Notes under the pieces: generated by a model | What the model saw: only the letters and a program-made list of their open reading frames with translations | Database searches by the model: none | What the model was told of the DNA's origin: nothing | NCBI GenBank assembly: GCA_965232875.1 | Contig: OZ247431.1 | Location: 1,110,273 to 1,174,272 of the forward strand | Length of the DNA: 64,000 nt | Reading direction: 5' to 3' | Source of the DNA: Dehalococcoidia bacterium | Lineage (GTDB): Bacteria > Chloroflexota > Dehalococcoidia > Bin125 | In this document: one piece after another, positions 1-64,000 of the stretch | Layout: each line of letters begins with the position of its first letter | Numbering within the stretch: position 1 is the stretch's first letter | Translations under genes and position numbers: made by a program

Positions 1-46
1 GGTTGGTGCTGCGACTGACGATGTCGGGCATGATGGGGGCTTCAGC
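1..46 (-). pseudogene. Remnant duplicate of the GMC oxidoreductase 3' end; the minus-strand translation ...LHAEAPIMPDIVSRSTN resembles ...LRVADASIMPDIVSCNTN of the intact gene
   Basis: About 36 of 46 nt identical to positions 587-632 (the 3' end of the 540..2063 gene). In-frame continuation into 47..130 is not GMC-like and no long minus-strand ORF is present, so this is a fragment, not a paralog. Confidence 0.4.
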
Positions 47-523
47 ATGAAGCTTAGGTATTGGACCACTCTGTTTGGCGTCATCCTGGCAATCGGAGGG
101 TGCGCGATCGTGTGCCAAGGTGGGGATGAGGTGGAACCGGTGATCGGGCCGTTTCCGGAGCAGGCAGAAGATGTGGAACTCGAAGAGTTGATTGGTCCGA
201 AATACATCCGTGCCGCAGGAGGCGGCTCACTGTGTGGAAGCGATGTCTTTTCTACTTACGCTGGAGCCGCTGTGCCGCACGGCCTGTCCGCGACAAGTGT
301 GTTGCCGGCAGAACTGGTGCAAGTGGTTGAAGAGTTTGGTTGGACGATCGACCAATATCAGCACCGGTGGTTTGGAGAGTATCGTGTGGTACTACTATTG
401 ACTACGGTCGATGAATCAACACAGGCGCTGTTTGCGCATGCATTGGAGTTAAAGCGGCTAGCGCCGGAGGACGGAGATGAGTTCTGGTCGGTCCCAGAGC
501 GACAATTGGCGCGGTCGTGTTGA
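47..523 (+). CDS. Hypothetical lipoprotein (signal peptide with lipobox LAIGGC)
   Basis: 158-aa ORF. N-terminal hydrophobic segment followed by Cys (MKLRYWTTLFGVILAIGGCA). No recognisable family. Sits between the GMC 3'-end remnant and the intact GMC gene. Confidence 0.45.
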   Translation: MKLRYWTTLFGVILAIGGCAIVCQGGDEVEPVIGPFPEQAEDVELEELIGPKYIRAAGGGSLCGSDVFSTYAGAAVPHGLSATSVLPAELVQVVEEFGWTIDQYQHRWFGEYRVVLLLTTVDESTQALFAHALELKRLAPEDGDEFWSVPERQLARSC

Positions 524-539
524 CGGGTGATGTGGACTG

Positions 540-2063
540 TTATTGCAGATCCTCCGCCACGCGTTCGCCGATCATGATGGCGGTCAAGTTGGTGTTGCAG
601 CTGACGATGTCAGGCATGATTGAGGCGTCGGCGACTCTCAGGTGTTCGGTCTGATGGACTCGGCCTCTCTGATCGGTGACGGCCAGCGGGTCGGTCGAGC
701 GACCCATCCGCGCCGTGCCGCAGATATGCCAAGTCGTTGAGGTGGTTCGGCGGACGTAGTCTGCCAGGGCGTTGTCTGACTCCATCACCTCAGGTCTCGG
801 TGCAATCACGCGTTCGGTGAACTGCGCGATTTTGCCCGAGTGCATGATCTCCCAGCAGAGCCGCGCGCCGTCCATCAGCCGGCGCAGATCCTCGGGGTGC
901 GAGGCGTAGTTCATGTCGAGCTGCGGCTGCTCCGACGGGTCTGTCGAGCGCAGCGTCACTGAGCCGCGCGAGAGCGGACGCTGAATCACCGCGCCGATGC
1001 CAAACGACGGATGCTGCCGCGGCGCCTCCGTCAGGCCGCGCACCTGTTCCTCGTCCCAGATCGTCGAGATCGCGAGTTGCATGTCGTTGAACAGATCGGA
1101 GCCGGGCGCGGTGTATCGCACGCCGATCTCGGTGACCACGTCGGGGTCATGCACAACATCGGGCTTGGGGAACGCCTGCACGCCGGTACCGAAGTGATCG
1201 ATCAGGTTCTCGCCGACGCCCGGCAGGGCCACGCGTTGCTTGATTCCGTGAGGCGAGAGCTTCTCCGCCGGACCAATCCCGCTACGCATCAAGATTGCCG
1301 GCGACACTGCCGATCCAGCCGAGACGCAGACGCGGTCGCTGTTGATGACTTCGCTGTCGCTGAGGATCACGCCGTTGACGCGAGCGCCGGAGTCGCCGTC
1401 GAAACTCAGTTTGTCGACCAACACGCCGTGCCGAATGGTCAGATTCTCGCGGTCGCGGATTCCGAGCAGGTAGGCAATGTTGGTTGAGATGCGGTTGCCG
1501 TTGCTGCGATTGCGCGGCCACGGTCCGACGCCGGTCGCATCGGGCAGGTTGTGGTCCCAGACATCGTCGAATCCGTTGCCGCGGCAGGCGTCGTAGAAGG
1601 CGCGCTGCAGCGGTTGCCAGTTTCCGGATGGCTCACGTTCGATCGGAACGGGACCAGATTGCCCGTGGAAGTCGCCGCCTTCAGGATCAGATTCGAGGCG
1701 TCGGTAGTAGGGCAGGACATCCTCGAAGCGCCACTCGTCGCAGCCGTGCGCGACCCACGACTCGAAGTCGCCGGGTACGCCGCGCAGAGCGATCGTCCCG
1801 TTGACCGCCGACGAACCGCCCATCACCTTGCCCCGATGCAGCGGAAACTCGCGACCATGCCGGGCATTGGCCTGGAATCCCCAGTCGTGATCGCGCCACG
1901 AGACCCATGGCTTGAGCAGGTCACGAGGCATGTCCTCGACGCGGGTGTAATCCGGCCCAGCCTCAAGCAGCAATACCCTCCGATTCGGGTCCTCGGACAA
2001 CCGAGCCGCAATCACCGCTCCCGCCGATCCTGCGCCGATGATGATGTCGTCGTACGTTGCCAT
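540..2063 (-). CDS. GMC-family FAD-dependent oxidoreductase (choline/alcohol dehydrogenase-like)
   Basis: 507 aa. N-terminal Rossmann DIIIGAGSAGAVIAARLSE...VLLLEAG. Typical GMC C-terminal region with active-site His (HICGTARMG). Family-wide similarity. Confidence 0.9.
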   Translation of the reverse strand: MATYDDIIIGAGSAGAVIAARLSEDPNRRVLLLEAGPDYTRVEDMPRDLLKPWVSWRDHDWGFQANARHGREFPLHRGKVMGGSSAVNGTIALRGVPGDFESWVAHGCDEWRFEDVLPYYRRLESDPEGGDFHGQSGPVPIEREPSGNWQPLQRAFYDACRGNGFDDVWDHNLPDATGVGPWPRNRSNGNRISTNIAYLLGIRDRENLTIRHGVLVDKLSFDGDSGARVNGVILSDSEVINSDRVCVSAGSAVSPAILMRSGIGPAEKLSPHGIKQRVALPGVGENLIDHFGTGVQAFPKPDVVHDPDVVTEIGVRYTAPGSDLFNDMQLAISTIWDEEQVRGLTEAPRQHPSFGIGAVIQRPLSRGSVTLRSTDPSEQPQLDMNYASHPEDLRRLMDGARLCWEIMHSGKIAQFTERVIAPRPEVMESDNALADYVRRTTSTTWHICGTARMGRSTDPLAVTDQRGRVHQTEHLRVADASIMPDIVSCNTNLTAIMIGERVAEDLQ

Positions 2064-2183
2064 AGTGTCCCCTACTTGCGTCCCGATCCGTGGGCTGAGG
2101 ATACGTCAGCATTGCGCCGGAACTTGATCAGCGAGGCGAGATCATCCGATAACGTGACGCAGAGCAATACCAGCGTCCTCGCC

Positions 2184-2346
2184 TCCGTCATTCCTGCGAA
2201 GGCAGGAATCACGAAACACCCATGTCGTCAACGAGACTGGGCAATGACGTACCTCATCCTCAGCAAGCGGAGATCGGGGTACAGCGAGACGCTTTGCCGC
2301 TATCGATGAACCGAGGATCGTGATTCCTGCCTTCGCAGGAAAGACG
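2184..2346. repeat. MITE-like composite: two inverted copies of a ~29-bp hairpin unit (CCGTCATTCCTGCGAAGGCAGGAATCACG at 2184-2212; CGTGATTCCTGCCTTCGCAGGAAAGACG at 2319-2346) flanking ~100 bp
   Basis: Each unit is a perfect 8-bp stem hairpin, and the two units are reverse complements of each other. Same family recurs at 52752-52780 and 54584-54612. Located in the divergent intergenic region between the GMC gene and the CoA-transferase gene. Confidence 0.6.
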
Positions 2347-2382
2347 AAACAACGAGAAATCGGGGAAGTGTTGAGGACTTGA

Positions 2383-4830
2383 GTGAGCGACTCCATGCCT
2401 GACGATCTGGTCCCGGCGTATGAAGGCTTGGTCGTCGTCGATCTGTCGCGACGATTGTCCGGCGCCTTCGCAGCGCGACTCTTTGCCGATCACGGCGCCG
2501 ACGTCGTGATGCTGGAGCCGCCAGAGGGTCATCCCTTGCGGCATGAAGCGCCGTTCCTCAACGACGAACCGGGTGTGGAGCGTTCTGCGCTGCATGCCTA
2601 TGCCAACTGGAACAAGCGCTCGGCGATGATTGCCGATCCGTCCGAATCCGAGCCCTGGATTGCCGGCGCTGATGTCGTGATCACGACCGATGGCCCTGCG
2701 GCGCTCGCGGCCTGGCCGCTGTCGGGGATGCGATCCGACGCGGTGCATCTCTCGGTGACGCCCTTTGGACTGGATGGCCCGCTGGCCAACACCCCAGGAG
2801 GCAACCTGACGATCAATGCGCGCTGCGGCTGGGCCTACATCAATGCGATGCAGGACGACGCTCCGGTGACGCTGCCCTCTCGACAGACCGGCCTCGTTGG
2901 CGGTCTTGCTGCGTTCGTGGCAGGGTCGGCGGCGCTGAGACGCCGATGGGAATCGCAGCTGCCAGAGGTGTGCGATGTTCGTGAGATGGAGGCGCTGACC
3001 CACACTGGCTATCCGTGGTCAATCGGCGCGATTTACCAGGGCATTGGCTGGTCGCGCGGCGCAGCCGGCGGTCGTCCTCGCGGAGAGCCCGGTCCGCTGT
3101 TCGACGCCGCCGATGGACATATGAACTTCGGCTTCGGCGACTGGCACAACTGGCAGCAAGCGATGGAGCTGTTCAATCTGCCCGACCAGGCTGCGCGCGA
3201 AGAGCTGCATGCGCACGACGGCCGTTACTCGAAGGACCTCGAACCGGTCCGAGCTGGCGTCGCCCGTGAACTAGTCCAGATCGAAAAGTGGCCGCTGTTT
3301 CACAGCCTGGCCAAGCTGCGTTGCATCTCGGGCGTGCTGCAGACGATCCCTGAACTGGTCGAACACGAACAACTGCTATCGCGAGACTTCATCGTCGAGA
3401 CCGAGTTGGACGGCGAGACGGTCCGGGCGTCAGGCAATCCGCACCCGACTTCGCCACCGAGTTGGTCGCTGCGATCTCCGGCACCAGCACTGGGCTCCGA
3501 CACCGAAGGTCCGCTGAAATCCAATGCCGTGCCAACCGAGGTCGCTGCAACAGCAACGGGTCCGTTGGACGGCGTTCGCATCCTCACATTCACCCAGGCC
3601 TGGAGTGGCACCTTCTGCACGGAACTGTTGGGCTTCCTCGGCGCTGACGTCGTGCAGATTGAGGCTTTGCAACGGGTCGACATATGGCGCACGGTAGGTC
3701 CCCGGGTGCCGAACGCCATTCTGGACAACGCGAAGCCACAACACCCCCTCAACACTCAGGGCCTCTACAACGCGGTCAATCTGAACAAACGAGCAATCAC
3801 ACTGGACCTGCGCTCGGACGAGGGCAAAGAGCTGTTCTGGCGAATGGTTCCCCAATTTGATGTCGTCGCCGAAAACTTCCGCCCCGGCGTCCTCGATGGT
3901 TGGGGCATCACGCTGGACGCCCTGGCTGAACAGCGCCCCGACATCATCCTGGCCAGGATCTCCGGCTACGGTATCACCGGCCCCTATGCGCCATATCCCG
4001 CGAACGGCGCGACCACTGAGCCGATGTCTGGGTTGTCGTCGATTCACGGGTATGAAGACGAACCGGGCATGAACACCGGTGGTCTCTATCCCGATCCGAT
4101 CTCTGGATACTCGGCTGCGTCCGCAATCATCGCCGCCATCGCTCGGCGAGCACGCGTCGGTGGACCGCAGGAGATTGATGTCGCGATGCTCGAAGCGATG
4201 GGCATTGTGGTCGGCGATGCCATCGCCGAATACGATGCGACCGGCCGGACTCCAGGGCCGCTTGGCAATCACGACCGACAGCGGGCCCCGCACAATATCT
4301 ATCCCTGCACCGGCGACGATGAGTGGGTCGCCGTCTCCGTGGAATCGGACGACGAGTGGCGAAGTCTGTGCCTGGAAATGGACGCCGCCGGTCTCTCCGA
4401 GGATGCGCGATTCGCCGATGCCGCATCGCGCAAGGCGAATGAGTCGGCGCTGGATACGATCGTCGCGGAGTGGACCTCAGCGCAGGACTCAACGGACGTG
4501 GAGCGACGATTGCTCGGGATAGGCATCGACGCGGCGCGTGTGAATCCGATGTACGACCTGTTCGGTTCGCCTGATCCGTATCTGGAATCGAGTGGCTTCG
4601 TCCAGTCAGTCGATCACCCAGAGGTCGGCCCCTCGTGGTTGCCGGGAGCCCCATGGCGCTTCAGCGGATCGGAAGATCGCCTGCTGAGACCGGCGCCATG
4701 CGTGGGTGAGCACTCGTTCGAGGTGTTGTCGCAAGAGCTGGGCATCAGCGAAGCTGAGTATCGATCGTTGGTGGAGCGCCGCATCACAGGAACGCTGTAC
4801 GAGGCCGCGGAGGCAGCGACAGCAGACTGA
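2383..4830 (+). CDS. Fused tandem family-III CoA-transferase (two CaiB/BaiF domains in one 815-aa polypeptide)
   Basis: N-terminal half LEGLVVVDLSRRLSGAFAARLFADHGADVVMLEPP and second half GPLDGVRILTFTQAWSGTFCTELLGFLGADVVQIE. Both match the CaiB/BaiF/Frc N-terminal signature. GTG start with GAGGA 5 nt upstream. Confidence 0.85.
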   Translation: MSDSMPDDLVPAYEGLVVVDLSRRLSGAFAARLFADHGADVVMLEPPEGHPLRHEAPFLNDEPGVERSALHAYANWNKRSAMIADPSESEPWIAGADVVITTDGPAALAAWPLSGMRSDAVHLSVTPFGLDGPLANTPGGNLTINARCGWAYINAMQDDAPVTLPSRQTGLVGGLAAFVAGSAALRRRWESQLPEVCDVREMEALTHTGYPWSIGAIYQGIGWSRGAAGGRPRGEPGPLFDAADGHMNFGFGDWHNWQQAMELFNLPDQAAREELHAHDGRYSKDLEPVRAGVARELVQIEKWPLFHSLAKLRCISGVLQTIPELVEHEQLLSRDFIVETELDGETVRASGNPHPTSPPSWSLRSPAPALGSDTEGPLKSNAVPTEVAATATGPLDGVRILTFTQAWSGTFCTELLGFLGADVVQIEALQRVDIWRTVGPRVPNAILDNAKPQHPLNTQGLYNAVNLNKRAITLDLRSDEGKELFWRMVPQFDVVAENFRPGVLDGWGITLDALAEQRPDIILARISGYGITGPYAPYPANGATTEPMSGLSSIHGYEDEPGMNTGGLYPDPISGYSAASAIIAAIARRARVGGPQEIDVAMLEAMGIVVGDAIAEYDATGRTPGPLGNHDRQRAPHNIYPCTGDDEWVAVSVESDDEWRSLCLEMDAAGLSEDARFADAASRKANESALDTIVAEWTSAQDSTDVERRLLGIGIDAARVNPMYDLFGSPDPYLESSGFVQSVDHPEVGPSWLPGAPWRFSGSEDRLLRPAPCVGEHSFEVLSQELGISEAEYRSLVERRITGTLYEAAEAATAD

Positions 4831-4867
4831 ACCAGGGACCGGTATAGACCCCGGGCCCGTTTTACAT

Positions 4868-5082
4868 GATTCAGTCCCCGCTGTACGGAGACCCTTGCAA
4901 AACTTCCGAATCCCCTCTCCCCCCCTTGCGGGGGAGATGTCACGGAGTGACAGAGGGGGGGTCGGCTGATGATGACCAGGTGAGGCTCCCGAACAGCGCC
5001 CTCCCTGCCTTCGGCATCTCCCCCGCAAAGGGGGGAGAAGGGGAGTTATTCCAAGGTCTCCGTAGAGCGGGAACTGGAACTG
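4868..5082. repeat. Copy A of a ~200-bp long imperfect palindromic repeat element (nested hairpins)
   Basis: Inner arms CTCCCCCCCTTGCGGGGGAGATG / CATCTCCCCCGCAAAGGGGGGAGAAG. Central palindrome GTCACGGAGTGAC. Outer arms CAGTCCCCGCTGTACGGAGACC / GGTCTCCGTAGAGCGGGAACTG. Near-identical copies at 12352-12535 and 62893-63075. Sits immediately 3' of the CoA-transferase stop. Confidence 0.75.
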
Positions 5083-5169
5083 AAGCCCTTGAAGAACGAT
5101 GGCGCTGATATCGTAGCGACAGTTGACGAGACTGAATTCGCTTCGTCCCGACTAAATCTGGAGTGATGT

Positions 5170-8100
5170 ATGCCGCCGAGTGGATCTGTGTCGCCCGTTT
5201 CCAAGCTGTTGATTGCCAATCGTGGCGAGATTGCGATTCGTGTGGCTCGTGCGGCCTCCGATCTGGGCATTGCCACCGTCTCCGTCTACTCCAAGGACGA
5301 CGCCAGGTCTCTGCACGTTCACGCCGCCGATGAAGCGGTCGAGCTCGATGCGCTGGGCGTCCAGGCATACCTCGACATTGACGGCCTGATTGCGGCCGCG
5401 CAATCGACCGGCTGCGACGCGGTGCATCCCGGTTACGGATTCCTGTCAGAGTCGGCAGAGTTTGCCCGACGCTGCCGAGATGCAAGCATCACCTTCGTCG
5501 GTCCGACAGCGCATCTGCTCGATCTGTTCGGGGACAAGGTCCGCGCCAGGCAGGCTGCGAGAGAAGCCGGCGTGCCGGTGATTGAAGGCTCCGACCAGGC
5601 AGTCACCCTGAGCGAAGCGGTTGACTTCTTCGAGTCGCTGGGCGAAGACGCGGCGGTGATGCTCAAGGCGGTAGCAGGCGGCGGCGGACGAGGCTCGCGG
5701 GCAGTCACCGACATCAACGAAATGGAGGCCGCCTGGGAGCGCTGCGAGTCCGAGGCGCGCATGTCGTTCGGCTCCGGCGCGCTGTACATCGAGCAGCTCA
5801 TTCCCCGCGCCCGACACATCGAAGTGCAGGTGATTGGAGACTTGCACGGCGGTGTCGGTCACCTGTGGGAGCGCGAGTGCTCGGTCCAGCGGCGATTCCA
5901 GAAGATCGTGGAGATCGCGCCGGCGCCACACCTGGAAACATCCACGCGCGAAGCCATCGTCGAGGCGGCCGTACGTATCGCACGCGACGTGGGCTACTCG
6001 TCTCTGGGCACGTTCGAGTTCCTGTTGGACGCCTCAGACGGCTCGAATGACGCCTTCTTCTTCCTCGAGGCGAACGCGCGACTACAGGTCGAGCACACCG
6101 TGACCGAACAGGTCACCGGCGTCGACCTGGTCCAGTCGCAACTGCGAGCTGCGCAAGGCGCATCAATCTCCGACCTCGGCCTCGACGATCCGTCCTGGCT
6201 GCGTCCACGTGGGTTCGCGATTCAGACCCGCGTCAACATGGAAACACTCACGCCCGACGGCTCGGTGCGTCCGGCGTCAGGCACGCTCAAGGCTTATGAG
6301 GCGCCCTCTGGGCCGGGTGTGCGCACCGACGGCTTCGGCTACGTCGGCTACCAGACATCTACTTCGTTCGACTCGCTGCTGGCGAAGGTGATCGCGCACG
6401 CTCCGGCGCCAAGATTCGAGGATGCGTTGACGCGCTCGTTGCGCGCGCTGTCCGAGTTCCGGATTGAAGGCGTCGCGACGAACATCCCGTTCCTCACCAA
6501 CGTGCTGGAGCATGCCGACCTCGTCGAAGGTCGTGTCCACACTCGCTGGGTCGACGAGCAGATGGCCGAGTTGGCGACGTTCAATGGCGCGCAGCGCGTG
6601 CGCTATCTGCAAGCGGAAGCACCGACGGCCGACAGCGGGTTCGCCGGCGCGCGCGTTGATTCGCGTGATCCATTGGCGCTCTTTCAGCACGATCAGGAAG
6701 TCAAGCAGCAGCAGTCCTTGCAGGTCGTCGAGGAAGAGGCGCCGGACTTGACCGGTCCGGAAGGCTCAATCGGTCTGCCCGCGCCGATCCAGGGCACGAT
6801 CGTTTCGATCATGGTCGAAGAGGGTCAGGAAGTGCGGAAGGGCCAGGACCTCGTCGCGATGGAAGCGATGAAGATGGAGCATGTGATCTCCGCCGACCGC
6901 GACGGGATCGTCAAGGCGTTGGGCTGCTCCATCGGCGATGTGATCCGTGAAGGCTTCCCACTCGTCTTCATCCTCGAGGCGGAAGTCTCGGTCGAGGCGA
7001 TCGGTGACGACGACCTGATCGACCCCGATTTCATCCGACCCGACCTACAGGAAAACTACGACCGACACGCCTACACGCTGGACGAAAATCGGCCCATCGC
7101 TGTGTCCAAACGTCGCGGACGCGGCTACCGCATGCCGCGCGAGAACATTGAACAACTCGTCGATCCGGGTTCATTCCAGGAATACTGGCCGCTGATCGTG
7201 GCGCGTCAGCACCAGCGCAATACCGACGAGCAACTGAGAGAGAACACACCTGCCGACGGTCTGCTCGCCGGTACGGCGACGATCAATGGCGACCTGTTTG
7301 ACGATGAGCGGGACGCCCGCGCGATTGTCGTGCATTACGACTACACGGTGCTCGCGGGCACGCAGGGCGGTCGCAATCACTACAAGCAGGACCGCATGTT
7401 TGAAATGGCGCGCCGCTTCAACTTCCCCATTGTCTTCTACACCGAGGGTGGGGGCGGAAGGCCCGGCGACGACCGGACCGGTCCCGGCGTGGCGTTCGAT
7501 ACCTACACGTTCACGCAGTTTTCGAAGCTCTCGGGCCAGGTGCCGCTGGTCGGTGTGACCAATGGTCGCTGTTTCGCCGGCAACACGGCGCTGCTTGCCT
7601 GCTGCGACGTGATCATCGCCACTGAAGGCTCAACCGTCGCGATGGGCGGTCCGGCAATGATCGAGGGCGGCGGCCTCGGCATCTATACGCCGGAAGAGGT
7701 CGGACCGATGTCGTTCCAGGTCCCGAATGGTGTGGTCGACATCCTCTGCAAGGATGAGGAAGAGGCGACCGATATCGCCAAGAAGTATCTGAGCTACTTC
7801 CAGGGACCGATCAAGGAATGGACCGCGCCCGATCAGCGCCGTCTGCGCCACATCGTGCCTGAGAACCGGTTGCGTCTCTACGACATGAAAGAGATCATCC
7901 ACACGATCGCCGATGAAGGCTCGGTGCTGGAGATTCGCGAGAAGTTCGGGATCGGGATCATCACTGCGTTCATCCGCGTCGAGGGACATGCGATCGGCGT
8001 GATCGCGAACAACCCGCATCACCTGGCCGGCGCGATCGACTCTGACGGCTCGGACAAGGGCGCGAGATTCCTGCAGCTCTGCGACGCGTTCGATATCCCC

Positions 8101-8592
8101 GTGCTCAGTCTGATGGATTGCCCCGGCATGATGGTCGGCCCCGATGTCGAAGCGACGGCGCTGGTGCGTCACTGTGCACGGATGTTCAACACCGGGGCCA
8201 ACTTGAGTGTGCCGCTGTTCGGCGTGGTCGTGCGCAAGGCGTATGGACTCGGAGTCCAGGCGATGTGCGGGGCCAGCGCGCTGGTCGGATTCTTCACTGT
8301 CGCCTGGCCGACGGCCGAGTTCGCCGGCATGAACATCGAAGGTTCAGTGAAGCTTGGATATCGCAAAGAACTCATCGCGATCGAGGACCCCGAGGAGCGG
8401 ATCGAGACCTACGAGCACATGGTGGCGCGAGCGTACGACAACGCCAAAGCAGTCAACTCAGCCGCCGGCGGTGGTCTCGATGATGTGATCGATCCCGCAG
8501 ACACGCGCGAGTGGATTGCCAACGGCCTCAAGCGCCTCCCGCCAACGCCAGAGCGCACTGGCAAGAAGCGTCCCTACATCGATACGTGGTAA
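5170..8592 (+). CDS. Single-chain multidomain biotin-dependent acyl-CoA carboxylase (BC - BCCP - CT)
   Basis: 1140 aa. N-terminal biotin carboxylase (LIANRGEIAIRVARAASDLGI..., ATP-grasp). Biotinyl domain with the EAMKMEH biotinylation motif near residue 560. C-terminal ~520-aa carboxyltransferase domain (propionyl-CoA carboxylase beta-like, GGGRPGDD). RBS GGAGTGA precedes the start. Confidence 0.9.
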   Translation: MPPSGSVSPVSKLLIANRGEIAIRVARAASDLGIATVSVYSKDDARSLHVHAADEAVELDALGVQAYLDIDGLIAAAQSTGCDAVHPGYGFLSESAEFARRCRDASITFVGPTAHLLDLFGDKVRARQAAREAGVPVIEGSDQAVTLSEAVDFFESLGEDAAVMLKAVAGGGGRGSRAVTDINEMEAAWERCESEARMSFGSGALYIEQLIPRARHIEVQVIGDLHGGVGHLWERECSVQRRFQKIVEIAPAPHLETSTREAIVEAAVRIARDVGYSSLGTFEFLLDASDGSNDAFFFLEANARLQVEHTVTEQVTGVDLVQSQLRAAQGASISDLGLDDPSWLRPRGFAIQTRVNMETLTPDGSVRPASGTLKAYEAPSGPGVRTDGFGYVGYQTSTSFDSLLAKVIAHAPAPRFEDALTRSLRALSEFRIEGVATNIPFLTNVLEHADLVEGRVHTRWVDEQMAELATFNGAQRVRYLQAEAPTADSGFAGARVDSRDPLALFQHDQEVKQQQSLQVVEEEAPDLTGPEGSIGLPAPIQGTIVSIMVEEGQEVRKGQDLVAMEAMKMEHVISADRDGIVKALGCSIGDVIREGFPLVFILEAEVSVEAIGDDDLIDPDFIRPDLQENYDRHAYTLDENRPIAVSKRRGRGYRMPRENIEQLVDPGSFQEYWPLIVARQHQRNTDEQLRENTPADGLLAGTATINGDLFDDERDARAIVVHYDYTVLAGTQGGRNHYKQDRMFEMARRFNFPIVFYTEGGGGRPGDDRTGPGVAFDTYTFTQFSKLSGQVPLVGVTNGRCFAGNTALLACCDVIIATEGSTVAMGGPAMIEGGGLGIYTPEEVGPMSFQVPNGVVDILCKDEEEATDIAKKYLSYFQGPIKEWTAPDQRRLRHIVPENRLRLYDMKEIIHTIADEGSVLEIREKFGIGIITAFIRVEGHAIGVIANNPHHLAGAIDSDGSDKGARFLQLCDAFDIPVLSLMDCPGMMVGPDVEATALVRHCARMFNTGANLSVPLFGVVVRKAYGLGVQAMCGASALVGFFTVAWPTAEFAGMNIEGSVKLGYRKELIAIEDPEERIETYEHMVARAYDNAKAVNSAAGGGLDDVIDPADTREWIANGLKRLPPTPERTGKKRPYIDTW
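8541..8592. repeat. Left copy of a 52-bp imperfect direct repeat (last 17 codons plus stop of the carboxylase gene)
   Basis: GCCAACGCCAGAGCGCACTGGCAAGAAGCGTCCCTACATCGATACGTGGTAA. Matches 9654-9705 at 48/52 positions. Confidence 0.8.
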
Positions 8593-8596
8593 TCGC

Positions 8597-9649
8597 TACA
8601 TGCACTGGCTGGCATTTCTGGCGCTATTGACCACGATCATCTTCGGGGCTTGCGCCGACGATGAGCCGCCCGATGATTCGACCCCTCGTCCTGAGCGTCA
8701 AGAGACTGATTCCCCCAGTACCCCACCTACGATCGATGAGATCGAAGGTGAGACGCTCGCCGACATCATGCGCATACTCTATCGGCGCCAGATGAGATCG
8801 CATCCCACAGTCTGTGCGTATGTGCTGGGTACGGGCGTCTACGGTGTGAGCCAAGCGCTTGACCGAGACACGCACCCAGCGCAGATAGTGGCTGACCTTG
8901 TGGAGGGTTGGACAGGAAGCATCTGGATCGGCGAGTTTGGGGACTATGAACTCTCCTGGACGGAGCTGCAGCGAATTGTGCTGGTCGCTCCAGACGGGGT
9001 CTCCCTGCCGCATCAGGGCTTCTATGACACAATCGGCGACGCCCTGGAATTCAAGTACATCCGAGGTAAGTTTGAGCTGACTATGATCGGACGTCTCTTC
9101 GATTGTAGCGATCCGAACGGCGCCTATCCCGATGGAATCGGCGAACTCGCTCAGCGTCACAGCGAAGATGAGGGGTTGTTCGTCTATGACGTTGAGGAAG
9201 TGGTCGACATTGAACACGGTACAAATAGTCACGTTGATCAGAGGTACTCGATCCTGGAGGTCGCCGATCACAATGATTGGCCTCCTGCGGTTGATCTGCC
9301 TGTGTTGGCCGACCTGTTGACGGAAACGGCGCGCGAGCATTGGTCATCGGAATTCGTCTGTGTGAGTGTGACGAGGCGGCCGGTCGATTCGGGCGAAGCC
9401 GGGACTGGTTTGACGGCTGACTCGCCGCTGCCCGAAGCATTCCTGCGAATTTTCGACGAGCTCCGATTCGACCCTGAGCAGGCGACACTGCTGCTGATCG
9501 GGACACGCAACATTGTCCTCGCCTGGGTCGAGTCGTATAACGACGCCGGCAGAGTGACTGCAGCCGAGTTCGTCAAGAGCGAAGACGGCAATTGGTCCGA
9601 ACGGACTTGGGTGTCCATGTATGGATGTGGCCCACTGGGCAGTGAGTAG
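8597..9649 (+). CDS. Hypothetical lipoprotein (MHWLAFLALLTTIIFGAC lipobox), 350 aa
   Basis: ORF with signal peptide plus Cys. Start placed at the ATG just after the carboxylase stop; the track's upstream start overlaps the carboxylase frame. Appears somewhat less GC-rich by eye. Flanked by the 52-bp direct repeats. Confidence 0.6.
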   Translation, partial: YMHWLAFLALLTTIIFGACADDEPPDDSTPRPERQETDSPSTPPTIDEIEGETLADIMRILYRRQMRSHPTVCAYVLGTGVYGVSQALDRDTHPAQIVADLVEGWTGSIWIGEFGDYELSWTELQRIVLVAPDGVSLPHQGFYDTIGDALEFKYIRGKFELTMIGRLFDCSDPNGAYPDGIGELAQRHSEDEGLFVYDVEEVVDIEHGTNSHVDQRYSILEVADHNDWPPAVDLPVLADLLTETAREHWSSEFVCVSVTRRPVDSGEAGTGLTADSPLPEAFLRIFDELRFDPEQATLLLIGTRNIVLAWVESYNDAGRVTAAEFVKSEDGNWSERTWVSMYGCGPLGSE

Positions 9650-9653
9650 CGTC

Positions 9654-9705
9654 GCCAACGCCGGGGCGCACCGGCAAGAAGCGTCCCTACATCGATACGT
9701 GGTAA
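9654..9705. repeat. Right copy of the 52-bp direct repeat; encodes ...PTPGRTGKKRPYIDTW* in frame, i.e. a second copy of the carboxylase C-terminus
   Basis: GCCAACGCCGGGGCGCACCGGCAAGAAGCGTCCCTACATCGATACGTGGTAA. Confidence 0.8.
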
Positions 9706-9839
9706 CGAATTGTTCACCGCTGGCTATCGGCTGCCCTGTGGCTCTGCAATCTCTATAGAGTGAACCGACCACAGGAGAGTCCGGGAACTCGCCAGGGTTG
9801 GAGGGCTGATGGTCATGCAGAGCAATTGGCTACGAGATC

Positions 9840-10475
9840 GTGAAGGGTTGGGTCGGCTGGCTCGGCCGCAGCATTGGAGTTGCGGCGCTCCTGCTGGTGT
9901 TGGGGCTGACCCTGCCGCAACCCTCTAGCGACGCCGCGCAGGGCACGAAGTCGTGGGCGTCAAGCACGGTGTACTTCGAGCGCAAAGGAGACTGGTCCAG
10001 CGTTCCGAACAGCTATCGGAATGCCGTGCTTCGAGCGGACAACGAATGGGCCGACAACACCCGCTGGAATCCAATCATCACCGCGAGCCCGGCACACAAC
10101 GGCATCTACTGGGGTAATGACGAAGATCCATGGGCCTCTCGAAGTTGCACTCCGCCAGTTTCAACTTCCGATGCGTTCGGCAAGGAATGTAAGCGATTCG
10201 TCCCTGGGAGGATCACTAACTCGGAGATCATGTTGAATGCGGCCAGGTCATGGGATAGCGATCGTGTTCAGGGTGTCATGACTCACGAGCTTGGGCACTC
10301 AGGAGGCTTGACCCACGATCCGGTTTACACAGCAGAGATCCCGAGCACCTCGACCTGTCAGTCCACGAATCAGCATCGTTGGACGATGTGCTCGAAGTTC
10401 TTGGACGACAACGCATCCTGGGCGGCTAGCACCGAACGGCATGATCGCGATGATGCCGACGCGATGTACCCGTAG
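9840..10475 (+). CDS. Secreted metzincin-type zinc metalloprotease (snapalysin/M7-like small neutral protease)
   Basis: Signal peptide. Extended zinc-binding motif HELGHSGGLTHD (HExxHxxGxxH). C-terminal Met-turn-like ADAMYP. 211 aa. Confidence 0.75.
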   Translation: MKGWVGWLGRSIGVAALLLVLGLTLPQPSSDAAQGTKSWASSTVYFERKGDWSSVPNSYRNAVLRADNEWADNTRWNPIITASPAHNGIYWGNDEDPWASRSCTPPVSTSDAFGKECKRFVPGRITNSEIMLNAARSWDSDRVQGVMTHELGHSGGLTHDPVYTAEIPSTSTCQSTNQHRWTMCSKFLDDNASWAASTERHDRDDADAMYP

Positions 10476-10517
10476 CCGTCAGGCCCAACCTATGGCACTC
10501 AGAGAAAGAACAGAACC

Positions 10518-11060
10518 ATGTCTACCTCCAGACTCAACCGACTGACAGGAGCTAGGTGGCTTCGGATCGGGATCTTGGTGATCGTCGTTGCCGCGGCCAC
10601 GGCCGTCTGGCTGACTCGATCAGGGGAGCGCCCGGTGCTCGCGATCGCGCACATGTCGCTTAACGAGATCGAGTCGCAATTGTATGCGGAGCTCAAGGCG
10701 ATTCACGGCCGCGAAGTTTGCGGCATCGAGGAAACTTCAACGCCAGACGCCAGCGGCTACAGCAGCAACCTCGTCTCGGAGCACGAGAACGGCCTACCGT
10801 CCCAGCGAGTCATCGAATGGCTCGAAGAGTCTGAGCACAGCTTCGACCAGGTCGACGACTATCAATTGTCCGGGTCAAGCGTGGTGTTTCTCGCCTATGC
10901 AGAAGACCGCAATGAGGACAGCCTCGTCACGTTGGTTAACGGTGATCAGGTACATGCCAACGTCGTGGTGGTGCACGCTCTGTCGGGCGGGAACAGAGGC
11001 GAGGATCGCTGGGAGATCGTTCACGGTGCTTCGTACTGGATTTGCGATCCGTTGGAGTAA
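10518..11060 (+). CDS. Hypothetical N-terminally membrane-anchored protein
   Basis: 180-aa ORF with one N-terminal TM helix (WLRIGILVIVVAAATAVWL). No recognisable family. Confidence 0.5.
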   Translation: MSTSRLNRLTGARWLRIGILVIVVAAATAVWLTRSGERPVLAIAHMSLNEIESQLYAELKAIHGREVCGIEETSTPDASGYSSNLVSEHENGLPSQRVIEWLEESEHSFDQVDDYQLSGSSVVFLAYAEDRNEDSLVTLVNGDQVHANVVVVHALSGGNRGEDRWEIVHGASYWICDPLE

Positions 11061-11213
11061 CGAACCCAGCCCAAGCGGCCAGCGGCGAGGAGACTCGTTG
11101 CTGGGCGGTTATCGTTGAGAGCCGATCGGACATTCGACCGAAGTGTCGATCTCGTCCGAGGTGTCGGAGAAGATGCGGCGAACTGCCGCAGCGACTCCGC
11201 CTGTGTTGGAAGG

Positions 11214-11720
11214 ATGTCTTTCACGGTGCGCCGCCTGCTTGCTAGTTTGTTCGCGGGCGCAATCGTTGCAACTTTGAGCGCTGCCTGCGGCGCTGCCGAC
11301 GACCGAGGGCAGAACTCGGTCGACCAAGCCCAGTTCAGCTTGGTCGGCCTCGATGGACACGAGGCGACGCAAGCGGTCTACGAGCGCGTGGGCGAACGGT
11401 ACGGCCTCGATTGCGAGCAGAGTTGGGAAGCGTCGCTCGATGTCACCGGACTCGATCCCAACTACCCCGAAGCGAGCGGTCTAGCGGACGGTTCGGAGCC
11501 GACGCCGGAGATCCTCGACGCGATTCGAGAGGCGGGTAGCCATCCCGACTCCTTCGAGCACTGGTACGTGACATCGACACGTGCGGTGTTCGCGTCGTTC
11601 GAGATTGAAGAGGGCTGGAACGCGCTGCCGGAAGTGATTCAGGTCTTGTGGCTCGGCTACGACGCGGAAGGCACGCCGCGCTGGGGCGCCGATTACGGAG
11701 CGTTGCTGGGGCCATGTTGA
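11214..11720 (+). CDS. Hypothetical lipoprotein (MSFTVRRLLASLFAGAIVATLSAAC)
   Basis: ORF with lipoprotein signal. Start moved to the internal ATG that carries the signal peptide. No family assignment. Confidence 0.5.
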   Translation: MSFTVRRLLASLFAGAIVATLSAACGAADDRGQNSVDQAQFSLVGLDGHEATQAVYERVGERYGLDCEQSWEASLDVTGLDPNYPEASGLADGSEPTPEILDAIREAGSHPDSFEHWYVTSTRAVFASFEIEEGWNALPEVIQVLWLGYDAEGTPRWGADYGALLGPC

Positions 11721-11748
11721 TCGCGGATGCGTGGGACGAAGCGTTGAG

Positions 11749-11825
11749 TGGCGACCCCGAGCGGATTCGAACCGCCGGTCTCCACCTTGACAGGGTGGCG
11801 TGTTAGGCCGCTACACCACGGGGCC
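11749..11825 (-). tRNA. tRNA-Asp (anticodon GUC)
   Basis: Reverse complement GGCCCCGTGGTGTAGCGGCCTAACACGCCACCCTGTCAAGGTGGAGACCGGCGGTTCGAATCCGCTCGGGGTCGCCA folds as a cloverleaf: 7-bp acceptor stem, GTGT/ACAC D-stem, CCACC/GGTGG anticodon stem with loop CTGTCAA, T-arm GGTTCGAATCC, encoded CCA. Confidence 0.85.
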
Positions 11826-11901
11826 GTACGATTCAGTTTAGGCTGACTAGCCGGATTCGGCAACAGCGCATAAGGTGTAGGTAGAGCGTCGGAGGTTGCA
11901 A

Positions 11902-12282
11902 ATGGCTCGCGGATCACGACGGGGACGAGGCGGCTCGAATCGCGCGCAACAGGCTGGCCGGCCGCAGGGCCGGCGCGGTCAACGAGGCCGGGAAGACACG
12001 CTGCCGACTGCGCAGGCCGGCGCGGCGAATGCTCCGGTCGGGGCGTCCCTGAGTGGAAACATCCAGCAGCGGTCACGTGTGGGCGGCGCCAGTACGGCCA
12101 ATACGACAGGTGGGCCGCGCGCAGGCGCAGCCGGCGCACACGAGCGCCGAGACCGCCGCGCGCGCGCCGCCGCCGCGATGCACGACTTCCACTACGTCAG
12201 CGGAGATCTGCGCTGGGTCGCGATCACGACCGTCGCCAGCGTCGCCCTGGTGCTCGCGCTGTGGGCTGCGATCTCGTTCTAG
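11902..12282 (+). CDS. Hypothetical small protein: Arg/Gly-rich N-terminus and C-terminal TM anchor
   Basis: GGAGG RBS 8 nt upstream of the ATG. C-terminal WVAITTVASVALVLALWAAISF. Low complexity, so coding status uncertain. Confidence 0.4.
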   Translation: MARGSRRGRGGSNRAQQAGRPQGRRGQRGREDTLPTAQAGAANAPVGASLSGNIQQRSRVGGASTANTTGGPRAGAAGAHERRDRRARAAAAMHDFHYVSGDLRWVAITTVASVALVLALWAAISF

Positions 12283-12351
12283 CATTGCGCCCCTACCCCA
12301 CTTCACACACCCGATCCCAGCGCCTGCGTGAGTGTCGCAGGAGTCAGACTG

Positions 12352-12535
12352 TTTGGTTGATTCCCAGTCCCCGCTTCACGGAGGCCTCTGCAAAACTCCC
12401 CTTCTCCCCCCTTGCGGGGGAGATGTCACGGAGTGACAGAGGGGGGGCGGCTGATGACGACCAGATAGGGCTCCTGAACAGCGGACCCCCCTCTGCCTTC
12501 GGCATCTCCCCCGCAAGGGGGGAGAAGGGATTCGA
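12352..12535. repeat. Copy B of the ~200-bp palindromic repeat element (lacks the right outer arm)
   Basis: CAGTCCCCGCTTCACGGAGGCC...CCTTGCGGGGGAGATGTCACGGAGTGACAGAGGGGGGG...GGCATCTCCCCCGCAAGGGGGGAGAAGG. Confidence 0.75.
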
Positions 12536-12607
12536 GAGCGCTTGTTGGTGAGGAGCATTTCCTCGCGTGAAGCCAGTATCAGGCGATTTGCCTCTGTGTT
12601 GGCAAGA

Positions 12608-13072
12608 CTAGGTCTGCGGCGGCGGATCAACCAACGCAAACGTCAAGCGACCTTCCGCAGCGGTCTCCCCCTCGACTGTCGCTTTGGCGCTGGCTCGTCC
12701 GATGCCTCGGCGCAGACGATCCATTTCCACTTCGAGTCTCAGTTGATCTCCCGGCACGACCTGGCGTCGGAAACGGACGCCGTCTATTCCGGCGAAGAGA
12801 CCTAGCTTGCCCTTGAACTCGTCAGCCGACAGAGCCGCGACGGCGCCGGTCTGGGCGAGCGCTTCGATGATCAACACGCCGGGCATGATCGGATTGTCGG
12901 GGAAGTGACCCTCAAAGAACCACTCGTTGGTCGTCACGTTCTTGAGACCGACCGCGCGTTTGCCCGGCTGCAGTTCGACAATCCGGTCGACCAGCAGGAT
13001 TGGGTATCGGTGGGGGATGATGCGACGAATGTCTCGTACATCCAGCGGCAGTTCGTAGTCGGCCATGGTCAC
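12608..13072 (-). CDS. fabZ: 3-hydroxyacyl-ACP dehydratase FabZ
   Basis: Hot-dog fold signature [19 protein letters not shown], 154 aa. Confidence 0.9.
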
Positions 13073-13899
13073 AGGTCCTTCAGGATGTTGATGATCTGTT
13101 CGGCGGCATAGTCGGGCATCGGCACGTTCGCCGGACGAATCTCGTCGGGATGCAGTCCGTGATAATCGGAGCCAATGGTCGGCGTTAAGCCAAGCGTTCT
13201 GGCGAGCCGCTGGCCGTTCGCGATCTCGTCTGGTCCGTCGTTTCGGTAGTAGATTTCGAGACCGTCGCCGCCCGCGTCTGCAAAGGCAATTGTTGCGCTC
13301 GTCGGCTCGTCATAGCGGGTGGGATGCGCCAGGGAGGCGAATCCGCTGGCTGCGTGGATCATTGCCAACGAGTCGGTCAGACTCAACAGTGCCCGAGGAA
13401 TGTAAGCAGGGCCGTCGTTACGTAGGAATCGATTGAATGCATCCGGAACAGACTCGACATGCCCGGCCTCGACGAGCGCCCGCGCTATGTGGGGACGGCC
13501 AATCGATGCTCCGTCGGCGATCGCGGCGACCCGCTCGTAGTCAATCTCGAGTCCAAGTTCGCTCAATCGCTCCACGGTTCGCCTCGCCCGAGACTGGCGT
13601 TCATGACGGTAGTCGGCGAGTTGGCGCTCGAGGTCGGCAAGTGGGGCATTCGCCGCGAAATAGCCGAGCACATGCAACTCGCCGAGTACCGGGTCATTGA
13701 CGCCGATTTCGACTCCCGCGATCACTTCGACGCCTCGTCGGCGGCCTTCCGCCTGCGCAATCTCGACGCCTAACAGGGTGTCATGATCGGTGAGCGCCAA
13801 TAGTTCAGCGCCACGCTCGGCGGCTTGCTGCACAACCCACTCTGGCGGCTTCACGCCGTCGGAGTGAGTGCTGTGCGTATGCAGGTCGAGCCGCGCCAC
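13069..13899 (-). CDS. PHP-domain metal-dependent phosphoesterase (TrpH/YciV family)
   Basis: N-terminal [12 protein letters not shown]...ALTDHD motif. Confidence 0.8.
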
Positions 13900-13932
13900 A
13901 GGCCGCCTTGCACCTTCCAGCTAGCGGGCCAG

Positions 13933-15423
13933 CTAGCGGGCGTACTCGGCGGCGCGGGTTTCGCGCAGGACGGTGACGCGAATCTGGCCGGGGTATTGCA
14001 GCGATTCCTCGATCTGCTTCGAGATGTCCCGCGCCAGTCGCATCGCGCCGAGATCGTCAATCTCGCGCGGGTCAACGACGACGCGCACTTCACGGCCGGC
14101 CTGGATGGCGTACGCCTGTCCGACGCCTTCGAAGGACGTCGCGATGTCCTCTAGCGCGCGTAGTCGTTCGATATAGCGCTCGACAGATTCCCGTCGTGCG
14201 CCCGGGCGACCGCCCGAAATGGCGTCGGCCATCTGCACGATGATCGCCTCGACTGAGCGAATCTCGACTTCGTCGTGGTGAGCTTCGATGCAGTGCGCGA
14301 TGTTCTCAGACATCTTGAACCGGCGAGCCAGATCGCCACCGATGATGGCGTGCGTGCCTTCGACCTCATGGTCGATCGCCTTGCCCACGTCATGCAGCAG
14401 TGATCCGCGTCGCGTGACTTCGACGTCCGCGTGGATCTCTTGCGCGATCATCGCGCCGATGTGTGCGGTCTCGACCGCGTGTCGGAGCTGGTTCTGTCCG
14501 TAGCTGGTGCGGAAACGCAGGCGGCCGAAGATATCGAGCATTTCGCGCGGCAGCCCACTGCAGTGCGCCTCGATCGCCGCTTCGTCGCCCGATTCGCGAA
14601 TGATGCGGTCGACATCGCGCTGCGCCTTGGCGACGGTTTCCTCAATCCTTGTCGGGTGGATACGTCCGTCGGCGACGAGCCGGCTCAGCGACAAACGACC
14701 GATCTCACGACGTACCGGATCGAACCCGGACACTGTCACGACATCAGGTGTGTCGTCGATGATCAGATCGCAGCCGAGCGCAGATTCGAGAGCGCGGATG
14801 TTTCGGCCCTCTCGTCCGATGATGCGTCCCTTCATCTCGTCGGAGGGGATTTGCACCACCGAGACGGTTGATTCCGTCGTGACCTCTGAGGCGACACGCT
14901 GAATCGCCGTGGCGACAATCTTGCGTGCGCGGGTTTCGGCCTCGTCCTTCGCCTTTTGTTCGGCCTCACGGACGAGACGGCCGGCTTCATCGGAAACTTC
15001 CTGCTCGACTCGCTCGAACAGCACGGTGCGCGCTTCGTCACGGGTGAGGTTGGAGATTTCTTCCAGCCGCTGGTCGTGCTCGGCTTCGCGCTCGTCGAGC
15101 TGGGCGCCGCGACGCTGAAGTCGCTGGCTGTCGCGATTCAGCTTGGAATCGCGGTCGTCGAGCGATTTGACCCGGTCATCCAACGAAGCTTCGCGCCGGT
15201 CAAGGCGATCCACGGCTCGCTGTAGGTCGTCACGCGCCCCGCGAACATCCGCGAGGATCTGGTCTCGTTCAGCTTGCGCTTGTTCCCGCGCGTCTTCTAA
15301 CCGCTCACGCGCCTCCCGATCGGCCTGTTCCCGGGCCTGTTGGATGATGCGTTCGGCTTCGAGCGTGGCCTCGATCCGTGGATCTGGCCCGCCGCGCAGG
15401 AGCCGCATAATGGCTCCCCACAT
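13933..15423 (-). CDS. rny: Ribonuclease Y (KH + HD domains)
   Basis: KH region NDEMKGRIIGREGRNIRALE. HD region LLHDVGKAIDHEVEGTHA. C-terminus IRVTVLRETRAAEYAR matches RNase Y. No N-terminal TM helix appears in this ORF. Confidence 0.9.
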   Translation of the reverse strand: MWGAIMRLLRGGPDPRIEATLEAERIIQQAREQADREARERLEDAREQAQAERDQILADVRGARDDLQRAVDRLDRREASLDDRVKSLDDRDSKLNRDSQRLQRRGAQLDEREAEHDQRLEEISNLTRDEARTVLFERVEQEVSDEAGRLVREAEQKAKDEAETRARKIVATAIQRVASEVTTESTVSVVQIPSDEMKGRIIGREGRNIRALESALGCDLIIDDTPDVVTVSGFDPVRREIGRLSLSRLVADGRIHPTRIEETVAKAQRDVDRIIRESGDEAAIEAHCSGLPREMLDIFGRLRFRTSYGQNQLRHAVETAHIGAMIAQEIHADVEVTRRGSLLHDVGKAIDHEVEGTHAIIGGDLARRFKMSENIAHCIEAHHDEVEIRSVEAIIVQMADAISGGRPGARRESVERYIERLRALEDIATSFEGVGQAYAIQAGREVRVVVDPREIDDLGAMRLARDISKQIEESLQYPGQIRVTVLRETRAAEYAR

Positions 15424-15601
15424 GGTGTCCTCTGCTCAATTGGGTCGGCATTGCCGTTGCGTTGCCTGTTGTCACGTTGAATCTCGCTCTGCCGGGCCTG
15501 TCGTACCGGTTGAGGCTGCCCGGTTCCAACATGGGCAGGTCGTCGACAGGTGGTCAGTAGCACCCAGAGTACGCCCGTTGACGATCCAGCGCTAGTGACG
15601 A

Positions 15602-16129
15602 TTATTCGAGTTCGGACCACGCCTGTCGTAACGCTGCGTCGGTGTCCGCCATAGCGAATCCACGCAGCGAGAGGCGCCTGGTGTGCAAACGCCGATACCT
15701 GGCCCAGGTCAAGTCAGGGTCGCGTTCCAGCGTCAGACGAAGATTGCGGCGGGCAATCTCCAGCGCGACGGCGTAGTCGCTGAGGTCTCCCTGTGCTTCG
15801 AGCGTGTCCAGTGCAGTGTCTGCGTCCTGTTTCGCGATGCCGGCCATCTGCAGTTTGACCGCGATTTCCTGCCGGCTGTACCGATGCCTGGCTGCCAGAC
15901 GTTGGGCTTCGTGTATTGCGAGATCGTGAGACGCCGATTCGCGCAGCCGATCGATGAAGACTGGATCAATCTGCTGGCCACGCTCGATCCTCGAACGTTG
16001 AGCGAACTCGCGGGTGCAGCGAATGGAACTGCCGTCGTCAAAGTCGACCGTTGACAGTGCGCCGATGGGTCGGATTGAGACGACAGCAGTCATTGTTCGC
16101 TCCGCGTTGAGTCGCGTCTGGCTGCTCAA
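15602..16129 (-). CDS. recX: RecA regulator RecX
   Basis: 175 aa. Position immediately downstream of recA plus RecX-like helical repeats. Confidence 0.75.
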   Translation of the reverse strand: MSSQTRLNAERTMTAVVSIRPIGALSTVDFDDGSSIRCTREFAQRSRIERGQQIDPVFIDRLRESASHDLAIHEAQRLAARHRYSRQEIAVKLQMAGIAKQDADTALDTLEAQGDLSDYAVALEIARRNLRLTLERDPDLTWARYRRLHTRRLSLRGFAMADTDAALRQAWSELE

Positions 16130-16137
16130 TGAGCTCG

Positions 16138-17373
16138 TTAGCTAGCTCGTGCTCGGCCTTTCTTCTTGGGCGGGGGTTTGGTGATCGGTGTCGCCTTGGG
16201 AGCGCCTTCTGCAGCCATCAGCGACTTGGCGGTGGGTAGGCCGCGTTCTTCGCGGATGCGCGCTTCGATCTCCTCTGCCATGTCAGTGTGTTCGCGCAGG
16301 AAGGCCTTAGTCCGTTCGCGACCCTGGCCGAGTCGCGTTTCGCCATAGGAGTAGAAGGTGCCCTGCTTCTTGATCACCGACGGTGTGCCGGTCGGAGAAC
16401 CCGGCGTCGGTTCGATCCCAAGGTCGATCAGGCAGCCGGTCTTGGAGATGCCGTACTCGTTGGCCGTGAACATGAGATCAAACTCGGCCGTGCGGAACGG
16501 CGGCGCAACCTTGTTCTTGACGACTTTCGCCTTGACCCGCGAGCCAATCACGAGCTGTCCATCCTTCAGCGTCTCAGCGCGACGCAGTTCGATTCGGACC
16601 GAGGAGTAGAACTTGAGTGCGCGGCCGCCGGGTGTGGTCTCGGGGTTGCCGAACACGATGCCGACCTTTTCCCGCAACTGGTTGATGAAGATCAAGACTG
16701 TTTTGGAGCGTGCAACCACGCTGGTGAGTTTGCGCAGAGCCTGCGACATCAGACGCGCTTGCAGGCCGACCTGCACATCGCCCATTTCCCCTTCGATCTC
16801 AGCTCGCGGGACCAGCGCAGCTACCGAGTCGACGACGACGACATCGATTGCATTACTGCGAACCAGCGCTTCGGCAATCTCCAGCGCCTGCTCGCCCGTG
16901 TCCGGCTGGGCAATGAGCAATTGTGAGATATCGATTCCCAGCCGTCCGGCGAATTCAGGATCCAGCGCATGTTCGACGTCGACGTATGCAGCCTGACCGC
17001 CCAGGCGTTGCGCCTCGGCGATGACATGTTGGGCCACGGTTGACTTTCCGGCCGATTCCGGTCCGTAGACCTCAACGATGCGACCACGAGGTAGTCCGCC
17101 GATGCCAAGCGCGACATCAAGCGACAACGCGCCGGTTGGTATGCCGTCGACGACGAGACGTGAACCGGTGTCGCCGAGGCGCATCAGGGCGCCTTCGCCG
17201 AAGCGTCGTTCCATATCGCCGAGCAGCTCTTCAACCGCGGGCGGAGGTTCGTTTGCCGCTTCGTCCGACTTGTTGCTGGACTTGCTGTTGGTTGTGGTCA
17301 TGGGCAGTGGCTCTTGTGCATCTGTCGCCAGAGCGATGGGCTCGACGCCGTTGTCGGTCTTGCTAGGTGTCAT
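16138..17373 (-). CDS. recA: Recombinase RecA
   Basis: GPESAGKST Walker [53 protein letters not shown]- and C-terminal extensions with an acidic tail. The true start may be an internal Met. Confidence 0.95.
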
Positions 17374-17690
17374 AATATGCGCTCCTCCTCGTAGCTGAGT
17401 TTGGTCGGCGAGTGGCGTTCCTGAGAACGCCTGTGCTTCGTAAGTTACGAAAGACGCGCGCTAATGTCAAGCAAACGTTCGGCGTTAGTTGTGTTGGGAT
17501 TCGGAGAGGAAATTTGAGGCCGAAACCACGGATTCGGCGGTGTGGGCTGCGAAATGGGCCGCGGACTGTTCAGATTTGTCCAGATCAGTCCAGATTTCTC
17601 CAGATTCGGACAGTATCTGAATAGATTCGGCCAGCTTTCGTTGTGCTTTCAGCATGATTTCTCGGCTGGAGTCGGAATGGCCGGTTGAGA

Positions 17691-17957
17691 TCAGGTGCTG
17701 GTGAGCAGCGCTCTACTGATGATTTGCAGGACGATCAGCGCAACCAGAGGCGAGAGGTCCATCATCCCGATGACCAGGAAGCGGCGCAGCGGTGCCAGCA
17801 CCGGCTCCGTGACGTCGAGTAGGACCTTGACGAGCGGATTGGACGGATCGAGCGGCCGGTTGGTGAACATCGGCACCCAGCTCATCAACACTCGCGCGAG
17901 CAGGATGAAGGAGTAGATCTGGATCGTGATACCCAGGATGCGCAGGACTTCGGTCAT
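17691..17957 (-). CDS. YggT-family membrane protein
   Basis: 88 aa, two TM segments. Conserved position next to proC/yggS. Confidence 0.75.
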   Translation of the reverse strand: MTEVLRILGITIQIYSFILLARVLMSWVPMFTNRPLDPSNPLVKVLLDVTEPVLAPLRRFLVIGMMDLSPLVALIVLQIISRALLTST

Positions 17958-18754
17958 TGCCGTCCCAGCTCTTCCGCTCGTTGATGTGCCGCAGCCACTG
18001 CGTCGATGAACGCTGCGCGCACCCCCTGTTGTTCCAGCACTCTCAGACCGGCAGCGGTCGTGCCGCCGGGAGAAGTCACCATATCCTTCAGCACCGCCGG
18101 ATGTTGCCCCGACTGCGACGCAAACTCGCCCGAACCGATCACAGTCTGTAACACCATCCGCCGCGCGTCGTCAGGACGCAGACCAATATGCACCGCAGCA
18201 TTGATCATCGCTTCGATGACCAGAAACACATACGCCGGACCGCTGCCAGAAACAGCCGTGATCTTGTCAATCGCCGACTCGTCCACGACATAGAGTTGCT
18301 CACCCATCGTGTCGAGTAGTTGGCTGACCAACGCCAGCTCATCCTCTGTCACGCCTTCGGTGGCCGTCCAGGCGGTGAATCCCTTGCCAACCTGAGCCGG
18401 AGTGTTAGGCATCGCCCGAACCACACGGTCGGTGCCGGTTGACGCCTGCACGTCGGCAATCGTGGAGCCGGCCAGGATCGAGATCACCAGCTTGGCGTGC
18501 GTGCCTCCCGTGCTGTTCAGCGAGCGAAGATCCTGCGGTTTGACCGAGAGATAGACAACCTCACCACCGTTGACCGCTGTGGCCTGGTCGCCGGTCACCG
18601 AGATACCGCTGAATTCGCCTTCCAGCCAATCCCGGCGCTCGGGCAGGACTTCGCAGACGGTGAGATCGCTCATCGAGACCAGGCCTGCGCTGGTTACGGC
18701 GCGTACAAAGGTCGCGCCCATCGTGCCGCCGCCGATCACGGCAATCTTGGTCAT
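17954..18754 (-). CDS. proC: Pyrroline-5-carboxylate reductase
   Basis: IAVIGGGTMGATF Rossmann motif; P5CR family similarity. Confidence 0.9.
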   Translation of the reverse strand: MTKIAVIGGGTMGATFVRAVTSAGLVSMSDLTVCEVLPERRDWLEGEFSGISVTGDQATAVNGGEVVYLSVKPQDLRSLNSTGGTHAKLVISILAGSTIADVQASTGTDRVVRAMPNTPAQVGKGFTAWTATEGVTEDELALVSQLLDTMGEQLYVVDESAIDKITAVSGSGPAYVFLVIEAMINAAVHIGLRPDDARRMVLQTVIGSGEFASQSGQHPAVLKDMVTSPGGTTAAGLRVLEQQGVRAAFIDAVAAAHQRAEELGRQ

Positions 18755-19443
18755 GCCGGACCTCCGGCCTGAGTCTCTCGTTGGCCGAAAATCGCGCGTC
18801 CGATTCGGACCATTGTGGAACCTTCCGCGATGGCTACAGCGTAATCGTTGGACATACCCATGCTGAGTTCAGGAAGCGTCAACTCTTCGGCAAGCGCTCG
18901 CAGTTTGCGAAAGATGGGACGCACCTCTTCCGCGTCCGAGACCTCGGGCGCCACAGTCATCAGTCCAACTACTCTCAAATTTGAGAGTAGTTGGATGCTT
19001 GCCAGTGCATCCCTCACTTCTTCGAGCTTGAACCCATACTTTGACGGCTCTTCCGCCACATTCACTTCCAACATCACTCTCAAGTCACTCTCAAGCCTAC
19101 TCGAAACTGCCTGCGCTAGACGCACACTGTCGACCGATTGCACCGTCGCAAAACGACCGGCAAATCGCGCCTTGTTGCGCTGCAAGTGACCGATCAAGTG
19201 GATTTCAGCTTCGACGCCAAGATCGGGCAACTGGTCGAGTTTGGCCAGACCTTCCTGCACTCGATTCTCGCCGAAGTGCCGCTGTCCGGCCGCTGCCGCC
19301 TCGGCGATGGCTTCAACCGGAAACGTCTTCGAGACAGCGATCAGTTGCACATCGGACGGGTCGCGACCGGCTCGTGCGCAGGCGCTGTCGATCTGCTCAT
19401 GGACTCGACGCAGATTGTCCGCGATCGACACCTCAGACTCCAA
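18751..19443 (-). CDS. yggS: YggS-family PLP-binding protein (PLP homeostasis)
   Basis: VSKTFPVEAIAEAAAAGQRHFGENRVQE signature. Confidence 0.85.
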   Translation of the reverse strand: MESEVSIADNLRRVHEQIDSACARAGRDPSDVQLIAVSKTFPVEAIAEAAAAGQRHFGENRVQEGLAKLDQLPDLGVEAEIHLIGHLQRNKARFAGRFATVQSVDSVRLAQAVSSRLESDLRVMLEVNVAEEPSKYGFKLEEVRDALASIQLLSNLRVVGLMTVAPEVSDAEEVRPIFRKLRALAEELTLPELSMGMSNDYAVAIAEGSTMVRIGRAIFGQRETQAGGPA

Positions 19444-21196
19444 CGACAGCTTCCGCAGTTACGGTTTCCAGCGGCACGATGGTTGGAGAGTAGGAGGGAA
19501 TCTCGTTGCCGCCGCAGACGCCGCACATGTTGCAGCCAATCTCGGGCGGCGGGCAGGCGATGGTCGCTTTCTCGCGCAGGTGCTTGGACAGCTCGCGCTC
19601 GAAAAAACGAGCGGTGATGCCCGTTTCCACAGCCGACCACGGACCAGGACCACCACCCCAGGGCAACGGACCGTCGAGATTCCATTCCCCGGCGGCTCGC
19701 ATCCACTCGCGAGCCGAAGGCGCTTCCATCTCGAGGATTGCGTGCGCCAGACGTTGGTCGGAGCGAGAGCAGATGTCGTCGATCCGTGCCCAGGTCGGAC
19801 TGTCGCCGCGCAGCCGGATGCCGGTCTTGCGGAAGGCGTTCTGCAGAATCTGTTGGCGATGCTTGACCAGCCCGGCTTCGGACTGGACAAGTTCCTGGTA
19901 AGCGGTCGCCGGTTTGGGAACGAGCGGACCGACCGACATCACCAATTCGGTTCCGTGACCGTGGGCGTCGAGCCGTTCCTTGACGGCAAGTCCGAGATTG
20001 GCCATCGCCTCCACATCTTCGTCCTCTTCGTCGGGCAGCCCGATCATGAAGTAGAGCTTGAGCCGATTTATCGCCGCCGCGCCGACTTTGTCGGCCGCCT
20101 CGATGATCTGGTCTTCCGAGACGGCCTTGTTGATCCGCTGGCGCATCCGCTCCGATCCAGCCTCGGGCGCGAGCGTGACGGTCCGCGTGCCACCACGCGA
20201 GAGCACGTCCAGCAGCTCGGGCGCGAGATTGTCGACGCGCAGCGACGATACCGACACACGACCGCCGAGCTTGTCCGCCTTGATGGCGAGCTCGGCCAAT
20301 TGCGGATGGTCGGCGACGGCTGCGCCCAGCAGTCCAACCCGATCGGTGCGCTTCAGGCCTTCTTGTACCTGGTTCATCAGCGATTCAAGCGGTCGGTATC
20401 GAGGCGGTCGGAAGACATAGCCGGCGATGCAGAATCGGCAACCACGTCCGCAACCGCGCGCGGCTTCGATCAAGGTCATCTGGTTGAACTCGGTCTCGTC
20501 GGTGAGCACCAACGACATCGCCTCGGTCGTTGAGATGTCGCGCACCCATTGTCGCTCGACACCGTCGCCCGACCCCAGGGCCGGCACAAACACGCCGGGA
20601 ATCCTGGCCAGCGCCTCGATCTGATCGGCGCGCGGACTGTATGCGTACTCCTGCAGCGTGTCGATCAACTCTTCGAGAATCGGCTCCGCTTCGCCGATCA
20701 CGAATGCATCAAAGCAGTCCGCTAGCGGCAACGGGTTGGTAATGACGGCAGCGCCGCCGGCAATGATCAGCGGATCGCCGTCGTCGCGGTTGATGCTGAG
20801 CGGCTCAATCTGCGCTGCCTGCAGAGATCGCACGACGTGGTAGTAGTCGATCTCATAGGTCAGCGTGTAGGCGACCACGGGAAAGTCGGCCAGGGGTCGC
20901 TGCGACTCAATCGTCACCGGACCCAGTAACGGGTCGTCGCCGCGTTCGGACTTGTGCGGCGGATCGTAGAAAGCGCGTTCGCAGACAATGTCGCTGCGAT
21001 TGTTCAGCAGGCCATACAGGGTCTGCAACCCCAGATTCGACATGCCCAGGTAGTAGCTATTGGGATAGACCAGCGCCAAAGGCAGCCGGCCGCCCCAGTC
21101 CTTGACTACGGCACCCTGTTCGGCGTCCAGACGTTGACGAGCCAGCGAGATCGTGCGCGAGAGATTGCGTTTAGCCATTGTCGCCAGTGTAGGCAT
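19433..21196 (-). CDS. B12-binding-domain radical SAM protein (TIGR03960-like)
   Basis: CxxxCxxC motif CGRGCRFCIAGY. N-terminal B12-binding-like region. 587 aa. Confidence 0.8.
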   Translation of the reverse strand: MPTLATMAKRNLSRTISLARQRLDAEQGAVVKDWGGRLPLALVYPNSYYLGMSNLGLQTLYGLLNNRSDIVCERAFYDPPHKSERGDDPLLGPVTIESQRPLADFPVVAYTLTYEIDYYHVVRSLQAAQIEPLSINRDDGDPLIIAGGAAVITNPLPLADCFDAFVIGEAEPILEELIDTLQEYAYSPRADQIEALARIPGVFVPALGSGDGVERQWVRDISTTEAMSLVLTDETEFNQMTLIEAARGCGRGCRFCIAGYVFRPPRYRPLESLMNQVQEGLKRTDRVGLLGAAVADHPQLAELAIKADKLGGRVSVSSLRVDNLAPELLDVLSRGGTRTVTLAPEAGSERMRQRINKAVSEDQIIEAADKVGAAAINRLKLYFMIGLPDEEDEDVEAMANLGLAVKERLDAHGHGTELVMSVGPLVPKPATAYQELVQSEAGLVKHRQQILQNAFRKTGIRLRGDSPTWARIDDICSRSDQRLAHAILEMEAPSAREWMRAAGEWNLDGPLPWGGGPGPWSAVETGITARFFERELSKHLREKATIACPPPEIGCNMCGVCGGNEIPSYSPTIVPLETVTAEAVVGV

Positions 21197-21314
21197 GTGA
21201 TCCGTTGCAACGTTGTTCCAACAATGTCAGACCAGCAGATCGCACCGACCTTCAGGCGGCAATCTCTGTCACACCTCCCGCCGACCACCGTCATACCACT
21301 ACCAACCACCGTCA

Positions 21315-21327
21315 CCCCCCCCCCCCC
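21315..21327. repeat. Homopolymeric C13 tract in the moaB/radical-SAM intergenic region, adjacent to CCGTCAT-type hairpin repeats
   Basis: GTCACCCCCCCCCCCCCGCC. Flanked by ACCACCGTCA direct repeats and the hairpin CCGTCATACCCGCGCTTGCCGCGGGTATCTCG (21328-21359). Confidence 0.7.
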
Positions 21328-21473
21328 GCCGACCACCGTCATACCCGCGCTTGCCGCGGGTATCTCGCCGCGTTCTCTACGACCGTTGAGCACACGTCGA
21401 GATTGCCGCGCCGGAGCGCGGCAATGACGGATCCTGCTGGCCTTGTCTCAACAGCCGCTTGTTTATCGCTGCG

Positions 21474-21971
21474 TCAGTGCTCAGTGTCGCCACCGATGAG
21501 TTGCAGCGCGTGAGGCAGGACTGGCGCCAGCGCGTCCAGATTCTCCCGAACTGCTCGCTCGGAGCCGGGCAGATTGACAATCAACGTTCGACCCGCGATC
21601 CCACAGAGGCCACGCGACAACGCAGCCATCGGCGTATTGCGTAGACCCTCGGCCCGCATCAGTTCGGCCAGGCCGGGCGCGTCCCGCTCGATCACACGAC
21701 GCGTCGCCTCGGGCGTGTTGTCGCGGGGGCCGAAGCCGGTGCCTCCCGTGGTCACGATCAGGCTGATTCCATCGGCGACCCATTGACGAAGCCGCCCCAC
21801 GGTTGCGTCCGGGTCGTCCGACTGGATGGCATGGTCACTGACCGTGATGCCCATGTCCGCCAATCGCTCTCGGATGGCAGGTCCTGAGGTGTCCTCCCGC
21901 CGGCCCGCAGCGCCCTGATCGGAGAGGGTGAGGACAGCAGCCTTGAAATTCCGTGGACTGGTTTGCGACAT
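21474..21971 (-). CDS. moaB: Molybdenum cofactor biosynthesis protein MoaB/MogA family
   Basis: LIVTTGGTGFGPRD motif, 165 aa. Confidence 0.8.
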   Translation of the reverse strand: MSQTSPRNFKAAVLTLSDQGAAGRREDTSGPAIRERLADMGITVSDHAIQSDDPDATVGRLRQWVADGISLIVTTGGTGFGPRDNTPEATRRVIERDAPGLAELMRAEGLRNTPMAALSRGLCGIAGRTLIVNLPGSERAVRENLDALAPVLPHALQLIGGDTEH

Positions 21972-22231
21972 GTCGGCTGTTCTATCTGGTTGTTCTGAGT
22001 TTCTCAGTCGAAGTTATCCACATTATCCACCACTGGTGACATCTCTTGAGGGCCTGATCCGCCAATTTTGTGGACCAATTTCGTTCCCATTCGGGAACTG
22101 GGATCGATTTCCCTGAGTTTGGCCTTGAAATCTCTTCCATAATGTGCATACAGTGCGTTATCGGCAGACAGATGGGGACAAATGGGAATCGCGGCATAAC
22201 GTGAACAGGAAGGGCACACAGGGCTTCAATC

Positions 22232-22702
22232 GTGGCGACGATCGACTTCACAGGGGAGTACGAACATCGGCTGGACGACAGAGGTCGTCTGGCGATTCCG
22301 TCCCCGTATCGGGGTCTGTTCGAGCACGGTGGATTCCTGTTGCCGGGACCGGACGGGCAGATCGAGCTCTACACCCCCGAGGCATACGCCGCAGAGAAGC
22401 AAGTGCGGACCGTGGACGACAAGCTGAGCGCCTCGGCCAGACGACTGGCGCGCAGCTTCTTCGGACGAGTGCGACGAGTGGAAACCGACCGCCAGGGACG
22501 GATCCTGATTCCGCCGCAGATGCGCCAGGAACGCGATCTCAACGGCGACACCGTGATCATCGGCATGGGCGACTACCTGGAAATCTGGAATTCCGAGGCC
22601 TGGCACAGCGAACAGGCAGAAATCGAGGAGGGCTACGCGGAACTGCTCCAGCAGCTCGCCGAGGCAGCCGCAGCTCCCAACAGTTCAGAGGAGTCAGCGT
22701 GA
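22232..22702 (+). CDS. mraZ: Transcriptional regulator MraZ
   Basis: Duplicated DxxGR motif (DDRGRLAIP...DRQGRILIP). First gene of the dcw cluster. Confidence 0.9.
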   Translation: MATIDFTGEYEHRLDDRGRLAIPSPYRGLFEHGGFLLPGPDGQIELYTPEAYAAEKQVRTVDDKLSASARRLARSFFGRVRRVETDRQGRILIPPQMRQERDLNGDTVIIGMGDYLEIWNSEAWHSEQAEIEEGYAELLQQLAEAAAAPNSSEESA

Positions 22703-23616
22703 CTTCTCAGCATCAGCACATCTCTGTCATGGTGGACGAAGTCTTGGCCGCGCTCGACGTCAAGTCGGGCGGTCGCTACCTCGACGCTACGGTCGGACTG
22801 GGCGGCCACGCCGAAGCATTGCTGAACGCTTCCGGCGCTGATGGCCGATTGCTTGGCTGCGACGCCGACCCAAACGCGATTGCCGCAGCTTCGAAGCGTC
22901 TGGCTCCGTTCGGCGATCGCGTCAGCCTCCAGCAGTGTTGGCTGGATGACGCCGCGAACGCCGCAACCGATGCTTCGATTGCGCCATTGGACGGCGTGCT
23001 CTGCGACCTCGGCGTCTCTTCACTACAACTTGATACGCCGGAACGGGGATTCTCCTTCCAAACTGAGGGTCCGTTGGATATGCAGTTGGGCCCGTCCGAG
23101 ATTGCCGGCGCTTTCGACACTTCTGACCGCGCGACTGCCGACGAGATCGTCAACGAGTGGTCATCCGACGACCTGGCCAACCTGATCTACGAATACGGCG
23201 AAGAGCGCCGCTCTCGCCGAATTGCGCGAACGATTGTGGCGCGACGCCCAATCGCGACGACTACCGAACTAGCTCAGGCCGTGGTCGATGCCGTCGGCAT
23301 CCGACCGGGCGCGAGGATTCATCCCGCGACACGCGTCTTCCAGGCAATCCGCCTTGAGGTCAACCGCGAACTCGAACACCTGGCGACGTTCCTGTCGCAG
23401 GTGCGCGGCGTGATGCGTCTGGGCGGGCGGCTGGTCGTAATCGCGTTCCACTCGCTCGAGGACCGCATTGTCAAGCGATTCCTGCGGGAACAGCCGTCGA
23501 GCGCTACGCCGGCGTTCCGCACCTTGACTCGACGAGTACTACGGCCAACAACGGCTGAAGTCGAACGAAATCCACGGGCGCGCAGCGCGCGCCTACGAGC
23601 AGCGGAGGCAATCTGA
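22699..23616 (+). CDS. rsmH: 16S rRNA m4C1402 methyltransferase RsmH (MraW)
   Basis: GTG start overlapping the mraZ stop, with GAGGAG 6 nt upstream. HISVMVDEVL...DATVGLGGHAE signature. The track ORF 22144..23616 is a 5' over-extension. Confidence 0.9.
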   Translation: MTSQHQHISVMVDEVLAALDVKSGGRYLDATVGLGGHAEALLNASGADGRLLGCDADPNAIAAASKRLAPFGDRVSLQQCWLDDAANAATDASIAPLDGVLCDLGVSSLQLDTPERGFSFQTEGPLDMQLGPSEIAGAFDTSDRATADEIVNEWSSDDLANLIYEYGEERRSRRIARTIVARRPIATTTELAQAVVDAVGIRPGARIHPATRVFQAIRLEVNRELEHLATFLSQVRGVMRLGGRLVVIAFHSLEDRIVKRFLREQPSSATPAFRTLTRRVLRPTTAEVERNPRARSARLRAAEAI

Positions 23617-24067
23617 TGCCACGGCTGCAATACCAGGCAAGTACGGAACGAGAAGAACAGGAGCGACCGGAGCGTCGGGAGCACGCTCGGAAATCGTTGA
23701 GCGGATCGTGTGCAGGGGACTACCTAACAGTCACTACAGTGAAGGAGAAGCCCCGCCGCCAAACCACTGGATCACGGTTGCGCGTGGCCCTGGGCCATGA
23801 CGATCGTGGACCACGTCCCCCCGTCTGCGCGCACGATCCGCTCAACGATTTCCGAGCGCTTTCACACCAGAGGCTGGTGTGTGCATCCCACTTTACGTCG
23901 AATTGGCGTCACCGACGCCGAAAACTCCGAACTTTCCGTAACCAATCCAATGCTCCGACGTTGACGCCACTGACTGGCTCAATCGAGCACGTCCCTTGCC
24001 TACGCGGCGTCCCCTTCATTGGCGACTCCGAGTCGCGCGGAACTTCCCGACGCCGAACGGCGTTTCG

Positions 24068-24580
24068 ATGACAACGGCGAAACCCAGCACGACGCTCGAT
24101 GCGTCCTTGCCCACCTCGGCGGCGAGTGACTCTCACCATGCGCTTCCCCGGCCCGTCCTGCCGCGCCGGCCTCGCTATACGGGCCGCATGCCCGCCTGGG
24201 CCTGGCTGGCCGTCTTCGGACTTTGCATCGCGGCAACGTTACCGGTCATCCGCACGTCGGGTGTAACCGAAAGCGGAAGCGAACTGCGAATCCTGGAAGC
24301 GGAACGCGAGCGCCTGAACTCTGAAATCCGATCCCTCGCGGCGCATGTCGGGCAACTTGGCTCGTTGGCGCGAGTCAAGCACCAGGCGGAGGAGCGACTC
24401 AACATGGTTCCCGCCCGCCCGACCTCCGTGCTGGAAGTCGAACAACCACCGCCCGCTCGCACGTTGCCGTCGCGATTCTTACCGCCATCGGACACGGCCA
24501 ACGCTGGGCTCACCGACTCCACGCCTATGGCCGACCAGTCAATCTGGGGCGCGATCTTTGACGTGCTGATCTTCGAGTAA
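24068..24580 (+). CDS. ftsL: FtsL-like cell division protein (single TM plus coiled coil)
   Basis: TM WAWLAVFGLCIAATLPVI followed by a leucine-rich coiled coil. Sits at the FtsL position between rsmH and ftsI. Start uncertain (24068 or 24188). Confidence 0.45.
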   Translation: MTTAKPSTTLDASLPTSAASDSHHALPRPVLPRRPRYTGRMPAWAWLAVFGLCIAATLPVIRTSGVTESGSELRILEAERERLNSEIRSLAAHVGQLGSLARVKHQAEERLNMVPARPTSVLEVEQPPPARTLPSRFLPPSDTANAGLTDSTPMADQSIWGAIFDVLIFE

Positions 24581-24605
24581 GTGGTGATGCGGAAAGGACA
24601 GGGCA

Positions 24606-26534
24606 GTGGCGAGTCCGTCCTCGGGCAGCGGATTTGAGTCTGTTTCCACGTGGCGGATGGGCGTGGTCATTGCCCTGCTGGTTGGACTTGCGGTCGTCGT
24701 CGTAGTCCGCCTCGTGATGATCCAGGTGATCGATCACGAGCAACACGAAGCCTTCGCCGACCGGACATGGGCGATCGAAACTAAGGGGCCACGCGGAGCA
24801 ATCCTTGACCGCAACGGCTTCCCGCTGGCGACTTCAATCGACGCCTGGGAAGTACACGTCGATACGCGACTCTGGGCCCGCTCGCAGTTCCAACCGACAG
24901 ATGCTTCACGACGCCTGGCCGAGTTACTCCGCGCACCAGAGGCGGTCGTCCTGTCGCTGGCCGCGCAAGCAGCCGCCGAGGGCGGCCACGACGCCCTGAT
25001 CGCATATGGGCTGTCAAACGCCCTCGGCGCACAGATACACGCCGAGGCCCTGCACGGGGTGCAGGTTCGCAAGAACTCGTCCCGTCGCTACATCGAAGGT
25101 TCAATGGCCGCGCCCGTGATCGGTCTGGTCGGACGTGACGAGCAAGGTCTGGCCGGCATCGAGTACGAACTGGATGGCCTACTGGCCGGAGAAGCAGGCT
25201 TACTCGTCCAGGAAGTGGACGGCCTGGGACAGCCGATCCCGTTTGGCCCCCGCGCTGAACTGCCCTACGAGCAAGGCGCATCGGTGGTGCTGAGCATCGA
25301 CCGCAACCTGCAGTGGATCGCGGAAACCACGTTGCTCCATGCCGTCGAGCAGTGGGACGCGCGAGGTGGTCACATCATCATGATGGACCCGCGCAACGGC
25401 GACATCCTCGCGCTGGCCTCGTTACCGACCTACAACCCGTCAACCATCGACCTTGACTTGCCGGAGTCGATGGCACTGCTCCGTTCGCGCGCTGCCTCAG
25501 ATATCTACGAGCCCGGCTCGACCATGAAGGTCATCACGATGGCCGCGGCCATCGATGCGGGCATCGTCTCTCCCAATACAACGTTTGTCGATACCGGCGC
25601 TGTGGTGGTCGGCGACCGCACGATTCAAAACTTCGACCTCTCGTGGCACGGCGAACAGACCATGACTCAGGTGTTGCAGCGGTCGCTCAACACGGGAACC
25701 GTCTGGGTCGTGCAACAGCTCGGCGCCCGCACCTATTACGAATACCTGTACAAGTTTGGGTTCGGAGAGACGACCCATTCCGGACTGCCAGGCGAAATCG
25801 GCGGCGTTGTGACTGATTCGACCGACATCACCTGGTCGCCGGCGCAATTGGCGACAAACTCCTTCGGCCAGGGCATCGCCGTGACGCCCCTGCAGGTCGT
25901 GCAGGCCTATGCGACTATTGCCCGAGGCGGCGTCCCGATCCGTCCACGCCTGGTCACTGCGGTGATCACTAACGACGGCGTCGAGCTGATCGAGCCGCAT
26001 ACCGAACCACGCGCCATCAGCCGTGAGACGGCTGCCACGATGACCTGGATGATGCAGGCCGTCGTCGACGGCGTCACCTGGCACCCCGCACAGGTGGATG
26101 GATGGCCGGTCGCGGGCAAGTCGGGCACCTCGGACGTCGTTGAGGGTGGTCAGTACCTGGAGAACGAATCCCTGGCGTCGTTTGCCGGATTCGCACCCGC
26201 CAACGATCCCCGAGTCGTGGTCCTCGTCCGCATCGACCGACCGCAGGGTGAGATCTACGGCGGAATCGTCGCGGCGCCCATTTTCTCTGACTTAATGGCT
26301 CAGGTCCTGCCATATCTTGGTGTGCCTCCGACGGCCTACATCGCCGATGCCGATGCCTGGAACACCGCCCCCAATCCCGCCTCCGACAGCGACACCGCAG
26401 CAGTGGACGACAACGGCGATCAAGGCGCACTGACGGCAAGCTTGGACGAAGAATCCGAGGACTCAGAAGACGCCTCCCCTGTGACATACCTCCAGGAGGA
26501 TGCCGAGGATGAAGACGAGGAGGATGACGAGTGA
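24606..26534 (+). CDS. ftsI: Penicillin-binding protein / peptidoglycan transpeptidase FtsI
   Basis: N-terminal TM, STMK (SxxK), SLN, KSGT motifs. Acidic C-terminal tail. Confidence 0.9.
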   Translation: MASPSSGSGFESVSTWRMGVVIALLVGLAVVVVVRLVMIQVIDHEQHEAFADRTWAIETKGPRGAILDRNGFPLATSIDAWEVHVDTRLWARSQFQPTDASRRLAELLRAPEAVVLSLAAQAAAEGGHDALIAYGLSNALGAQIHAEALHGVQVRKNSSRRYIEGSMAAPVIGLVGRDEQGLAGIEYELDGLLAGEAGLLVQEVDGLGQPIPFGPRAELPYEQGASVVLSIDRNLQWIAETTLLHAVEQWDARGGHIIMMDPRNGDILALASLPTYNPSTIDLDLPESMALLRSRAASDIYEPGSTMKVITMAAAIDAGIVSPNTTFVDTGAVVVGDRTIQNFDLSWHGEQTMTQVLQRSLNTGTVWVVQQLGARTYYEYLYKFGFGETTHSGLPGEIGGVVTDSTDITWSPAQLATNSFGQGIAVTPLQVVQAYATIARGGVPIRPRLVTAVITNDGVELIEPHTEPRAISRETAATMTWMMQAVVDGVTWHPAQVDGWPVAGKSGTSDVVEGGQYLENESLASFAGFAPANDPRVVVLVRIDRPQGEIYGGIVAAPIFSDLMAQVLPYLGVPPTAYIADADAWNTAPNPASDSDTAAVDDNGDQGALTASLDEESEDSEDASPVTYLQEDAEDEDEEDDE

Positions 26535-27895
26535 TCTCCTCCAGCGACCTCGCCCGTCTCCTCTCGGAACGCCTGCTCAATGAGCCTCAGGTCAGCGACG
26601 AGTCCTTCTCGGAGATCGTCGCTGACTCGCGAGAGGCCGGCCGGGGATCACTCTTTGTCGCGCTGCGCGGTGAGACACAGGACGGCCACCAATTCGTCGA
26701 AGATGCGCTCCGTCGCGGAGCCTCAGCCGCGCTCGTCTCAAAAGCATCGGGACTGCGTGGTGGGTCGTTGTTCGTCGTCGAGGACCCGCTGTCTGCATTG
26801 CAAGAGGCCGGTCGCCGTTGGCGAACGCAGTGCTCGGCGCAGGTGATCGGCATCACCGGCAGCGTGGGCAAGACGACTGTCCGCGAGTCCACGTACCAGC
26901 TCCTGTCGCAACACTTCCCCACGCACCAGTCTCCGCGCAACTTCAATGGCGACATCGGCCTGCCCATCGCTCTACTCGGTATCGCCCCCGAGGATCGATG
27001 GGCGGTCATTGAGATCGGACCGTACTCCCAGGAAGAAATGGAGCTGCTGGTCTCGTCGGCTAGGGCCGACATTGGAATCGTCACCAACGTGGGGCCGACC
27101 CATCTCGAACGGTTCGGCACGCTGGACGACACTGAACGGATCAAGGGGCTGCTGCCCGAGTCCATTCCCTCGGAAGGCCTGGTCATCCTCAACGGAGACG
27201 ATCCGCGAGTCCGCCGCATGTCGCTCCGAACCCAGGCCGATGTCGTCACATTTGGATTCAACCAACACTGCGACCTGCGCGTGTCTGACGTACAGGTTCG
27301 TGGGTTCGACGGCCTCAATTTCTTGCTCCAAGACACGCGTAACAACAAACAGGCGAGGGTCAGCACGCCCCTGATCGGCGCGCACCAGGCGATGACCGCG
27401 CTGGCCGCTACCGCTGTTGGTTTGCGCGCTGGTCTCTCGCTCGACCATCTCGCCGAGTCATTGGGTCGCCTCCAGCCAGGTTCCCGACTGGCCCGACGTA
27501 CCGCCTGGAATGGCGCAACGATCATCGACGACGCCTACAACGCCGCGCCACTCTCGATGCAAGCAGCTCTCGATCTGCTGTCCGCCAGCAAGCCGCGGCG
27601 CATCGCCCTGCTCGGCGACATGTACGAACTGGGCACACAAGAGCGCCAGGCGCATAGGGAACTCGGTGCATACGCCGCCGAGAAATGCGACTGGCTGATC
27701 GGCGTCGGAGAGCGATCGCGCGACGTGGTCGAGGCGGCTCGACTGGCCGGACACTCCGAGGCCTGCTGGGTCGCCGAGGCGGAGCAGGCGGCCGACATCA
27801 TGCGGCACTCGCTCGAACCTACCGACACCTTGCTAGTCAAAGCCTCGCACGCGATGCGCCTCGAACGAGTCGTGGAGAGGTTGGCCCAACAGTGA
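26531..27895 (+). CDS. murF: UDP-MurNAc-tripeptide--D-Ala-D-Ala ligase MurF
   Basis: ITGSVGKTT, NGDIGLPIALL, DDAYNAA, GDMYELG and C-terminal LVKASH match MurF rather than MurE. 454 aa. Confidence 0.85.
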   Translation: MISSSDLARLLSERLLNEPQVSDESFSEIVADSREAGRGSLFVALRGETQDGHQFVEDALRRGASAALVSKASGLRGGSLFVVEDPLSALQEAGRRWRTQCSAQVIGITGSVGKTTVRESTYQLLSQHFPTHQSPRNFNGDIGLPIALLGIAPEDRWAVIEIGPYSQEEMELLVSSARADIGIVTNVGPTHLERFGTLDDTERIKGLLPESIPSEGLVILNGDDPRVRRMSLRTQADVVTFGFNQHCDLRVSDVQVRGFDGLNFLLQDTRNNKQARVSTPLIGAHQAMTALAATAVGLRAGLSLDHLAESLGRLQPGSRLARRTAWNGATIIDDAYNAAPLSMQAALDLLSASKPRRIALLGDMYELGTQERQAHRELGAYAAEKCDWLIGVGERSRDVVEAARLAGHSEACWVAEAEQAADIMRHSLEPTDTLLVKASHAMRLERVVERLAQQ

Positions 27896-28881
27896 CCACC
27901 TTCTCCCTGGGCACCGCCGGCATCGCCTTCGTCCTGGCTCTGCTGGTGGGGCCGTTCATCATTCGCTGGCTGGAGAGTCGCAGCGCCGGAAAATCGATCT
28001 CCGACGAGGGCCCGTCTTCACATCAGGTCAAGGCAGGGACTCCGACGATGGGCGGGCTGATCTTCCTGATTCCCATCGTCGTATTGACCATCGTGGCCAA
28101 CCTCGTCGAAGGCGACCGCTGGTCGATTCTTCTGCCATTGGTCGGAGTCATTGCGCTGGGCGCGATGGGCTACTTCGACGACCTCGGCACGCTGATTGGC
28201 CGAGCGCAGACCGGGCTGACCTGGAAGCTCAAGTTCAGTCTGCTGGCGCTCTTCTCAATCGCGGTCGGTCTGGTGCTCTACTTCGCGCTCGATGTGGAGT
28301 CGCTCAACGTGCCCTGGGCGGGGCAGTACTCGCTCGGTCCGATCTACGTCCTGATCGCCGCTGTCACCGTGTTTGCCACCGTGATCTCCGTCGCCATCTC
28401 CGATGGCCTCGACACGCTCTGTGGAGGCACGGGCGCGATTGCGATCGCATCCTTCGCCGTTATCGCCGTCGGACAGGAACAGGATTTCCTCGTGCGATTC
28501 GGCTTCACCACCGTTGGCGCGCTATTGGGATTCCTCTGGTTCAACGCGCACCCGGCCAAGGTCTTCATGGGCGACACCGGCGCGATGGCGCTAGGCGGCA
28601 CGCTGGCAATCATCGCCTTGATGACCGGGCATTGGCTGTTGCTGCCGGTGATCGGCATCGTCTTCGTACTCGAAGCCGCCTCCGACATCGTGCAGGTTGG
28701 CTGGTTCAAATGGACGCGCCATCGCACCGGCGAGGGCCGGCGCATCTTCCGCATGGCGCCGCTGCACAACCATTTTGAGATGGGCGGCTGGTCCGAGCCG
28801 CAGATTGTGACACGGTTCTGGTTGATCGGAATGGCCGGAGGCATTCTCGGAATCGCCCTGGCATTGCAGGTGCCCAAATGA
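27892..28881 (+). CDS. mraY: Phospho-N-acetylmuramoyl-pentapeptide transferase MraY
   Basis: GTG start overlapping the murF stop (GGAGAGG upstream). GTPTMGG and multiple TM helices. Track start 27685 is an over-extension. Confidence 0.9.
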   Translation: MTTFSLGTAGIAFVLALLVGPFIIRWLESRSAGKSISDEGPSSHQVKAGTPTMGGLIFLIPIVVLTIVANLVEGDRWSILLPLVGVIALGAMGYFDDLGTLIGRAQTGLTWKLKFSLLALFSIAVGLVLYFALDVESLNVPWAGQYSLGPIYVLIAAVTVFATVISVAISDGLDTLCGGTGAIAIASFAVIAVGQEQDFLVRFGFTTVGALLGFLWFNAHPAKVFMGDTGAMALGGTLAIIALMTGHWLLLPVIGIVFVLEAASDIVQVGWFKWTRHRTGEGRRIFRMAPLHNHFEMGGWSEPQIVTRFWLIGMAGGILGIALALQVPK

Positions 28882-30230
28882 CCCTCCCACTGCCAGTCGA
28901 AGCGCCCGACAGCTTTAGCGACCAGACCATCGCCGTGCTCGGCATGGGCATCGAAGGCCGTGATGCTGTGCGCTTCGCAACGCGCGACGGGGCCAGCGTG
29001 ATCACGGTCGACCAGCATTCCGAGCGAGCTGATCGAACCCAGGACGACCTCAACCTCCTGGGCGAAGTCGACGGCATCATCGCCAGCCAGGGAGTCCCCT
29101 ACAACATTCCGCTTCTCGCCGAAGCGAACCGCAGGGGCCTGCCGGTCTACGGGCCCTTGCAGATTTTCCTCGAGCGCTGTCCTGCACCCGTCATTGGAAT
29201 CACCGGCAGCGCCGGTAAGACAACCACGACCACACTGGTCTACGAGATGCTGTCGTCCGCCGGCGTGCCCTGCATTGTCGGAGGCAACATCGGACAGGGA
29301 TTACTCGGTCAACTGCCGGAAATCGGCCTCGACACCACCGTTGTGGCCGAAATCTCGCATTCCCAGCTACTGCGAACGACGCGCAGTCCGCATCTGGCGG
29401 CGATTACCAACATCACACCAAACCATCTAGACCAATTCAGTTGGGCTGACTACCAGGCGCTCAAACTCCGCATCGTCAGGTACCAGTCCTCGCTCGATAC
29501 GGTCGTGCTGCCCTTCGAAGATGAACTGGCTCGCAGCGCAGCGGACTTCACCGAGGCTAGCCAGCGTTGGTTCGGTCTCGGACGACCGTCTGTGCCCTGG
29601 TTCTGCGCCGTCTGGAGCGATGGCCGCGACATCTTGCACAACGAGCATCACGTGATGACCGTCGATGAGTTGCTAATTCCCGGCGAGCACAATCTGCTCA
29701 ACGCGCTCGCCGCACTGGCGATCGTCGCCGACCGCGTCCCTCGCGACGTCGCCGCGCAAGTCTTGCGTTCCTTCAATGGAGTCCCTCACCGCCTCGAACT
29801 CGTCGCGGAAGTCGAGGGAGTCCGATTCATCAACGACTCGATCGCCACCACGCCCGAGCGCACGCTGGCAGGCCTACGTGCGACAACGGGGGAGATCGTG
29901 CTTATGCTCGGTGGTCGCGACAAGAATCTGCCTCTCGATCCCCTCATGACTGAGCTGGAGCGTCACGTCTCACAGGTCGTGCTGTTTGGCGATGCCGCAT
30001 CCGAGTGGACAGCGTGGCTGTCGCGACGAGGCATCAATGCAGTTGACGCCGGCATGTTCGATTCGGCCTTCTCCTGCGCGGCTCGAACGGCGAGATCGGG
30101 GCAAGCAGTGCTGATGTCGCCCGGTGGCACGTCGTTCGACGCCTATCCAAACTTCGAGGCCCGCGGACAGCACTTCCGCGACTTGGTCGCCCAGTGGGCG
30201 AAGGACAGGAGCGCGGACGATGACCGTTAG
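28878..30230 (+). CDS. murD: UDP-MurNAc-L-Ala--D-Glu ligase MurD
   Basis: GITGSAGKTTTTTL motif; Mur ligase fold. Confidence 0.9.
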   Translation: MTLPLPVEAPDSFSDQTIAVLGMGIEGRDAVRFATRDGASVITVDQHSERADRTQDDLNLLGEVDGIIASQGVPYNIPLLAEANRRGLPVYGPLQIFLERCPAPVIGITGSAGKTTTTTLVYEMLSSAGVPCIVGGNIGQGLLGQLPEIGLDTTVVAEISHSQLLRTTRSPHLAAITNITPNHLDQFSWADYQALKLRIVRYQSSLDTVVLPFEDELARSAADFTEASQRWFGLGRPSVPWFCAVWSDGRDILHNEHHVMTVDELLIPGEHNLLNALAALAIVADRVPRDVAAQVLRSFNGVPHRLELVAEVEGVRFINDSIATTPERTLAGLRATTGEIVLMLGGRDKNLPLDPLMTELERHVSQVVLFGDAASEWTAWLSRRGINAVDAGMFDSAFSCAARTARSGQAVLMSPGGTSFDAYPNFEARGQHFRDLVAQWAKDRSADDDR

Positions 30231-31590
30231 TCGAGCAGCCGTGCCTGAGGCAGGAGCTGAGAGTGGCGGAGTACTCGGACGCGTCCGCGTCCCGAATCCT
30301 CGTTCTACACGAGAGCTGATCGAAGGAGGACGATTCACCGTCGGCCGGCGCATCATCCACCGGCTGCGTCGTCCCGCGTCACCGCCCGACTGGGTGCTGG
30401 TCGTCTCGGTCATGGCGCTGGTCTTCATCGGACTGATTTTCGTCTTCTCTAGCTCATTCGCGATATCGCAAGAGTTGCACGGCAACACCCGCTATTTCGC
30501 CCTCAGACAATTGATCGGCGCAGGCATCGGACTGGTTGCCTTCTTTCTGCTCGCCCGGATCGACTACCGCATCTGGCAACGACTCTCGTCGCCGATCATC
30601 TGGGTGTCTCTGCTGTTACTCGCCGCTGTGCTCGTGCCCGGCATCGGTCACGAAGAAAACGGCGCGACACGCTGGATTCAGTTTGGCTCGCTGCCCGCGC
30701 TGCAGCCGTCCGAGTTCGCCAAGCTGGCAATCTGCATCTACGTTGCGGCCTGGCTCGCCGCCAAGGGCGACGAGATCAAGCGCATCCCGCTCGGACTCGC
30801 GCCGTTCTGCATGATCATCGGAGTCATCGGCGGACTGCTCATGCTTGAGCCCGACCTCGGCACCTTCGCCGCCATCGCCTGCACGGGCGTGGTCATGTTC
30901 TTCCTCGCCGGCGCAGCGCTCCGACACATGGTGATGCTCCTAGTCGGCGGCTCGGCGGTGCTGTTCGCCATCGTCGCCGGCGCTGGCTACGGCATGGAAC
31001 GCATCCGCACGTTCTTCAACGCCGAGGACGTCGCGCAGGAGGCCGGCTTCCAGATCATCAATCTCGTCTCGACCCTGGGCTCCGGCGGCCTGACCGGCGT
31101 TGGACTCGGCGCGTCGCGGCAGAAGTTCTTCTACGTTCCCTCGGCCCATACCGATGGCGTCTTCGCGATCATCGGCGAGGAGACCGGCATGCTCGGTGCG
31201 ATGATCGTGCTGACAATCTTTGCGGTGCTGATCTATCGCGGAATCCGCGCGGGCATGCGAGCCGAGGATCGCTTCGGCACCCTGCTTGCCTTTGGCATCG
31301 TTGCCTGGTTTGCGCTCCAGGCATTCTTCAACGTTGCCGGCGTCATGCGCACGATCGTCCTGACCGGCATTCCCTTGCCATTCCTCAGCTTCGGTTCCTC
31401 GGCCCTCATTTCATCCATGGCTGCCGCCGGCATCCTGGTGTCCATCTCCAGACACGGCCGAGGCAGAATGCCCGACCTGGCCGACCCACCGCTCTACGAT
31501 GCAGCGCCAACGCGCGACGTCGCGCCCATGCGCGAGACGAAACAACCCGGACCTTCACCGTTCCACAGCGGACGCGGAGACGGCAACTGA
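30220..31590 (+). CDS. ftsW: SEDS peptidoglycan glycosyltransferase FtsW
   Basis: ATG overlapping the murD stop with AGGAG upstream. Multi-TM FtsW/RodA signatures. Confidence 0.9.
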   Translation: MTVSRAAVPEAGAESGGVLGRVRVPNPRSTRELIEGGRFTVGRRIIHRLRRPASPPDWVLVVSVMALVFIGLIFVFSSSFAISQELHGNTRYFALRQLIGAGIGLVAFFLLARIDYRIWQRLSSPIIWVSLLLLAAVLVPGIGHEENGATRWIQFGSLPALQPSEFAKLAICIYVAAWLAAKGDEIKRIPLGLAPFCMIIGVIGGLLMLEPDLGTFAAIACTGVVMFFLAGAALRHMVMLLVGGSAVLFAIVAGAGYGMERIRTFFNAEDVAQEAGFQIINLVSTLGSGGLTGVGLGASRQKFFYVPSAHTDGVFAIIGEETGMLGAMIVLTIFAVLIYRGIRAGMRAEDRFGTLLAFGIVAWFALQAFFNVAGVMRTIVLTGIPLPFLSFGSSALISSMAAAGILVSISRHGRGRMPDLADPPLYDAAPTRDVAPMRETKQPGPSPFHSGRGDGN

Positions 31591-32717
31591 TGCCTATGGA
31601 GGGAGACGCCAGGAGATTTCGAATCCTGCTCTCCGGCGGAGGTTCAGGCGGGCACGTGTTTCCCGCATTCGCCGTATCCGATGCCCTCCGCCAACTGATC
31701 GGGGAACGGGGCAGCGCCGTCGAGTTCCGCTTCGCCGGCACCGCCGACGGCGTCGAGTCGGAGCTTGCCGCCGAGGCTGGGCTGCCCTACGCCACGATCG
31801 CCGCACGAGCCCTACGCGGTCGAAACATCCTCTCCAAGATGCTCTCAGTTGGGGCAACAGCGACCGGAGTGCTTGATGCCCTCTCCCTGATGCTGCGCTA
31901 CCGACCGCATGCCGTCTTCCTTACCGGCGGCTATGTCTCCGCACCAGTCGGCATCGCCGCCTGGTTGGCCCGGCGACCGATCGTGCTGCTCCAACCCGAC
32001 ATCGAGCCTGGCTGGACGTTGCGCGCGTTGACTCCGTTCGCCAGCAAGATCTGCGTTACCCACGAGCGCTCGACCGAGCGCTACGCAGAGGGGAAGTCGG
32101 TGGTCACTGGCTATCCTCTGCGCCCCGGTTTCGAGGACCTGGACAAGCCACTGGCTCGCGCACATTTCCAACTTAATGGCGGACCGGCATTGTTGGTCAC
32201 GGGAGCCGTTCGTGGTGCGCACCGAATCAACGATTGCATCGCCAATCAGCTTGAACAGTGGCTTGAGCGCACGCAGTTGATTCACATCTCGGGAGTAAAC
32301 GACTACCAGCGCCTGTCGAGTCTGCGCGAATCACTTCCTGCCAAACTGCAGTCTCGGTACCGCCTCTACACCTACATGGCCGAAGAGATGCCGCTGGCCA
32401 TGGCCGCCTGCGATCTCGCGGTGTCGCGTGCCGGCGCGTCGGTGATGGGCGAGTACCCCGCCGCTGGACTGCCAGCCGTACTCGCTCCGCTGGGCGAGGC
32501 CGGTGGACATCAACGCTACAACGCCGAACTGCTGGCCGACGCCGGTGGCGCCGTCGTGCTCGAGAACGATCGTGTGTCCGACGAGCTATATGAGACCACA
32601 ACACAGCTATTGGCCGACCACCAACGGCTTCAATCGATGCGTGAGTCCATGCTCAACCTGCGTCGCATTGACGCGGCCCGACGCATTGCCGAAGTGATCC
32701 TTGGTGTGGCAAAGTGA
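31590..32717 (+). CDS. murG: UDP-GlcNAc:lipid I GlcNAc transferase MurG
   Basis: GGGSGGHVFPA motif. Confidence 0.9.
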   Translation: MPMEGDARRFRILLSGGGSGGHVFPAFAVSDALRQLIGERGSAVEFRFAGTADGVESELAAEAGLPYATIAARALRGRNILSKMLSVGATATGVLDALSLMLRYRPHAVFLTGGYVSAPVGIAAWLARRPIVLLQPDIEPGWTLRALTPFASKICVTHERSTERYAEGKSVVTGYPLRPGFEDLDKPLARAHFQLNGGPALLVTGAVRGAHRINDCIANQLEQWLERTQLIHISGVNDYQRLSSLRESLPAKLQSRYRLYTYMAEEMPLAMAACDLAVSRAGASVMGEYPAAGLPAVLAPLGEAGGHQRYNAELLADAGGAVVLENDRVSDELYETTTQLLADHQRLQSMRESMLNLRRIDAARRIAEVILGVAK

Positions 32718-32724
32718 CGTAACG

Positions 32725-34083
32725 ATGACATTGAACGTTCACTTCGTCGGAATTGGTGGGATTCATATGTCCGCCCTCGCCCACATTCTGTTGGATGACG
32801 GGCTTGTTGTATCTGGTTGCGACCGTGTCGATGCTCCAATCTTGCAATCGCTCCGCGACCGAGGCGCGCGGATTGTCATTGGTCATAACGAACACCACGT
32901 CACGACGGCCACGCAAGTTGTGCGCACCGCAGCCGTCCCCGAGTCGCATCCTGAGATTTCCAGAGCCATCGAACTGGGCATTCCGCTACAAACTCGAGCA
33001 GAGCTGCTGTCCGAGATTGCGTCATCGAGAGACGTGATTGCCGTCGGCGGCTCGCACGGCAAGACCACTACCACCGCGATGATCGCGCACGCCATGCGAG
33101 CCTCGGGCCGCGACGCCGGCTATGTGATCGGCGGCGAAGCGCCAGACTTCTGCATCCACGCCCGACGCGGAACCGATCCCTGGCTGGTGCTAGAGGCCGA
33201 CGAATACGGCCGGGCCTTCCATCACTACACACCGTCAGTCGCGATCCTGACCAACTGCGAGCCTGACCACCTCGACTACTACGGTTCGCAGGCTGCGTTG
33301 GAAGAAGCGTTTCTGCAGTACGTCCGGACCGTGAAGCAAGGCGGCGCGCTCGTGGTTGGTATCGATTCAGCATTGGCCGACCAGATTGCCTCGACCCTTC
33401 ATGCCGAGCGCCCTGACGTACAACTCATTACTTGCTCATCACAATCGTCGGCCGACTACCGGATAGACGGAACTGACGATTCCTACGAACTGACAACACC
33501 TGTCGCGACAGTCGCTGGATCTCTCGTCCAGCCGGGTGAGTACCAACGTCAGAACGCCGCGATCGCATTGGCAGCCCTCGTCACCGCCGGGTTCGACCTG
33601 TCGGATTCAGTAGATGCTCTGAAGACGTTCAACGGCGTCAATCGAAGATTTCAATTGCACGGCGAGTGCAATGACATCGTCGTCCTCGATGACTACGCGC
33701 ACCACCCAACCGAGGTCGCGGCAGCGATTGCGGCAGCTCGCCAGCGCTGGCCTGATCGTCGCATGGTCGTATTGTTCCAGCCGCACACATACACGCGCAC
33801 GTCCTACCTGATTGACGGCTTCCGCACCTGTTTCTCGGCGGCAGATGTCGTCTACACCGTCGACACGTACGCTGCCCGCGCCATGACCGGCGAAGAAATG
33901 ACATCAGAGCAACTGGCCAGCGAAATCGTCGCTCCCGACGCGATTTACGCCGGCTCAGTTGAAGACTCGGGAAGGCTGGCGGCGGCCAACGCGCAGCCTG
34001 GCGATTTGCTGATCACCATGGGCGCCGGCGACATCGACGGCGCGGGCCCAATCATTCTCTCAGCGTTGGAAGCCGCGACATGA
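32725..34083 (+). CDS. murC: UDP-MurNAc--L-Ala ligase MurC
   Basis: HFVGIGGIHMSALA, GSHGKTTTT. Start taken at the ATG; track start 32701 is TTG. Confidence 0.9.
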   Translation: MTLNVHFVGIGGIHMSALAHILLDDGLVVSGCDRVDAPILQSLRDRGARIVIGHNEHHVTTATQVVRTAAVPESHPEISRAIELGIPLQTRAELLSEIASSRDVIAVGGSHGKTTTTAMIAHAMRASGRDAGYVIGGEAPDFCIHARRGTDPWLVLEADEYGRAFHHYTPSVAILTNCEPDHLDYYGSQAALEEAFLQYVRTVKQGGALVVGIDSALADQIASTLHAERPDVQLITCSSQSSADYRIDGTDDSYELTTPVATVAGSLVQPGEYQRQNAAIALAALVTAGFDLSDSVDALKTFNGVNRRFQLHGECNDIVVLDDYAHHPTEVAAAIAAARQRWPDRRMVVLFQPHTYTRTSYLIDGFRTCFSAADVVYTVDTYAARAMTGEEMTSEQLASEIVAPDAIYAGSVEDSGRLAAANAQPGDLLITMGAGDIDGAGPIILSALEAAT

Positions 34084-35015
34084 CTCGGACACGAATTCTT
34101 CAGGCGCTGATGCAGGAGCTGGGTGCGCTCGGTGCAGAGCCGCTGAGTCGTCACACCTTCGTCCAGGTCGGCGGACCGGCCGACTGGTTCGTCGTCGCGC
34201 GCGACAGCAAGGCCCTGATCGCGGCAGTCAGAACCGCGCACTGCGCCGGAACCCCACTGACCGTCCTGGGATCAGGCTCAAACGTCTTGATCCGCGACGG
34301 CGGCATTCGCGGCGTCGTCTTGCGCAACGAATCGAAGCGTTGCCGCAAAGTTGGCGATGCAATGATCGAGGTCGAGTCGGGCTACCGATTCGCCGCCCTC
34401 GCGCGCTCGACCGCTCGTGCCGGACTGGCCGGGTTGGAATGGGCCGCCGGCATCCCCGGAGCGATCGGCGGTGGATTACCCACAAACGCCGGCGCCTACG
34501 GCTCCGACCTGTCCGATGTGCTGGTCTCGATCCGTACGGTCTCGCCCGACGGCGAGTCTTGCCATTTCGAGGCCGACGAACTCGGACTCGGGTACCGAGA
34601 CTCCAGCCTGCGCAGCGGCTCGCTCGCCGGCCACATGATCACGACCGTCACACTGCAACTCCAACACGGCGATGTCTTTGCTTCGCTCGCCGAGATCGAC
34701 AGGGTCGAGTCGCTACGCAAGCAGAATGCGCCGACTGGACCATCGTTGGGCTCGACCTTCAAGAACCCGACAGATGACATCCGTAGCGCCGGACAGCTCA
34801 TTGAAGCTGCCGGACTCAAAGGCGCAAGAATCGGAGCGGCGCAGGTCTCGGATTTGCACGCCAACTACATACGCAACGTTGACGTAGCCCACGCACGCGC
34901 CGCCGATTTCCTCGCACTGATTTCGCAAATCCAGGAGCAAGTGGAAGATCGGTTCGCCGTCAGGCTCGAACCCGAGATCGCCATCATCGGTGAGGAGCCG
35001 CACGATGGCGAGTGA
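34080..35015 (+). CDS. murB: UDP-N-acetylenolpyruvoylglucosamine reductase MurB
   Basis: FAD-binding MurB family. ATGA overlap with murC. Confidence 0.9.
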   Translation: MTRTRILQALMQELGALGAEPLSRHTFVQVGGPADWFVVARDSKALIAAVRTAHCAGTPLTVLGSGSNVLIRDGGIRGVVLRNESKRCRKVGDAMIEVESGYRFAALARSTARAGLAGLEWAAGIPGAIGGGLPTNAGAYGSDLSDVLVSIRTVSPDGESCHFEADELGLGYRDSSLRSGSLAGHMITTVTLQLQHGDVFASLAEIDRVESLRKQNAPTGPSLGSTFKNPTDDIRSAGQLIEAAGLKGARIGAAQVSDLHANYIRNVDVAHARAADFLALISQIQEQVEDRFAVRLEPEIAIIGEEPHDGE

Positions 35016-36114
35016 GCCTCGGACTCTGGGAATTGTCCTGGGCGGCGCATCCGTCGAGCACACCATCTCGGTGCGCTCGGCCCGCGCAGTGATGTTGGCG
35101 GCCAGTCCCGAGCGATGGCGAACGGTACCGTTTGCCGTCACTCGCGAGGGTCGCTGGTTGACCCCTGATGAGTCACGCTTGCGTCTCGAAGCTATTGAGT
35201 CCGGCGCGCCGGAAGAGATCACGCAGTCATACATCAGTCGCGCTCAATACATCAGCGCAGAGACAACGACGGCACTGGCGGCGTGCGATGCCGTCTTCCC
35301 GCTCATTCATGGCACAACTGGCGAGGACGGCACGCTCCAGGGATTCTTGGAAACGCTGGGTGTTCCATACGTCGGACCCGGCGTCGCCGCCTCGGCGATC
35401 GCCATGGACAAAGCCCGCTGCAAGCAGATTCTCCGCGAGGCCGGCATTCCCGTCGCGCCGTCCATCGCGATCACCTGCGACGAATGGCGCGCCGACCCCA
35501 TCGCTGTCACGCGCCGTGCTGCCGAGCTTGGCTACCCCTACTTCGTCAAACCTTCTCGCGGCGGTTCGAGCATCGGTATCAGCCGGGTCAGCTCGCGTGA
35601 AGACTCCAGCGAAGCGATCACAGCGGCATTCGCGTGCGATTCGGAAGTACTGATCGAAGAGGCTATGCCCTCGCCCCGCGAAATCGAATGCGGTGTGCTG
35701 GGTGGCCTGGGAAGCGATCCACCTATCGTCTCGCCGCTCGGTGAAATACGCACGAACCGAGAGTTCTACGACTACGAAGCCAAGTACGAGGACCCTCAGA
35801 CCCAGTTGATCGCTCCAGCAGACGTTGACACTGAGATTGCAGAGCGCATGCAACGTATCGCGCTCCAGGCGTATCGCGCCATTGGCGCGGAAGGCATGGT
35901 CCGCGCCGATTTCCTGCTTGGACGCGACGGACAGATGTGGTTGGGCGAGCTCAACACCATCCCCGGATTCACTTCAGCGTCGATGTATCCCCGATTGTTC
36001 GAAGTCGCTGGCATCCCGCTCTCCGAGCTGGTTGATCGTCTGGTCGAACTGGGAATCGACCGCCATCGGCGCAGTCGTCCGGCCTTTCGAGTGGATCGCG
36101 AGCATCGCCAATGA
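35005..36114 (+). CDS. ddl: D-alanine--D-alanine ligase
   Basis: ATP-grasp. VLGGASVEHTISVRSA, HGTTGEDGTLQGFLE. GAGGAG RBS before the ATG at 35005. Confidence 0.9.
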   Translation: MASEPRTLGIVLGGASVEHTISVRSARAVMLAASPERWRTVPFAVTREGRWLTPDESRLRLEAIESGAPEEITQSYISRAQYISAETTTALAACDAVFPLIHGTTGEDGTLQGFLETLGVPYVGPGVAASAIAMDKARCKQILREAGIPVAPSIAITCDEWRADPIAVTRRAAELGYPYFVKPSRGGSSIGISRVSSREDSSEAITAAFACDSEVLIEEAMPSPREIECGVLGGLGSDPPIVSPLGEIRTNREFYDYEAKYEDPQTQLIAPADVDTEIAERMQRIALQAYRAIGAEGMVRADFLLGRDGQMWLGELNTIPGFTSASMYPRLFEVAGIPLSELVDRLVELGIDRHRRSRPAFRVDREHRQ

Positions 36115-37016
36115 GCGACACTCCAACAACTCCAGAGACTGAAGGTTCCGTCAGCAATGATGTGGTCGTTCAGCCTGTTCCACTCACTCGACGCCAACGC
36201 GTTGGCCAGCGCATCTCATCGCTACCAGCCTTGTCCTGGTTGCCTCGGTTGAGAGTCGCCTGGCCGAGATTTGCGCTGGCGGCCATCGTGATTTCGGTCT
36301 CCTCGCTCGCAGTGATGCTGGCGCTGCTCAATTCGCCCCTGCTGGTGATTGAGACAGTTGAGGTTGAAGGAGCCGACGTGATCTCGGCCGCCTCGGTCAA
36401 ACAACTCGCCGGACTCAAGGGCGAACACGTCTTGTTGGCCGATTTCGAAGCTGCCGAACGCCGGATCGCCGCGCTGCCGATGGTCAAAGAAGTCAATATC
36501 GGTCGGGACTGGCCGAATGGCGTCCGAGTCGTCATAGTAGAACGGACACCGTGGGGCCGGTGGCGGGCCAACGACACAGTGTGGGCATTTGATTCTGAGG
36601 GTGTGATCCTCGAAGGCGCTGCGCCTGCGTTCAACGGACCGATCGTCACGCAGACCTCAGCCTTGCCGGCGATTCGTGCCGGTGCGCAGGTCGATATGAC
36701 CGCCGTCGCGATGGTCGCCGAGCTACACAAGCGTGGCGCTCCACTAACGCTACCCAGCGTGCTCGCTTACGAGTGGTCGTTGACCGACGGACTCGTGGTG
36801 GTCACTGAACACGGACACATCATCTTTGGCGATGCTGATGGACTCGACTTCAAATACGCCGTCTGGGATCTCCTCGAGCGGGAGGCCCTGGGACGCGGTG
36901 AGCCGCTGATTCTGGCCGACCTGCGATTCGGTCTCCGACCCCGGGTCGAGATCGGATTGAATGTCGGTCGAGGCATTCGGATCCAGGACCACTCGACCGC
37001 AAGCATCCCCGAATAG
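36111..37016 (+). CDS. ftsQ: Cell division protein FtsQ/DivIB (POTRA)
   Basis: TM plus POTRA-like domain; position in the dcw cluster. Confidence 0.8.
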   Translation: MSDTPTTPETEGSVSNDVVVQPVPLTRRQRVGQRISSLPALSWLPRLRVAWPRFALAAIVISVSSLAVMLALLNSPLLVIETVEVEGADVISAASVKQLAGLKGEHVLLADFEAAERRIAALPMVKEVNIGRDWPNGVRVVIVERTPWGRWRANDTVWAFDSEGVILEGAAPAFNGPIVTQTSALPAIRAGAQVDMTAVAMVAELHKRGAPLTLPSVLAYEWSLTDGLVVVTEHGHIIFGDADGLDFKYAVWDLLEREALGRGEPLILADLRFGLRPRVEIGLNVGRGIRIQDHSTASIPE

Positions 37017-37057
37017 CTCACGAGCGAAATCAACGAACGACGAAGCCTGGAGCAGTT

Positions 37058-38338
37058 ATGCCGCCAACCTCTACCGCCAGTGTCGCCATCGATCTTGGGT
37101 CGTCGGTCATCACCACGGTCGTCGGTGAGCGCCACGAACTCGGTCACTTGCACATCCTCGGTGTCGGCCAGTCGCCGTCGGTCGGCATCGAAGCCGGGCA
37201 AATCACGCATGTCTCCCGTGCCGCCGCGGCCATTCGCAATTCGCTCGACCAGGCCGAGGCCTCCTCTGCGCGTGAGATTCTCTCCGTCGGGATCGCCGTC
37301 TCTGGACCGCACCTACAGAGCATGAACAATCGCGGCGCGGTCGCGCTGCCATCCTTCGGCGAACCGATCCGCGACTCCGACCTGATTCGAGCCATCGACT
37401 CCGGCCGAGCGGTCACGATCAACACGGCAAGCACGTTGCTCCACGCCATTCCACGCTTCTACGTCGTCGACTCCGAGCGTCGGTCCTTTGATCCGCGCGG
37501 GCAGCATGGTCAACGGCTCGATGTCTCAATGCACCTCGTCACGGCCTCGCAGAGCGCCATCCAAAATTCGGCGCACTGCGTCCAGAATGCTGGCGTCGAT
37601 GTCGAACTGATCGCCGCCAAGCCGGTCGTCGCGGCAGAGCGCGCCATTCGATCGGACGAGAAAGAGTTCGGCGGACTGGTCATCGGACTCGACGCCGGCG
37701 TGACCAGTCTCACCGCATATGAGGATGGCGCCATCTCGCACACATCGGCAATGCAGATTGGCACAAGTCACATTGCTCGTGACCTCTCGATCGGTCTGCA
37801 CTGCACCAACGATGAAGCTCGGCGTGTGATGCAATCACACGGCTACGCCATTCCACAGCTCGTCCCTGAATCGGCGCCGGACATTGAGCTAAACGGCTTT
37901 TCGCCCGATTCCGACCAGGCGCAAGTCATCGCGCCTGGTTTCGTTGCTGAGATCATCTACGCCCGCGTCTGCGAGATCATCACCATGATCGCGAACAGGG
38001 TCACCGAGCACCAACTGCAGCACGCTGTCAACGGCGGAGTCATCTTGACCGGGGCCGGAGCGCTACTCAACGGCGTCGACCTGCTCTTCAGCAAGGGCCT
38101 CGAGACACCAGCGAGGGTAGCGAGCGTCGGCGATGTCTATGGACTGACGGACAAACTCAGCAGACCCGACTCGTTCGGCGCGGTCGGCATGCTGGACTGG
38201 ATGCTCGATTCCGGCGATGCCATGCGGGCCAACCAGACCAGCAACCTGCGCAGACAAGCGGAAGGCACGGGATCCATGTTTGCCTCGCTCGCTTCGGGCG
38301 TGGCCGGACTGGCCCGGGTCTTTAGTCCCAACTCATGA
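37058..38338 (+). CDS. ftsA: Cell division protein FtsA
   Basis: Actin-like ATPase; AIDLGSSVITTVVGE N-terminus. Confidence 0.9.
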   Translation: MPPTSTASVAIDLGSSVITTVVGERHELGHLHILGVGQSPSVGIEAGQITHVSRAAAAIRNSLDQAEASSAREILSVGIAVSGPHLQSMNNRGAVALPSFGEPIRDSDLIRAIDSGRAVTINTASTLLHAIPRFYVVDSERRSFDPRGQHGQRLDVSMHLVTASQSAIQNSAHCVQNAGVDVELIAAKPVVAAERAIRSDEKEFGGLVIGLDAGVTSLTAYEDGAISHTSAMQIGTSHIARDLSIGLHCTNDEARRVMQSHGYAIPQLVPESAPDIELNGFSPDSDQAQVIAPGFVAEIIYARVCEIITMIANRVTEHQLQHAVNGGVILTGAGALLNGVDLLFSKGLETPARVASVGDVYGLTDKLSRPDSFGAVGMLDWMLDSGDAMRANQTSNLRRQAEGTGSMFASLASGVAGLARVFSPNS

Positions 38339-38435
38339 ACCCGTCACCGGCGCGACCGTCCAATGTGCGGACGGCGGCCACCAGCACATCGATTGACGAA
38401 CGCAGCAACGACCGACGAACGAGAGGATCGCGCAG

Positions 38436-39701
38436 ATGACCAGACGAACTTCCAACAGCCGGAACGTAGGTATCCCCCCCATCACCGTTGTTGGTGTCGG
38501 CGGCGGCGGATGCAACGCGGTCAACCGGATGATCACCGACAAGATTCGAGGCGTCGAGTTTGTCGCGGTCAACACCGACAACCAGCAGCTCTCCGATTCC
38601 AAGGCGGAGACGATCATTCGTATCGCCGACGCCGAGTCGGACGGCCTCGGCGTCGGCGGCGACCCTGAGCGTGGCGCTCGCGCGGCAGAAAACAGCCGCG
38701 ACGAGATTCGCGGTCTTTTCGCCGACATCGACATGGCCTTCATTACCGCCGGCATGGGCGGCGGCACCGGGACCGGCGCGGCCCCAATCGTGGCCGAGAT
38801 GGCGCGACAGGCAGGTGCGCTGACGATCGCGGTCGTCACTCGGCCGTTCGAGTTCGAGGGTGTGCCCCGCGCGTCGGCAGCCCAGGAAGGCATCGACCGC
38901 CTCAATGATGTCGCCGATACCGTCATTGTGATCCCCAACCAGCGGCTGGTCGACAAGAATGACCGCAGCCTGACCGTGACCCAGGCCTTCAATCGGGCCG
39001 ACGACGTGCTGCGCCAGGCAGTGCGCGGCATCTCCGACGTGCTGACGGTGCCAGGTGAGATCAACCTCGACTTCAATGACGTCAAGAAAGTCATGGGCGG
39101 CGGTGGACACGCGCTGATGGCGTTGGGCCACGGCTCCGGTGATAACCGAGCACTCGACGCGGTCGAAGAAGCGATCCACTCGCCGCTGCTCGAGAACAGC
39201 ATTCACGGCGCGACACGAGTGCTCTACAACGTCACATCCGCCGGTGACCTCGGCATGCTCGAGCTCCAGCAGGTGGCCGACTTCGTCCGCGAGAAGGTCC
39301 ATCCCAACGCCGAGATCATCATGGGCACCGTGATCGACGACTCGCTCGACGGCGACATCCAGATGACACTGATCGCCACCGGCTTCGTCGAGGCGAGCGA
39401 GCAACCCCACGGACAATCCATGCCGAGTTTCGCAGCGGCAGGCGCCCCGCCAGCCCCCGCCTACAACGAGCCGGCTCCCACGCCACGCTCGCGTGAGGAC
39501 ATCCTCGAGAGCCTGACGTTCAAACCCGCCGAACCGCGCAGCCCTGAGGAACTGGCCACGCCGGCATTCCTGCATCGGCGACAAAGCGTTGCCAGCACCA
39601 ACGGCGCACCAGCCAGCAGTTCCAGCAATGGCGGCAACGCTGGCAATGGCAGCCGCGGCAGTCGTCGCTGGGACCCGAACGACATCTTCGGGCGCGAATG
39701 A
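38436..39701 (+). CDS. ftsZ: Cell division GTPase FtsZ
   Basis: [13 protein letters not shown] and [14 protein letters not shown] tubulin signature. Confidence 0.95.
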
Positions 39702-40438
39702 GAATCGACGTCGTCACAATCTTTCCGCCGCTACTCGCGGGCGCGTTTGAGCACAGCATCATCAAGCGCGCTCGCGACCGAGGCATCGTCGATATTCGGA
39801 TACACGATCTGCGCGAGCACACCGACGACCGGCACAGAACCGTCGACGACTATCCCTACGGCGGAGGTGCCGGCATGGTGATGAAGCCTGAGCCCTGGTT
39901 TCGAGCTGTCGAATCGCTGCGCGATCACGGCGAACCAGGCGATCCGGGCGATCCGGGCGATCCGGGCGATCCGGGGCGTGCGATCCTGCTCACTCCGCAG
40001 GGCAAGCGCTTGAATCAGAGTCTTGTCCAAAGACTGGCCTCCGAGGATCGACTGATCATCCTCTGCGGTCGCTACGAAGGCGTCGATGAGCGTGTGCGCG
40101 AACATCTTGTCGACGAAGAAGTCTCGATCGGCGACTACGTACTCTCCGGCGGCGAGCCTGCTGCCGTCGTCCTCGTGGATGCAGTCGTGCGCCTGCAGCC
40201 GGGCGCATTGGGCTCTGCCGAGTCCACGGTCGAGGAGTCGTTCGCCGACGGCTTGCTCGAGTATCCGCAATACACCAGGCCGCCCGAGTTCCGAGGCTGG
40301 CGCGTTCCCGACATCCTGTTCAGCGGCGACCACGGTGCTGTGGAGCGCTGGCGTCGCGAGCAACAAATCGAGCGAACCCGTCAGCGCCGTCCCGACCTCC
40401 TGGATGCGTCCGATGATGTGTCAGGGGCAACGACTTGA
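39698..40438 (+). CDS. trmD: tRNA (guanine37-N1)-methyltransferase TrmD, carrying an internal (GDP)n repeat insertion
   Basis: [10 protein letters not shown]...[15 protein letters not shown] signature. Followed by rplS as is usual. Confidence 0.9.
39932..39976. repeat. In-frame 9-bp tandem repeat (GATCCGGGC x4 plus a partial unit) inside trmD, encoding [17 protein letters not shown]
   Basis: GGCGATCCGGGCGATCCGGGCGATCCGGGCGATCCGGGG. Confidence 0.85.
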
Positions 40439-40537
40439 GCAACAAATCACTGCCCGATTCGGCTAGTCCAAAGGCCGTTTGCTGGCCTAAGCTGAGTTAA
40501 CAAGTTCTCATCCCATCCTTCTGTTCCGGAGCTGATC

Positions 40538-40906
40538 ATGGACCGCAGCGATCTCCTGACCCTTGAACGCAATCCGGACATCGAAGAATTTCAACCCGGC
40601 GATACCGTTCGCGTCCACGCCGTCATCGTCGAGGGCGACCGCGAGCGAACCCAGGTCTTTGAGGGTGTCGTCATCCGCCGCAAGAAGCAGGGTTCATCCT
40701 CGAACTTCACGGTCCGCCGGGTGACCAAGGGCATCGGTGTCGAGCGCACCTTCCTCTACCACTCGCCCAGAATCGAAAAGGTCGAGGTCACCCGCCGAGG
40801 CAGAGTCCGACGCTCACGTCTCTACTACCTCCGAGACCGAACCGGCCGAGCTGCCAGAATCCCTCAGCGTCCCCGAAACGCCAAGCGCGCCGTCCACTCG
40901 TACTAG
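40538..40906 (+). CDS. rplS: 50S ribosomal protein L19
   Basis: Family-wide similarity, 122 aa. Confidence 0.95.
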
Positions 40907-40935
40907 ACCTTCGCGGTACCCCCGTCTTGCAGATC

Positions 40936-41297
40936 CGTCATACCCGCGCTTGACGCGGGTATCTCGTAGCGTCCAGCAAAGCGGTTGTTCAACCGACTCC
41001 GCTCCCCCCTTTGGGAGACCTACCCATAATCCTGTTTCCGGTCGTTCTGAGCTTCTGTAGGGGCGACCCTTGTGGTCGCCCGCGTTGGAGATCCCAAGGC
41101 TGACCAGATAGGAGCTACACAGCGGGTGACCAAAGGGGTCGCCCCTACGAGGTGGCCGAAAGCACGCCGGGCGAATCAGGCGCAGGTCTCCACTGGGAAA
41201 GATCCCACAGAGCATCAACTCCGTGATTGTCGCACTCAGCGCAGACATCCGTGCTCGAATCAGCGAAGTACCCGCGACAGGCGCGGGTATGACGAAC
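40936..41297. repeat. ~360-bp MITE-like element bounded by inverted palindromic terminal units (CCGTCATACCCGCGCTTGACGCGGGTATCTCG ... CGAAGTACCCGCGACAGGCGCGGGTATGACGA) with an internal long inverted repeat
   Basis: The terminal units are reverse-complementary members of the CCGTCAT hairpin family. Internal GTAGGGGCGACCC (41055-41067) pairs with GGGTCGCCCCTAC (41139-41151). Local hairpin GGGCGACC-CTTGT-GGTCGCCC. Confidence 0.5.
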
Positions 41298-41302
41298 TTG
41301 GC

Positions 41303-41671
41303 TCAAGAAGCCCCATGCAACGACACCGCGTCCGACACCAACGACCTTATCGACTCCGCTGGAAACTCCCGATCACACCAGACCTTCAAATGCCGCATCC
41401 CTTTCCCCGTTCCCTCCAACCGTGACTCCGTCTGCGGCAATTCTGCGCCCCGGAAGAATTGCAGTCGAACGTATCCGTTAGCGCCCATGATGCTGCACAT
41501 ATTGCCGTTCTTGCCCTCATGCACCCAGGCGGGATAGTTCCACTTTGTCGTCTCCGTAATCTTTGGATTCTCGCCGACCGCCTCCCTGACCGCATCGCGA
41601 ACGGCAAGCGCGACCCGACGCTCAGCCTCTTCGAGGCCGTCGAAGTACAGATCGAACTTGGACTCACTCAT
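41303..41671 (-). CDS. DUF1801 (YdhG-like) domain protein
   Basis: 122-aa ORF, family-like similarity. Confidence 0.65.
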   Translation of the reverse strand: MSESKFDLYFDGLEEAERRVALAVRDAVREAVGENPKITETTKWNYPAWVHEGKNGNMCSIMGANGYVRLQFFRGAELPQTESRLEGTGKGMRHLKVWCDREFPAESIRSLVSDAVSLHGAS

Positions 41672-43022
41672 CTGCGTCCTCTGGAGGTTCCGTCGATTCC
41701 ACGATCGCCGTCAGACCCTCCATCCCGACCACTTTGATCGATGCCCCTTCGCCGATCTCCACACCGCCGGCAGACCGCGCCGACCACAACTCCGCTTCCA
41801 CCATCACTGTGCCTCCGGGAGCCAGCGCAATGTGGGCCACGCCCTCTTTGCCGACGATGCCCTGAGACGCCTGGAACGACCATTTCGGTCTGCGCCGATC
41901 GACCGCGACCAATGTGCCTAGCCCAAACACGACCACACCGACCAATCCTGCGCCTACAATCAGCGCCCAGATCGACACCTTCTCCGCGTCTACCGACGCA
42001 TCTCCGATCAGTAACAATCCGCCCAGGATCATTGCAATGATCCCGCCAATGCCCAGGAACCCGAATCCGGCGACAAACACTTCTGCAATCAACAGCACCA
42101 GGGCCAACACGAGCAATGCAATCCCCGCAGGATTCGTGTCCAACGGGCCCAACGCGAAGAAGCCGAAGATCAGCATGATCACGCCGAACACGCCCGGCCC
42201 GACCAATCCAGGCGAAAACGCCTCGACCAACAGCAACAGGCTGCCAATCGACGTGAAGATGAAGGCGATGTTCGGGTCGGCGATCACATCAAGGATCGAC
42301 TCGGCCAGGTTGTAGTTGGTCTCTACGATCGGGGCGCCCGCGAGATCCAGCGTGATCGTCTCCCCATCCGGATCGAGCAGAATCTCGCGCCCGTCGATCA
42401 GGTCGATCAGATCATTCAGGTCGTCGGCGGTCAGGTCGACGACATTCAGTTCCACAGCTTCCTCGCCGGTGATCGAAACGGATTCCCGAACCGCCTCCTC
42501 AGCCCACTCCTCGTTGCGCCCACGGTGCTTCGCAATGCCTCTGATGTCTGCAGCAGCGTCATTGGTCACTTTCTCGCGCAGGTCACCGTCAATGTCGCCC
42601 CCGCTTCCGGAGATCGGATGGGCCGCACCGATTTGAGTGTTCGGCGCCATCGCCGCGATGTGCGCCGCCATCGTGATGAACGTCCCCGCCGACGCTGCCC
42701 GCGCGCCGGCCGGACTGACGAAGATGATCACGGGAATTTCGGCAGCCAGGATCCGTTGGACAATGTCGTCGGTCGACGAAATCAATCCGCCCGGCGTGTC
42801 CATCATCAGGATCCAGGCCGCAGCATCCTCACGTTCAGCGCGATCAAGCGCGCGGGTGACGAAGTTGGCCGACACTGGCCCGATTTCCTGCGCCATGCTT
42901 GAGACGTGGACCGCGCCGGGCGGATGGTCCGAACCGCAGCCCGAGAGCAACGCAGAGCCCAAGCCGAGGCCCAGCAGGACCAGAGCCAGCGCTCGCATTG
43001 GACGGTGAAGCAACCACCTCAT
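41664..43022 (-). CDS. NfeD-family membrane-bound ClpP-class serine protease
   Basis: N-terminal lipoprotein-like signal, ClpP-fold region (GGLISSTDDIV...ASAGTFITMAAH), C-terminal multi-TM plus OB domain. Confidence 0.8.
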   Translation of the reverse strand: MRWLLHRPMRALALVLLGLGLGSALLSGCGSDHPPGAVHVSSMAQEIGPVSANFVTRALDRAEREDAAAWILMMDTPGGLISSTDDIVQRILAAEIPVIIFVSPAGARAASAGTFITMAAHIAAMAPNTQIGAAHPISGSGGDIDGDLREKVTNDAAADIRGIAKHRGRNEEWAEEAVRESVSITGEEAVELNVVDLTADDLNDLIDLIDGREILLDPDGETITLDLAGAPIVETNYNLAESILDVIADPNIAFIFTSIGSLLLLVEAFSPGLVGPGVFGVIMLIFGFFALGPLDTNPAGIALLVLALVLLIAEVFVAGFGFLGIGGIIAMILGGLLLIGDASVDAEKVSIWALIVGAGLVGVVVFGLGTLVAVDRRRPKWSFQASQGIVGKEGVAHIALAPGGTVMVEAELWSARSAGGVEIGEGASIKVVGMEGLTAIVESTEPPEDADE

Positions 43023-43057
43023 ACGTCAAGAATACGCAGTCGCGATAAACTCCGGTC

Positions 43058-43822
43058 ATGCCTCCACTGGTCACCCACATGATTGCCGCCGTCCGCGCGG
43101 GTGGACAGATCGGCGCGGAAGACCCAGCACTCGATTTCAAGAACGGCGACTACCTGCTCGGCGCAACGACGCCCGATATCCGCGTGCTCACCCGTTGGGA
43201 TCGCGAGCGCACCCACTTCTTCGACATTTACGACGACGGCCACCAGGACTGTGTCGAGAAATTCTTCGACGCCCACCGCACGTTTCGGGACCCGTCCAAC
43301 TTGTCTGCGCAGACCCGCGCTTGGGTAGCCGGATACCTCACGCACGTGATCATGGACCAGGAATACGTCCTAAAGATCTACCGACCATTCTTCGGCAGCC
43401 GATCCGTGCTCGGAGGCAGTTCACACGCCAACCTGCTCGACCGCGTCCTGCAATACGAAATGGATCGCCGCGAGCGGGAATCGGGCGATCAAATGCACCA
43501 AATCAGGCAGTCACTGTTTGGCTCGGCCGTCGAGATTGACGCCGGCTTCGTCGACCGTCCCTTGCTCACGAAATGGCGAGACACCACCGCAGCCATGACC
43601 GAGCACCCGCCCGACTGGGAACGGTTCTCATTCATCGCCTCACGGCACTTGAAGAGCGCCGGGATTGAAAGCGAGTCCGGACTACGGGACTTCATGGACA
43701 ACATCCCACAACTGCTCGACGACACCATGTCACACGTCGATCAACGCGCCCTCGACGGCTTCTTCGAATCAACGGCGGAACTTACGGCAAGCGTTCTCCG
43801 CGACTGGCTGGGCACAGACTGA
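43058..43822 (+). CDS. Hypothetical protein, possibly a metal-dependent hydrolase (zinc phospholipase C-like fold)
   Basis: 254-aa ORF with N-terminal VTHMIAA and several His/Asp. Assignment tentative. Confidence 0.45.
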   Translation: MPPLVTHMIAAVRAGGQIGAEDPALDFKNGDYLLGATTPDIRVLTRWDRERTHFFDIYDDGHQDCVEKFFDAHRTFRDPSNLSAQTRAWVAGYLTHVIMDQEYVLKIYRPFFGSRSVLGGSSHANLLDRVLQYEMDRRERESGDQMHQIRQSLFGSAVEIDAGFVDRPLLTKWRDTTAAMTEHPPDWERFSFIASRHLKSAGIESESGLRDFMDNIPQLLDDTMSHVDQRALDGFFESTAELTASVLRDWLGTD

Positions 43823-45192
43823 TGGTCAGCGCCACCGACAAGGTTGAAACGCAAATCCCGATCTGGCGAGGCGCAGCGGAAGCGCGTGAGCAGTTGCTCT
43901 CACGCAGACGTCCCGATGACGACGAACTGAGCGATGTCGAGCGAACCATTCTGCGTCGCCTCTTCGACGACGAGCCGGAGTTCGAGGAAGCTGTGCGCCG
44001 GATCATCGAGGGCGTCCGAACCGGAGGCGATGAAGCCGTCCGTCAAATCGCCGAAGCGATTGACGGCGCCGCGCCGGATTCGATCGTCGTCACGGAGGAA
44101 GAGTTTGCCCAGGCTCGCCGCGAGGTCTCGCCTGAGTTGGTCTCAGCGCTCCAGCACGCCGCCGAGCGTGTTCGCCGATACCACGAAATGCAACTCGAGC
44201 ACGCGGCCAGGTCCTTCTCCAGCGACGGTCTCGGCCAGGTCGTGCGGCCGCTCGCGCGCGTCGGGCTCTACGTGCCGGGCACAGCCGCTGTGTATCCGTC
44301 AACGGTGCTGCACACCGCCATTCCAGCCCAGGTTGCAGGAGTGCCCGAAGTCGTCATCGCCTCGCCGGCCGTGCCGGCCCAAGACGGTACCGCTACTGTC
44401 AACGCGCTCAAGCTCGTCGCTGCAGAAATCGCCGGCGTCGACACGGTCTACAAAGTCGGTGGCGCGCAGGCCATCGCGGCGCTGGCCTACGGCACTGAGT
44501 CAATCGGCGCAGTCGACAAAATCTTCGGACCGGGCAACCGTTTCGTCACAGCGGCCAAGCGACGCCTCTACGGAGTCGTCGGCATCGACGCAATCTACGG
44601 TCCCACCGAAACCCTGATCGTCGCCGACGACACGGCTAACCCAGAACTCGTCGCAGCCGACCTCCTCGCCCAGGCTGAGCACGACAATCTCGCCGCGCCG
44701 ATTCTGATCGCGACCAGTGAATCGTTCGCCGAGTCCGTCGTCGCGCAACTGATTGAACAGACCATCGACCTGCCCCGCCGCGAGATCGCCCTCAACGCTG
44801 TCCGCAATCGAGGTGGGCTCGCCTTCGTTCCCGACCTCGAAGAAGCGCTGGCCATTGCCAACGAGTACGCACCCGAGCATCTCGCGCTCGTCGTCAAGGA
44901 TGCCCACCAACGCATCGGCGATGTGCGAAACGCTGGCGGTTTGTTCGTCGGCGAAGCCTCGCCCGAGGCGCTGGGCGACTATGTCGCCGGACCCTCGCAC
45001 GTCATGCCCACCGGTGGCTCGGCACGATTCGCCTCGGCGCTGAATGTCGGCGAGTTCATGAAGATCACAACGGTTGTCCAGGTCACTGACGACCTGCTCG
45101 ACGAAATCGCCGGCGACGCGGAACTGATCGCCCACGCCGAGCACCTCGATGCCCACGCCCGCTCACTCGAACGGCGACGCCGAGACCGATGA
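43822..45192 (+). CDS. hisD: Histidinol dehydrogenase
   Basis: IDAIYGPTETLIVADD...AQAEHD signature. Confidence 0.9.
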   Translation: MVSATDKVETQIPIWRGAAEAREQLLSRRRPDDDELSDVERTILRRLFDDEPEFEEAVRRIIEGVRTGGDEAVRQIAEAIDGAAPDSIVVTEEEFAQARREVSPELVSALQHAAERVRRYHEMQLEHAARSFSSDGLGQVVRPLARVGLYVPGTAAVYPSTVLHTAIPAQVAGVPEVVIASPAVPAQDGTATVNALKLVAAEIAGVDTVYKVGGAQAIAALAYGTESIGAVDKIFGPGNRFVTAAKRRLYGVVGIDAIYGPTETLIVADDTANPELVAADLLAQAEHDNLAAPILIATSESFAESVVAQLIEQTIDLPRREIALNAVRNRGGLAFVPDLEEALAIANEYAPEHLALVVKDAHQRIGDVRNAGGLFVGEASPEALGDYVAGPSHVMPTGGSARFASALNVGEFMKITTVVQVTDDLLDEIAGDAELIAHAEHLDAHARSLERRRRDR

Positions 45193-46304
45193 GTTCCACA
45201 CCACCATCGATTCGTCCGCATCTCGCCCAACTGCCTGGCTACGCGCCGGTTGTCCCGCTCGCCGAACGCGCACGCCAGGCCGGTCTCGAACCCGAGGACT
45301 GTCTCAAGCTCGACGCCAACGAGAATCCCTACGGGATGCATCCAAGAGTCCGCGAAGCGCTGGCCACAGCGTTGTCCGACCCCAACTTCGGCTCCATCTA
45401 TCCCGATCCCAACCAGGCGACGCTCAGAGCGGCGCTGGCCCGATACACCGGCATCGACGCTTCGATGATCGTCGCCGGCGCCGGCGCCGACGAGCTGTTG
45501 GATCTCACCTTGCGAGCATTGCTGAGCCCCGGCGCTTCAATCATTACTTGCTCACCCTCGTTCGGGATGTATCCCTTTCTCGCCGATCTGAACGAACTCA
45601 ACCTCATCGACATCCCTCGAGACCACGACTTCGCGCTTCCAACCGACGAGCTGTTGGATGCGGTCCGCCAGAGCAAAGGCGATTCCGTCGTCGTTCTCAC
45701 GTCGCCCAATAATCCCAGCGGCGATCTAGTCCCAGTAGAGGTGATCCGAGCACTCCTGACTTCGGGCGCAACGCTGATGTTGGACGAGGCGTACATCGAA
45801 TTCGCCGGGCTCGAGATGTCGGCGCAATACCTGCTCTCCGAGTTCCCGCGCCTGATCATCATGCGCACCTTCAGCAAATGGGCCGGGATCGCCGGTTTGC
45901 GGCTCGGTTATGCGCTGGCCCATCCCGAACTCATTGCCAACCTGATCAAGGTCAAGCAGCCGTACAACCTCAATCAGGCGGCGGAAGTCGCCGGCATCGC
46001 AGCGATCGATGCGGCGGAAGAAATCGGCGAGCAGATCGACGCCATCCGCCAGACCCGTGATTCCCTGTACGAAACACTTCAGAGCAACGAGAGCCTAAAG
46101 CCACTGCCCTCGCAATCCAACTTCATCCTGATCGAAGTCGATCCGGCGATCGGAACCGGACGAGAGCTGCACGATCAACTGGCCAATCTCGGAGTCTTCA
46201 CGAGAACCTACAGCGATCCGGCTCTCGCCTCCTACCTGCGAATCTCGATGCCAAGACACGATCAGTTGAACACGCTGATTGAGCGTCTCAACAGCTTGGT
46301 CTGA
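45189..46304 (+). CDS. hisC: Histidinol-phosphate aminotransferase
   Basis: LDANENPYG N-terminal motif; class II aminotransferase; 371 aa. Confidence 0.9.
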   Translation: MSSTPPSIRPHLAQLPGYAPVVPLAERARQAGLEPEDCLKLDANENPYGMHPRVREALATALSDPNFGSIYPDPNQATLRAALARYTGIDASMIVAGAGADELLDLTLRALLSPGASIITCSPSFGMYPFLADLNELNLIDIPRDHDFALPTDELLDAVRQSKGDSVVVLTSPNNPSGDLVPVEVIRALLTSGATLMLDEAYIEFAGLEMSAQYLLSEFPRLIIMRTFSKWAGIAGLRLGYALAHPELIANLIKVKQPYNLNQAAEVAGIAAIDAAEEIGEQIDAIRQTRDSLYETLQSNESLKPLPSQSNFILIEVDPAIGTGRELHDQLANLGVFTRTYSDPALASYLRISMPRHDQLNTLIERLNSLV

Positions 46305-46344
46305 CGCTCTATCCTGCGCACGCTCAATCTTGACTTGAGCAGCG

Positions 46345-46920
46345 ATGCAGGAGGATGCGATGCGGCTCTCGGAACCACGATTACCACCACTGACGATTGA
46401 GACGGCGGAAGGCGAGTCCAAGGCGCAACTGGAGCGCGCCGAGGCTCGCGGCGGACGGGTGCTCAATATCACCCGCACCCTGGCGCACTATCCCGAGCTC
46501 TCCTCCGCCTGGGGTCGCTTCGCCCGACACGTCTTGGCCGGATCGTCGCTGCCCGAGCGCGAACGCGAACTGATCATCCTGCGCATGGGCTGGAACTGTC
46601 AGTCCGGCTACGAGTTTGGCCAGCATCGGCGCATGGGCCAGGAAGCCGGACTCAGCCTCGACGAAGTTGAGCGGGTCAAGGAGGGACCCGGGCACGACGC
46701 CTGGACCTCGCACGAAGCTGCTCTGCTGCAGGCCGCCGACGAATTGCATTCTGACGCGTTCGTCAGCGACGCAACCTGGAACAAACTGGCCGAGCGCTAC
46801 AACACCCATCAGATGATGGATGTGGTCTTCGCCGCCGGACAGTACAACCTCGTCTCGATGGCGCTGAACACACTCGGCGTGCAACTCGAACCGGGCACGC
46901 CCGGCCTCGAACTCGACTAG
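46345..46920 (+). CDS. Carboxymuconolactone decarboxylase (AhpD-like) family protein
   Basis: CMD-family similarity. Confidence 0.75.
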   Translation: MQEDAMRLSEPRLPPLTIETAEGESKAQLERAEARGGRVLNITRTLAHYPELSSAWGRFARHVLAGSSLPERERELIILRMGWNCQSGYEFGQHRRMGQEAGLSLDEVERVKEGPGHDAWTSHEAALLQAADELHSDAFVSDATWNKLAERYNTHQMMDVVFAAGQYNLVSMALNTLGVQLEPGTPGLELD

Positions 46921-46937
46921 ACGAGTCAGGAGCCACC

Positions 46938-48149
46938 ATGCCCGGTCCGCTTGACGGCTTACGAGTGCTCGATTTCACCTGGGCTCTGGCCGGTCCCTAC
47001 GGTTCGATGATCCTCACCGACCTCGGCGCCGAGGTCTACAAGGTCGAACATGTCGACACCAACGAGCGCCATCGCGGCGCCGGACCGTATGTACACGGCG
47101 TCTCGACTTACTTCTTCAGCGTCAATCGGGGCAAGAAGTCGGTCACGCTCGACCTCAAGCATCCTGAGGCAGTGCAGATCATCAAAGATCTGATCGACCC
47201 TGCATCCGGTGGCATCAATGTTCTGACCGAAAACTTCCGACCAGGCGCGATGGAGCGCCTCGGCCTCGGCTACGACGAGCTCTCTGCCATCAATCCGGGT
47301 CTGATCTACGCATCAACCTCAGGCTTCGGACACACCGGGCCCTACCAGCACCGACCCGCCGTAGATGTGATCGTGCAGGGCATGGGCGGTGTGATGAGCA
47401 TCACCGGACACCCGGACGGACCGCCCGCGCGACCTGGCTACAGCATCGGCGACATGGCCGGCGGGATGTATACGGCAATCGGAGTGCTGGCTGCCTTGCA
47501 CGAGCGACATTCGTCTGGTCTGGGACAGCACGTCGACGTCGCCATGCTCGACGCGCAAGTCGCGCTGCTCGAAAATGCTGTCGTCCGCGCCGCCAACACC
47601 GACGAGGTGCCCGGTCCAATCGGCACCCGGCACCCGCTGGTCACGCCGTTCCAGGCGCTGCCGACCGCCGACGGCTGGATGGTGATCGCCGGCGTCAAGG
47701 ACTGGCAGCTCTTCTGTGTCAAGATCGAGCGCGACGACCTGCTTCACGACGAACGCTTTCAGACCAATCCCGACCGCACCGAGCATCACGCCGACCTCGA
47801 ACCGATCCTGTTTGAGGCCTTCAAGAAGCGAACTACTGCTGAGTGGGAGGCCGAACTCGAAGGCGTCTGCATCGCCGCCCCGATGAATACGATCCCGGAG
47901 ATCATCAACGATCCACACATCGCCGCCCGAGGCATGATCGCCGACCTCCCTGTCGCCAAGTCTCAGAAATCAATCAAAGTCTCCGGTTCCCCCGTCCACC
48001 TCTCCCGAACCCCTATCCAACTCCGTCGAGGAGCCAGCGCCATCGGCGAGCACACCAGAGAAGCCCTGGAACTAATCGGCCGCTCGCCCGAGCAGGTCAC
48101 CGAACTCGTCGAGTCCGGCGTGATCTCAGTCGACGAACCGACTACGTGA
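46938..48149 (+). CDS. Family-III CoA-transferase (CaiB/BaiF)
   Basis: LDGLRVLDFTWALAGPYGSMILTDLGAEVYKVE signature, 403 aa. Confidence 0.85.
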   Translation: MPGPLDGLRVLDFTWALAGPYGSMILTDLGAEVYKVEHVDTNERHRGAGPYVHGVSTYFFSVNRGKKSVTLDLKHPEAVQIIKDLIDPASGGINVLTENFRPGAMERLGLGYDELSAINPGLIYASTSGFGHTGPYQHRPAVDVIVQGMGGVMSITGHPDGPPARPGYSIGDMAGGMYTAIGVLAALHERHSSGLGQHVDVAMLDAQVALLENAVVRAANTDEVPGPIGTRHPLVTPFQALPTADGWMVIAGVKDWQLFCVKIERDDLLHDERFQTNPDRTEHHADLEPILFEAFKKRTTAEWEAELEGVCIAAPMNTIPEIINDPHIAARGMIADLPVAKSQKSIKVSGSPVHLSRTPIQLRRGASAIGEHTREALELIGRSPEQVTELVESGVISVDEPTT

Positions 48150-48340
48150 GCCTGATCCGGAATTTGAACACCGCCTGCTTGCGCAGGCGGTCACCCCTCC
48201 CCGCTGCTCCTCGATTCACTCGGGGAACAGCGGGGCGGCAATGTTGCGGCGTGCTCTCGCACAAGTGAGACAAAATCGTCGATATGGCACTGAAGCCGAC
48301 ATGGCACTGAACCGGCGCCGAACGACGCCTGTTGCGTCCC

Positions 48341-48541
48341 TTACAGATTCGCGTTGTCGTAGACTTCCGCGTTCTGCTGGTTAGCAGAACTCTGCCACTG
48401 AGATCCTTGGCTGCCGCCGAGGAATTGTTGGCCCGCGTCACGCTGACCGCCGGCAACCTTGGCCAACTCGTCAGCGCTGAGCTCGTCGCCCTCGTTCTGA
48501 GCTTCGACCTGGTCCGCGGACGTATCTGTTTGTTCTGGCAT
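48341..48541 (-). CDS. Candidate double-glycine-leader peptide precursor (RiPP/bacteriocin-like), 66 aa
   Basis: MPEQTDTSADQVEAQNEGDELSADELAKVAGG | QRDAGQQFLGGSQGSQWQSSANQQNAEVYDNANL. LSADELAKVAGG fits LSxxELxxIxGG. SD-like GGGGTGA 5 nt upstream of the ATG. Confidence 0.45.
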   Translation of the reverse strand: MPEQTDTSADQVEAQNEGDELSADELAKVAGGQRDAGQQFLGGSQGSQWQSSANQQNAEVYDNANL

Positions 48542-48660
48542 ATGTCACCCCGTTTCTGCTTCTAAACTAGCAAATCAGAATCTCCTTCGCAATCGGCACT
48601 CGACGGCCCGCTTACCATTCTCAAGTGATCTCCTCCCCCGACCGCTCAAGGACCATTCCG

Positions 48661-49518
48661 ATGACCAATCGAGCCAGCTTCGCCGACCTCGTCCGCTCCG
48701 GAGAACCGATCCTTGCTCCCGTCGCCCTTGACCCGCTCTCTGCGCGGCTGGTCGAATCGCTCGGCTTTGAGGCGGCTTACCTCTCCGGCGGCGGCTTCGG
48801 CTTCCAACTCTCCGTCTCCGAGGCGCTGCTCACGATCACCGAGGTTGCCAACCTCACTCGACAGATCACCGCTCGCTCCGACGTCCCGCTGATCGTAGAC
48901 GGCGGCGTTGGCTTCGGCGACCCGCTGCACACCTGGCGCGCCGTACGCGAGATTGAGGCGGCGGGCGCGGCGGCGATTGAGATCGAGGACCAGGTCGCGC
49001 CCAAGCGTGCGCACCACCACAAGGGTGTCGAGCACCTGGTGCCGATGGAGATGATGGTCGACAAGGTGCGCGAAGCCGTCGACGCGCGCCGCGATGAGGA
49101 CTTCATCATCATTGCCCGCACCGGTGCAGTCCGGAATGAGTCCTTCGAGCGAGCGCTAGAACGCTGCGCCGCCTATCGAGAGGCAGGCGCCGATGTGCTG
49201 ATGCTGTTTACAAGCGATGAAGCTCAGATCGCCGAAGCAGGCAGGGTCTTGGGCGGACCGCTGTCGATGATGGCTCCCGCCGACCGGCTTGATCGTGAGT
49301 CTCTGGCGAGTCACGGCTTCAACGTTCTGATCGACCCCTTCACCGGCCAAGTTGCCGCCTTTGGCGCGATGCGCGACGCCTACCGAAACATCGCCGAGGT
49401 CGGAGCCTCAGGCCGAGAGGTCGATGACCTGATGTCACTGTATCGCGAAGTTCAGGACATGGCCGGAATGGATGATCTCTACGCGATCGAAGAGCGCACG
49501 ACAGAACGCCCCAGCTAG
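48661..49518 (+). CDS. Isocitrate lyase/PEP mutase superfamily enzyme of uncertain specificity
   Basis: YLSGGG, DGGVGFG, IEDQVAPKRAHHH. The K(K/R)CGH catalytic-Cys loop is replaced by KRAHH. Start at the ATG 48661 with AAGGA upstream; the track GTG 48625 is possibly over-extended. Confidence 0.8.
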   Translation: MTNRASFADLVRSGEPILAPVALDPLSARLVESLGFEAAYLSGGGFGFQLSVSEALLTITEVANLTRQITARSDVPLIVDGGVGFGDPLHTWRAVREIEAAGAAAIEIEDQVAPKRAHHHKGVEHLVPMEMMVDKVREAVDARRDEDFIIIARTGAVRNESFERALERCAAYREAGADVLMLFTSDEAQIAEAGRVLGGPLSMMAPADRLDRESLASHGFNVLIDPFTGQVAAFGAMRDAYRNIAEVGASGREVDDLMSLYREVQDMAGMDDLYAIEERTTERPS

Positions 49519-49554
49519 AGCGCCAGGCCCCGCTTCAACGAAACCCTCGCAATC

Positions 49555-49665
49555 GTCCCCATTCCGTCATTGCCGCGCTCCAACGCGGCAATCTCGCTGC
49601 ATCCGGTACCGACGTTTGTGCTCGAATCAGCGAGATACCCGCGACAAGCGCGGGTATGACGGAGT
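49555..49665. repeat. Two adjacent CCGTCAT-type hairpin units (CCGTCATTGCCGCGCTCCAACGCGGCAATCTCG and CGAGATACCCGCGACAAGCGCGGGTATGACGG) 3' of the PEPM-family gene
   Basis: Shares the GTGCTCGAATCAGCGA-TACCCGCGACA-GCGCGGGTATGACG block with 41242-41297. Confidence 0.6.
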
Positions 49666-49717
49666 TGCCCGCGCGCACTTGTCTCTTTCCGAAGGTCTCT
49701 TTCACGCCTAGTGCGGA

Positions 49718-50146
49718 TCAGTCAGTCGTCCAGTGGCGCAGGATTGCTTCGGTTTCCTCGACGTGCGTGGATTCGTCGCGGATGAAGTCTTCCAGCGTGA
49801 TCTTGAGTCCAATGTCGCCGTATTCCTCGGCTTGTCGAGAACGCGTGACGTAGCGGCTGGCTGCGTCACGTTCCATCTCCAGGACGCACTCGAGCATCGC
49901 GCGATTGCCCTTGGGCAACGGAATCTCCGCCGGAGTCGTCGTCGGTTCTCCGCCCAGCGTCACGATCTTGTTAGCCAGGTAGGCCGCGTGGATCTGCTCG
50001 CCGTTGACTTCCGATGAGAAAAACGTCGAAAGCTGGGGTCGATGCGGTCCGTCAACGCGAGCTGCGTATGTGATGTAGGTGATGATCGCCGCCAGCTCGG
50101 AAGCCAGGTCCTCGTTCAATAGTCCGATCAACGTGTCCCGATCCAT
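49718..50146 (-). CDS. Ferritin-like (bacterioferritin/Dps-superfamily) protein
   Basis: 142 aa. Four-helix-bundle pattern LNEDLASELAAI..Y...A....E..HA..L...I..LGG.P. AGGAGA RBS. Confidence 0.6.
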   Translation of the reverse strand: MDRDTLIGLLNEDLASELAAIITYITYAARVDGPHRPQLSTFFSSEVNGEQIHAAYLANKIVTLGGEPTTTPAEIPLPKGNRAMLECVLEMERDAASRYVTRSRQAEEYGDIGLKITLEDFIRDESTHVEETEAILRHWTTD

Positions 50147-50259
50147 CGCCGCCTCGTCTCCTGTGGCCTCGCGCTGACATTGATGATGAAGAGCGCATGA
50201 GCGTGGCGCAACCTACTCCGACACTGGACATCGCCGCGCGCGTGCGACAGAGTGGACGC

Positions 50260-50847
50260 ATGCGCAACGCGACCGTCACTCGTGAAACTGGCGAGACATC
50301 AATCACGGTCAAGCTGAACCTCGACGGCTCCGGCAACGCACACGTGTCCACCGGAGTCGGCATGCTCGACCACATGCTGCACCAACTGGCGCGCCACGGT
50401 GGATTCGATCTGACCGTACAAGCATCAGGCGACCTATACGTTGACGCGCACCACACCTCTGAGGATGTCGCCATATCAGTCGGTCGAGCGCTCAACGAAG
50501 CGCTCGGCGACCGGGTTGGAATCGCACGCTTCGCCGACCGCACGGTCCCGCTGGACGAAGCGCTGATTCACGTCGCGCTCGACCTGAGCGGCCGACCCTA
50601 CGCAGCAATCGATCTGCACTTCCCCGCGCCAATGATCGGCGAACTGCCGTCCTCAATGGCCAAGCACATCCTCGAGACCATCGCCTACGAAGGCCGCCTC
50701 GCGCTGCACGTCAGGCAACTGGCCGGTGAGAACGAGCATCACATCATCGAAGCAACGTTCAAGTCGCTAGCCCGCTGCCTGCGGGACGCAGTGCGAATCG
50801 TCGACGGATCAGGCGCTCCGAGCACCAAGGGCACACTCAGTTCGTAG
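50260..50847 (+). CDS. hisB: Imidazoleglycerol-phosphate dehydratase
   Basis: MRNATVTRETGETSI...DAHHTSEDV IGPD motifs. Start moved to the internal ATG by alignment logic. Confidence 0.9.
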   Translation: MRNATVTRETGETSITVKLNLDGSGNAHVSTGVGMLDHMLHQLARHGGFDLTVQASGDLYVDAHHTSEDVAISVGRALNEALGDRVGIARFADRTVPLDEALIHVALDLSGRPYAAIDLHFPAPMIGELPSSMAKHILETIAYEGRLALHVRQLAGENEHHIIEATFKSLARCLRDAVRIVDGSGAPSTKGTLSS

Positions 50848-50860
50848 CCAAACGCAGCCG

Positions 50861-50978
50861 GCCCTCACCCCAGCCCTCTCCCAGAGGGAGAGGGAGTAGA
50901 GTCGATGGTTCCCCTCCGGGTCCCCTCTCCCTTCGGGTCCCCTCTCCCTTTGGGAGAGGGTTAGGGTGAGGGGTCTCC
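50861..50978. terminator. Palindromic element between convergent hisB and purS: candidate bidirectional terminator / REP-like repeat
   Basis: Outer GCCCTCACCC ... GGGTGAGGGG. Inner CCCTCTCCCAGAGGGAGAGGG hairpin. Tandem GGGTCCCCTCTCCCTT x2. Overlaps the last codons of purS. Confidence 0.5.
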
Positions 50979-51224
50979 CTCGACGACACTGACCGAATAT
51001 TGCTCAATCACCGGATTTGCCAGCAACTGATCCGACATCTCCTTCGCCTGACGCTCAGCCTCGCTGGCCGACTCCGCCTCAATCCAGACCTCGATGAACT
51101 TGCCGGCGCGTACAGCCTCGACACTCTCGTAGCCGAGCGAGTGCAGGCCTCCGCGAATCGCCAGACCCTGGGGATCGTTGACTGTTCGTTTCAGCGTGAC
51201 GTGAATCTCGGCCTTGAACTGCAT
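50961..51224 (-). CDS. purS: Phosphoribosylformylglycinamidine synthase subunit PurS
   Basis: 87 aa, PurS family. Confidence 0.9.
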   Translation of the reverse strand: MQFKAEIHVTLKRTVNDPQGLAIRGGLHSLGYESVEAVRAGKFIEVWIEAESASEAERQAKEMSDQLLANPVIEQYSVSVVEGDPSP

Positions 51225-51229
51225 CTCAG

Positions 51230-52141
51230 CTAACCGGCCGTGATCAGTTCGCGGCCGGTCACACGCTCGAAGGCCGTGCGATAGCGCCCGCTGATGTTTT
51301 CGACCACGTCATCGGGCAGCGGCGGGCCGGGCGGTTCTTTGTCCCAGCCCGTCGACGTGAGCCAGTCACGCAGCGGCTGCTTGTCGTACGACGGCTGCGA
51401 CTGACCCGGCTTGTAAATCTCGGCATCCCAGAATCGGGAAGAATCGGGCGTCAGCGCCTCGTCGATCAGGATCACCTCGTCCTCGCCCTGCTCGTTCTGG
51501 ACGACGCCAAACTCGAACTTGGTGTCGGCGAGGAAGAATCCCGCCTCGTGCGCCCGTGACAGGCCGTAGGTGTAGAGCGCCATCGAACGGACCTTGACCG
51601 TGTTGGCGACGTCTTCGCCCACGATTCCCACTGCCTGCTCGTAGGTGATGTTTTCGTCGTGTTCGCCAATCTCGGCCTTGGTCGAGGGCGTGAAGATCGG
51701 ATTGGGCAGCGGCTCCGACTCCGTCAGGCCGGCCGGCAGCGGAATTCCGCAGACAGTGGAACTGCGCTGATACTCGGCCCAGCCCGAACCGGCCAGGTAG
51801 CCGCGCACGATCGCCTCAAGGTTGACCGGCTGCGCCTTCTTGACCAGCATCGAGCGACCGATATATTCCGGTCCAAGCGCAACCGGAATGTCGGGGTTGT
51901 CGGTCGAGTCAATCACGCGGATCATGTGGTTGGGCACCACAGATTCCGTCGCGTCAAACCAGAATGCCGACATCTGCGTCAACACGCAGCCCTTGTCGGG
52001 AATCGCCGTCGGCAGGACCACATCAAACGCCGAGACGCGATCGGTCGTGACCAGCAACAGCCGGTCGTTGAGGTCATAGATGTCCCGAACCTTGCCCGAG
52101 TGCTTGGGAAGGTCAAGGTTGGATTCGATCATCACACTCAT
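51230..52141 (-). CDS. purC: SAICAR synthetase
   Basis: Start MSVMIESN with GAGGAG RBS. PurC family similarity throughout. The track ORF 51230..53038 is a 5' over-extension through a Pro/Arg-rich frame. Confidence 0.9.
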   Translation of the reverse strand: MSVMIESNLDLPKHSGKVRDIYDLNDRLLLVTTDRVSAFDVVLPTAIPDKGCVLTQMSAFWFDATESVVPNHMIRVIDSTDNPDIPVALGPEYIGRSMLVKKAQPVNLEAIVRGYLAGSGWAEYQRSSTVCGIPLPAGLTESEPLPNPIFTPSTKAEIGEHDENITYEQAVGIVGEDVANTVKVRSMALYTYGLSRAHEAGFFLADTKFEFGVVQNEQGEDEVILIDEALTPDSSRFWDAEIYKPGQSQPSYDKQPLRDWLTSTGWDKEPPGPPLPDDVVENISGRYRTAFERVTGRELITAG

Positions 52142-52191
52142 CGCAAACTCCTCTGCGTTGAGCATATAGGTGAGACTGGTTCGAGCACTGT

Positions 52192-53850
52192 TCAATCTGG
52201 TCTCCAGCGGGCGTCTTGGCCTCTGGGTTTGGCGACGATCTGGAGGCGCCCGGTTGACCTGGTGGGTGTGGGGACTTGTTGGAGGAGTTCGTGCATGTAG
52301 CGGTCGGCGTCGAGGAGGTCGTCGTTCCGTTTGCGGGGTTTGGGATCGGGATCGTCGCCGGTTTGCCAGACGTACTCTTGCATGCGCTTGGGGAAACAGG
52401 TGAGGTTCTCGGTGTAGAACGATGCGGGCGGGTCGGCGGCGAGCGGTTCGTGGACGAGGTTGACGCCGTAGAGCACGGAGCCGGGGTTGCCGGCGGCGGG
52501 GACGACGTGGATGCCCTGTCGTCGTTGGTGGTCGATCCAGGCGGATTGGGAGCGGTCGGCGGCCCAGCGGATGGGACCGAACTTGCGCTGGCATTGACGC
52601 TGCCATTGTTCGAGTCGCTGGATGACGCCGGGGCCTCGGTCTTCGAACTCGGCGAGTCGGATCAGGGTGAAAGGGTGTTGGGAGGAGGTGGGAGGTGTGC
52701 TGCGGCTGGGGGACGGCTGGCGGGTGGTGTCGTTGATGGGCTTGGGCGGTTCGTGATTCCTGCCTGCGCAGGAATGACGGAGGGGGGAGACCCCCCCCCC
52801 TCTGCCTGCGGCATCTCCCCCCGCAAGGGGGGGAGAGAGGAATGGGGGGTGGGTGAGGCCTGCGATGATGCCGGCGGTGTGGTGGGCGGTGTCGGTTTGG
52901 CCGCCGAAGTCGAGGCCGCCGATGATGTGGGTGAACGGTGGGAGGGGGCCTGACCAGCAGTGGCGGTCGGGGTCGAAGTCGGGGTAGACGCGGCCCATGA
53001 GGGCGTTCCAGCGGCCGTCGATGAAGCGGTCGCGCCATTGTGGGGGCAGGAGGGCGTGGTTGAGCTGGGCGTAGTTGTCGGGCAGGTGGGGGTTGTCGGC
53101 GATTTTGGCGGGGATGAAGGCGACCTGTCCGCTGGCTTCGTGGAGGGCGTCTTCGGGTAGTTCACGGTGCAGGAACCAGCGCTGGAACCAGCCGGGCCAG
53201 GGGTTGGAGGCGGCGACGAACCAGCGCTGCGGCTGGGCCGGGTGGCGCAGGCGGGTGAGCAGCATCAGGGCGGCGTCCTCGTCGACCTGACCGGCTTCGT
53301 CGATCAGGACGGCGCCGTACTGCTGGGAGCCGAGGCCCTGCCAGTCGGAGAGGTGGCGGAAGTTGACGGTTGAGTGTTGGTCGCGGGGCCAGCCGGGTAG
53401 CCGCAGCTGGACGAGCGAGGTCGGGGCCTGCTGGCGTCGCTGGATCAGTTCGGGCGGGCAGACCTGGAAGAACTCTTTCATGGTGGTGGAGGAGAGGTCG
53501 GAGAGGTGGTGTCGGGCGACGAGGATGTTGTCGCCGGGGTGCATGAGCGCGGCGTCGATGGCGAGTTCGGCGATGGCGCGGGTTTTGCCCCCGCCCATGG
53601 CGCCGCCGTAACCGAGCAGGGTGAGGCCGGGATCCGGAGCATCGATCAGCGCTTCGTACAGCTCGTGCTGCCGCTCCGTCGGTCGAAAACTCCGACCTGC
53701 GCGCAAATCCGCCAGCCGCCTCAACGTTCGTCTCCGCATAGTCACTGCTCGCATCGCATCAGATCCTCTCTCGCCACGGCGAACGCCCGTCGCTTCGTTC
53801 AGATCAGCAACAGTACATATGAGCGGATACCCTTCGCCACTCCTCCTCAC
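52192..53850 (-). CDS. Phage terminase large subunit-like protein (ATPase plus RNase-H-like nuclease) with an in-frame repeat-element insertion
   Basis: Walker A GYGGAMGGGKT. Walker B AVLIDEAGQV. Nuclease motifs HIIGGLDFGG and RKRNDDLLDADRYMHE. Residues ~335-395 (PFLSPPLAGGDAAGRGGGVSPLRHSCAGRNHEPPKPINDTTRQPSPSRS) are encoded by repeat DNA at 52752-52850. Confidence 0.75.
   Translation of the reverse strand: MRRSGEGYPLICTVADLNEATGVRRGERGSDAMRAVTMRRRTLRRLADLRAGRSFRPTERQHELYEALIDAPDPGLTLLGYGGAMGGGKTRAIAELAIDAALMHPGDNILVARHHLSDLSSTTMKEFFQVCPPELIQRRQQAPTSLVQLRLPGWPRDQHSTVNFRHLSDWQGLGSQQYGAVLIDEAGQVDEDAALMLLTRLRHPAQPQRWFVAASNPWPGWFQRWFLHRELPEDALHEASGQVAFIPAKIADNPHLPDNYAQLNHALLPPQWRDRFIDGRWNALMGRVYPDFDPDRHCWSGPLPPFTHIIGGLDFGGQTDTAHHTAGIIAGLTHPPFLSPPLAGGDAAGRGGGVSPLRHSCAGRNHEPPKPINDTTRQPSPSRSTPPTSSQHPFTLIRLAEFEDRGPGVIQRLEQWQRQCQRKFGPIRWAADRSQSAWIDHQRRQGIHVVPAAGNPGSVLYGVNLVHEPLAADPPASFYTENLTCFPKRMQEYVWQTGDDPDPKPRKRNDDLLDADRYMHELLQQVPTPTRSTGRLQIVAKPRGQDARWRPD
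52752..52850. repeat. Chimeric repeat inside the terminase ORF: CGTGATTCCTGCCTGCGCAGGAATGACGG hairpin unit fused to the right half of the ~200-bp palindromic element (GCCTGCGGCATCTCCCCCCGCAAGGGGGGGAGAG); includes C10 and G7 homopolymers
   Basis: Direct comparison with 4868-5082 and 2184-2346. Confidence 0.7.
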
Positions 53851-53948
53851 CCCCCATCATGCGGACCTCCGTCAACTCAGCTACTGAAAAAGAATATGTG
53901 TTCGCATACAGTCAACCTCAGAGACGCGACCACCGAACGGATCAACCC

Positions 53949-54398
53949 ATGACCATCCCGCAAACCGCCCCTCAACCCATCCATCAGGCCTCCCCGCAGG
54001 CCCCACCTCAGGCCTCCCCGCAGGCCATACCTCAGGCCTCCCCGCAGGCCTCCCCGCAGGCCATCCATCAGCGCTATTGGCAGATCGCCAACAACCCCGA
54101 GGAACGTGGCTACGTCCAGGTCCGCGCTCTCGATTCCCTCGCCCGGCTCCTCGACCTCTTCCCCCGTCCCGCCCACCCCGGCTTCTTCGCCTGCGACCCC
54201 GAACCCCCGCCTCCCGCGATCCCGAACGGCCCCTACGCGGTCGCCAGCATGAGCGACGAAGACCTCGATGCCCTGATCGACAGAGAAGAAGCCGCCGCCA
54301 ACACCCAGGCCGACAAAGAAGCGGAAGCCAACACTGAATCCGAGCCCGATGACGAAGACGAGGAAGGATCCGGCCGGGATGAGGACGAACCTCCCTAA
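53949..54398 (+). CDS. Hypothetical protein with (A/I)(S/P)PQA tandem repeats and an acidic C-terminal tail
   Basis: ORF divergent from the terminase gene. Start chosen at MTIPQTAPQ; the track gives 53859. The repeat is encoded by ~24-bp tandem units at 53975-54069. C-terminus EPDDEDEEGSGRDEDEPP. Coding status uncertain. Confidence 0.4.
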   Translation: MTIPQTAPQPIHQASPQAPPQASPQAIPQASPQASPQAIHQRYWQIANNPEERGYVQVRALDSLARLLDLFPRPAHPGFFACDPEPPPPAIPNGPYAVASMSDEDLDALIDREEAAANTQADKEAEANTESEPDDEDEEGSGRDEDEPP

Positions 54399-54583
54399 TA
54401 CCCCAGCGGCGCCCGTTTTTTTCGTGCGAGCATTCCCAATCCCCGACCAGCGCGGGGACCGGCCCCGCACACCCGCAACCAGCCCCCAAACCCAGACAGG
54501 GGCCGGATCCCCCTGCAAGAGAGGGGAAGCCATTGTGGCTGGGCTTGGGTGGGACGCCTGACAAGTGTCGCTGCGGCTGTCGG

Positions 54584-54612
54584 TTGGCTGGTTCGTGATT
54601 CCTGCCTGCGCA
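54584..54612. repeat. Hairpin repeat unit CGTGATTCCTGCCTGCGCAGGAATGACGG (same as 52752-52780) 3' of purB
   Basis: Exact 29-bp match to the copy inside the terminase gene. Confidence 0.7.
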
Positions 54613-54653
54613 GGAATGACGGAGTGGGGGGATCGCGGGTGGTAGGGCTCTTG

Positions 54654-55946
54654 TTAGAGACCGAGCCTTGCGAAGGATTCGGTTACGTAGCGGGTGTAGT
54701 AGCGCGGATCGAAGACGGCGTCCATCGCTTCTTCGTCGAGCGCTCCGGTGATCACTTCGTCCTTTGAAATCAGGTCGCGGAACTGGATGCCTTCGTCCCA
54801 GGCTTGCATTGCGTAGGACTGGACTCGCTTGTAGGCGTCGTCGCGACGGACTCCCGCCTCGGTCAGAGCGAGCAGGACTCGCTGGCTGTAGATGAGGCCG
54901 TAGGACGACTCCATGTTCTTCTGCATACGATCGGCATCGATCACGAGGCCGTCGATGATCCAGGCCGACATGTCGGTGATGTAGTCGAGCGCGAAGCAGG
55001 CGTCAGGAATCGCGATCCGCTCGGCCGAGGTGTGTGAGATGTCCCGCTCATGCCAGAGCGCGACATTCTCGAACGCGGTCATCGCGTTGGCTCGGATAGT
55101 TCGCGCCAGACCGCAGACGCGTTCAGCTTTCTCCGGATTGCGCTTGTGCGGCATCGCCGATGAACCGGCCTGACCCTCGGCGAATGGTTCGCGCACCTCT
55201 CGCACTTCGGTCCGTTGCAAGTGCCGGATTTCGGTCGCAAAGCGCTCGAGCGAGGCGGCAATCACGGCCAACGTCGAGAGGAATTGCGCATGCCGGTCGC
55301 GCTGGACCACCTGCGTAGAAATGGCTTCCACGCCGAGCCCGAGCTCGCGGCAGACTCGTTCCTCGATGTGCGGCGGCACCGTCGCGTGCGTGCCCACGGC
55401 GCCGGAGATCTTGCCGACCGCGATCGCCTCGATCGCGTCGGCGAGGCGGTGCCGATTGCGACGCGTCTCATCGACCCATCCGGCCAGCTTGAGACCAAAC
55501 GTCGTTGGTTCGCCGTGGATGCCGTGCGAGCGGCCGATGCAGAGTGTGTACTTGTGCTCGACGGCGCGCCTTGTGATCGAGGCCTCGAGCCGTTCCAGAT
55601 CGTCTTCGATGATTCGCGCTGCGTCGCGAATCTGCAGCGCCAGCGCGGTGTCCCAGACGTCGTTGGTTGTGAGGCCGTGATGCACCCAGCGCGACTCCGG
55701 TCCGAGCGTGTCGGAGACCGAACGCAGAAACGCCAACGTGTCGTGATGCACCTCGATCTGGTAGCGGTCGATGTCGGCGACGTTGTAGCTGGCGTTGGCT
55801 GCAATCAGTTCGGCGTCCTCTCGCGGGACGACGCCTTCGTCGGCCCAGGCGTTGGTCACGGCGATTTCGACATCGAGCCAGCGCCGCCACTTGGCGTCAT
55901 CCGTCCAGAGCGCGGCCATTTCCGCGCGTTGGTAGCGGGGGATCAT
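54654..55946 (-). CDS. purB: Adenylosuccinate lyase
   Basis: MIPRYQRAEMAALWTDDAKW...; fumarate-lyase family; 430 aa. Confidence 0.9.
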   Translation of the reverse strand: MIPRYQRAEMAALWTDDAKWRRWLDVEIAVTNAWADEGVVPREDAELIAANASYNVADIDRYQIEVHHDTLAFLRSVSDTLGPESRWVHHGLTTNDVWDTALALQIRDAARIIEDDLERLEASITRRAVEHKYTLCIGRSHGIHGEPTTFGLKLAGWVDETRRNRHRLADAIEAIAVGKISGAVGTHATVPPHIEERVCRELGLGVEAISTQVVQRDRHAQFLSTLAVIAASLERFATEIRHLQRTEVREVREPFAEGQAGSSAMPHKRNPEKAERVCGLARTIRANAMTAFENVALWHERDISHTSAERIAIPDACFALDYITDMSAWIIDGLVIDADRMQKNMESSYGLIYSQRVLLALTEAGVRRDDAYKRVQSYAMQAWDEGIQFRDLISKDEVITGALDEEAMDAVFDPRYYTRYVTESFARLGL

Positions 55947-56293
55947 TAGGGGATGTACTCCTCGCGAGCCGGAGCAAAGATGTCGATCGCGACGGCGTCT
56001 TCGAGCGCGGTCACTTCATGCGGAATCTCCGAGGGAATGACCCAGGAGTCGCCGGCGCTCAGTTCCTTGGTCTCGTCGCCGAGCTCGAACTTGACCCGGC
56101 CTTTGGCCAGGTAACCGATCTGCTCGTGTGGATGCGTGTGCATCGGCACAACGCAACCTGCGGCGATCTCAATCTCGTGGATCGAGGTGTGTTCGCCGGC
56201 GTTCAGCGTGCGTCGTGCGACGCCGGGAAACATCTCGATGCGTAGAGCCTCGTCGTGCGCTTGCAAGTTTGGCTTGATCGTGCGAGTGGTCAT
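55946..56293 (-). CDS. Cupin-domain protein
   Basis: HTHPHEQIGYLAKG cupin motif. Confidence 0.75.
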   Translation of the reverse strand: MTTRTIKPNLQAHDEALRIEMFPGVARRTLNAGEHTSIHEIEIAAGCVVPMHTHPHEQIGYLAKGRVKFELGDETKELSAGDSWVIPSEIPHEVTALEDAVAIDIFAPAREEYIP

Positions 56294-56306
56294 GTCTGCA
56301 CCTCTC

Positions 56307-57572
56307 TCATGACAGTTCTCTCTGGGCTATGTCTGTGCGGTAAAACGATTCGTCGAACGTGATGCGTTGGACGTTGTCGTATGCGATTCCGCGTGCTTCC
56401 GTCAGCGTATCGGCGACGGCGGTGACGGCCAGGACACGGCCGCCAGAGGTGACGGTGCGTCCGTCATCGTCGATGGCCGTGCCGGCGTGGAAGACGTCAA
56501 CGGCGGCGTCGACGGCGTCGAGGCCGTGGATCGCCTTCCCGGTGACGTACGGTCCTGGGTAGCCGCCGCTCACGATTGCCACACTGACCGACGCGCGGCC
56601 GCTATGCGAGATGACGTCACGAGGCAGCGATTCGCCTCGTGCCGACGCCGCAAGAACAGGCAACAGATCGCCGTCGAGCAATGGCAGCACCGCCTGGGTC
56701 TCCGGATCGCCGAATCGAGCGTTGAACTCCAGCACATTGAGCGCGCCGTCGTCGACCATCAGGCCGGCGTAGAGCAGCCCTCGGAACTCGCAGCCTTGGG
56801 CGGCCATCTGTTCCGCTACTGGCTGATGGACATCGCCGAACACGCTGTCGGCGTCGCCGACAAATCCGGGTGGAGCGTAGACGCCCATTCCGCCGGTGTT
56901 GGGTCCCAGGTCGTTGTCCATGATCCGCTTGTAGTCGCAGCTCAGCGGGAGCGGCAGTATGTCGGTCCCGGAGACGATGGCCATTGCGGATGCTTCCATC
57001 CCCGACAATCGATCTTCGATTACGACCCGTTCGCCGGCAGAGCCGAACGCTCCCGCGAACATCTCATCGATGGCGGCGTGCGCGTCGTCGATGTGGTCGG
57101 GGACGATCACACCTTTGCCAGCGGCGAGACCGTCGGCTTTGAGGACGGGCAAATCGTCGGGTCCGAGGATTTCCAGCCATTTGTGCGCTGCCTGCGCTGT
57201 CTCGAACAACTCTCCGCCCGCGTGAGGCACGCCGGCCGACTGCATCACCGACTTGGCGAACCATTTCGACGACTCAATCTGTGCGGCTGCCTTCGATGGT
57301 CCGAATGCGAGGATGCCTCGCTCGGTCAGCGCGTCTACCAGACCGGCGGCGAGCGGGGCTTCCGGTCCGACGACGACGAGATCAATGCGGCGTTCTGCGG
57401 CTGCCGTGCAGATGGCGTCGGTGTCGGAATCATGGACGGCGAGATTCTCGCCCAACTCCGCAGTGCCGGCGTTTCCCGGTGCCGCGAACAGTGCCTCGCA
57501 GATGGGCGACTGCGCCAGCTTCCAGGCCAGCGCGTGTTCGCGTCCTCCACCGCCAACGATCAGGACTCGCAT
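56307..57572 (-). CDS. purD: Phosphoribosylamine--glycine ligase
   Basis: MRVLIVGGGGREHALAWKL N-terminus; ATP-grasp. Confidence 0.9.
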   Translation of the reverse strand: MRVLIVGGGGREHALAWKLAQSPICEALFAAPGNAGTAELGENLAVHDSDTDAICTAAAERRIDLVVVGPEAPLAAGLVDALTERGILAFGPSKAAAQIESSKWFAKSVMQSAGVPHAGGELFETAQAAHKWLEILGPDDLPVLKADGLAAGKGVIVPDHIDDAHAAIDEMFAGAFGSAGERVVIEDRLSGMEASAMAIVSGTDILPLPLSCDYKRIMDNDLGPNTGGMGVYAPPGFVGDADSVFGDVHQPVAEQMAAQGCEFRGLLYAGLMVDDGALNVLEFNARFGDPETQAVLPLLDGDLLPVLAASARGESLPRDVISHSGRASVSVAIVSGGYPGPYVTGKAIHGLDAVDAAVDVFHAGTAIDDDGRTVTSGGRVLAVTAVADTLTEARGIAYDNVQRITFDESFYRTDIAQRELS

Positions 57573-57581
57573 GACTTGAGG

Positions 57582-58043
57582 CTATCCGACGGCCGCGGGA
57601 TGTTCAGTTGACAAGTCCGCCGGAATACGGCGCAGATCGCCGTCGATCACAATCGGGTCCATGGCCAGCATTTCGGAGCGATAGTTGGAGTCGGGCACGT
57701 CCTGCATCAGGTAGATGGGGATGCGAAGGACGTGAGCGAAGCCCATCTCCAGGAAGCTGTTGCCGCCGATGTAGTTCGGCCGATCGGGCAGGTCCTCGTT
57801 GAGGACGAGAATGGCGTCGGAAATCTTGATCTTCTCGTAGTGCGTGCGGATCAGGTCCTTGTCCCGCTTGAGTTCGGCGCGCTCATGGTCGTTGGCGCTC
57901 TCATAGTTGAACTCACGGGTGTCAACCGGAGTCAGAACCTCGTGGCCAGCGCCTTCAAGCATCCGGCAAATCTCCGGCAACCGATGCCGCAGCGACATGC
58001 TCATACATACGGTGATCAGCACGGGACCGTTACTCCCATTCAA
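57582..58043 (-). CDS. Nucleoside 2-deoxyribosyltransferase-like (YtoQ-type) protein
   Basis: ILVLNEDLPDRPNYIGGNSFLEMGFAHVLRIPIYLM resembles the Nuc_deoxyrib_tr family core. Tentative. Confidence 0.45.
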   Translation of the reverse strand: MNGSNGPVLITVCMSMSLRHRLPEICRMLEGAGHEVLTPVDTREFNYESANDHERAELKRDKDLIRTHYEKIKISDAILVLNEDLPDRPNYIGGNSFLEMGFAHVLRIPIYLMQDVPDSNYRSEMLAMDPIVIDGDLRRIPADLSTEHPAAVG

Positions 58044-59631
58044 TCGTGCCCGGCGGCTTTGATGTGATGTCGTAGACCACTCGGTTGATCTCCGGAATCT
58101 CGTTGACGATCCGGTTGGCGATGGTTCCCAGAACGTCGTAGGGAATCCGCGCCCAGTCGGCGGTCATCGCGTCGTCGGCGGTGACGGCGCGGAGGGCGCA
58201 GACCCAACCGTAGGTTCGGGCGTCTCCCTGGACTCCGACCGTTCTGGTGTCGGTCAGGATGGCGAACGATTGCCAGAGGTCGTCGTACAGGTCGGCGTTA
58301 CGGATTTCTTCCATCACGACAGCGTCGGCAAGTTGCAGGACTCGGACTTTCTCATGCGTGACCGGACCGATGATGCGGATCGCCAGACCGGGACCGGGAT
58401 ACGGTTGCCTGCCGACAATCTCTTCGGGTAGGCCGAGTTCTCGGCCGACCTCGCGGACTTCATCCTTGAACAGGTGACGCAGTGGCTCGATCAGCTTGAA
58501 GCGCAGATCATCCGGCAATCCGCCGACGTTGTGGTGCGACTTGATCATCGCCGTCGCCGACCCGTGACCCGAACCGGCGCTCTCGACGACATCGGGGTAT
58601 GTGGTGCCCTGCACGAGATAATCGACGCCGTGGTCGTCCTTCGCGATCTCGATGGCTGTTTCTTCAAAGACGGCGATGAAGGTCTCGCCGATCCGCTTGC
58701 GCTTTGTCTCCGGATCGTCGACGCCGGCCAATTCTTCCAGGAACTGGTTGCCAGCGTCGACCGCGCGCAGATTCATGTGCATGTTGCGATCGAACGTGTC
58801 GACGACCTGTTCGGTCTCGCCCAGACGCATCAGTCCGTTGTCGACGTAGATGCAGGTCAACTGGTCGCCGACGGCTCGATGCACCAGCGCAGCAGCGACC
58901 GAGGAATCCACGCCGCCGGACAGGCCGCAGATCACATGGTCGTCGCCGACCTGTTCGCGAATCTCTGCAACGGTCTCGGTGACGAAGTGTGCGGCGTCCC
59001 AATCGCCCGAGCAATCGCAAATGTCAAAGACGAAGTTGCTGAGCAGATGCAGTCCGTGCGGAGTGTGCACGACCTCAGGATGGAACTGGATGCCGAAGCG
59101 ACGCACGTCGTCGCCCATCGCCGCGATCGGGATGCTGTCGGTCCCGGCCAGCGCGTGGAACCCGTCAGGCATGTCGTCGACGCGGTCGCCGTGCGACATC
59201 CAGACAGGCATGGGCCGAGGCAGGTTGTCGAGCAGCGCCGAGTCGCCGCGCGGATAGATGTGCGCCGCGCCGAATTCTCGCTCACGCCCTGCTTCGACGC
59301 GTCCGCCAAGCTGGTTCGCCATCGTCTGCATGCCATAACAGATGCCCAGGACCGGCAAGCGACCATCAAGCGACCAGTCGGGCGCGAGCGGCGCGCCGTC
59401 GTCGTGGACGCTCGCGGGGCCACCGCTGAGAATGACGCCGCGAGGATTGAGCTGGCGCACTCGCTCCCAGTCAGCCGTCGGAGGCACGAGTTCGCAATAC
59501 ACGTTGAGTTCGCGGACGCGCCGGGCGATCAGCATCGCCGTCTGCGATCCGAGGTCGACAATGACGATCGATTCGTGCGAAGAAGCGCCCTGTGATGCGT
59601 GGTTGTTCACGTCATAATGATACGGGCGCAC
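58030..59631 (-). CDS. guaA: GMP synthase (glutamine-hydrolysing)
   Basis: GATase I plus ATP-PPase (SGGVDSSV). C-terminal PPGTIEWE. Confidence 0.9.
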   Translation of the reverse strand: MRPYHYDVNNHASQGASSHESIVIVDLGSQTAMLIARRVRELNVYCELVPPTADWERVRQLNPRGVILSGGPASVHDDGAPLAPDWSLDGRLPVLGICYGMQTMANQLGGRVEAGREREFGAAHIYPRGDSALLDNLPRPMPVWMSHGDRVDDMPDGFHALAGTDSIPIAAMGDDVRRFGIQFHPEVVHTPHGLHLLSNFVFDICDCSGDWDAAHFVTETVAEIREQVGDDHVICGLSGGVDSSVAAALVHRAVGDQLTCIYVDNGLMRLGETEQVVDTFDRNMHMNLRAVDAGNQFLEELAGVDDPETKRKRIGETFIAVFEETAIEIAKDDHGVDYLVQGTTYPDVVESAGSGHGSATAMIKSHHNVGGLPDDLRFKLIEPLRHLFKDEVREVGRELGLPEEIVGRQPYPGPGLAIRIIGPVTHEKVRVLQLADAVVMEEIRNADLYDDLWQSFAILTDTRTVGVQGDARTYGWVCALRAVTADDAMTADWARIPYDVLGTIANRIVNEIPEINRVVYDITSKPPGTIEWE

Positions 59632-59643
59632 TAGAATAGGTCT

Positions 59644-60312
59644 GTGTCATTCGATGAACTTGCTCAGGCAGTTGATCATTTGCGAAACAGCGGTGCGGTC
59701 GCCATGCCGACCGACACCCAGTACGCGCTGAGCGCCGTTGCCAACGACGACCAGGCAGTGGCAGCCGTGTTCCGGCTCAAACAACGACCCGGCGGAGAGA
59801 ACCTGCCGGTCTTCCTGCCACCGGCGCGCTGGCGCGAGCATATGGAGCAGATCGCGGAACCACTCGACTCGCGCATCCAGTCGTTGGCCGAGTCGGCCTG
59901 GCCGGGCGCATTGACGCTGATCGTGAACAAACGCGACGACTGGCCGACCAGAGCCGTTGACGGCTCAACCATCGCGCTACGTATCCCCGATCATCCCGTC
60001 GCCACCTCCGTGCTCGACCTGCTGGATGAGCCGCTCACTGGCACGTCGGCCAATATCCACGGCATGGAGGCCGCGTTGACGGCCGAGGATGTGCGGCAAC
60101 AGTTCGGGTCCAATGTGCCTTCAACGGGGCATAGTGATTCACTTCACATACTTGGTGAAGAAGAGGTGATGCCAGCGGGCACTGCCTCTACTATCTTGGA
60201 TTGCACGGGTCGGGTGCCGCGCGTCTTGCGTCGTGGCCCAATGCTCAGTGCGAAAGTCGGAGAGCTGCTCATGCAGCACTGGGGACTCTCCGATTTAGAC
60301 TCGGTCTCCTAA
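59644..60312 (+). CDS. tsaC: L-threonylcarbamoyladenylate synthase (YrdC/Sua5 family)
   Basis: YrdC-like domain; 222 aa. Confidence 0.8.
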   Translation: MSFDELAQAVDHLRNSGAVAMPTDTQYALSAVANDDQAVAAVFRLKQRPGGENLPVFLPPARWREHMEQIAEPLDSRIQSLAESAWPGALTLIVNKRDDWPTRAVDGSTIALRIPDHPVATSVLDLLDEPLTGTSANIHGMEAALTAEDVRQQFGSNVPSTGHSDSLHILGEEEVMPAGTASTILDCTGRVPRVLRRGPMLSAKVGELLMQHWGLSDLDSVS

Positions 60313-60321
60313 GTCCAAGGA

Positions 60322-60852
60322 ATGGGGCAACAACACGTGCGTATCGCGATTGGCAGCGACCATGCCGGGTTCGAGCTGAAAGAGCGTCTTCGAAATCGTC
60401 TGATAGACCAGGGTCATAGCGTCCGAGATTTCGGACCAACAGCCCCCGATCCGACTGACTATGCCGACATCGCTGCTCCTCTGGCCGAAGCCGTCGTTGA
60501 CGGACAACATCAGCTCGGCATCGTGGTCTGTTCCAACGGCGTCGGCGTGAGCATTGCCGCCAACAAAGTTCGCGGGGCCCGAGCCGCACTCTGCACTGAC
60601 ACCTGGTCGGCGCGACGCTCCCGCGAACACACCGACTGCAACATCCTCGCGCTCGGTTCCTACGTGACCGGCCATGCGCTGGCCGGCGAGGTCGTGGACG
60701 CCTTCATCGAGGCGGAGTTCGAAGGCGGACGCCACGTACGACGCCTGGCCAAGTTGGCGGCCGTCGAAGCCAAGCACAGCGACATTGCCGAGCCCCCCGC
60801 CGAGAGCGTCATCGAATACCGCGGCGCGCCCGAACTCTCGCCGATGGCCTGA
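60322..60852 (+). CDS. rpiB: Ribose-5-phosphate isomerase B
   Basis: RIAIGSDHAGFELKE...GIVVCSNGVGVSIAANK. Start may be the GTG at 60337. Confidence 0.9.
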   Translation: MGQQHVRIAIGSDHAGFELKERLRNRLIDQGHSVRDFGPTAPDPTDYADIAAPLAEAVVDGQHQLGIVVCSNGVGVSIAANKVRGARAALCTDTWSARRSREHTDCNILALGSYVTGHALAGEVVDAFIEAEFEGGRHVRRLAKLAAVEAKHSDIAEPPAESVIEYRGAPELSPMA

Positions 60853-60907
60853 TCGGACACATTCGACCCGACTGACGAGGCTCGCGCCGACTCTGGATTG
60901 AATCAAG

Positions 60908-62137
60908 ATGAGCAAAGTTTCGATTCGCGACCTCGACCTGGCCGGGAAGCGGGTGCTATTGCGGTTGGACCTTAACGTCCCGATGGATGGCGCAACGGTC
61001 GTGGACGACACCCGCATCCGCGCCGCTGCGCCGACCGTCAAGTACGCGCTCGAACAGGGCGCGTCGGTTGTCATCGGCTCGCACCTGGGACGTCCTGGGG
61101 GCGAGCGCAATCCACAATTCGACCTCACACCTGTCGCAGTCAGACTGGCCCGATCACTACGCATGAACGTGCGCATGGCCCCCGACTGCATTGGCGATGT
61201 CGCCACGCAGATGTCGAGCGAACTCAAGCCGGGCGAAGTGCTGGTCCTGCAAAATCTGCGCTTCCATGAAGAAGAAGAAGAGAACGACGAAGTCTTCGCT
61301 TCGCAGCTCGCTGATCTGGCCGATGTCTACGTCAACGACGCGTTCGGTGCTGCCCATCGGGCGCACGCATCTACGCAGTCCGTGGCGACGATGATGCCGT
61401 CCGCCGGTGGTTTGTTGCTGGACCGCGAGATCGCAGCGCTCGACCCGATCCGCAACGGCGAGGCGGGCAAACTGGGATTCATTAGCGGCGGCGCCAAAGT
61501 CTCAGACAAGCTGGGACTGCTGGAGCGGCTCGCAGCGATCTCGGAGGTCATCGCGATCGGCGGTGCGATGGCGAACACCTTCCTGCTCGCACGCGGCCTG
61601 CCGACCGGCGCATCGTTGCTCGAACAAAACATGGTCGAAGCCGCTAACGAAATCACGGCAATCGCGGCCGAAGAGCACTGCAATCTGTTGATCCCGACCG
61701 ACTGCGTCATCGCGCATGGCGCAGACGAGCCTCCGCGTGCCAAGCCGCTGGTCTTTGGCGAAGAGGACTTGCCCGAGGACTGGCAGATTCTCGATGTCGG
61801 ACCGGCAACCGTTGAGGCCTTCTCCGAGTCGATCAAGGACTGCGACACAGTCGTCTGGAACGGTCCGCTGGGACTGTTCGAGCGCGAAGCATTCTCGGGT
61901 GGAACCCGCGCGATGGCCGAGGCGTTATCCAAGTTGGAAGACACGACCACCGTCATTTGCGGCGGTGAGACCGCGGCGGCGGTCGCTCGATTCCGTCTGA
62001 CGCCGAAGATGTCCCACGTTTCCACCGGCGGCGGCGCGGCGCTCGAATACCTGCAGGGACTCGATCTTCCGGGCATTGCCGTGCTGCCCGATGCCGAGCC
62101 CGATGACCGTGAAGAGAGCGAAGAGGACGACGCATGA
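60908..62137 (+). CDS. pgk: Phosphoglycerate kinase
   Basis: Family-wide similarity; 409 aa. Confidence 0.95.
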   Translation: MSKVSIRDLDLAGKRVLLRLDLNVPMDGATVVDDTRIRAAAPTVKYALEQGASVVIGSHLGRPGGERNPQFDLTPVAVRLARSLRMNVRMAPDCIGDVATQMSSELKPGEVLVLQNLRFHEEEEENDEVFASQLADLADVYVNDAFGAAHRAHASTQSVATMMPSAGGLLLDREIAALDPIRNGEAGKLGFISGGAKVSDKLGLLERLAAISEVIAIGGAMANTFLLARGLPTGASLLEQNMVEAANEITAIAAEEHCNLLIPTDCVIAHGADEPPRAKPLVFGEEDLPEDWQILDVGPATVEAFSESIKDCDTVVWNGPLGLFEREAFSGGTRAMAEALSKLEDTTTVICGGETAAAVARFRLTPKMSHVSTGGGAALEYLQGLDLPGIAVLPDAEPDDREESEEDDA

Positions 62138-62886
62138 GCCGAACTCCAATTGCGGCCGGCAACTGGAAGATGAACGGTACTAACGCCGAAGCGCGCGCGT
62201 TGTGTCGCGGTCTGGCCGGAATCGACGCGATTGCGGGTGTCGATGTCGTCCTCTCGCCCTCGTTCACGCAACTCGGTCTGGTCTGGGACTTCTGGTGCGG
62301 CACCGATGTCCATATCGCCGGACAGAACATGCACACCCAGCCCTCAGGCGCGTACACGGGCGAAGTCTCGCCGGTGCAGCTCGCGGAGGTCTCCGATTGG
62401 GTCATACTGGGACACTCCGAGCGCCGTCAGTTCTTCTGCGAGGACGACCAGGCGCTGGCGCTCAAGCTGCGAACCGCTGAAACGTACGGTTTGACGCCGA
62501 TCCTCTGCGTCGGCGAATCGGACGCAGAACGCGAGAACAAGCGAACCGCCAACGTGCTGACACGACAGGTCAGTATCGCCCTCGGCGACGATCCAGCGCC
62601 CAACGGCCTGGTGGTTGCCTACGAACCGGTCTGGGCGATTGGTACGGGCAAGGCCGCAACGCCCGACGAAGCACAGTCCGCCTGCGCCCACATTCGGTCA
62701 GTGCTGTCGGACAAGCTCGGAGCAGAAGCAGCCGACGGGGTGCGCATACTCTACGGCGGCTCGGTCAAGCCCGACAACATCGCCGACTTCATGGCTCAAC
62801 CCGATGTCGACGGCGCACTCGTCGGCGGAGCCGCCCTGGACGCCGATGCCTTCCTCGCCATCACCCGTGCCATCGCCGCCAGCTAA
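62134..62886 (+). CDS. tpiA: Triosephosphate isomerase
   Basis: IAAGNWKMNGT, AYEPVWAIGTGK signatures. Confidence 0.95.
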   Translation: MSRTPIAAGNWKMNGTNAEARALCRGLAGIDAIAGVDVVLSPSFTQLGLVWDFWCGTDVHIAGQNMHTQPSGAYTGEVSPVQLAEVSDWVILGHSERRQFFCEDDQALALKLRTAETYGLTPILCVGESDAERENKRTANVLTRQVSIALGDDPAPNGLVVAYEPVWAIGTGKAATPDEAQSACAHIRSVLSDKLGAEAADGVRILYGGSVKPDNIADFMAQPDVDGALVGGAALDADAFLAITRAIAAS

Positions 62887-62892
62887 CGAGCC

Positions 62893-63075
62893 ACTCCTCA
62901 TCCCGAGTCCCCTCTCCCCCCTAACGGGGGGAGATGTCACGGAGTGACAGAGGGGGGGTCGGCTGATGATGACCAGATCGGGCTCCCGAACAGCGGACCC
63001 CCCCTCTGCCTTCGGCATCTCCCCCGCAAGGGGGGAGAAGGAGAGTTCTTCAAGGGTCTCCGCTGAGCGGGGACT
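62893..63075. repeat. Copy C of the ~200-bp palindromic repeat element, immediately 3' of tpiA
   Basis: CTCTCCCCCCTAACGGGGGGAGATGTCACGGAGTGACAGAGGGGGGGTCGGCTGATGATGACCAG...GGCATCTCCCCCGCAAGGGGGGAGAAGG...GGGTCTCCGCTGAGCGGGGACTGG. Confidence 0.75.
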
Positions 63076-63102
63076 GGGAGATTCGATTCTTGGGAAACCA
63101 TC

Positions 63103-63993
63103 ATGAGCGTGGGTACTCACGAGAAGGCGCCGCTGATCGCAGTTGTCGGACTCACAGCCTCAGGCAAATCCCAGTGGGCCATGGAGATCGCTCGCCATCT
63201 CGACGGCGAGATCGTCTCGCTCGATTCCCGACAAATCTACCGACGCCTCGACATCGGCACGGCCAAGCCCACCCTAGCAATGCAAGCGGAAATCCCGCAC
63301 TGGTGCATCGATATCGCCGATCCGACCGATAGATACTCGCTTGGCGAGTATCTCAAGACGGCGAGATCGGCAATTGACGACATCCGATCACAAGGCAAGC
63401 GCGTCATCGCTGTCGGCGGCAGCGGACAGCACATGAGAGCCTTGCTCGAAGGTTGGGTGATTCCTCCAGTTTCGGAAGATGCTGAACTGCGGCGCAGGCT
63501 CGAGTCGCAGTCCACACCGTTCCTGCACGAGCAGTTGCAAGCGGTCGATCCCCTGGCAGCCGAACGGATCGGTCCGACCAATGCCCGACGAATCATACGC
63601 GCATTGGAAGTCCAACAACTCACCGGCAGACCGATTTCTGAGTGGCAGGCGCAGCGAGTACCCGTCTCATATCAGGCCTGTGCGCCCGACATCGACCTGA
63701 ACAACCTTGACGAGCGCATTACGGAACGCACGGCGACGATGTTCGCCGACGGCTTCGTCGATGAGGTGCGTACGCTGCTGCAGGACGGCATGTCCGAGGA
63801 CGCGCCCGGCTTTGACTCCATCGGCTACCGCGAAGTGCTCGCCCATGTGCGCGGCGAAACGACGCTAGAGGAAGCGCAATCGGGAGTTGCACAGGCCACG
63901 CGACGCCTGGCGCGTCGACAGCAAACATGGTTTCGGCGCGATGATCCGGCGATTTGTTGGGCGGCTGATGTTCCGCTAGAAATGCTTGAGTAA
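63103..63993 (+). CDS. miaA: tRNA dimethylallyltransferase
   Basis: P-loop GLTASGKS plus DSRQIYRRLDIGTAKP. Confidence 0.9.
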   Translation: MSVGTHEKAPLIAVVGLTASGKSQWAMEIARHLDGEIVSLDSRQIYRRLDIGTAKPTLAMQAEIPHWCIDIADPTDRYSLGEYLKTARSAIDDIRSQGKRVIAVGGSGQHMRALLEGWVIPPVSEDAELRRRLESQSTPFLHEQLQAVDPLAAERIGPTNARRIIRALEVQQLTGRPISEWQAQRVPVSYQACAPDIDLNNLDERITERTATMFADGFVDEVRTLLQDGMSEDAPGFDSIGYREVLAHVRGETTLEEAQSGVAQATRRLARRQQTWFRRDDPAICWAADVPLEMLE

Positions 63994-64000
63994 GATGCAA

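What the first reader, a model, noticed from the sequence alone, without database searches (positions are those of the whole stretch)
52192..53850. Lone phage terminase large-subunit gene inside the purine biosynthesis cluster, kept in frame despite a ~100-bp repeat-element insertion
Between purC and purB is a 552-aa ORF with terminase-type Walker A (GGGKT), Walker B (VLIDEAGQV) and RNase-H-like nuclease motifs (GLDFGG; DDLLDADRY). No portal, capsid or small-subunit genes accompany it. About 60 residues in the nuclease domain are encoded by repeat DNA (hairpin unit plus half of the ~200-bp palindromic element), yet the frame stays open for 552 codons. That frame includes a C10 tract and G7 tracts that are slippage-prone. 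It is either a prophage remnant under unexpected frame preservation or a domesticated terminase-like ATPase/nuclease.
Basis: partly seen in the sequence, partly recalled or inferred. Interest (0 to 1): 0.55.

Follow-up and report, generated by a model that had tools for sequence, protein, structure and literature searches.

The report
Orphan two-gene terminase cassette, repeat-invaded loop
The gene is not a decaying prophage scrap. It is one copy of a conserved two-gene "terminase-only" cassette that Dehalococcoidia genomes (many, by their isolate names, from sponge metagenomes) keep intact in one to five copies, far from any other phage gene, and one surface loop of the protein repeatedly absorbs small genomic repeats without breaking the reading frame.

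Summary
An intact terminase large-subunit (TerL) ORF lies between purB and purC, and a 63-residue stretch of it is encoded by repeat DNA. There are two corrections. The likely start is the ATG at 53754, giving 520 aa. The gene is also not alone: a small divergent ORF (53949-54398, +) is its conserved partner.

The pair forms a discrete 2.0-2.4 kb cassette. I found it 77 times in about 45 Dehalococcoidia species genomes, at 1-5 copies each, with no recurrent phage structural gene within 6 kb (spot checks reached about 10 kb). Of 77 copies (the window's plus 76 of those loci), 74 are intact. dN/dS is 0.08-0.46, and the ATPase and nuclease motifs are conserved.

The copies occupy a few conserved intergenic sites, and purB-purC is occupied in three genomes. 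Yet copies within one genome can be 95-99% identical across different sites, so cassettes are exchanged or overwritten.

The repeat insertion sits in a hairpin loop of the nuclease domain that the model leaves disordered. The loop is 11 aa in 41 of 71 loci and carries 24-159 aa in-frame inserts in 28 loci, most of them made of repeat units.

The best reading is a maintained, functional terminase module. What it acts on is not known. Capsid hijacking, self-mobility and defence all remain open.

The parts
52192..53754 (-). TerL-type gene, probable CDS of 520 aa (the open frame continues up to a GTG at 53850)
   Evidence: ORF. Pfam Terminase_3 and PHROG_2. The start matches P0001, and an RBS-like GAGAGGA sits 9 nt upstream. 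The AlphaFold model has pLDDT 79.6, and its best Foldseek match is D6E TerL at E 1.8e-18.
53581..53613 (-). Walker A / P-loop GYGGAMGGGKT
   Evidence: Read from the sequence. The residues are invariant in the 17-sequence alignment. The Walker A pattern was found in 75 of 77 loci.
53284..53310 (-). Walker B VLIDEAGQV (D184, E185)
   Evidence: Invariant D184, E185, A186 and G187. The pattern was found in 75 of 77 loci.
52900..52920 (-). Nuclease motif 1, GGLDFGG (first catalytic Asp, D314)
   Evidence: Invariant. It aligns with SCDYGTQ of D6E TerL.
52666..52854 (-). 63-residue insertion in the hairpin loop between two strands of the nuclease domain (residues 333-395 of the 552-aa frame)
   Evidence: The loop is 11 aa in 41 of 71 loci and 63 aa here. 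In the model it has pLDDT 30-45 and lies between strands 293-301 and 363-372. All three sense frames are free of stops.
52699..52790 (.). Repeat unit inside the loop: an arm plus the hairpin GTGATTCCTGCCTGCGCAGGAATGACG
   Evidence: 92% identical to 54584-54632, with further similarity back to 54535. Related copies lie at 2182-2222 and 2309-2357.
52791..52840 (.). G/C-run palindromic unit inside the loop, including the C10 tract at 52791-52800 and the G7 at 52828-52834
   Evidence: 81% identical to 4998-5040, 12486-12528 and 62999-63041. The same unit type fills the loop in many homologues. P0001 differs here by exactly one codon.
52555..52557 (-). Codon of D432 in ADRSQSAW (second nuclease acidic residue)
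   Evidence: Invariant. It aligns with VDPSAASF of D6E TerL.
52297..52323 (-). Nuclease motif DDLLDADRY (third acidic cluster)
   Evidence: Invariant. It aligns with NDHQLDADRY of D6E TerL.
53755..53948 (.). Intergenic region between the two divergent genes, presumed to hold their promoters
   Evidence: This follows from the anatomy. No sigma-70 consensus match was found, so the promoter role is inferred only.
53949..54398 (+). Small partner gene, 149 aa from M31 of the ORF that begins at 53859. It has a conserved core RYWQIANNPEERGYVQVRALDSLARLLDLFPR, a long helix, and an acidic tail ending in the invariant DEDEP, usually DEDEPP
   Evidence: Homologues were detected upstream of TerL at 58 of 77 loci, co-directional at 49 of them, where the ORF usually overlaps the TerL start, and divergent in 9 including this one. 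Family alignment. The C-rich sense strand matches TerL's. A profile search of 1.84 billion proteins found only 6 hits.
53945..54095 (+). 12-nt tandem repeat (PQAS-type) in the 5' part of the small gene
   Evidence: family D1. Close relatives P0121-P0123 have 12-16 fewer residues here.
54405..54427 (+). Hairpin plus T-run directly after the small gene's stop codon
   Evidence: Terminator-like site. The T-run in the same position is conserved in all nine divergent-type cassettes.
54535..54632 (.). Repeat unit at the purB-side edge of the cassette. The 90%-identical stretch shared with L005 ends at about 54631
   Evidence: The L005 cassette matches window 52199-54631 at 90% and its flanks are unrelated. 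Repeat families D2, D7 and D11.

Best explanation
The ORF is a functional copy of a lineage-restricted two-gene 'terminase cassette'. The cassette holds a small helical protein with an invariant acidic tail and a complete TerL-type ATPase plus RNase-H-fold nuclease. It is a discrete unit of 2.0-2.4 kb.

Shown:
- It occurs in 1-5 copies per genome in about 45 Dehalococcoidia species.
- It has no recurrent phage structural neighbours.
- It is kept intact under purifying selection.
- It sits in a small number of conserved intergenic sites. purB-purC is one of them, and there TerL reads into purC with no terminator-like site between them.
- Cassettes are copied or overwritten between sites.
- The 63-residue insert is REP/MITE-type repeat DNA in a loop of the nuclease domain that the model leaves disordered. 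This loop holds all the repeat-derived insertions seen. The insert has no stop in any sense frame, so selection on insert length alone keeps the frame open.

Inferred:
- The two proteins act as a terminase holoenzyme. The small protein gives DNA or TerL recognition, and TerL cuts and translocates DNA.
- No capsid genes lie nearby, so TerL would work in trans on procapsids supplied by a phage or by genes elsewhere in the genome. That would make it a satellite-like or GTA-like packaging-initiation module.
- Transfer of flanking DNA followed by homologous recombination would then explain why sites are conserved while their cassettes are swapped.
For: TerL identity.

Conserved catalytic motifs.

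Family size and copy number.

Unit boundaries equal the two genes:
- Five OY820591.1 copies share only about 1.87 kb at 95-96% identity.
- L007 and L008 share 2064 nt.
- The window and L005 share 52199-54631.

Partner gene at 58 of 77 loci.

No phage neighbours.

Purifying selection:
- dN/dS is 0.08-0.46 overall and 0.10-0.16 between four of the OY820591.1 paralogues.
- 74 of 77 copies are intact.

Conserved sites: with PurB and PurC 89-92% identical in L002 and L004.

Exchange between sites:
- Same-genome pairs at different sites are 98.9% and 95.3% identical.
- Site A holds three different cassette lineages.

Loop hot spot.

Phage-like gene order: the closest viral contig (36% identity) has a recognised TerS directly upstream of its TerL.
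Against: - The functional steps are not shown. Nothing links the cassette to capsids, and the rest of these genomes could not be searched for portal or capsid genes.
- Homology of the small protein to TerS could not be demonstrated (hhalign probability 2.6%, hmmsearch E about 1, no PDB, Pfam or PHROG terminase hit).
- The small gene is inverted relative to TerL in 9 loci, including this one. That is unusual for a translationally coupled TerS-TerL pair.
- Gene conversion alone could explain the similarity of copies within a genome.
- TerL evolves faster than its neighbour (55-96% identity against 78-99% for DUF885). That also fits a conflict-type role such as defence or a selfish element.
Confidence: 0.55

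Rival explanations
1. The cassette is an autonomous mobile element. The TerL-like protein, an RNase-H-fold nuclease fused to an ATPase, acts as its transposase or homing enzyme, the small protein is an accessory factor, and the element moves between a limited set of repeat-rich landing sites.
For: - The duplicated unit is exactly the two genes and has sharp edges.
- One genome holds five copies.
- Copies at different sites of one genome are 95-99% identical.
- 90%-identical cassettes sit in unrelated contexts in the window and in L005.
- One site can hold cassettes of different lineages.
- REP and G-unit repeats are 5-10 times enriched at cassette edges.
Against: - No terminal inverted repeats, target-site duplications or att-like direct repeats were found.
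- No leader or end sequence is conserved across clades.
- Sites are conserved across species rather than scattered.
- Four of the OY820591.1 paralogues differ by dS 0.12-0.16 with dN/dS 0.10-0.16. So each copy has been under selection since they diverged, or they diverged in other genomes.
- No terminase nuclease is known to carry out strand transfer (general knowledge).
Confidence: 0.2
2. The cassette is an anti-phage defence or toxin-antitoxin-like module. The ATPase-nuclease is the effector, or a decoy that competes for phage procapsids or cuts phage concatemers. The small acidic-tailed protein is its regulator or inhibitor.
For: - It is a two-gene operon with overlapping stop and start, and the small gene comes first.
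- The family is restricted to one lineage.
- TerL evolves faster than the neighbouring housekeeping gene.
- It is multi-copy.
- Sponge symbionts are known to be rich in defence genes (general knowledge).
Against: - Neither protein hits PADLOC.
- The neighbours are metabolic genes, not defence islands.
- The full set of packaging-motor motifs is retained, which a simple nuclease effector would not need.
Confidence: 0.15
3. The gene is the last surviving gene of a degraded prophage, and its open frame is a matter of chance or of recent decay.
For: - The composition differs from the flanks: GC 0.66-0.70 against about 0.62, and strong strand skew.
- The gene is of phage origin.
Against: - The same two-gene unit is conserved in about 45 species, with 74 of 77 copies intact and dN/dS well below 1.
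- No integrase, portal, capsid or tail gene recurs within 6 kb of the copies, and none turned up in spot checks out to about 10 kb.
- Genomes syntenic at purB-purC hold the cassette only.
- None of the cassettes lies on an IMG/VR viral contig.
Confidence: 0.05
4. The apparent intact frame through the homopolymer tracts is an assembly artefact.
For: The C10 and G6-G7 tracts are error-prone in some sequencing chemistries (general knowledge).
Against: - The frame is open.
- An independent 98%-identical protein (P0001) differs at the tract by exactly one codon.
- 28 other loci from different assemblies carry in-frame inserts in the same loop.
Confidence: 0.03

Closest known systems
Phage terminase large subunits (Pfam Terminase_3 / PBSX-like; solved example: phage D6E TerL, PDB 5OE8/5OEA)
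   Same: - It has the same two-domain ATPase plus RNase-H-fold nuclease architecture.
- Walker A, Walker B and the three acidic nuclease motifs all align.
- The Foldseek match has E 1.8e-18, and the Pfam score is above the gathering cut-off.
   Different: - It shares only 25-29% identity with the ATPase half of any deposited phage TerL, and 36% with the best IMG/VR contig.
- It scores below the NCBIfam PBSX cut-off.
- No portal, capsid or tail genes lie nearby.
- It is multi-copy in cellular chromosomes at conserved sites.
Rickettsia palindromic elements (RPEs): small palindromic repeats inserted in frame into protein-coding genes (general knowledge, Ogata et al. 2000)
   Same: - Short palindromic genomic repeats lie inside an ORF and are translated.
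- They sit in a surface-exposed, structurally tolerant region.
- They contain few or no stops, and the host protein stays functional.
   Different: - The organism and the repeat families are different.
- Here at least ten apparently independent insertions, some followed by tandem build-up, hit one and the same loop of one protein family.
- The other clear copies in this window appear to be intergenic (rough check).
Gene transfer agents and other domesticated phage modules (for example the RcGTA terminase)
   Same: A phage packaging enzyme is kept under purifying selection in cellular genomes across many species, without a replicating phage.
   Different: GTA terminases sit at the head of a structural gene cluster. 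Here only the terminase pair is present at each locus, and in several copies. Whether structural genes exist elsewhere in the genome was not testable.
Phage satellites that redirect packaging (SaPI/PICI with their own TerS) (general knowledge)
   Same: A chromosomal element carries packaging-specificity genes but no capsid genes, so it depends on capsids supplied in trans. This is only the proposed way of working.
   Different: The cassette has no integrase, replication genes, att sites or repressor. It carries TerL itself, is only about 2 kb long, and has no inducible-island anatomy.
Insertion sequences that target REP/BIME clusters (IS110/IS1111-type, IS1397) (general knowledge)
   Same: It is a compact multi-copy unit found in repeat-rich intergenic DNA, with near-identical copies within a genome.
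   Different: It has no known transposase family, no terminal repeats and no target duplications. Its sites are conserved between species.

Membership tests
Terminase large subunit (TerL) | N-terminal ASCE ATPase with Walker A and Walker B (catalytic Glu) | tested here: met
   GGAMGGGKT and VLIDEAG are invariant in the alignments. The patterns were found in 75 of 77 loci.
Terminase large subunit (TerL) | C-terminal RNase-H-fold nuclease with three acidic catalytic residues | tested here: met
   D314, D432 and D514/D516 align with the corresponding motifs of D6E TerL and are invariant.
Terminase large subunit (TerL) | Two-domain fold matching solved TerL structures | tested here: met
   AlphaFold model with pLDDT 79.6. 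Foldseek gives D6E at E 1.8e-18, then HK97, Sf6 and T4 gp17. TM-scores are low (0.35-0.44) because the domain orientation differs and the loop is disordered.
Terminase large subunit (TerL) | Curated family score thresholds | tested here: inconclusive
   Pfam Terminase_3 scores 38.3 bits against a cut-off of 23.2, which is met. NCBIfam TIGR01547 (PBSX equivalog) scores 37.7 against 105, which is not met.
Terminase large subunit (TerL) | Encoded within a head-morphogenesis module (portal, capsid, and so on) | tested here: not met
   The neighbours are pur genes, CoA-transferases, DUF885, ABC and luciferase-like genes. No structural family recurs in the flanks.
Terminase small subunit (for the partner ORF) | Detectable homology to a TerS family | tested here: not met
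   No Pfam, PHROG-terminase, NCBIfam or PDB hit. hhalign probability against the TerS of L078 is 2.6%. hmmsearch gives E about 1.
Terminase small subunit (for the partner ORF) | Position immediately upstream of TerL, overlapping its start | tested here: inconclusive
   Met where the ORF is co-directional (49 of the 58 loci with a detected partner; 14-nt overlap in L053). Not met in this window, where the gene is divergent.
Prophage or prophage remnant | Other phage genes, an integrase or att repeats at the locus or in syntenic relatives | tested here: not met
   The cassette edges coincide with the two genes.
Insertion sequence / transposon | Terminal inverted repeats and target-site duplication | tested here: not met
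   None found at cassette edges. Ends are not conserved across clades.
Insertion sequence / transposon | Several near-identical copies at different sites of one genome | tested here: met
   Five copies in OY820591.1, four of them 95-96% identical in nucleotides and the fifth 88-90%. L007 and L008 are 98.9% identical in protein.
RPE-like in-frame repeat insertion | Dispersed palindromic repeat translated inside an otherwise conserved ORF, in a surface loop | tested here: met
   Repeat matches. Loop mapping. Stop-free frames.
Known anti-phage defence systems | Match to a PADLOC model | tested here: not met
   No hit for either protein at E up to 0.1.
Gene transfer agent | Head-tail structural cluster encoded in the same genome | not testable with these tools
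   Only 20 kb around each copy could be read.

The most novel reading that the evidence does not exclude
A terminase holoenzyme has become an element in its own right. It would be a roughly 2 kb, two-gene cassette that carries its own recognition site. It would either launch headful packaging of the adjacent chromosome into capsids supplied by others, making it a minimal capsid-hijacking or transduction-driving module, or use its ATPase-nuclease to copy itself into established landing sites. Either way it would be a kind of selfish or semi-domesticated genetic element that has not been described.
Probability: 0.3. Interest if true: 0.85.

Novelty: new variant of a known kind. Interest (0 to 1): 0.62.

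Why it matters
Terminase genes are used routinely as markers of phages and prophages. Here a whole clade of uncultivated symbionts keeps terminase-only cassettes, so such hits can mislead prophage and virus-host calls in sponge metagenomes.

If the cassette really packages DNA or moves itself, it would be the smallest known packaging-based element. It would also be a new route for gene flow in symbionts that cannot be grown.

The loop hot spot is a natural experiment. It shows where a terminase nuclease tolerates up to about 150 extra residues. It also gives a second, independent example of repeats colonising a coding sequence in frame, as RPEs do in Rickettsia.

Tried and rejected
- **Exact-protein look-ups** for P0001, P0057 and the window's PurC found nothing on record. 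The source contig and neighbouring alleles could therefore not be fetched.
- **Empty-site test.** The one metagenome scan with PurC returned only relatives of 61% identity or less. It shows that purB-purC adjacency with gaps of 42-150 nt is common in distant relatives. It gives no empty allele in a close relative.
- **Invertible-switch idea** for the small gene. No flanking inverted repeats were found. L032 and L045 differ by replacement of the whole 5' module, not by a clean inversion. Rejected.
- **TerS homology of the small protein.** The only lead is a short motif, RALDSLxRLLDLF against RALELLGRHLGMF. It is not significant.
- **Other negative searches.** Rfam gave only a sub-threshold chance hit. 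No sigma-70-like promoter was found. PADLOC gave nothing.
- **Conserved cassette termini across clades.** Not found.
- **Literature.** Searches for orphan, domesticated or terminase-like elements, and for terminases in Chloroflexi, SAR202 or sponges, found no description of such cassettes.
- **Size of the largest site group.** The group of 39 loci in the first synteny clustering is inflated by paralogous CoA-transferase genes. Only the 20 loci that share the DUF885 neighbour are counted as one secure site.
Full report
**What is at the coordinates**

The minus strand carries an open frame from 53850 (GTG) to 52192, 552 codons long. It matches Pfam Terminase_3 above the curated threshold and PHROG_2, terminase large subunit. 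The first ATG, at 53754, has GAGAGGA 9 nt upstream and coincides with the start of a 98%-identical database protein, P0001. The real product is therefore probably 520 aa.

They are invariant in homologues. A profile of the family aligns its three acidic nuclease motifs with those of phage D6E TerL.

An AlphaFold model built on 84 homologues has mean pLDDT 79.6 and shows the two TerL domains. Its best structural matches are D6E, HK97, Sf6 and T4 terminases.

The neighbours are purD, a cupin gene and purB upstream, and purC, purS, hisB, a ferritin-like gene, a PEP-mutase-family gene and a CoA-transferase downstream. None is of phage origin.

**The gene is not alone**

A plus-strand ORF lies head-to-head with TerL at 53859-54398, probably starting at M31 (53949). 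It is C-rich on its sense strand, as TerL is on its own. A hairpin with a T-run follows its stop codon directly, and that feature is conserved in every cassette of this arrangement.

Its product has three parts: a conserved core (RYWxIANNPEERGYVQVRALDSLxRLLDLFPR), a long helix, and an acidic tail ending in the invariant DEDEP, usually DEDEPP. The model shows three helices at pLDDT 67.

I detected homologues upstream of TerL at 58 of the 77 copies examined.
- At 49 of them the ORF is co-directional, and in most of these it overlaps the TerL start. The overlap is 14 nt in L053. This is the position a small terminase subunit has in phages.
- In nine loci, including this window, the gene is inverted.

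The closest viral contig, L078 (36% TerL identity), has a recognised small subunit in that position. I could not show that the partner protein is homologous to any TerS. A profile search of 1.84 billion proteins found only six relatives.

**A family of cassettes**

The TerL query finds hundreds of proteins at 50-98% identity. Where a source names them, they are Chloroflexota MAGs, and several hits share one chromosome.

A scan of one genome per species returned 77 loci in about 45 genomes. All are labelled Dehalococcoidia or Chloroflexota, apart from one 2.5 kb contig binned elsewhere. Many isolate names look like sponge-metagenome bins. That is my reading of the names and was not verified.

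Copy number is 1-5 per genome. Three comparisons show that the repeated unit is just the two genes:
- The five copies in OY820591.1 share only about 1.87 kb, from about 90 nt upstream of the small gene to about 12 nt past the TerL stop. Four of them are 95-96% identical over it and the fifth is 88-90%.
- L007 and L008, from one genome, share 2064 nt.
- The window shares 52199-54631 at 90% with L005, whose flanks are unrelated.

Clustering of all flanking ORFs shows no recurrent phage gene. The flanks hold CoA-transferases, DUF885, ABC-transporter and luciferase-like genes. Neither protein matches a PADLOC model. None of the cassettes lies on an IMG/VR viral contig.

**The cassette is maintained, not decaying**

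74 of 77 copies have a single ORF spanning both domains. Pairwise dN/dS is 0.08-0.46. Among four of the paralogues inside OY820591.1 it is 0.10-0.16, at dS 0.12-0.16.

This, together with the absence of any other phage gene in syntenic relatives, rules out the prophage-remnant reading.

**Conserved sites, exchanged contents**

Flank comparison sorts the copies into a few syntenic sites.

The purB-purC site is occupied in the window, L002 and L004.
- PurB and PurC there are 89-92% identical, while TerL is 77-82% identical over conserved columns.
- The small gene is divergent in the window and L004 but co-directional in L002.
- L004 has an extra 688-aa gene next to purB.

At least 20 species share a site next to a DUF885 gene. 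There DUF885 is 78-99% identical while TerL is 55-96% identical, with r = 0.42 between the two.

Against simple vertical descent:
- Copies at different sites of one genome are the closest relatives of each other. L007 and L008 are 98.9% identical, and L003 and L004 are 95.3%.
- One site can hold cassettes of three different lineages.

So cassettes are copied into, or overwrite, established sites. I found no terminal inverted repeats, target duplications or att-like repeats and no end sequence conserved across clades. REP hairpins and G/C-run units are 5-10 times enriched at cassette borders. Those borders are, however, also simply intergenic.

In distant relatives purB and purC are often 42-150 nt apart. 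An empty allele in a close relative could not be obtained.

**The repeat insertion**

The insertion lies between the strands ...TAGIIAGL and LIRLAEFE... of the nuclease domain. In that position the family has an 11-residue loop (consensus TDRRAPCGPNV) in 41 of 71 scorable loci, and in-frame inserts of 24-159 residues in 28 loci.

Most of these inserts are translated genomic repeats:
- G/C-run palindromic units, read as PLAGGDAAGRGG or RGEMSRSDRGG depending on frame;
- LSPRERAGVRA-type units;
- REP hairpins.

They are sometimes stacked in tandem. L027 and L033 are exceptions, with an insert that does not look like repeat DNA. By content and phylogeny there were at least ten independent insertion events.

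The window's insert is 63 residues (52666-52854). Its DNA matches the repeat copy at the cassette's own edge (52699-52790 versus 54535-54632) and part of the larger palindromic elements elsewhere in the window (52795-52837). In the model it is disordered, with pLDDT 30-45.

All three sense frames of the insert lack stops. The frame therefore survives any insertion whose length is a multiple of three, and selection on a functional protein explains the rest. P0001 differs at the long homopolymer by exactly one codon. The homopolymers could in principle restore or break the frame by slippage. No evidence for phase variation was available.

Whether the loop is a preferred target or merely the only tolerant place cannot be decided here.

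**How it probably works**

What is shown is a complete, conserved packaging-type ATPase-nuclease with a dedicated small partner. It is kept in several copies without capsid genes nearby and is moved between fixed sites.

I infer that the pair acts as a terminase holoenzyme on DNA, most likely together with capsids supplied in trans. That mode would spread the cassette along with its flanks by transduction and homologous recombination. It would account for conserved sites with swapped contents and for the absence of transposon ends. I put this at roughly 0.3 within an overall 0.55 for 'maintained, functional terminase module'.

Self-mobility through the TerL nuclease (0.2) and a defence or toxin-like role (0.15) fit parts of the evidence and are not excluded.

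At the purB-purC site TerL ends 50 nt before purC, with no terminator-like site between them. purC may therefore be read through from the cassette.

**Comparison with known systems, and novelty**

The protein is a TerL by sequence motifs, fold and Pfam score. It is only 25-36% identical to any phage TerL found, it falls below the NCBIfam PBSX threshold, and it lacks the genomic context that defines a working phage terminase.

The in-frame repeats resemble Rickettsia palindromic elements (general knowledge).

Four literature searches found no description of terminase-only multi-copy cassettes.

I rate it a new variant of known kinds, namely domesticated phage genes and in-frame repeat colonisation. 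There is a real chance that it is a new kind of element.

Noticed in passing
window 53945-54095: A 12-nt tandem repeat encodes PQAS-type repeats in the 5' part of the small partner gene. Close relatives (P0121-P0123) have 12-16 fewer residues here, so the array length varies between strains.
   Followed up: partly
window 4872-5084, 12357-12528, 62903-63079: Three copies of a palindromic element of about 170-210 bp, built from G/C-run units (GGGGGAGATGTCACGGAGTGACAGAGGGGGG and similar). Copies are in both orientations. Half of one such element is what sits in the TerL loop.
   Followed up: partly
window 2182-2357, 21336-21431, 40929-41300, 49563-49668, 54584-54632: Several sub-types of a REP-like hairpin that begins with CCGTCAT (stems TTCCTGC, ACCCGCG, TTGCCGCG), often in pairs. 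A rough composition check suggests they are intergenic.
   Followed up: partly
window 52000-54400: The cassette has its own composition: GC 0.66-0.70 against about 0.62 in the flanks, GC3 0.81, and a strong excess of C over G on the sense strand of both genes (skew about 0.3). This persists although the cassette family is old in this lineage. It is unexplained.
   Followed up: no
window 23684-23713 and 23829-23858: A 30-nt inverted repeat, 97% complementary, with 115 nt between the arms.
   Followed up: no
window 8540-8592 and 9653-9705: A 53-nt direct repeat at 94% identity that ends in TGGTAA, 1113 nt apart. It looks like the shared 3' ends of two tandem paralogous genes.
   Followed up: no
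L004 7229-9295: In OZ241962.1 an extra 688-aa ORF sits between purB and the cassette. It has an N-terminal hydrophobic segment and a weak HExxH-protease-like hit (NCBIfam flagellinolysin, E 2e-5, far below the cut-off). It is absent from the window and from L002.
   Followed up: partly
L027 and L033, TerL loop: These two cassettes carry a 62-residue loop insert that does not look like repeat DNA. It is rich in D, P and H (...DPSNHDPDDPDDQDDPHQPT), so the same loop also accepts other kinds of insert.
   Followed up: no
L046 (VXNE01000402.1): A 2.5 kb contig carrying a cassette is binned as Gammaproteobacteria. Its TerL groups with a Chloroflexi-bin contig (L047) on a branch of the Dehalococcoidia cassette tree, so the contig is probably mis-binned.
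   Followed up: no
L056 and L044, about 9440-9530: A G/C-run unit inserted just upstream of the cassette leader is flanked on both sides by CCAACCCTCA. This may be a target-site duplication made by that repeat family.
   Followed up: no
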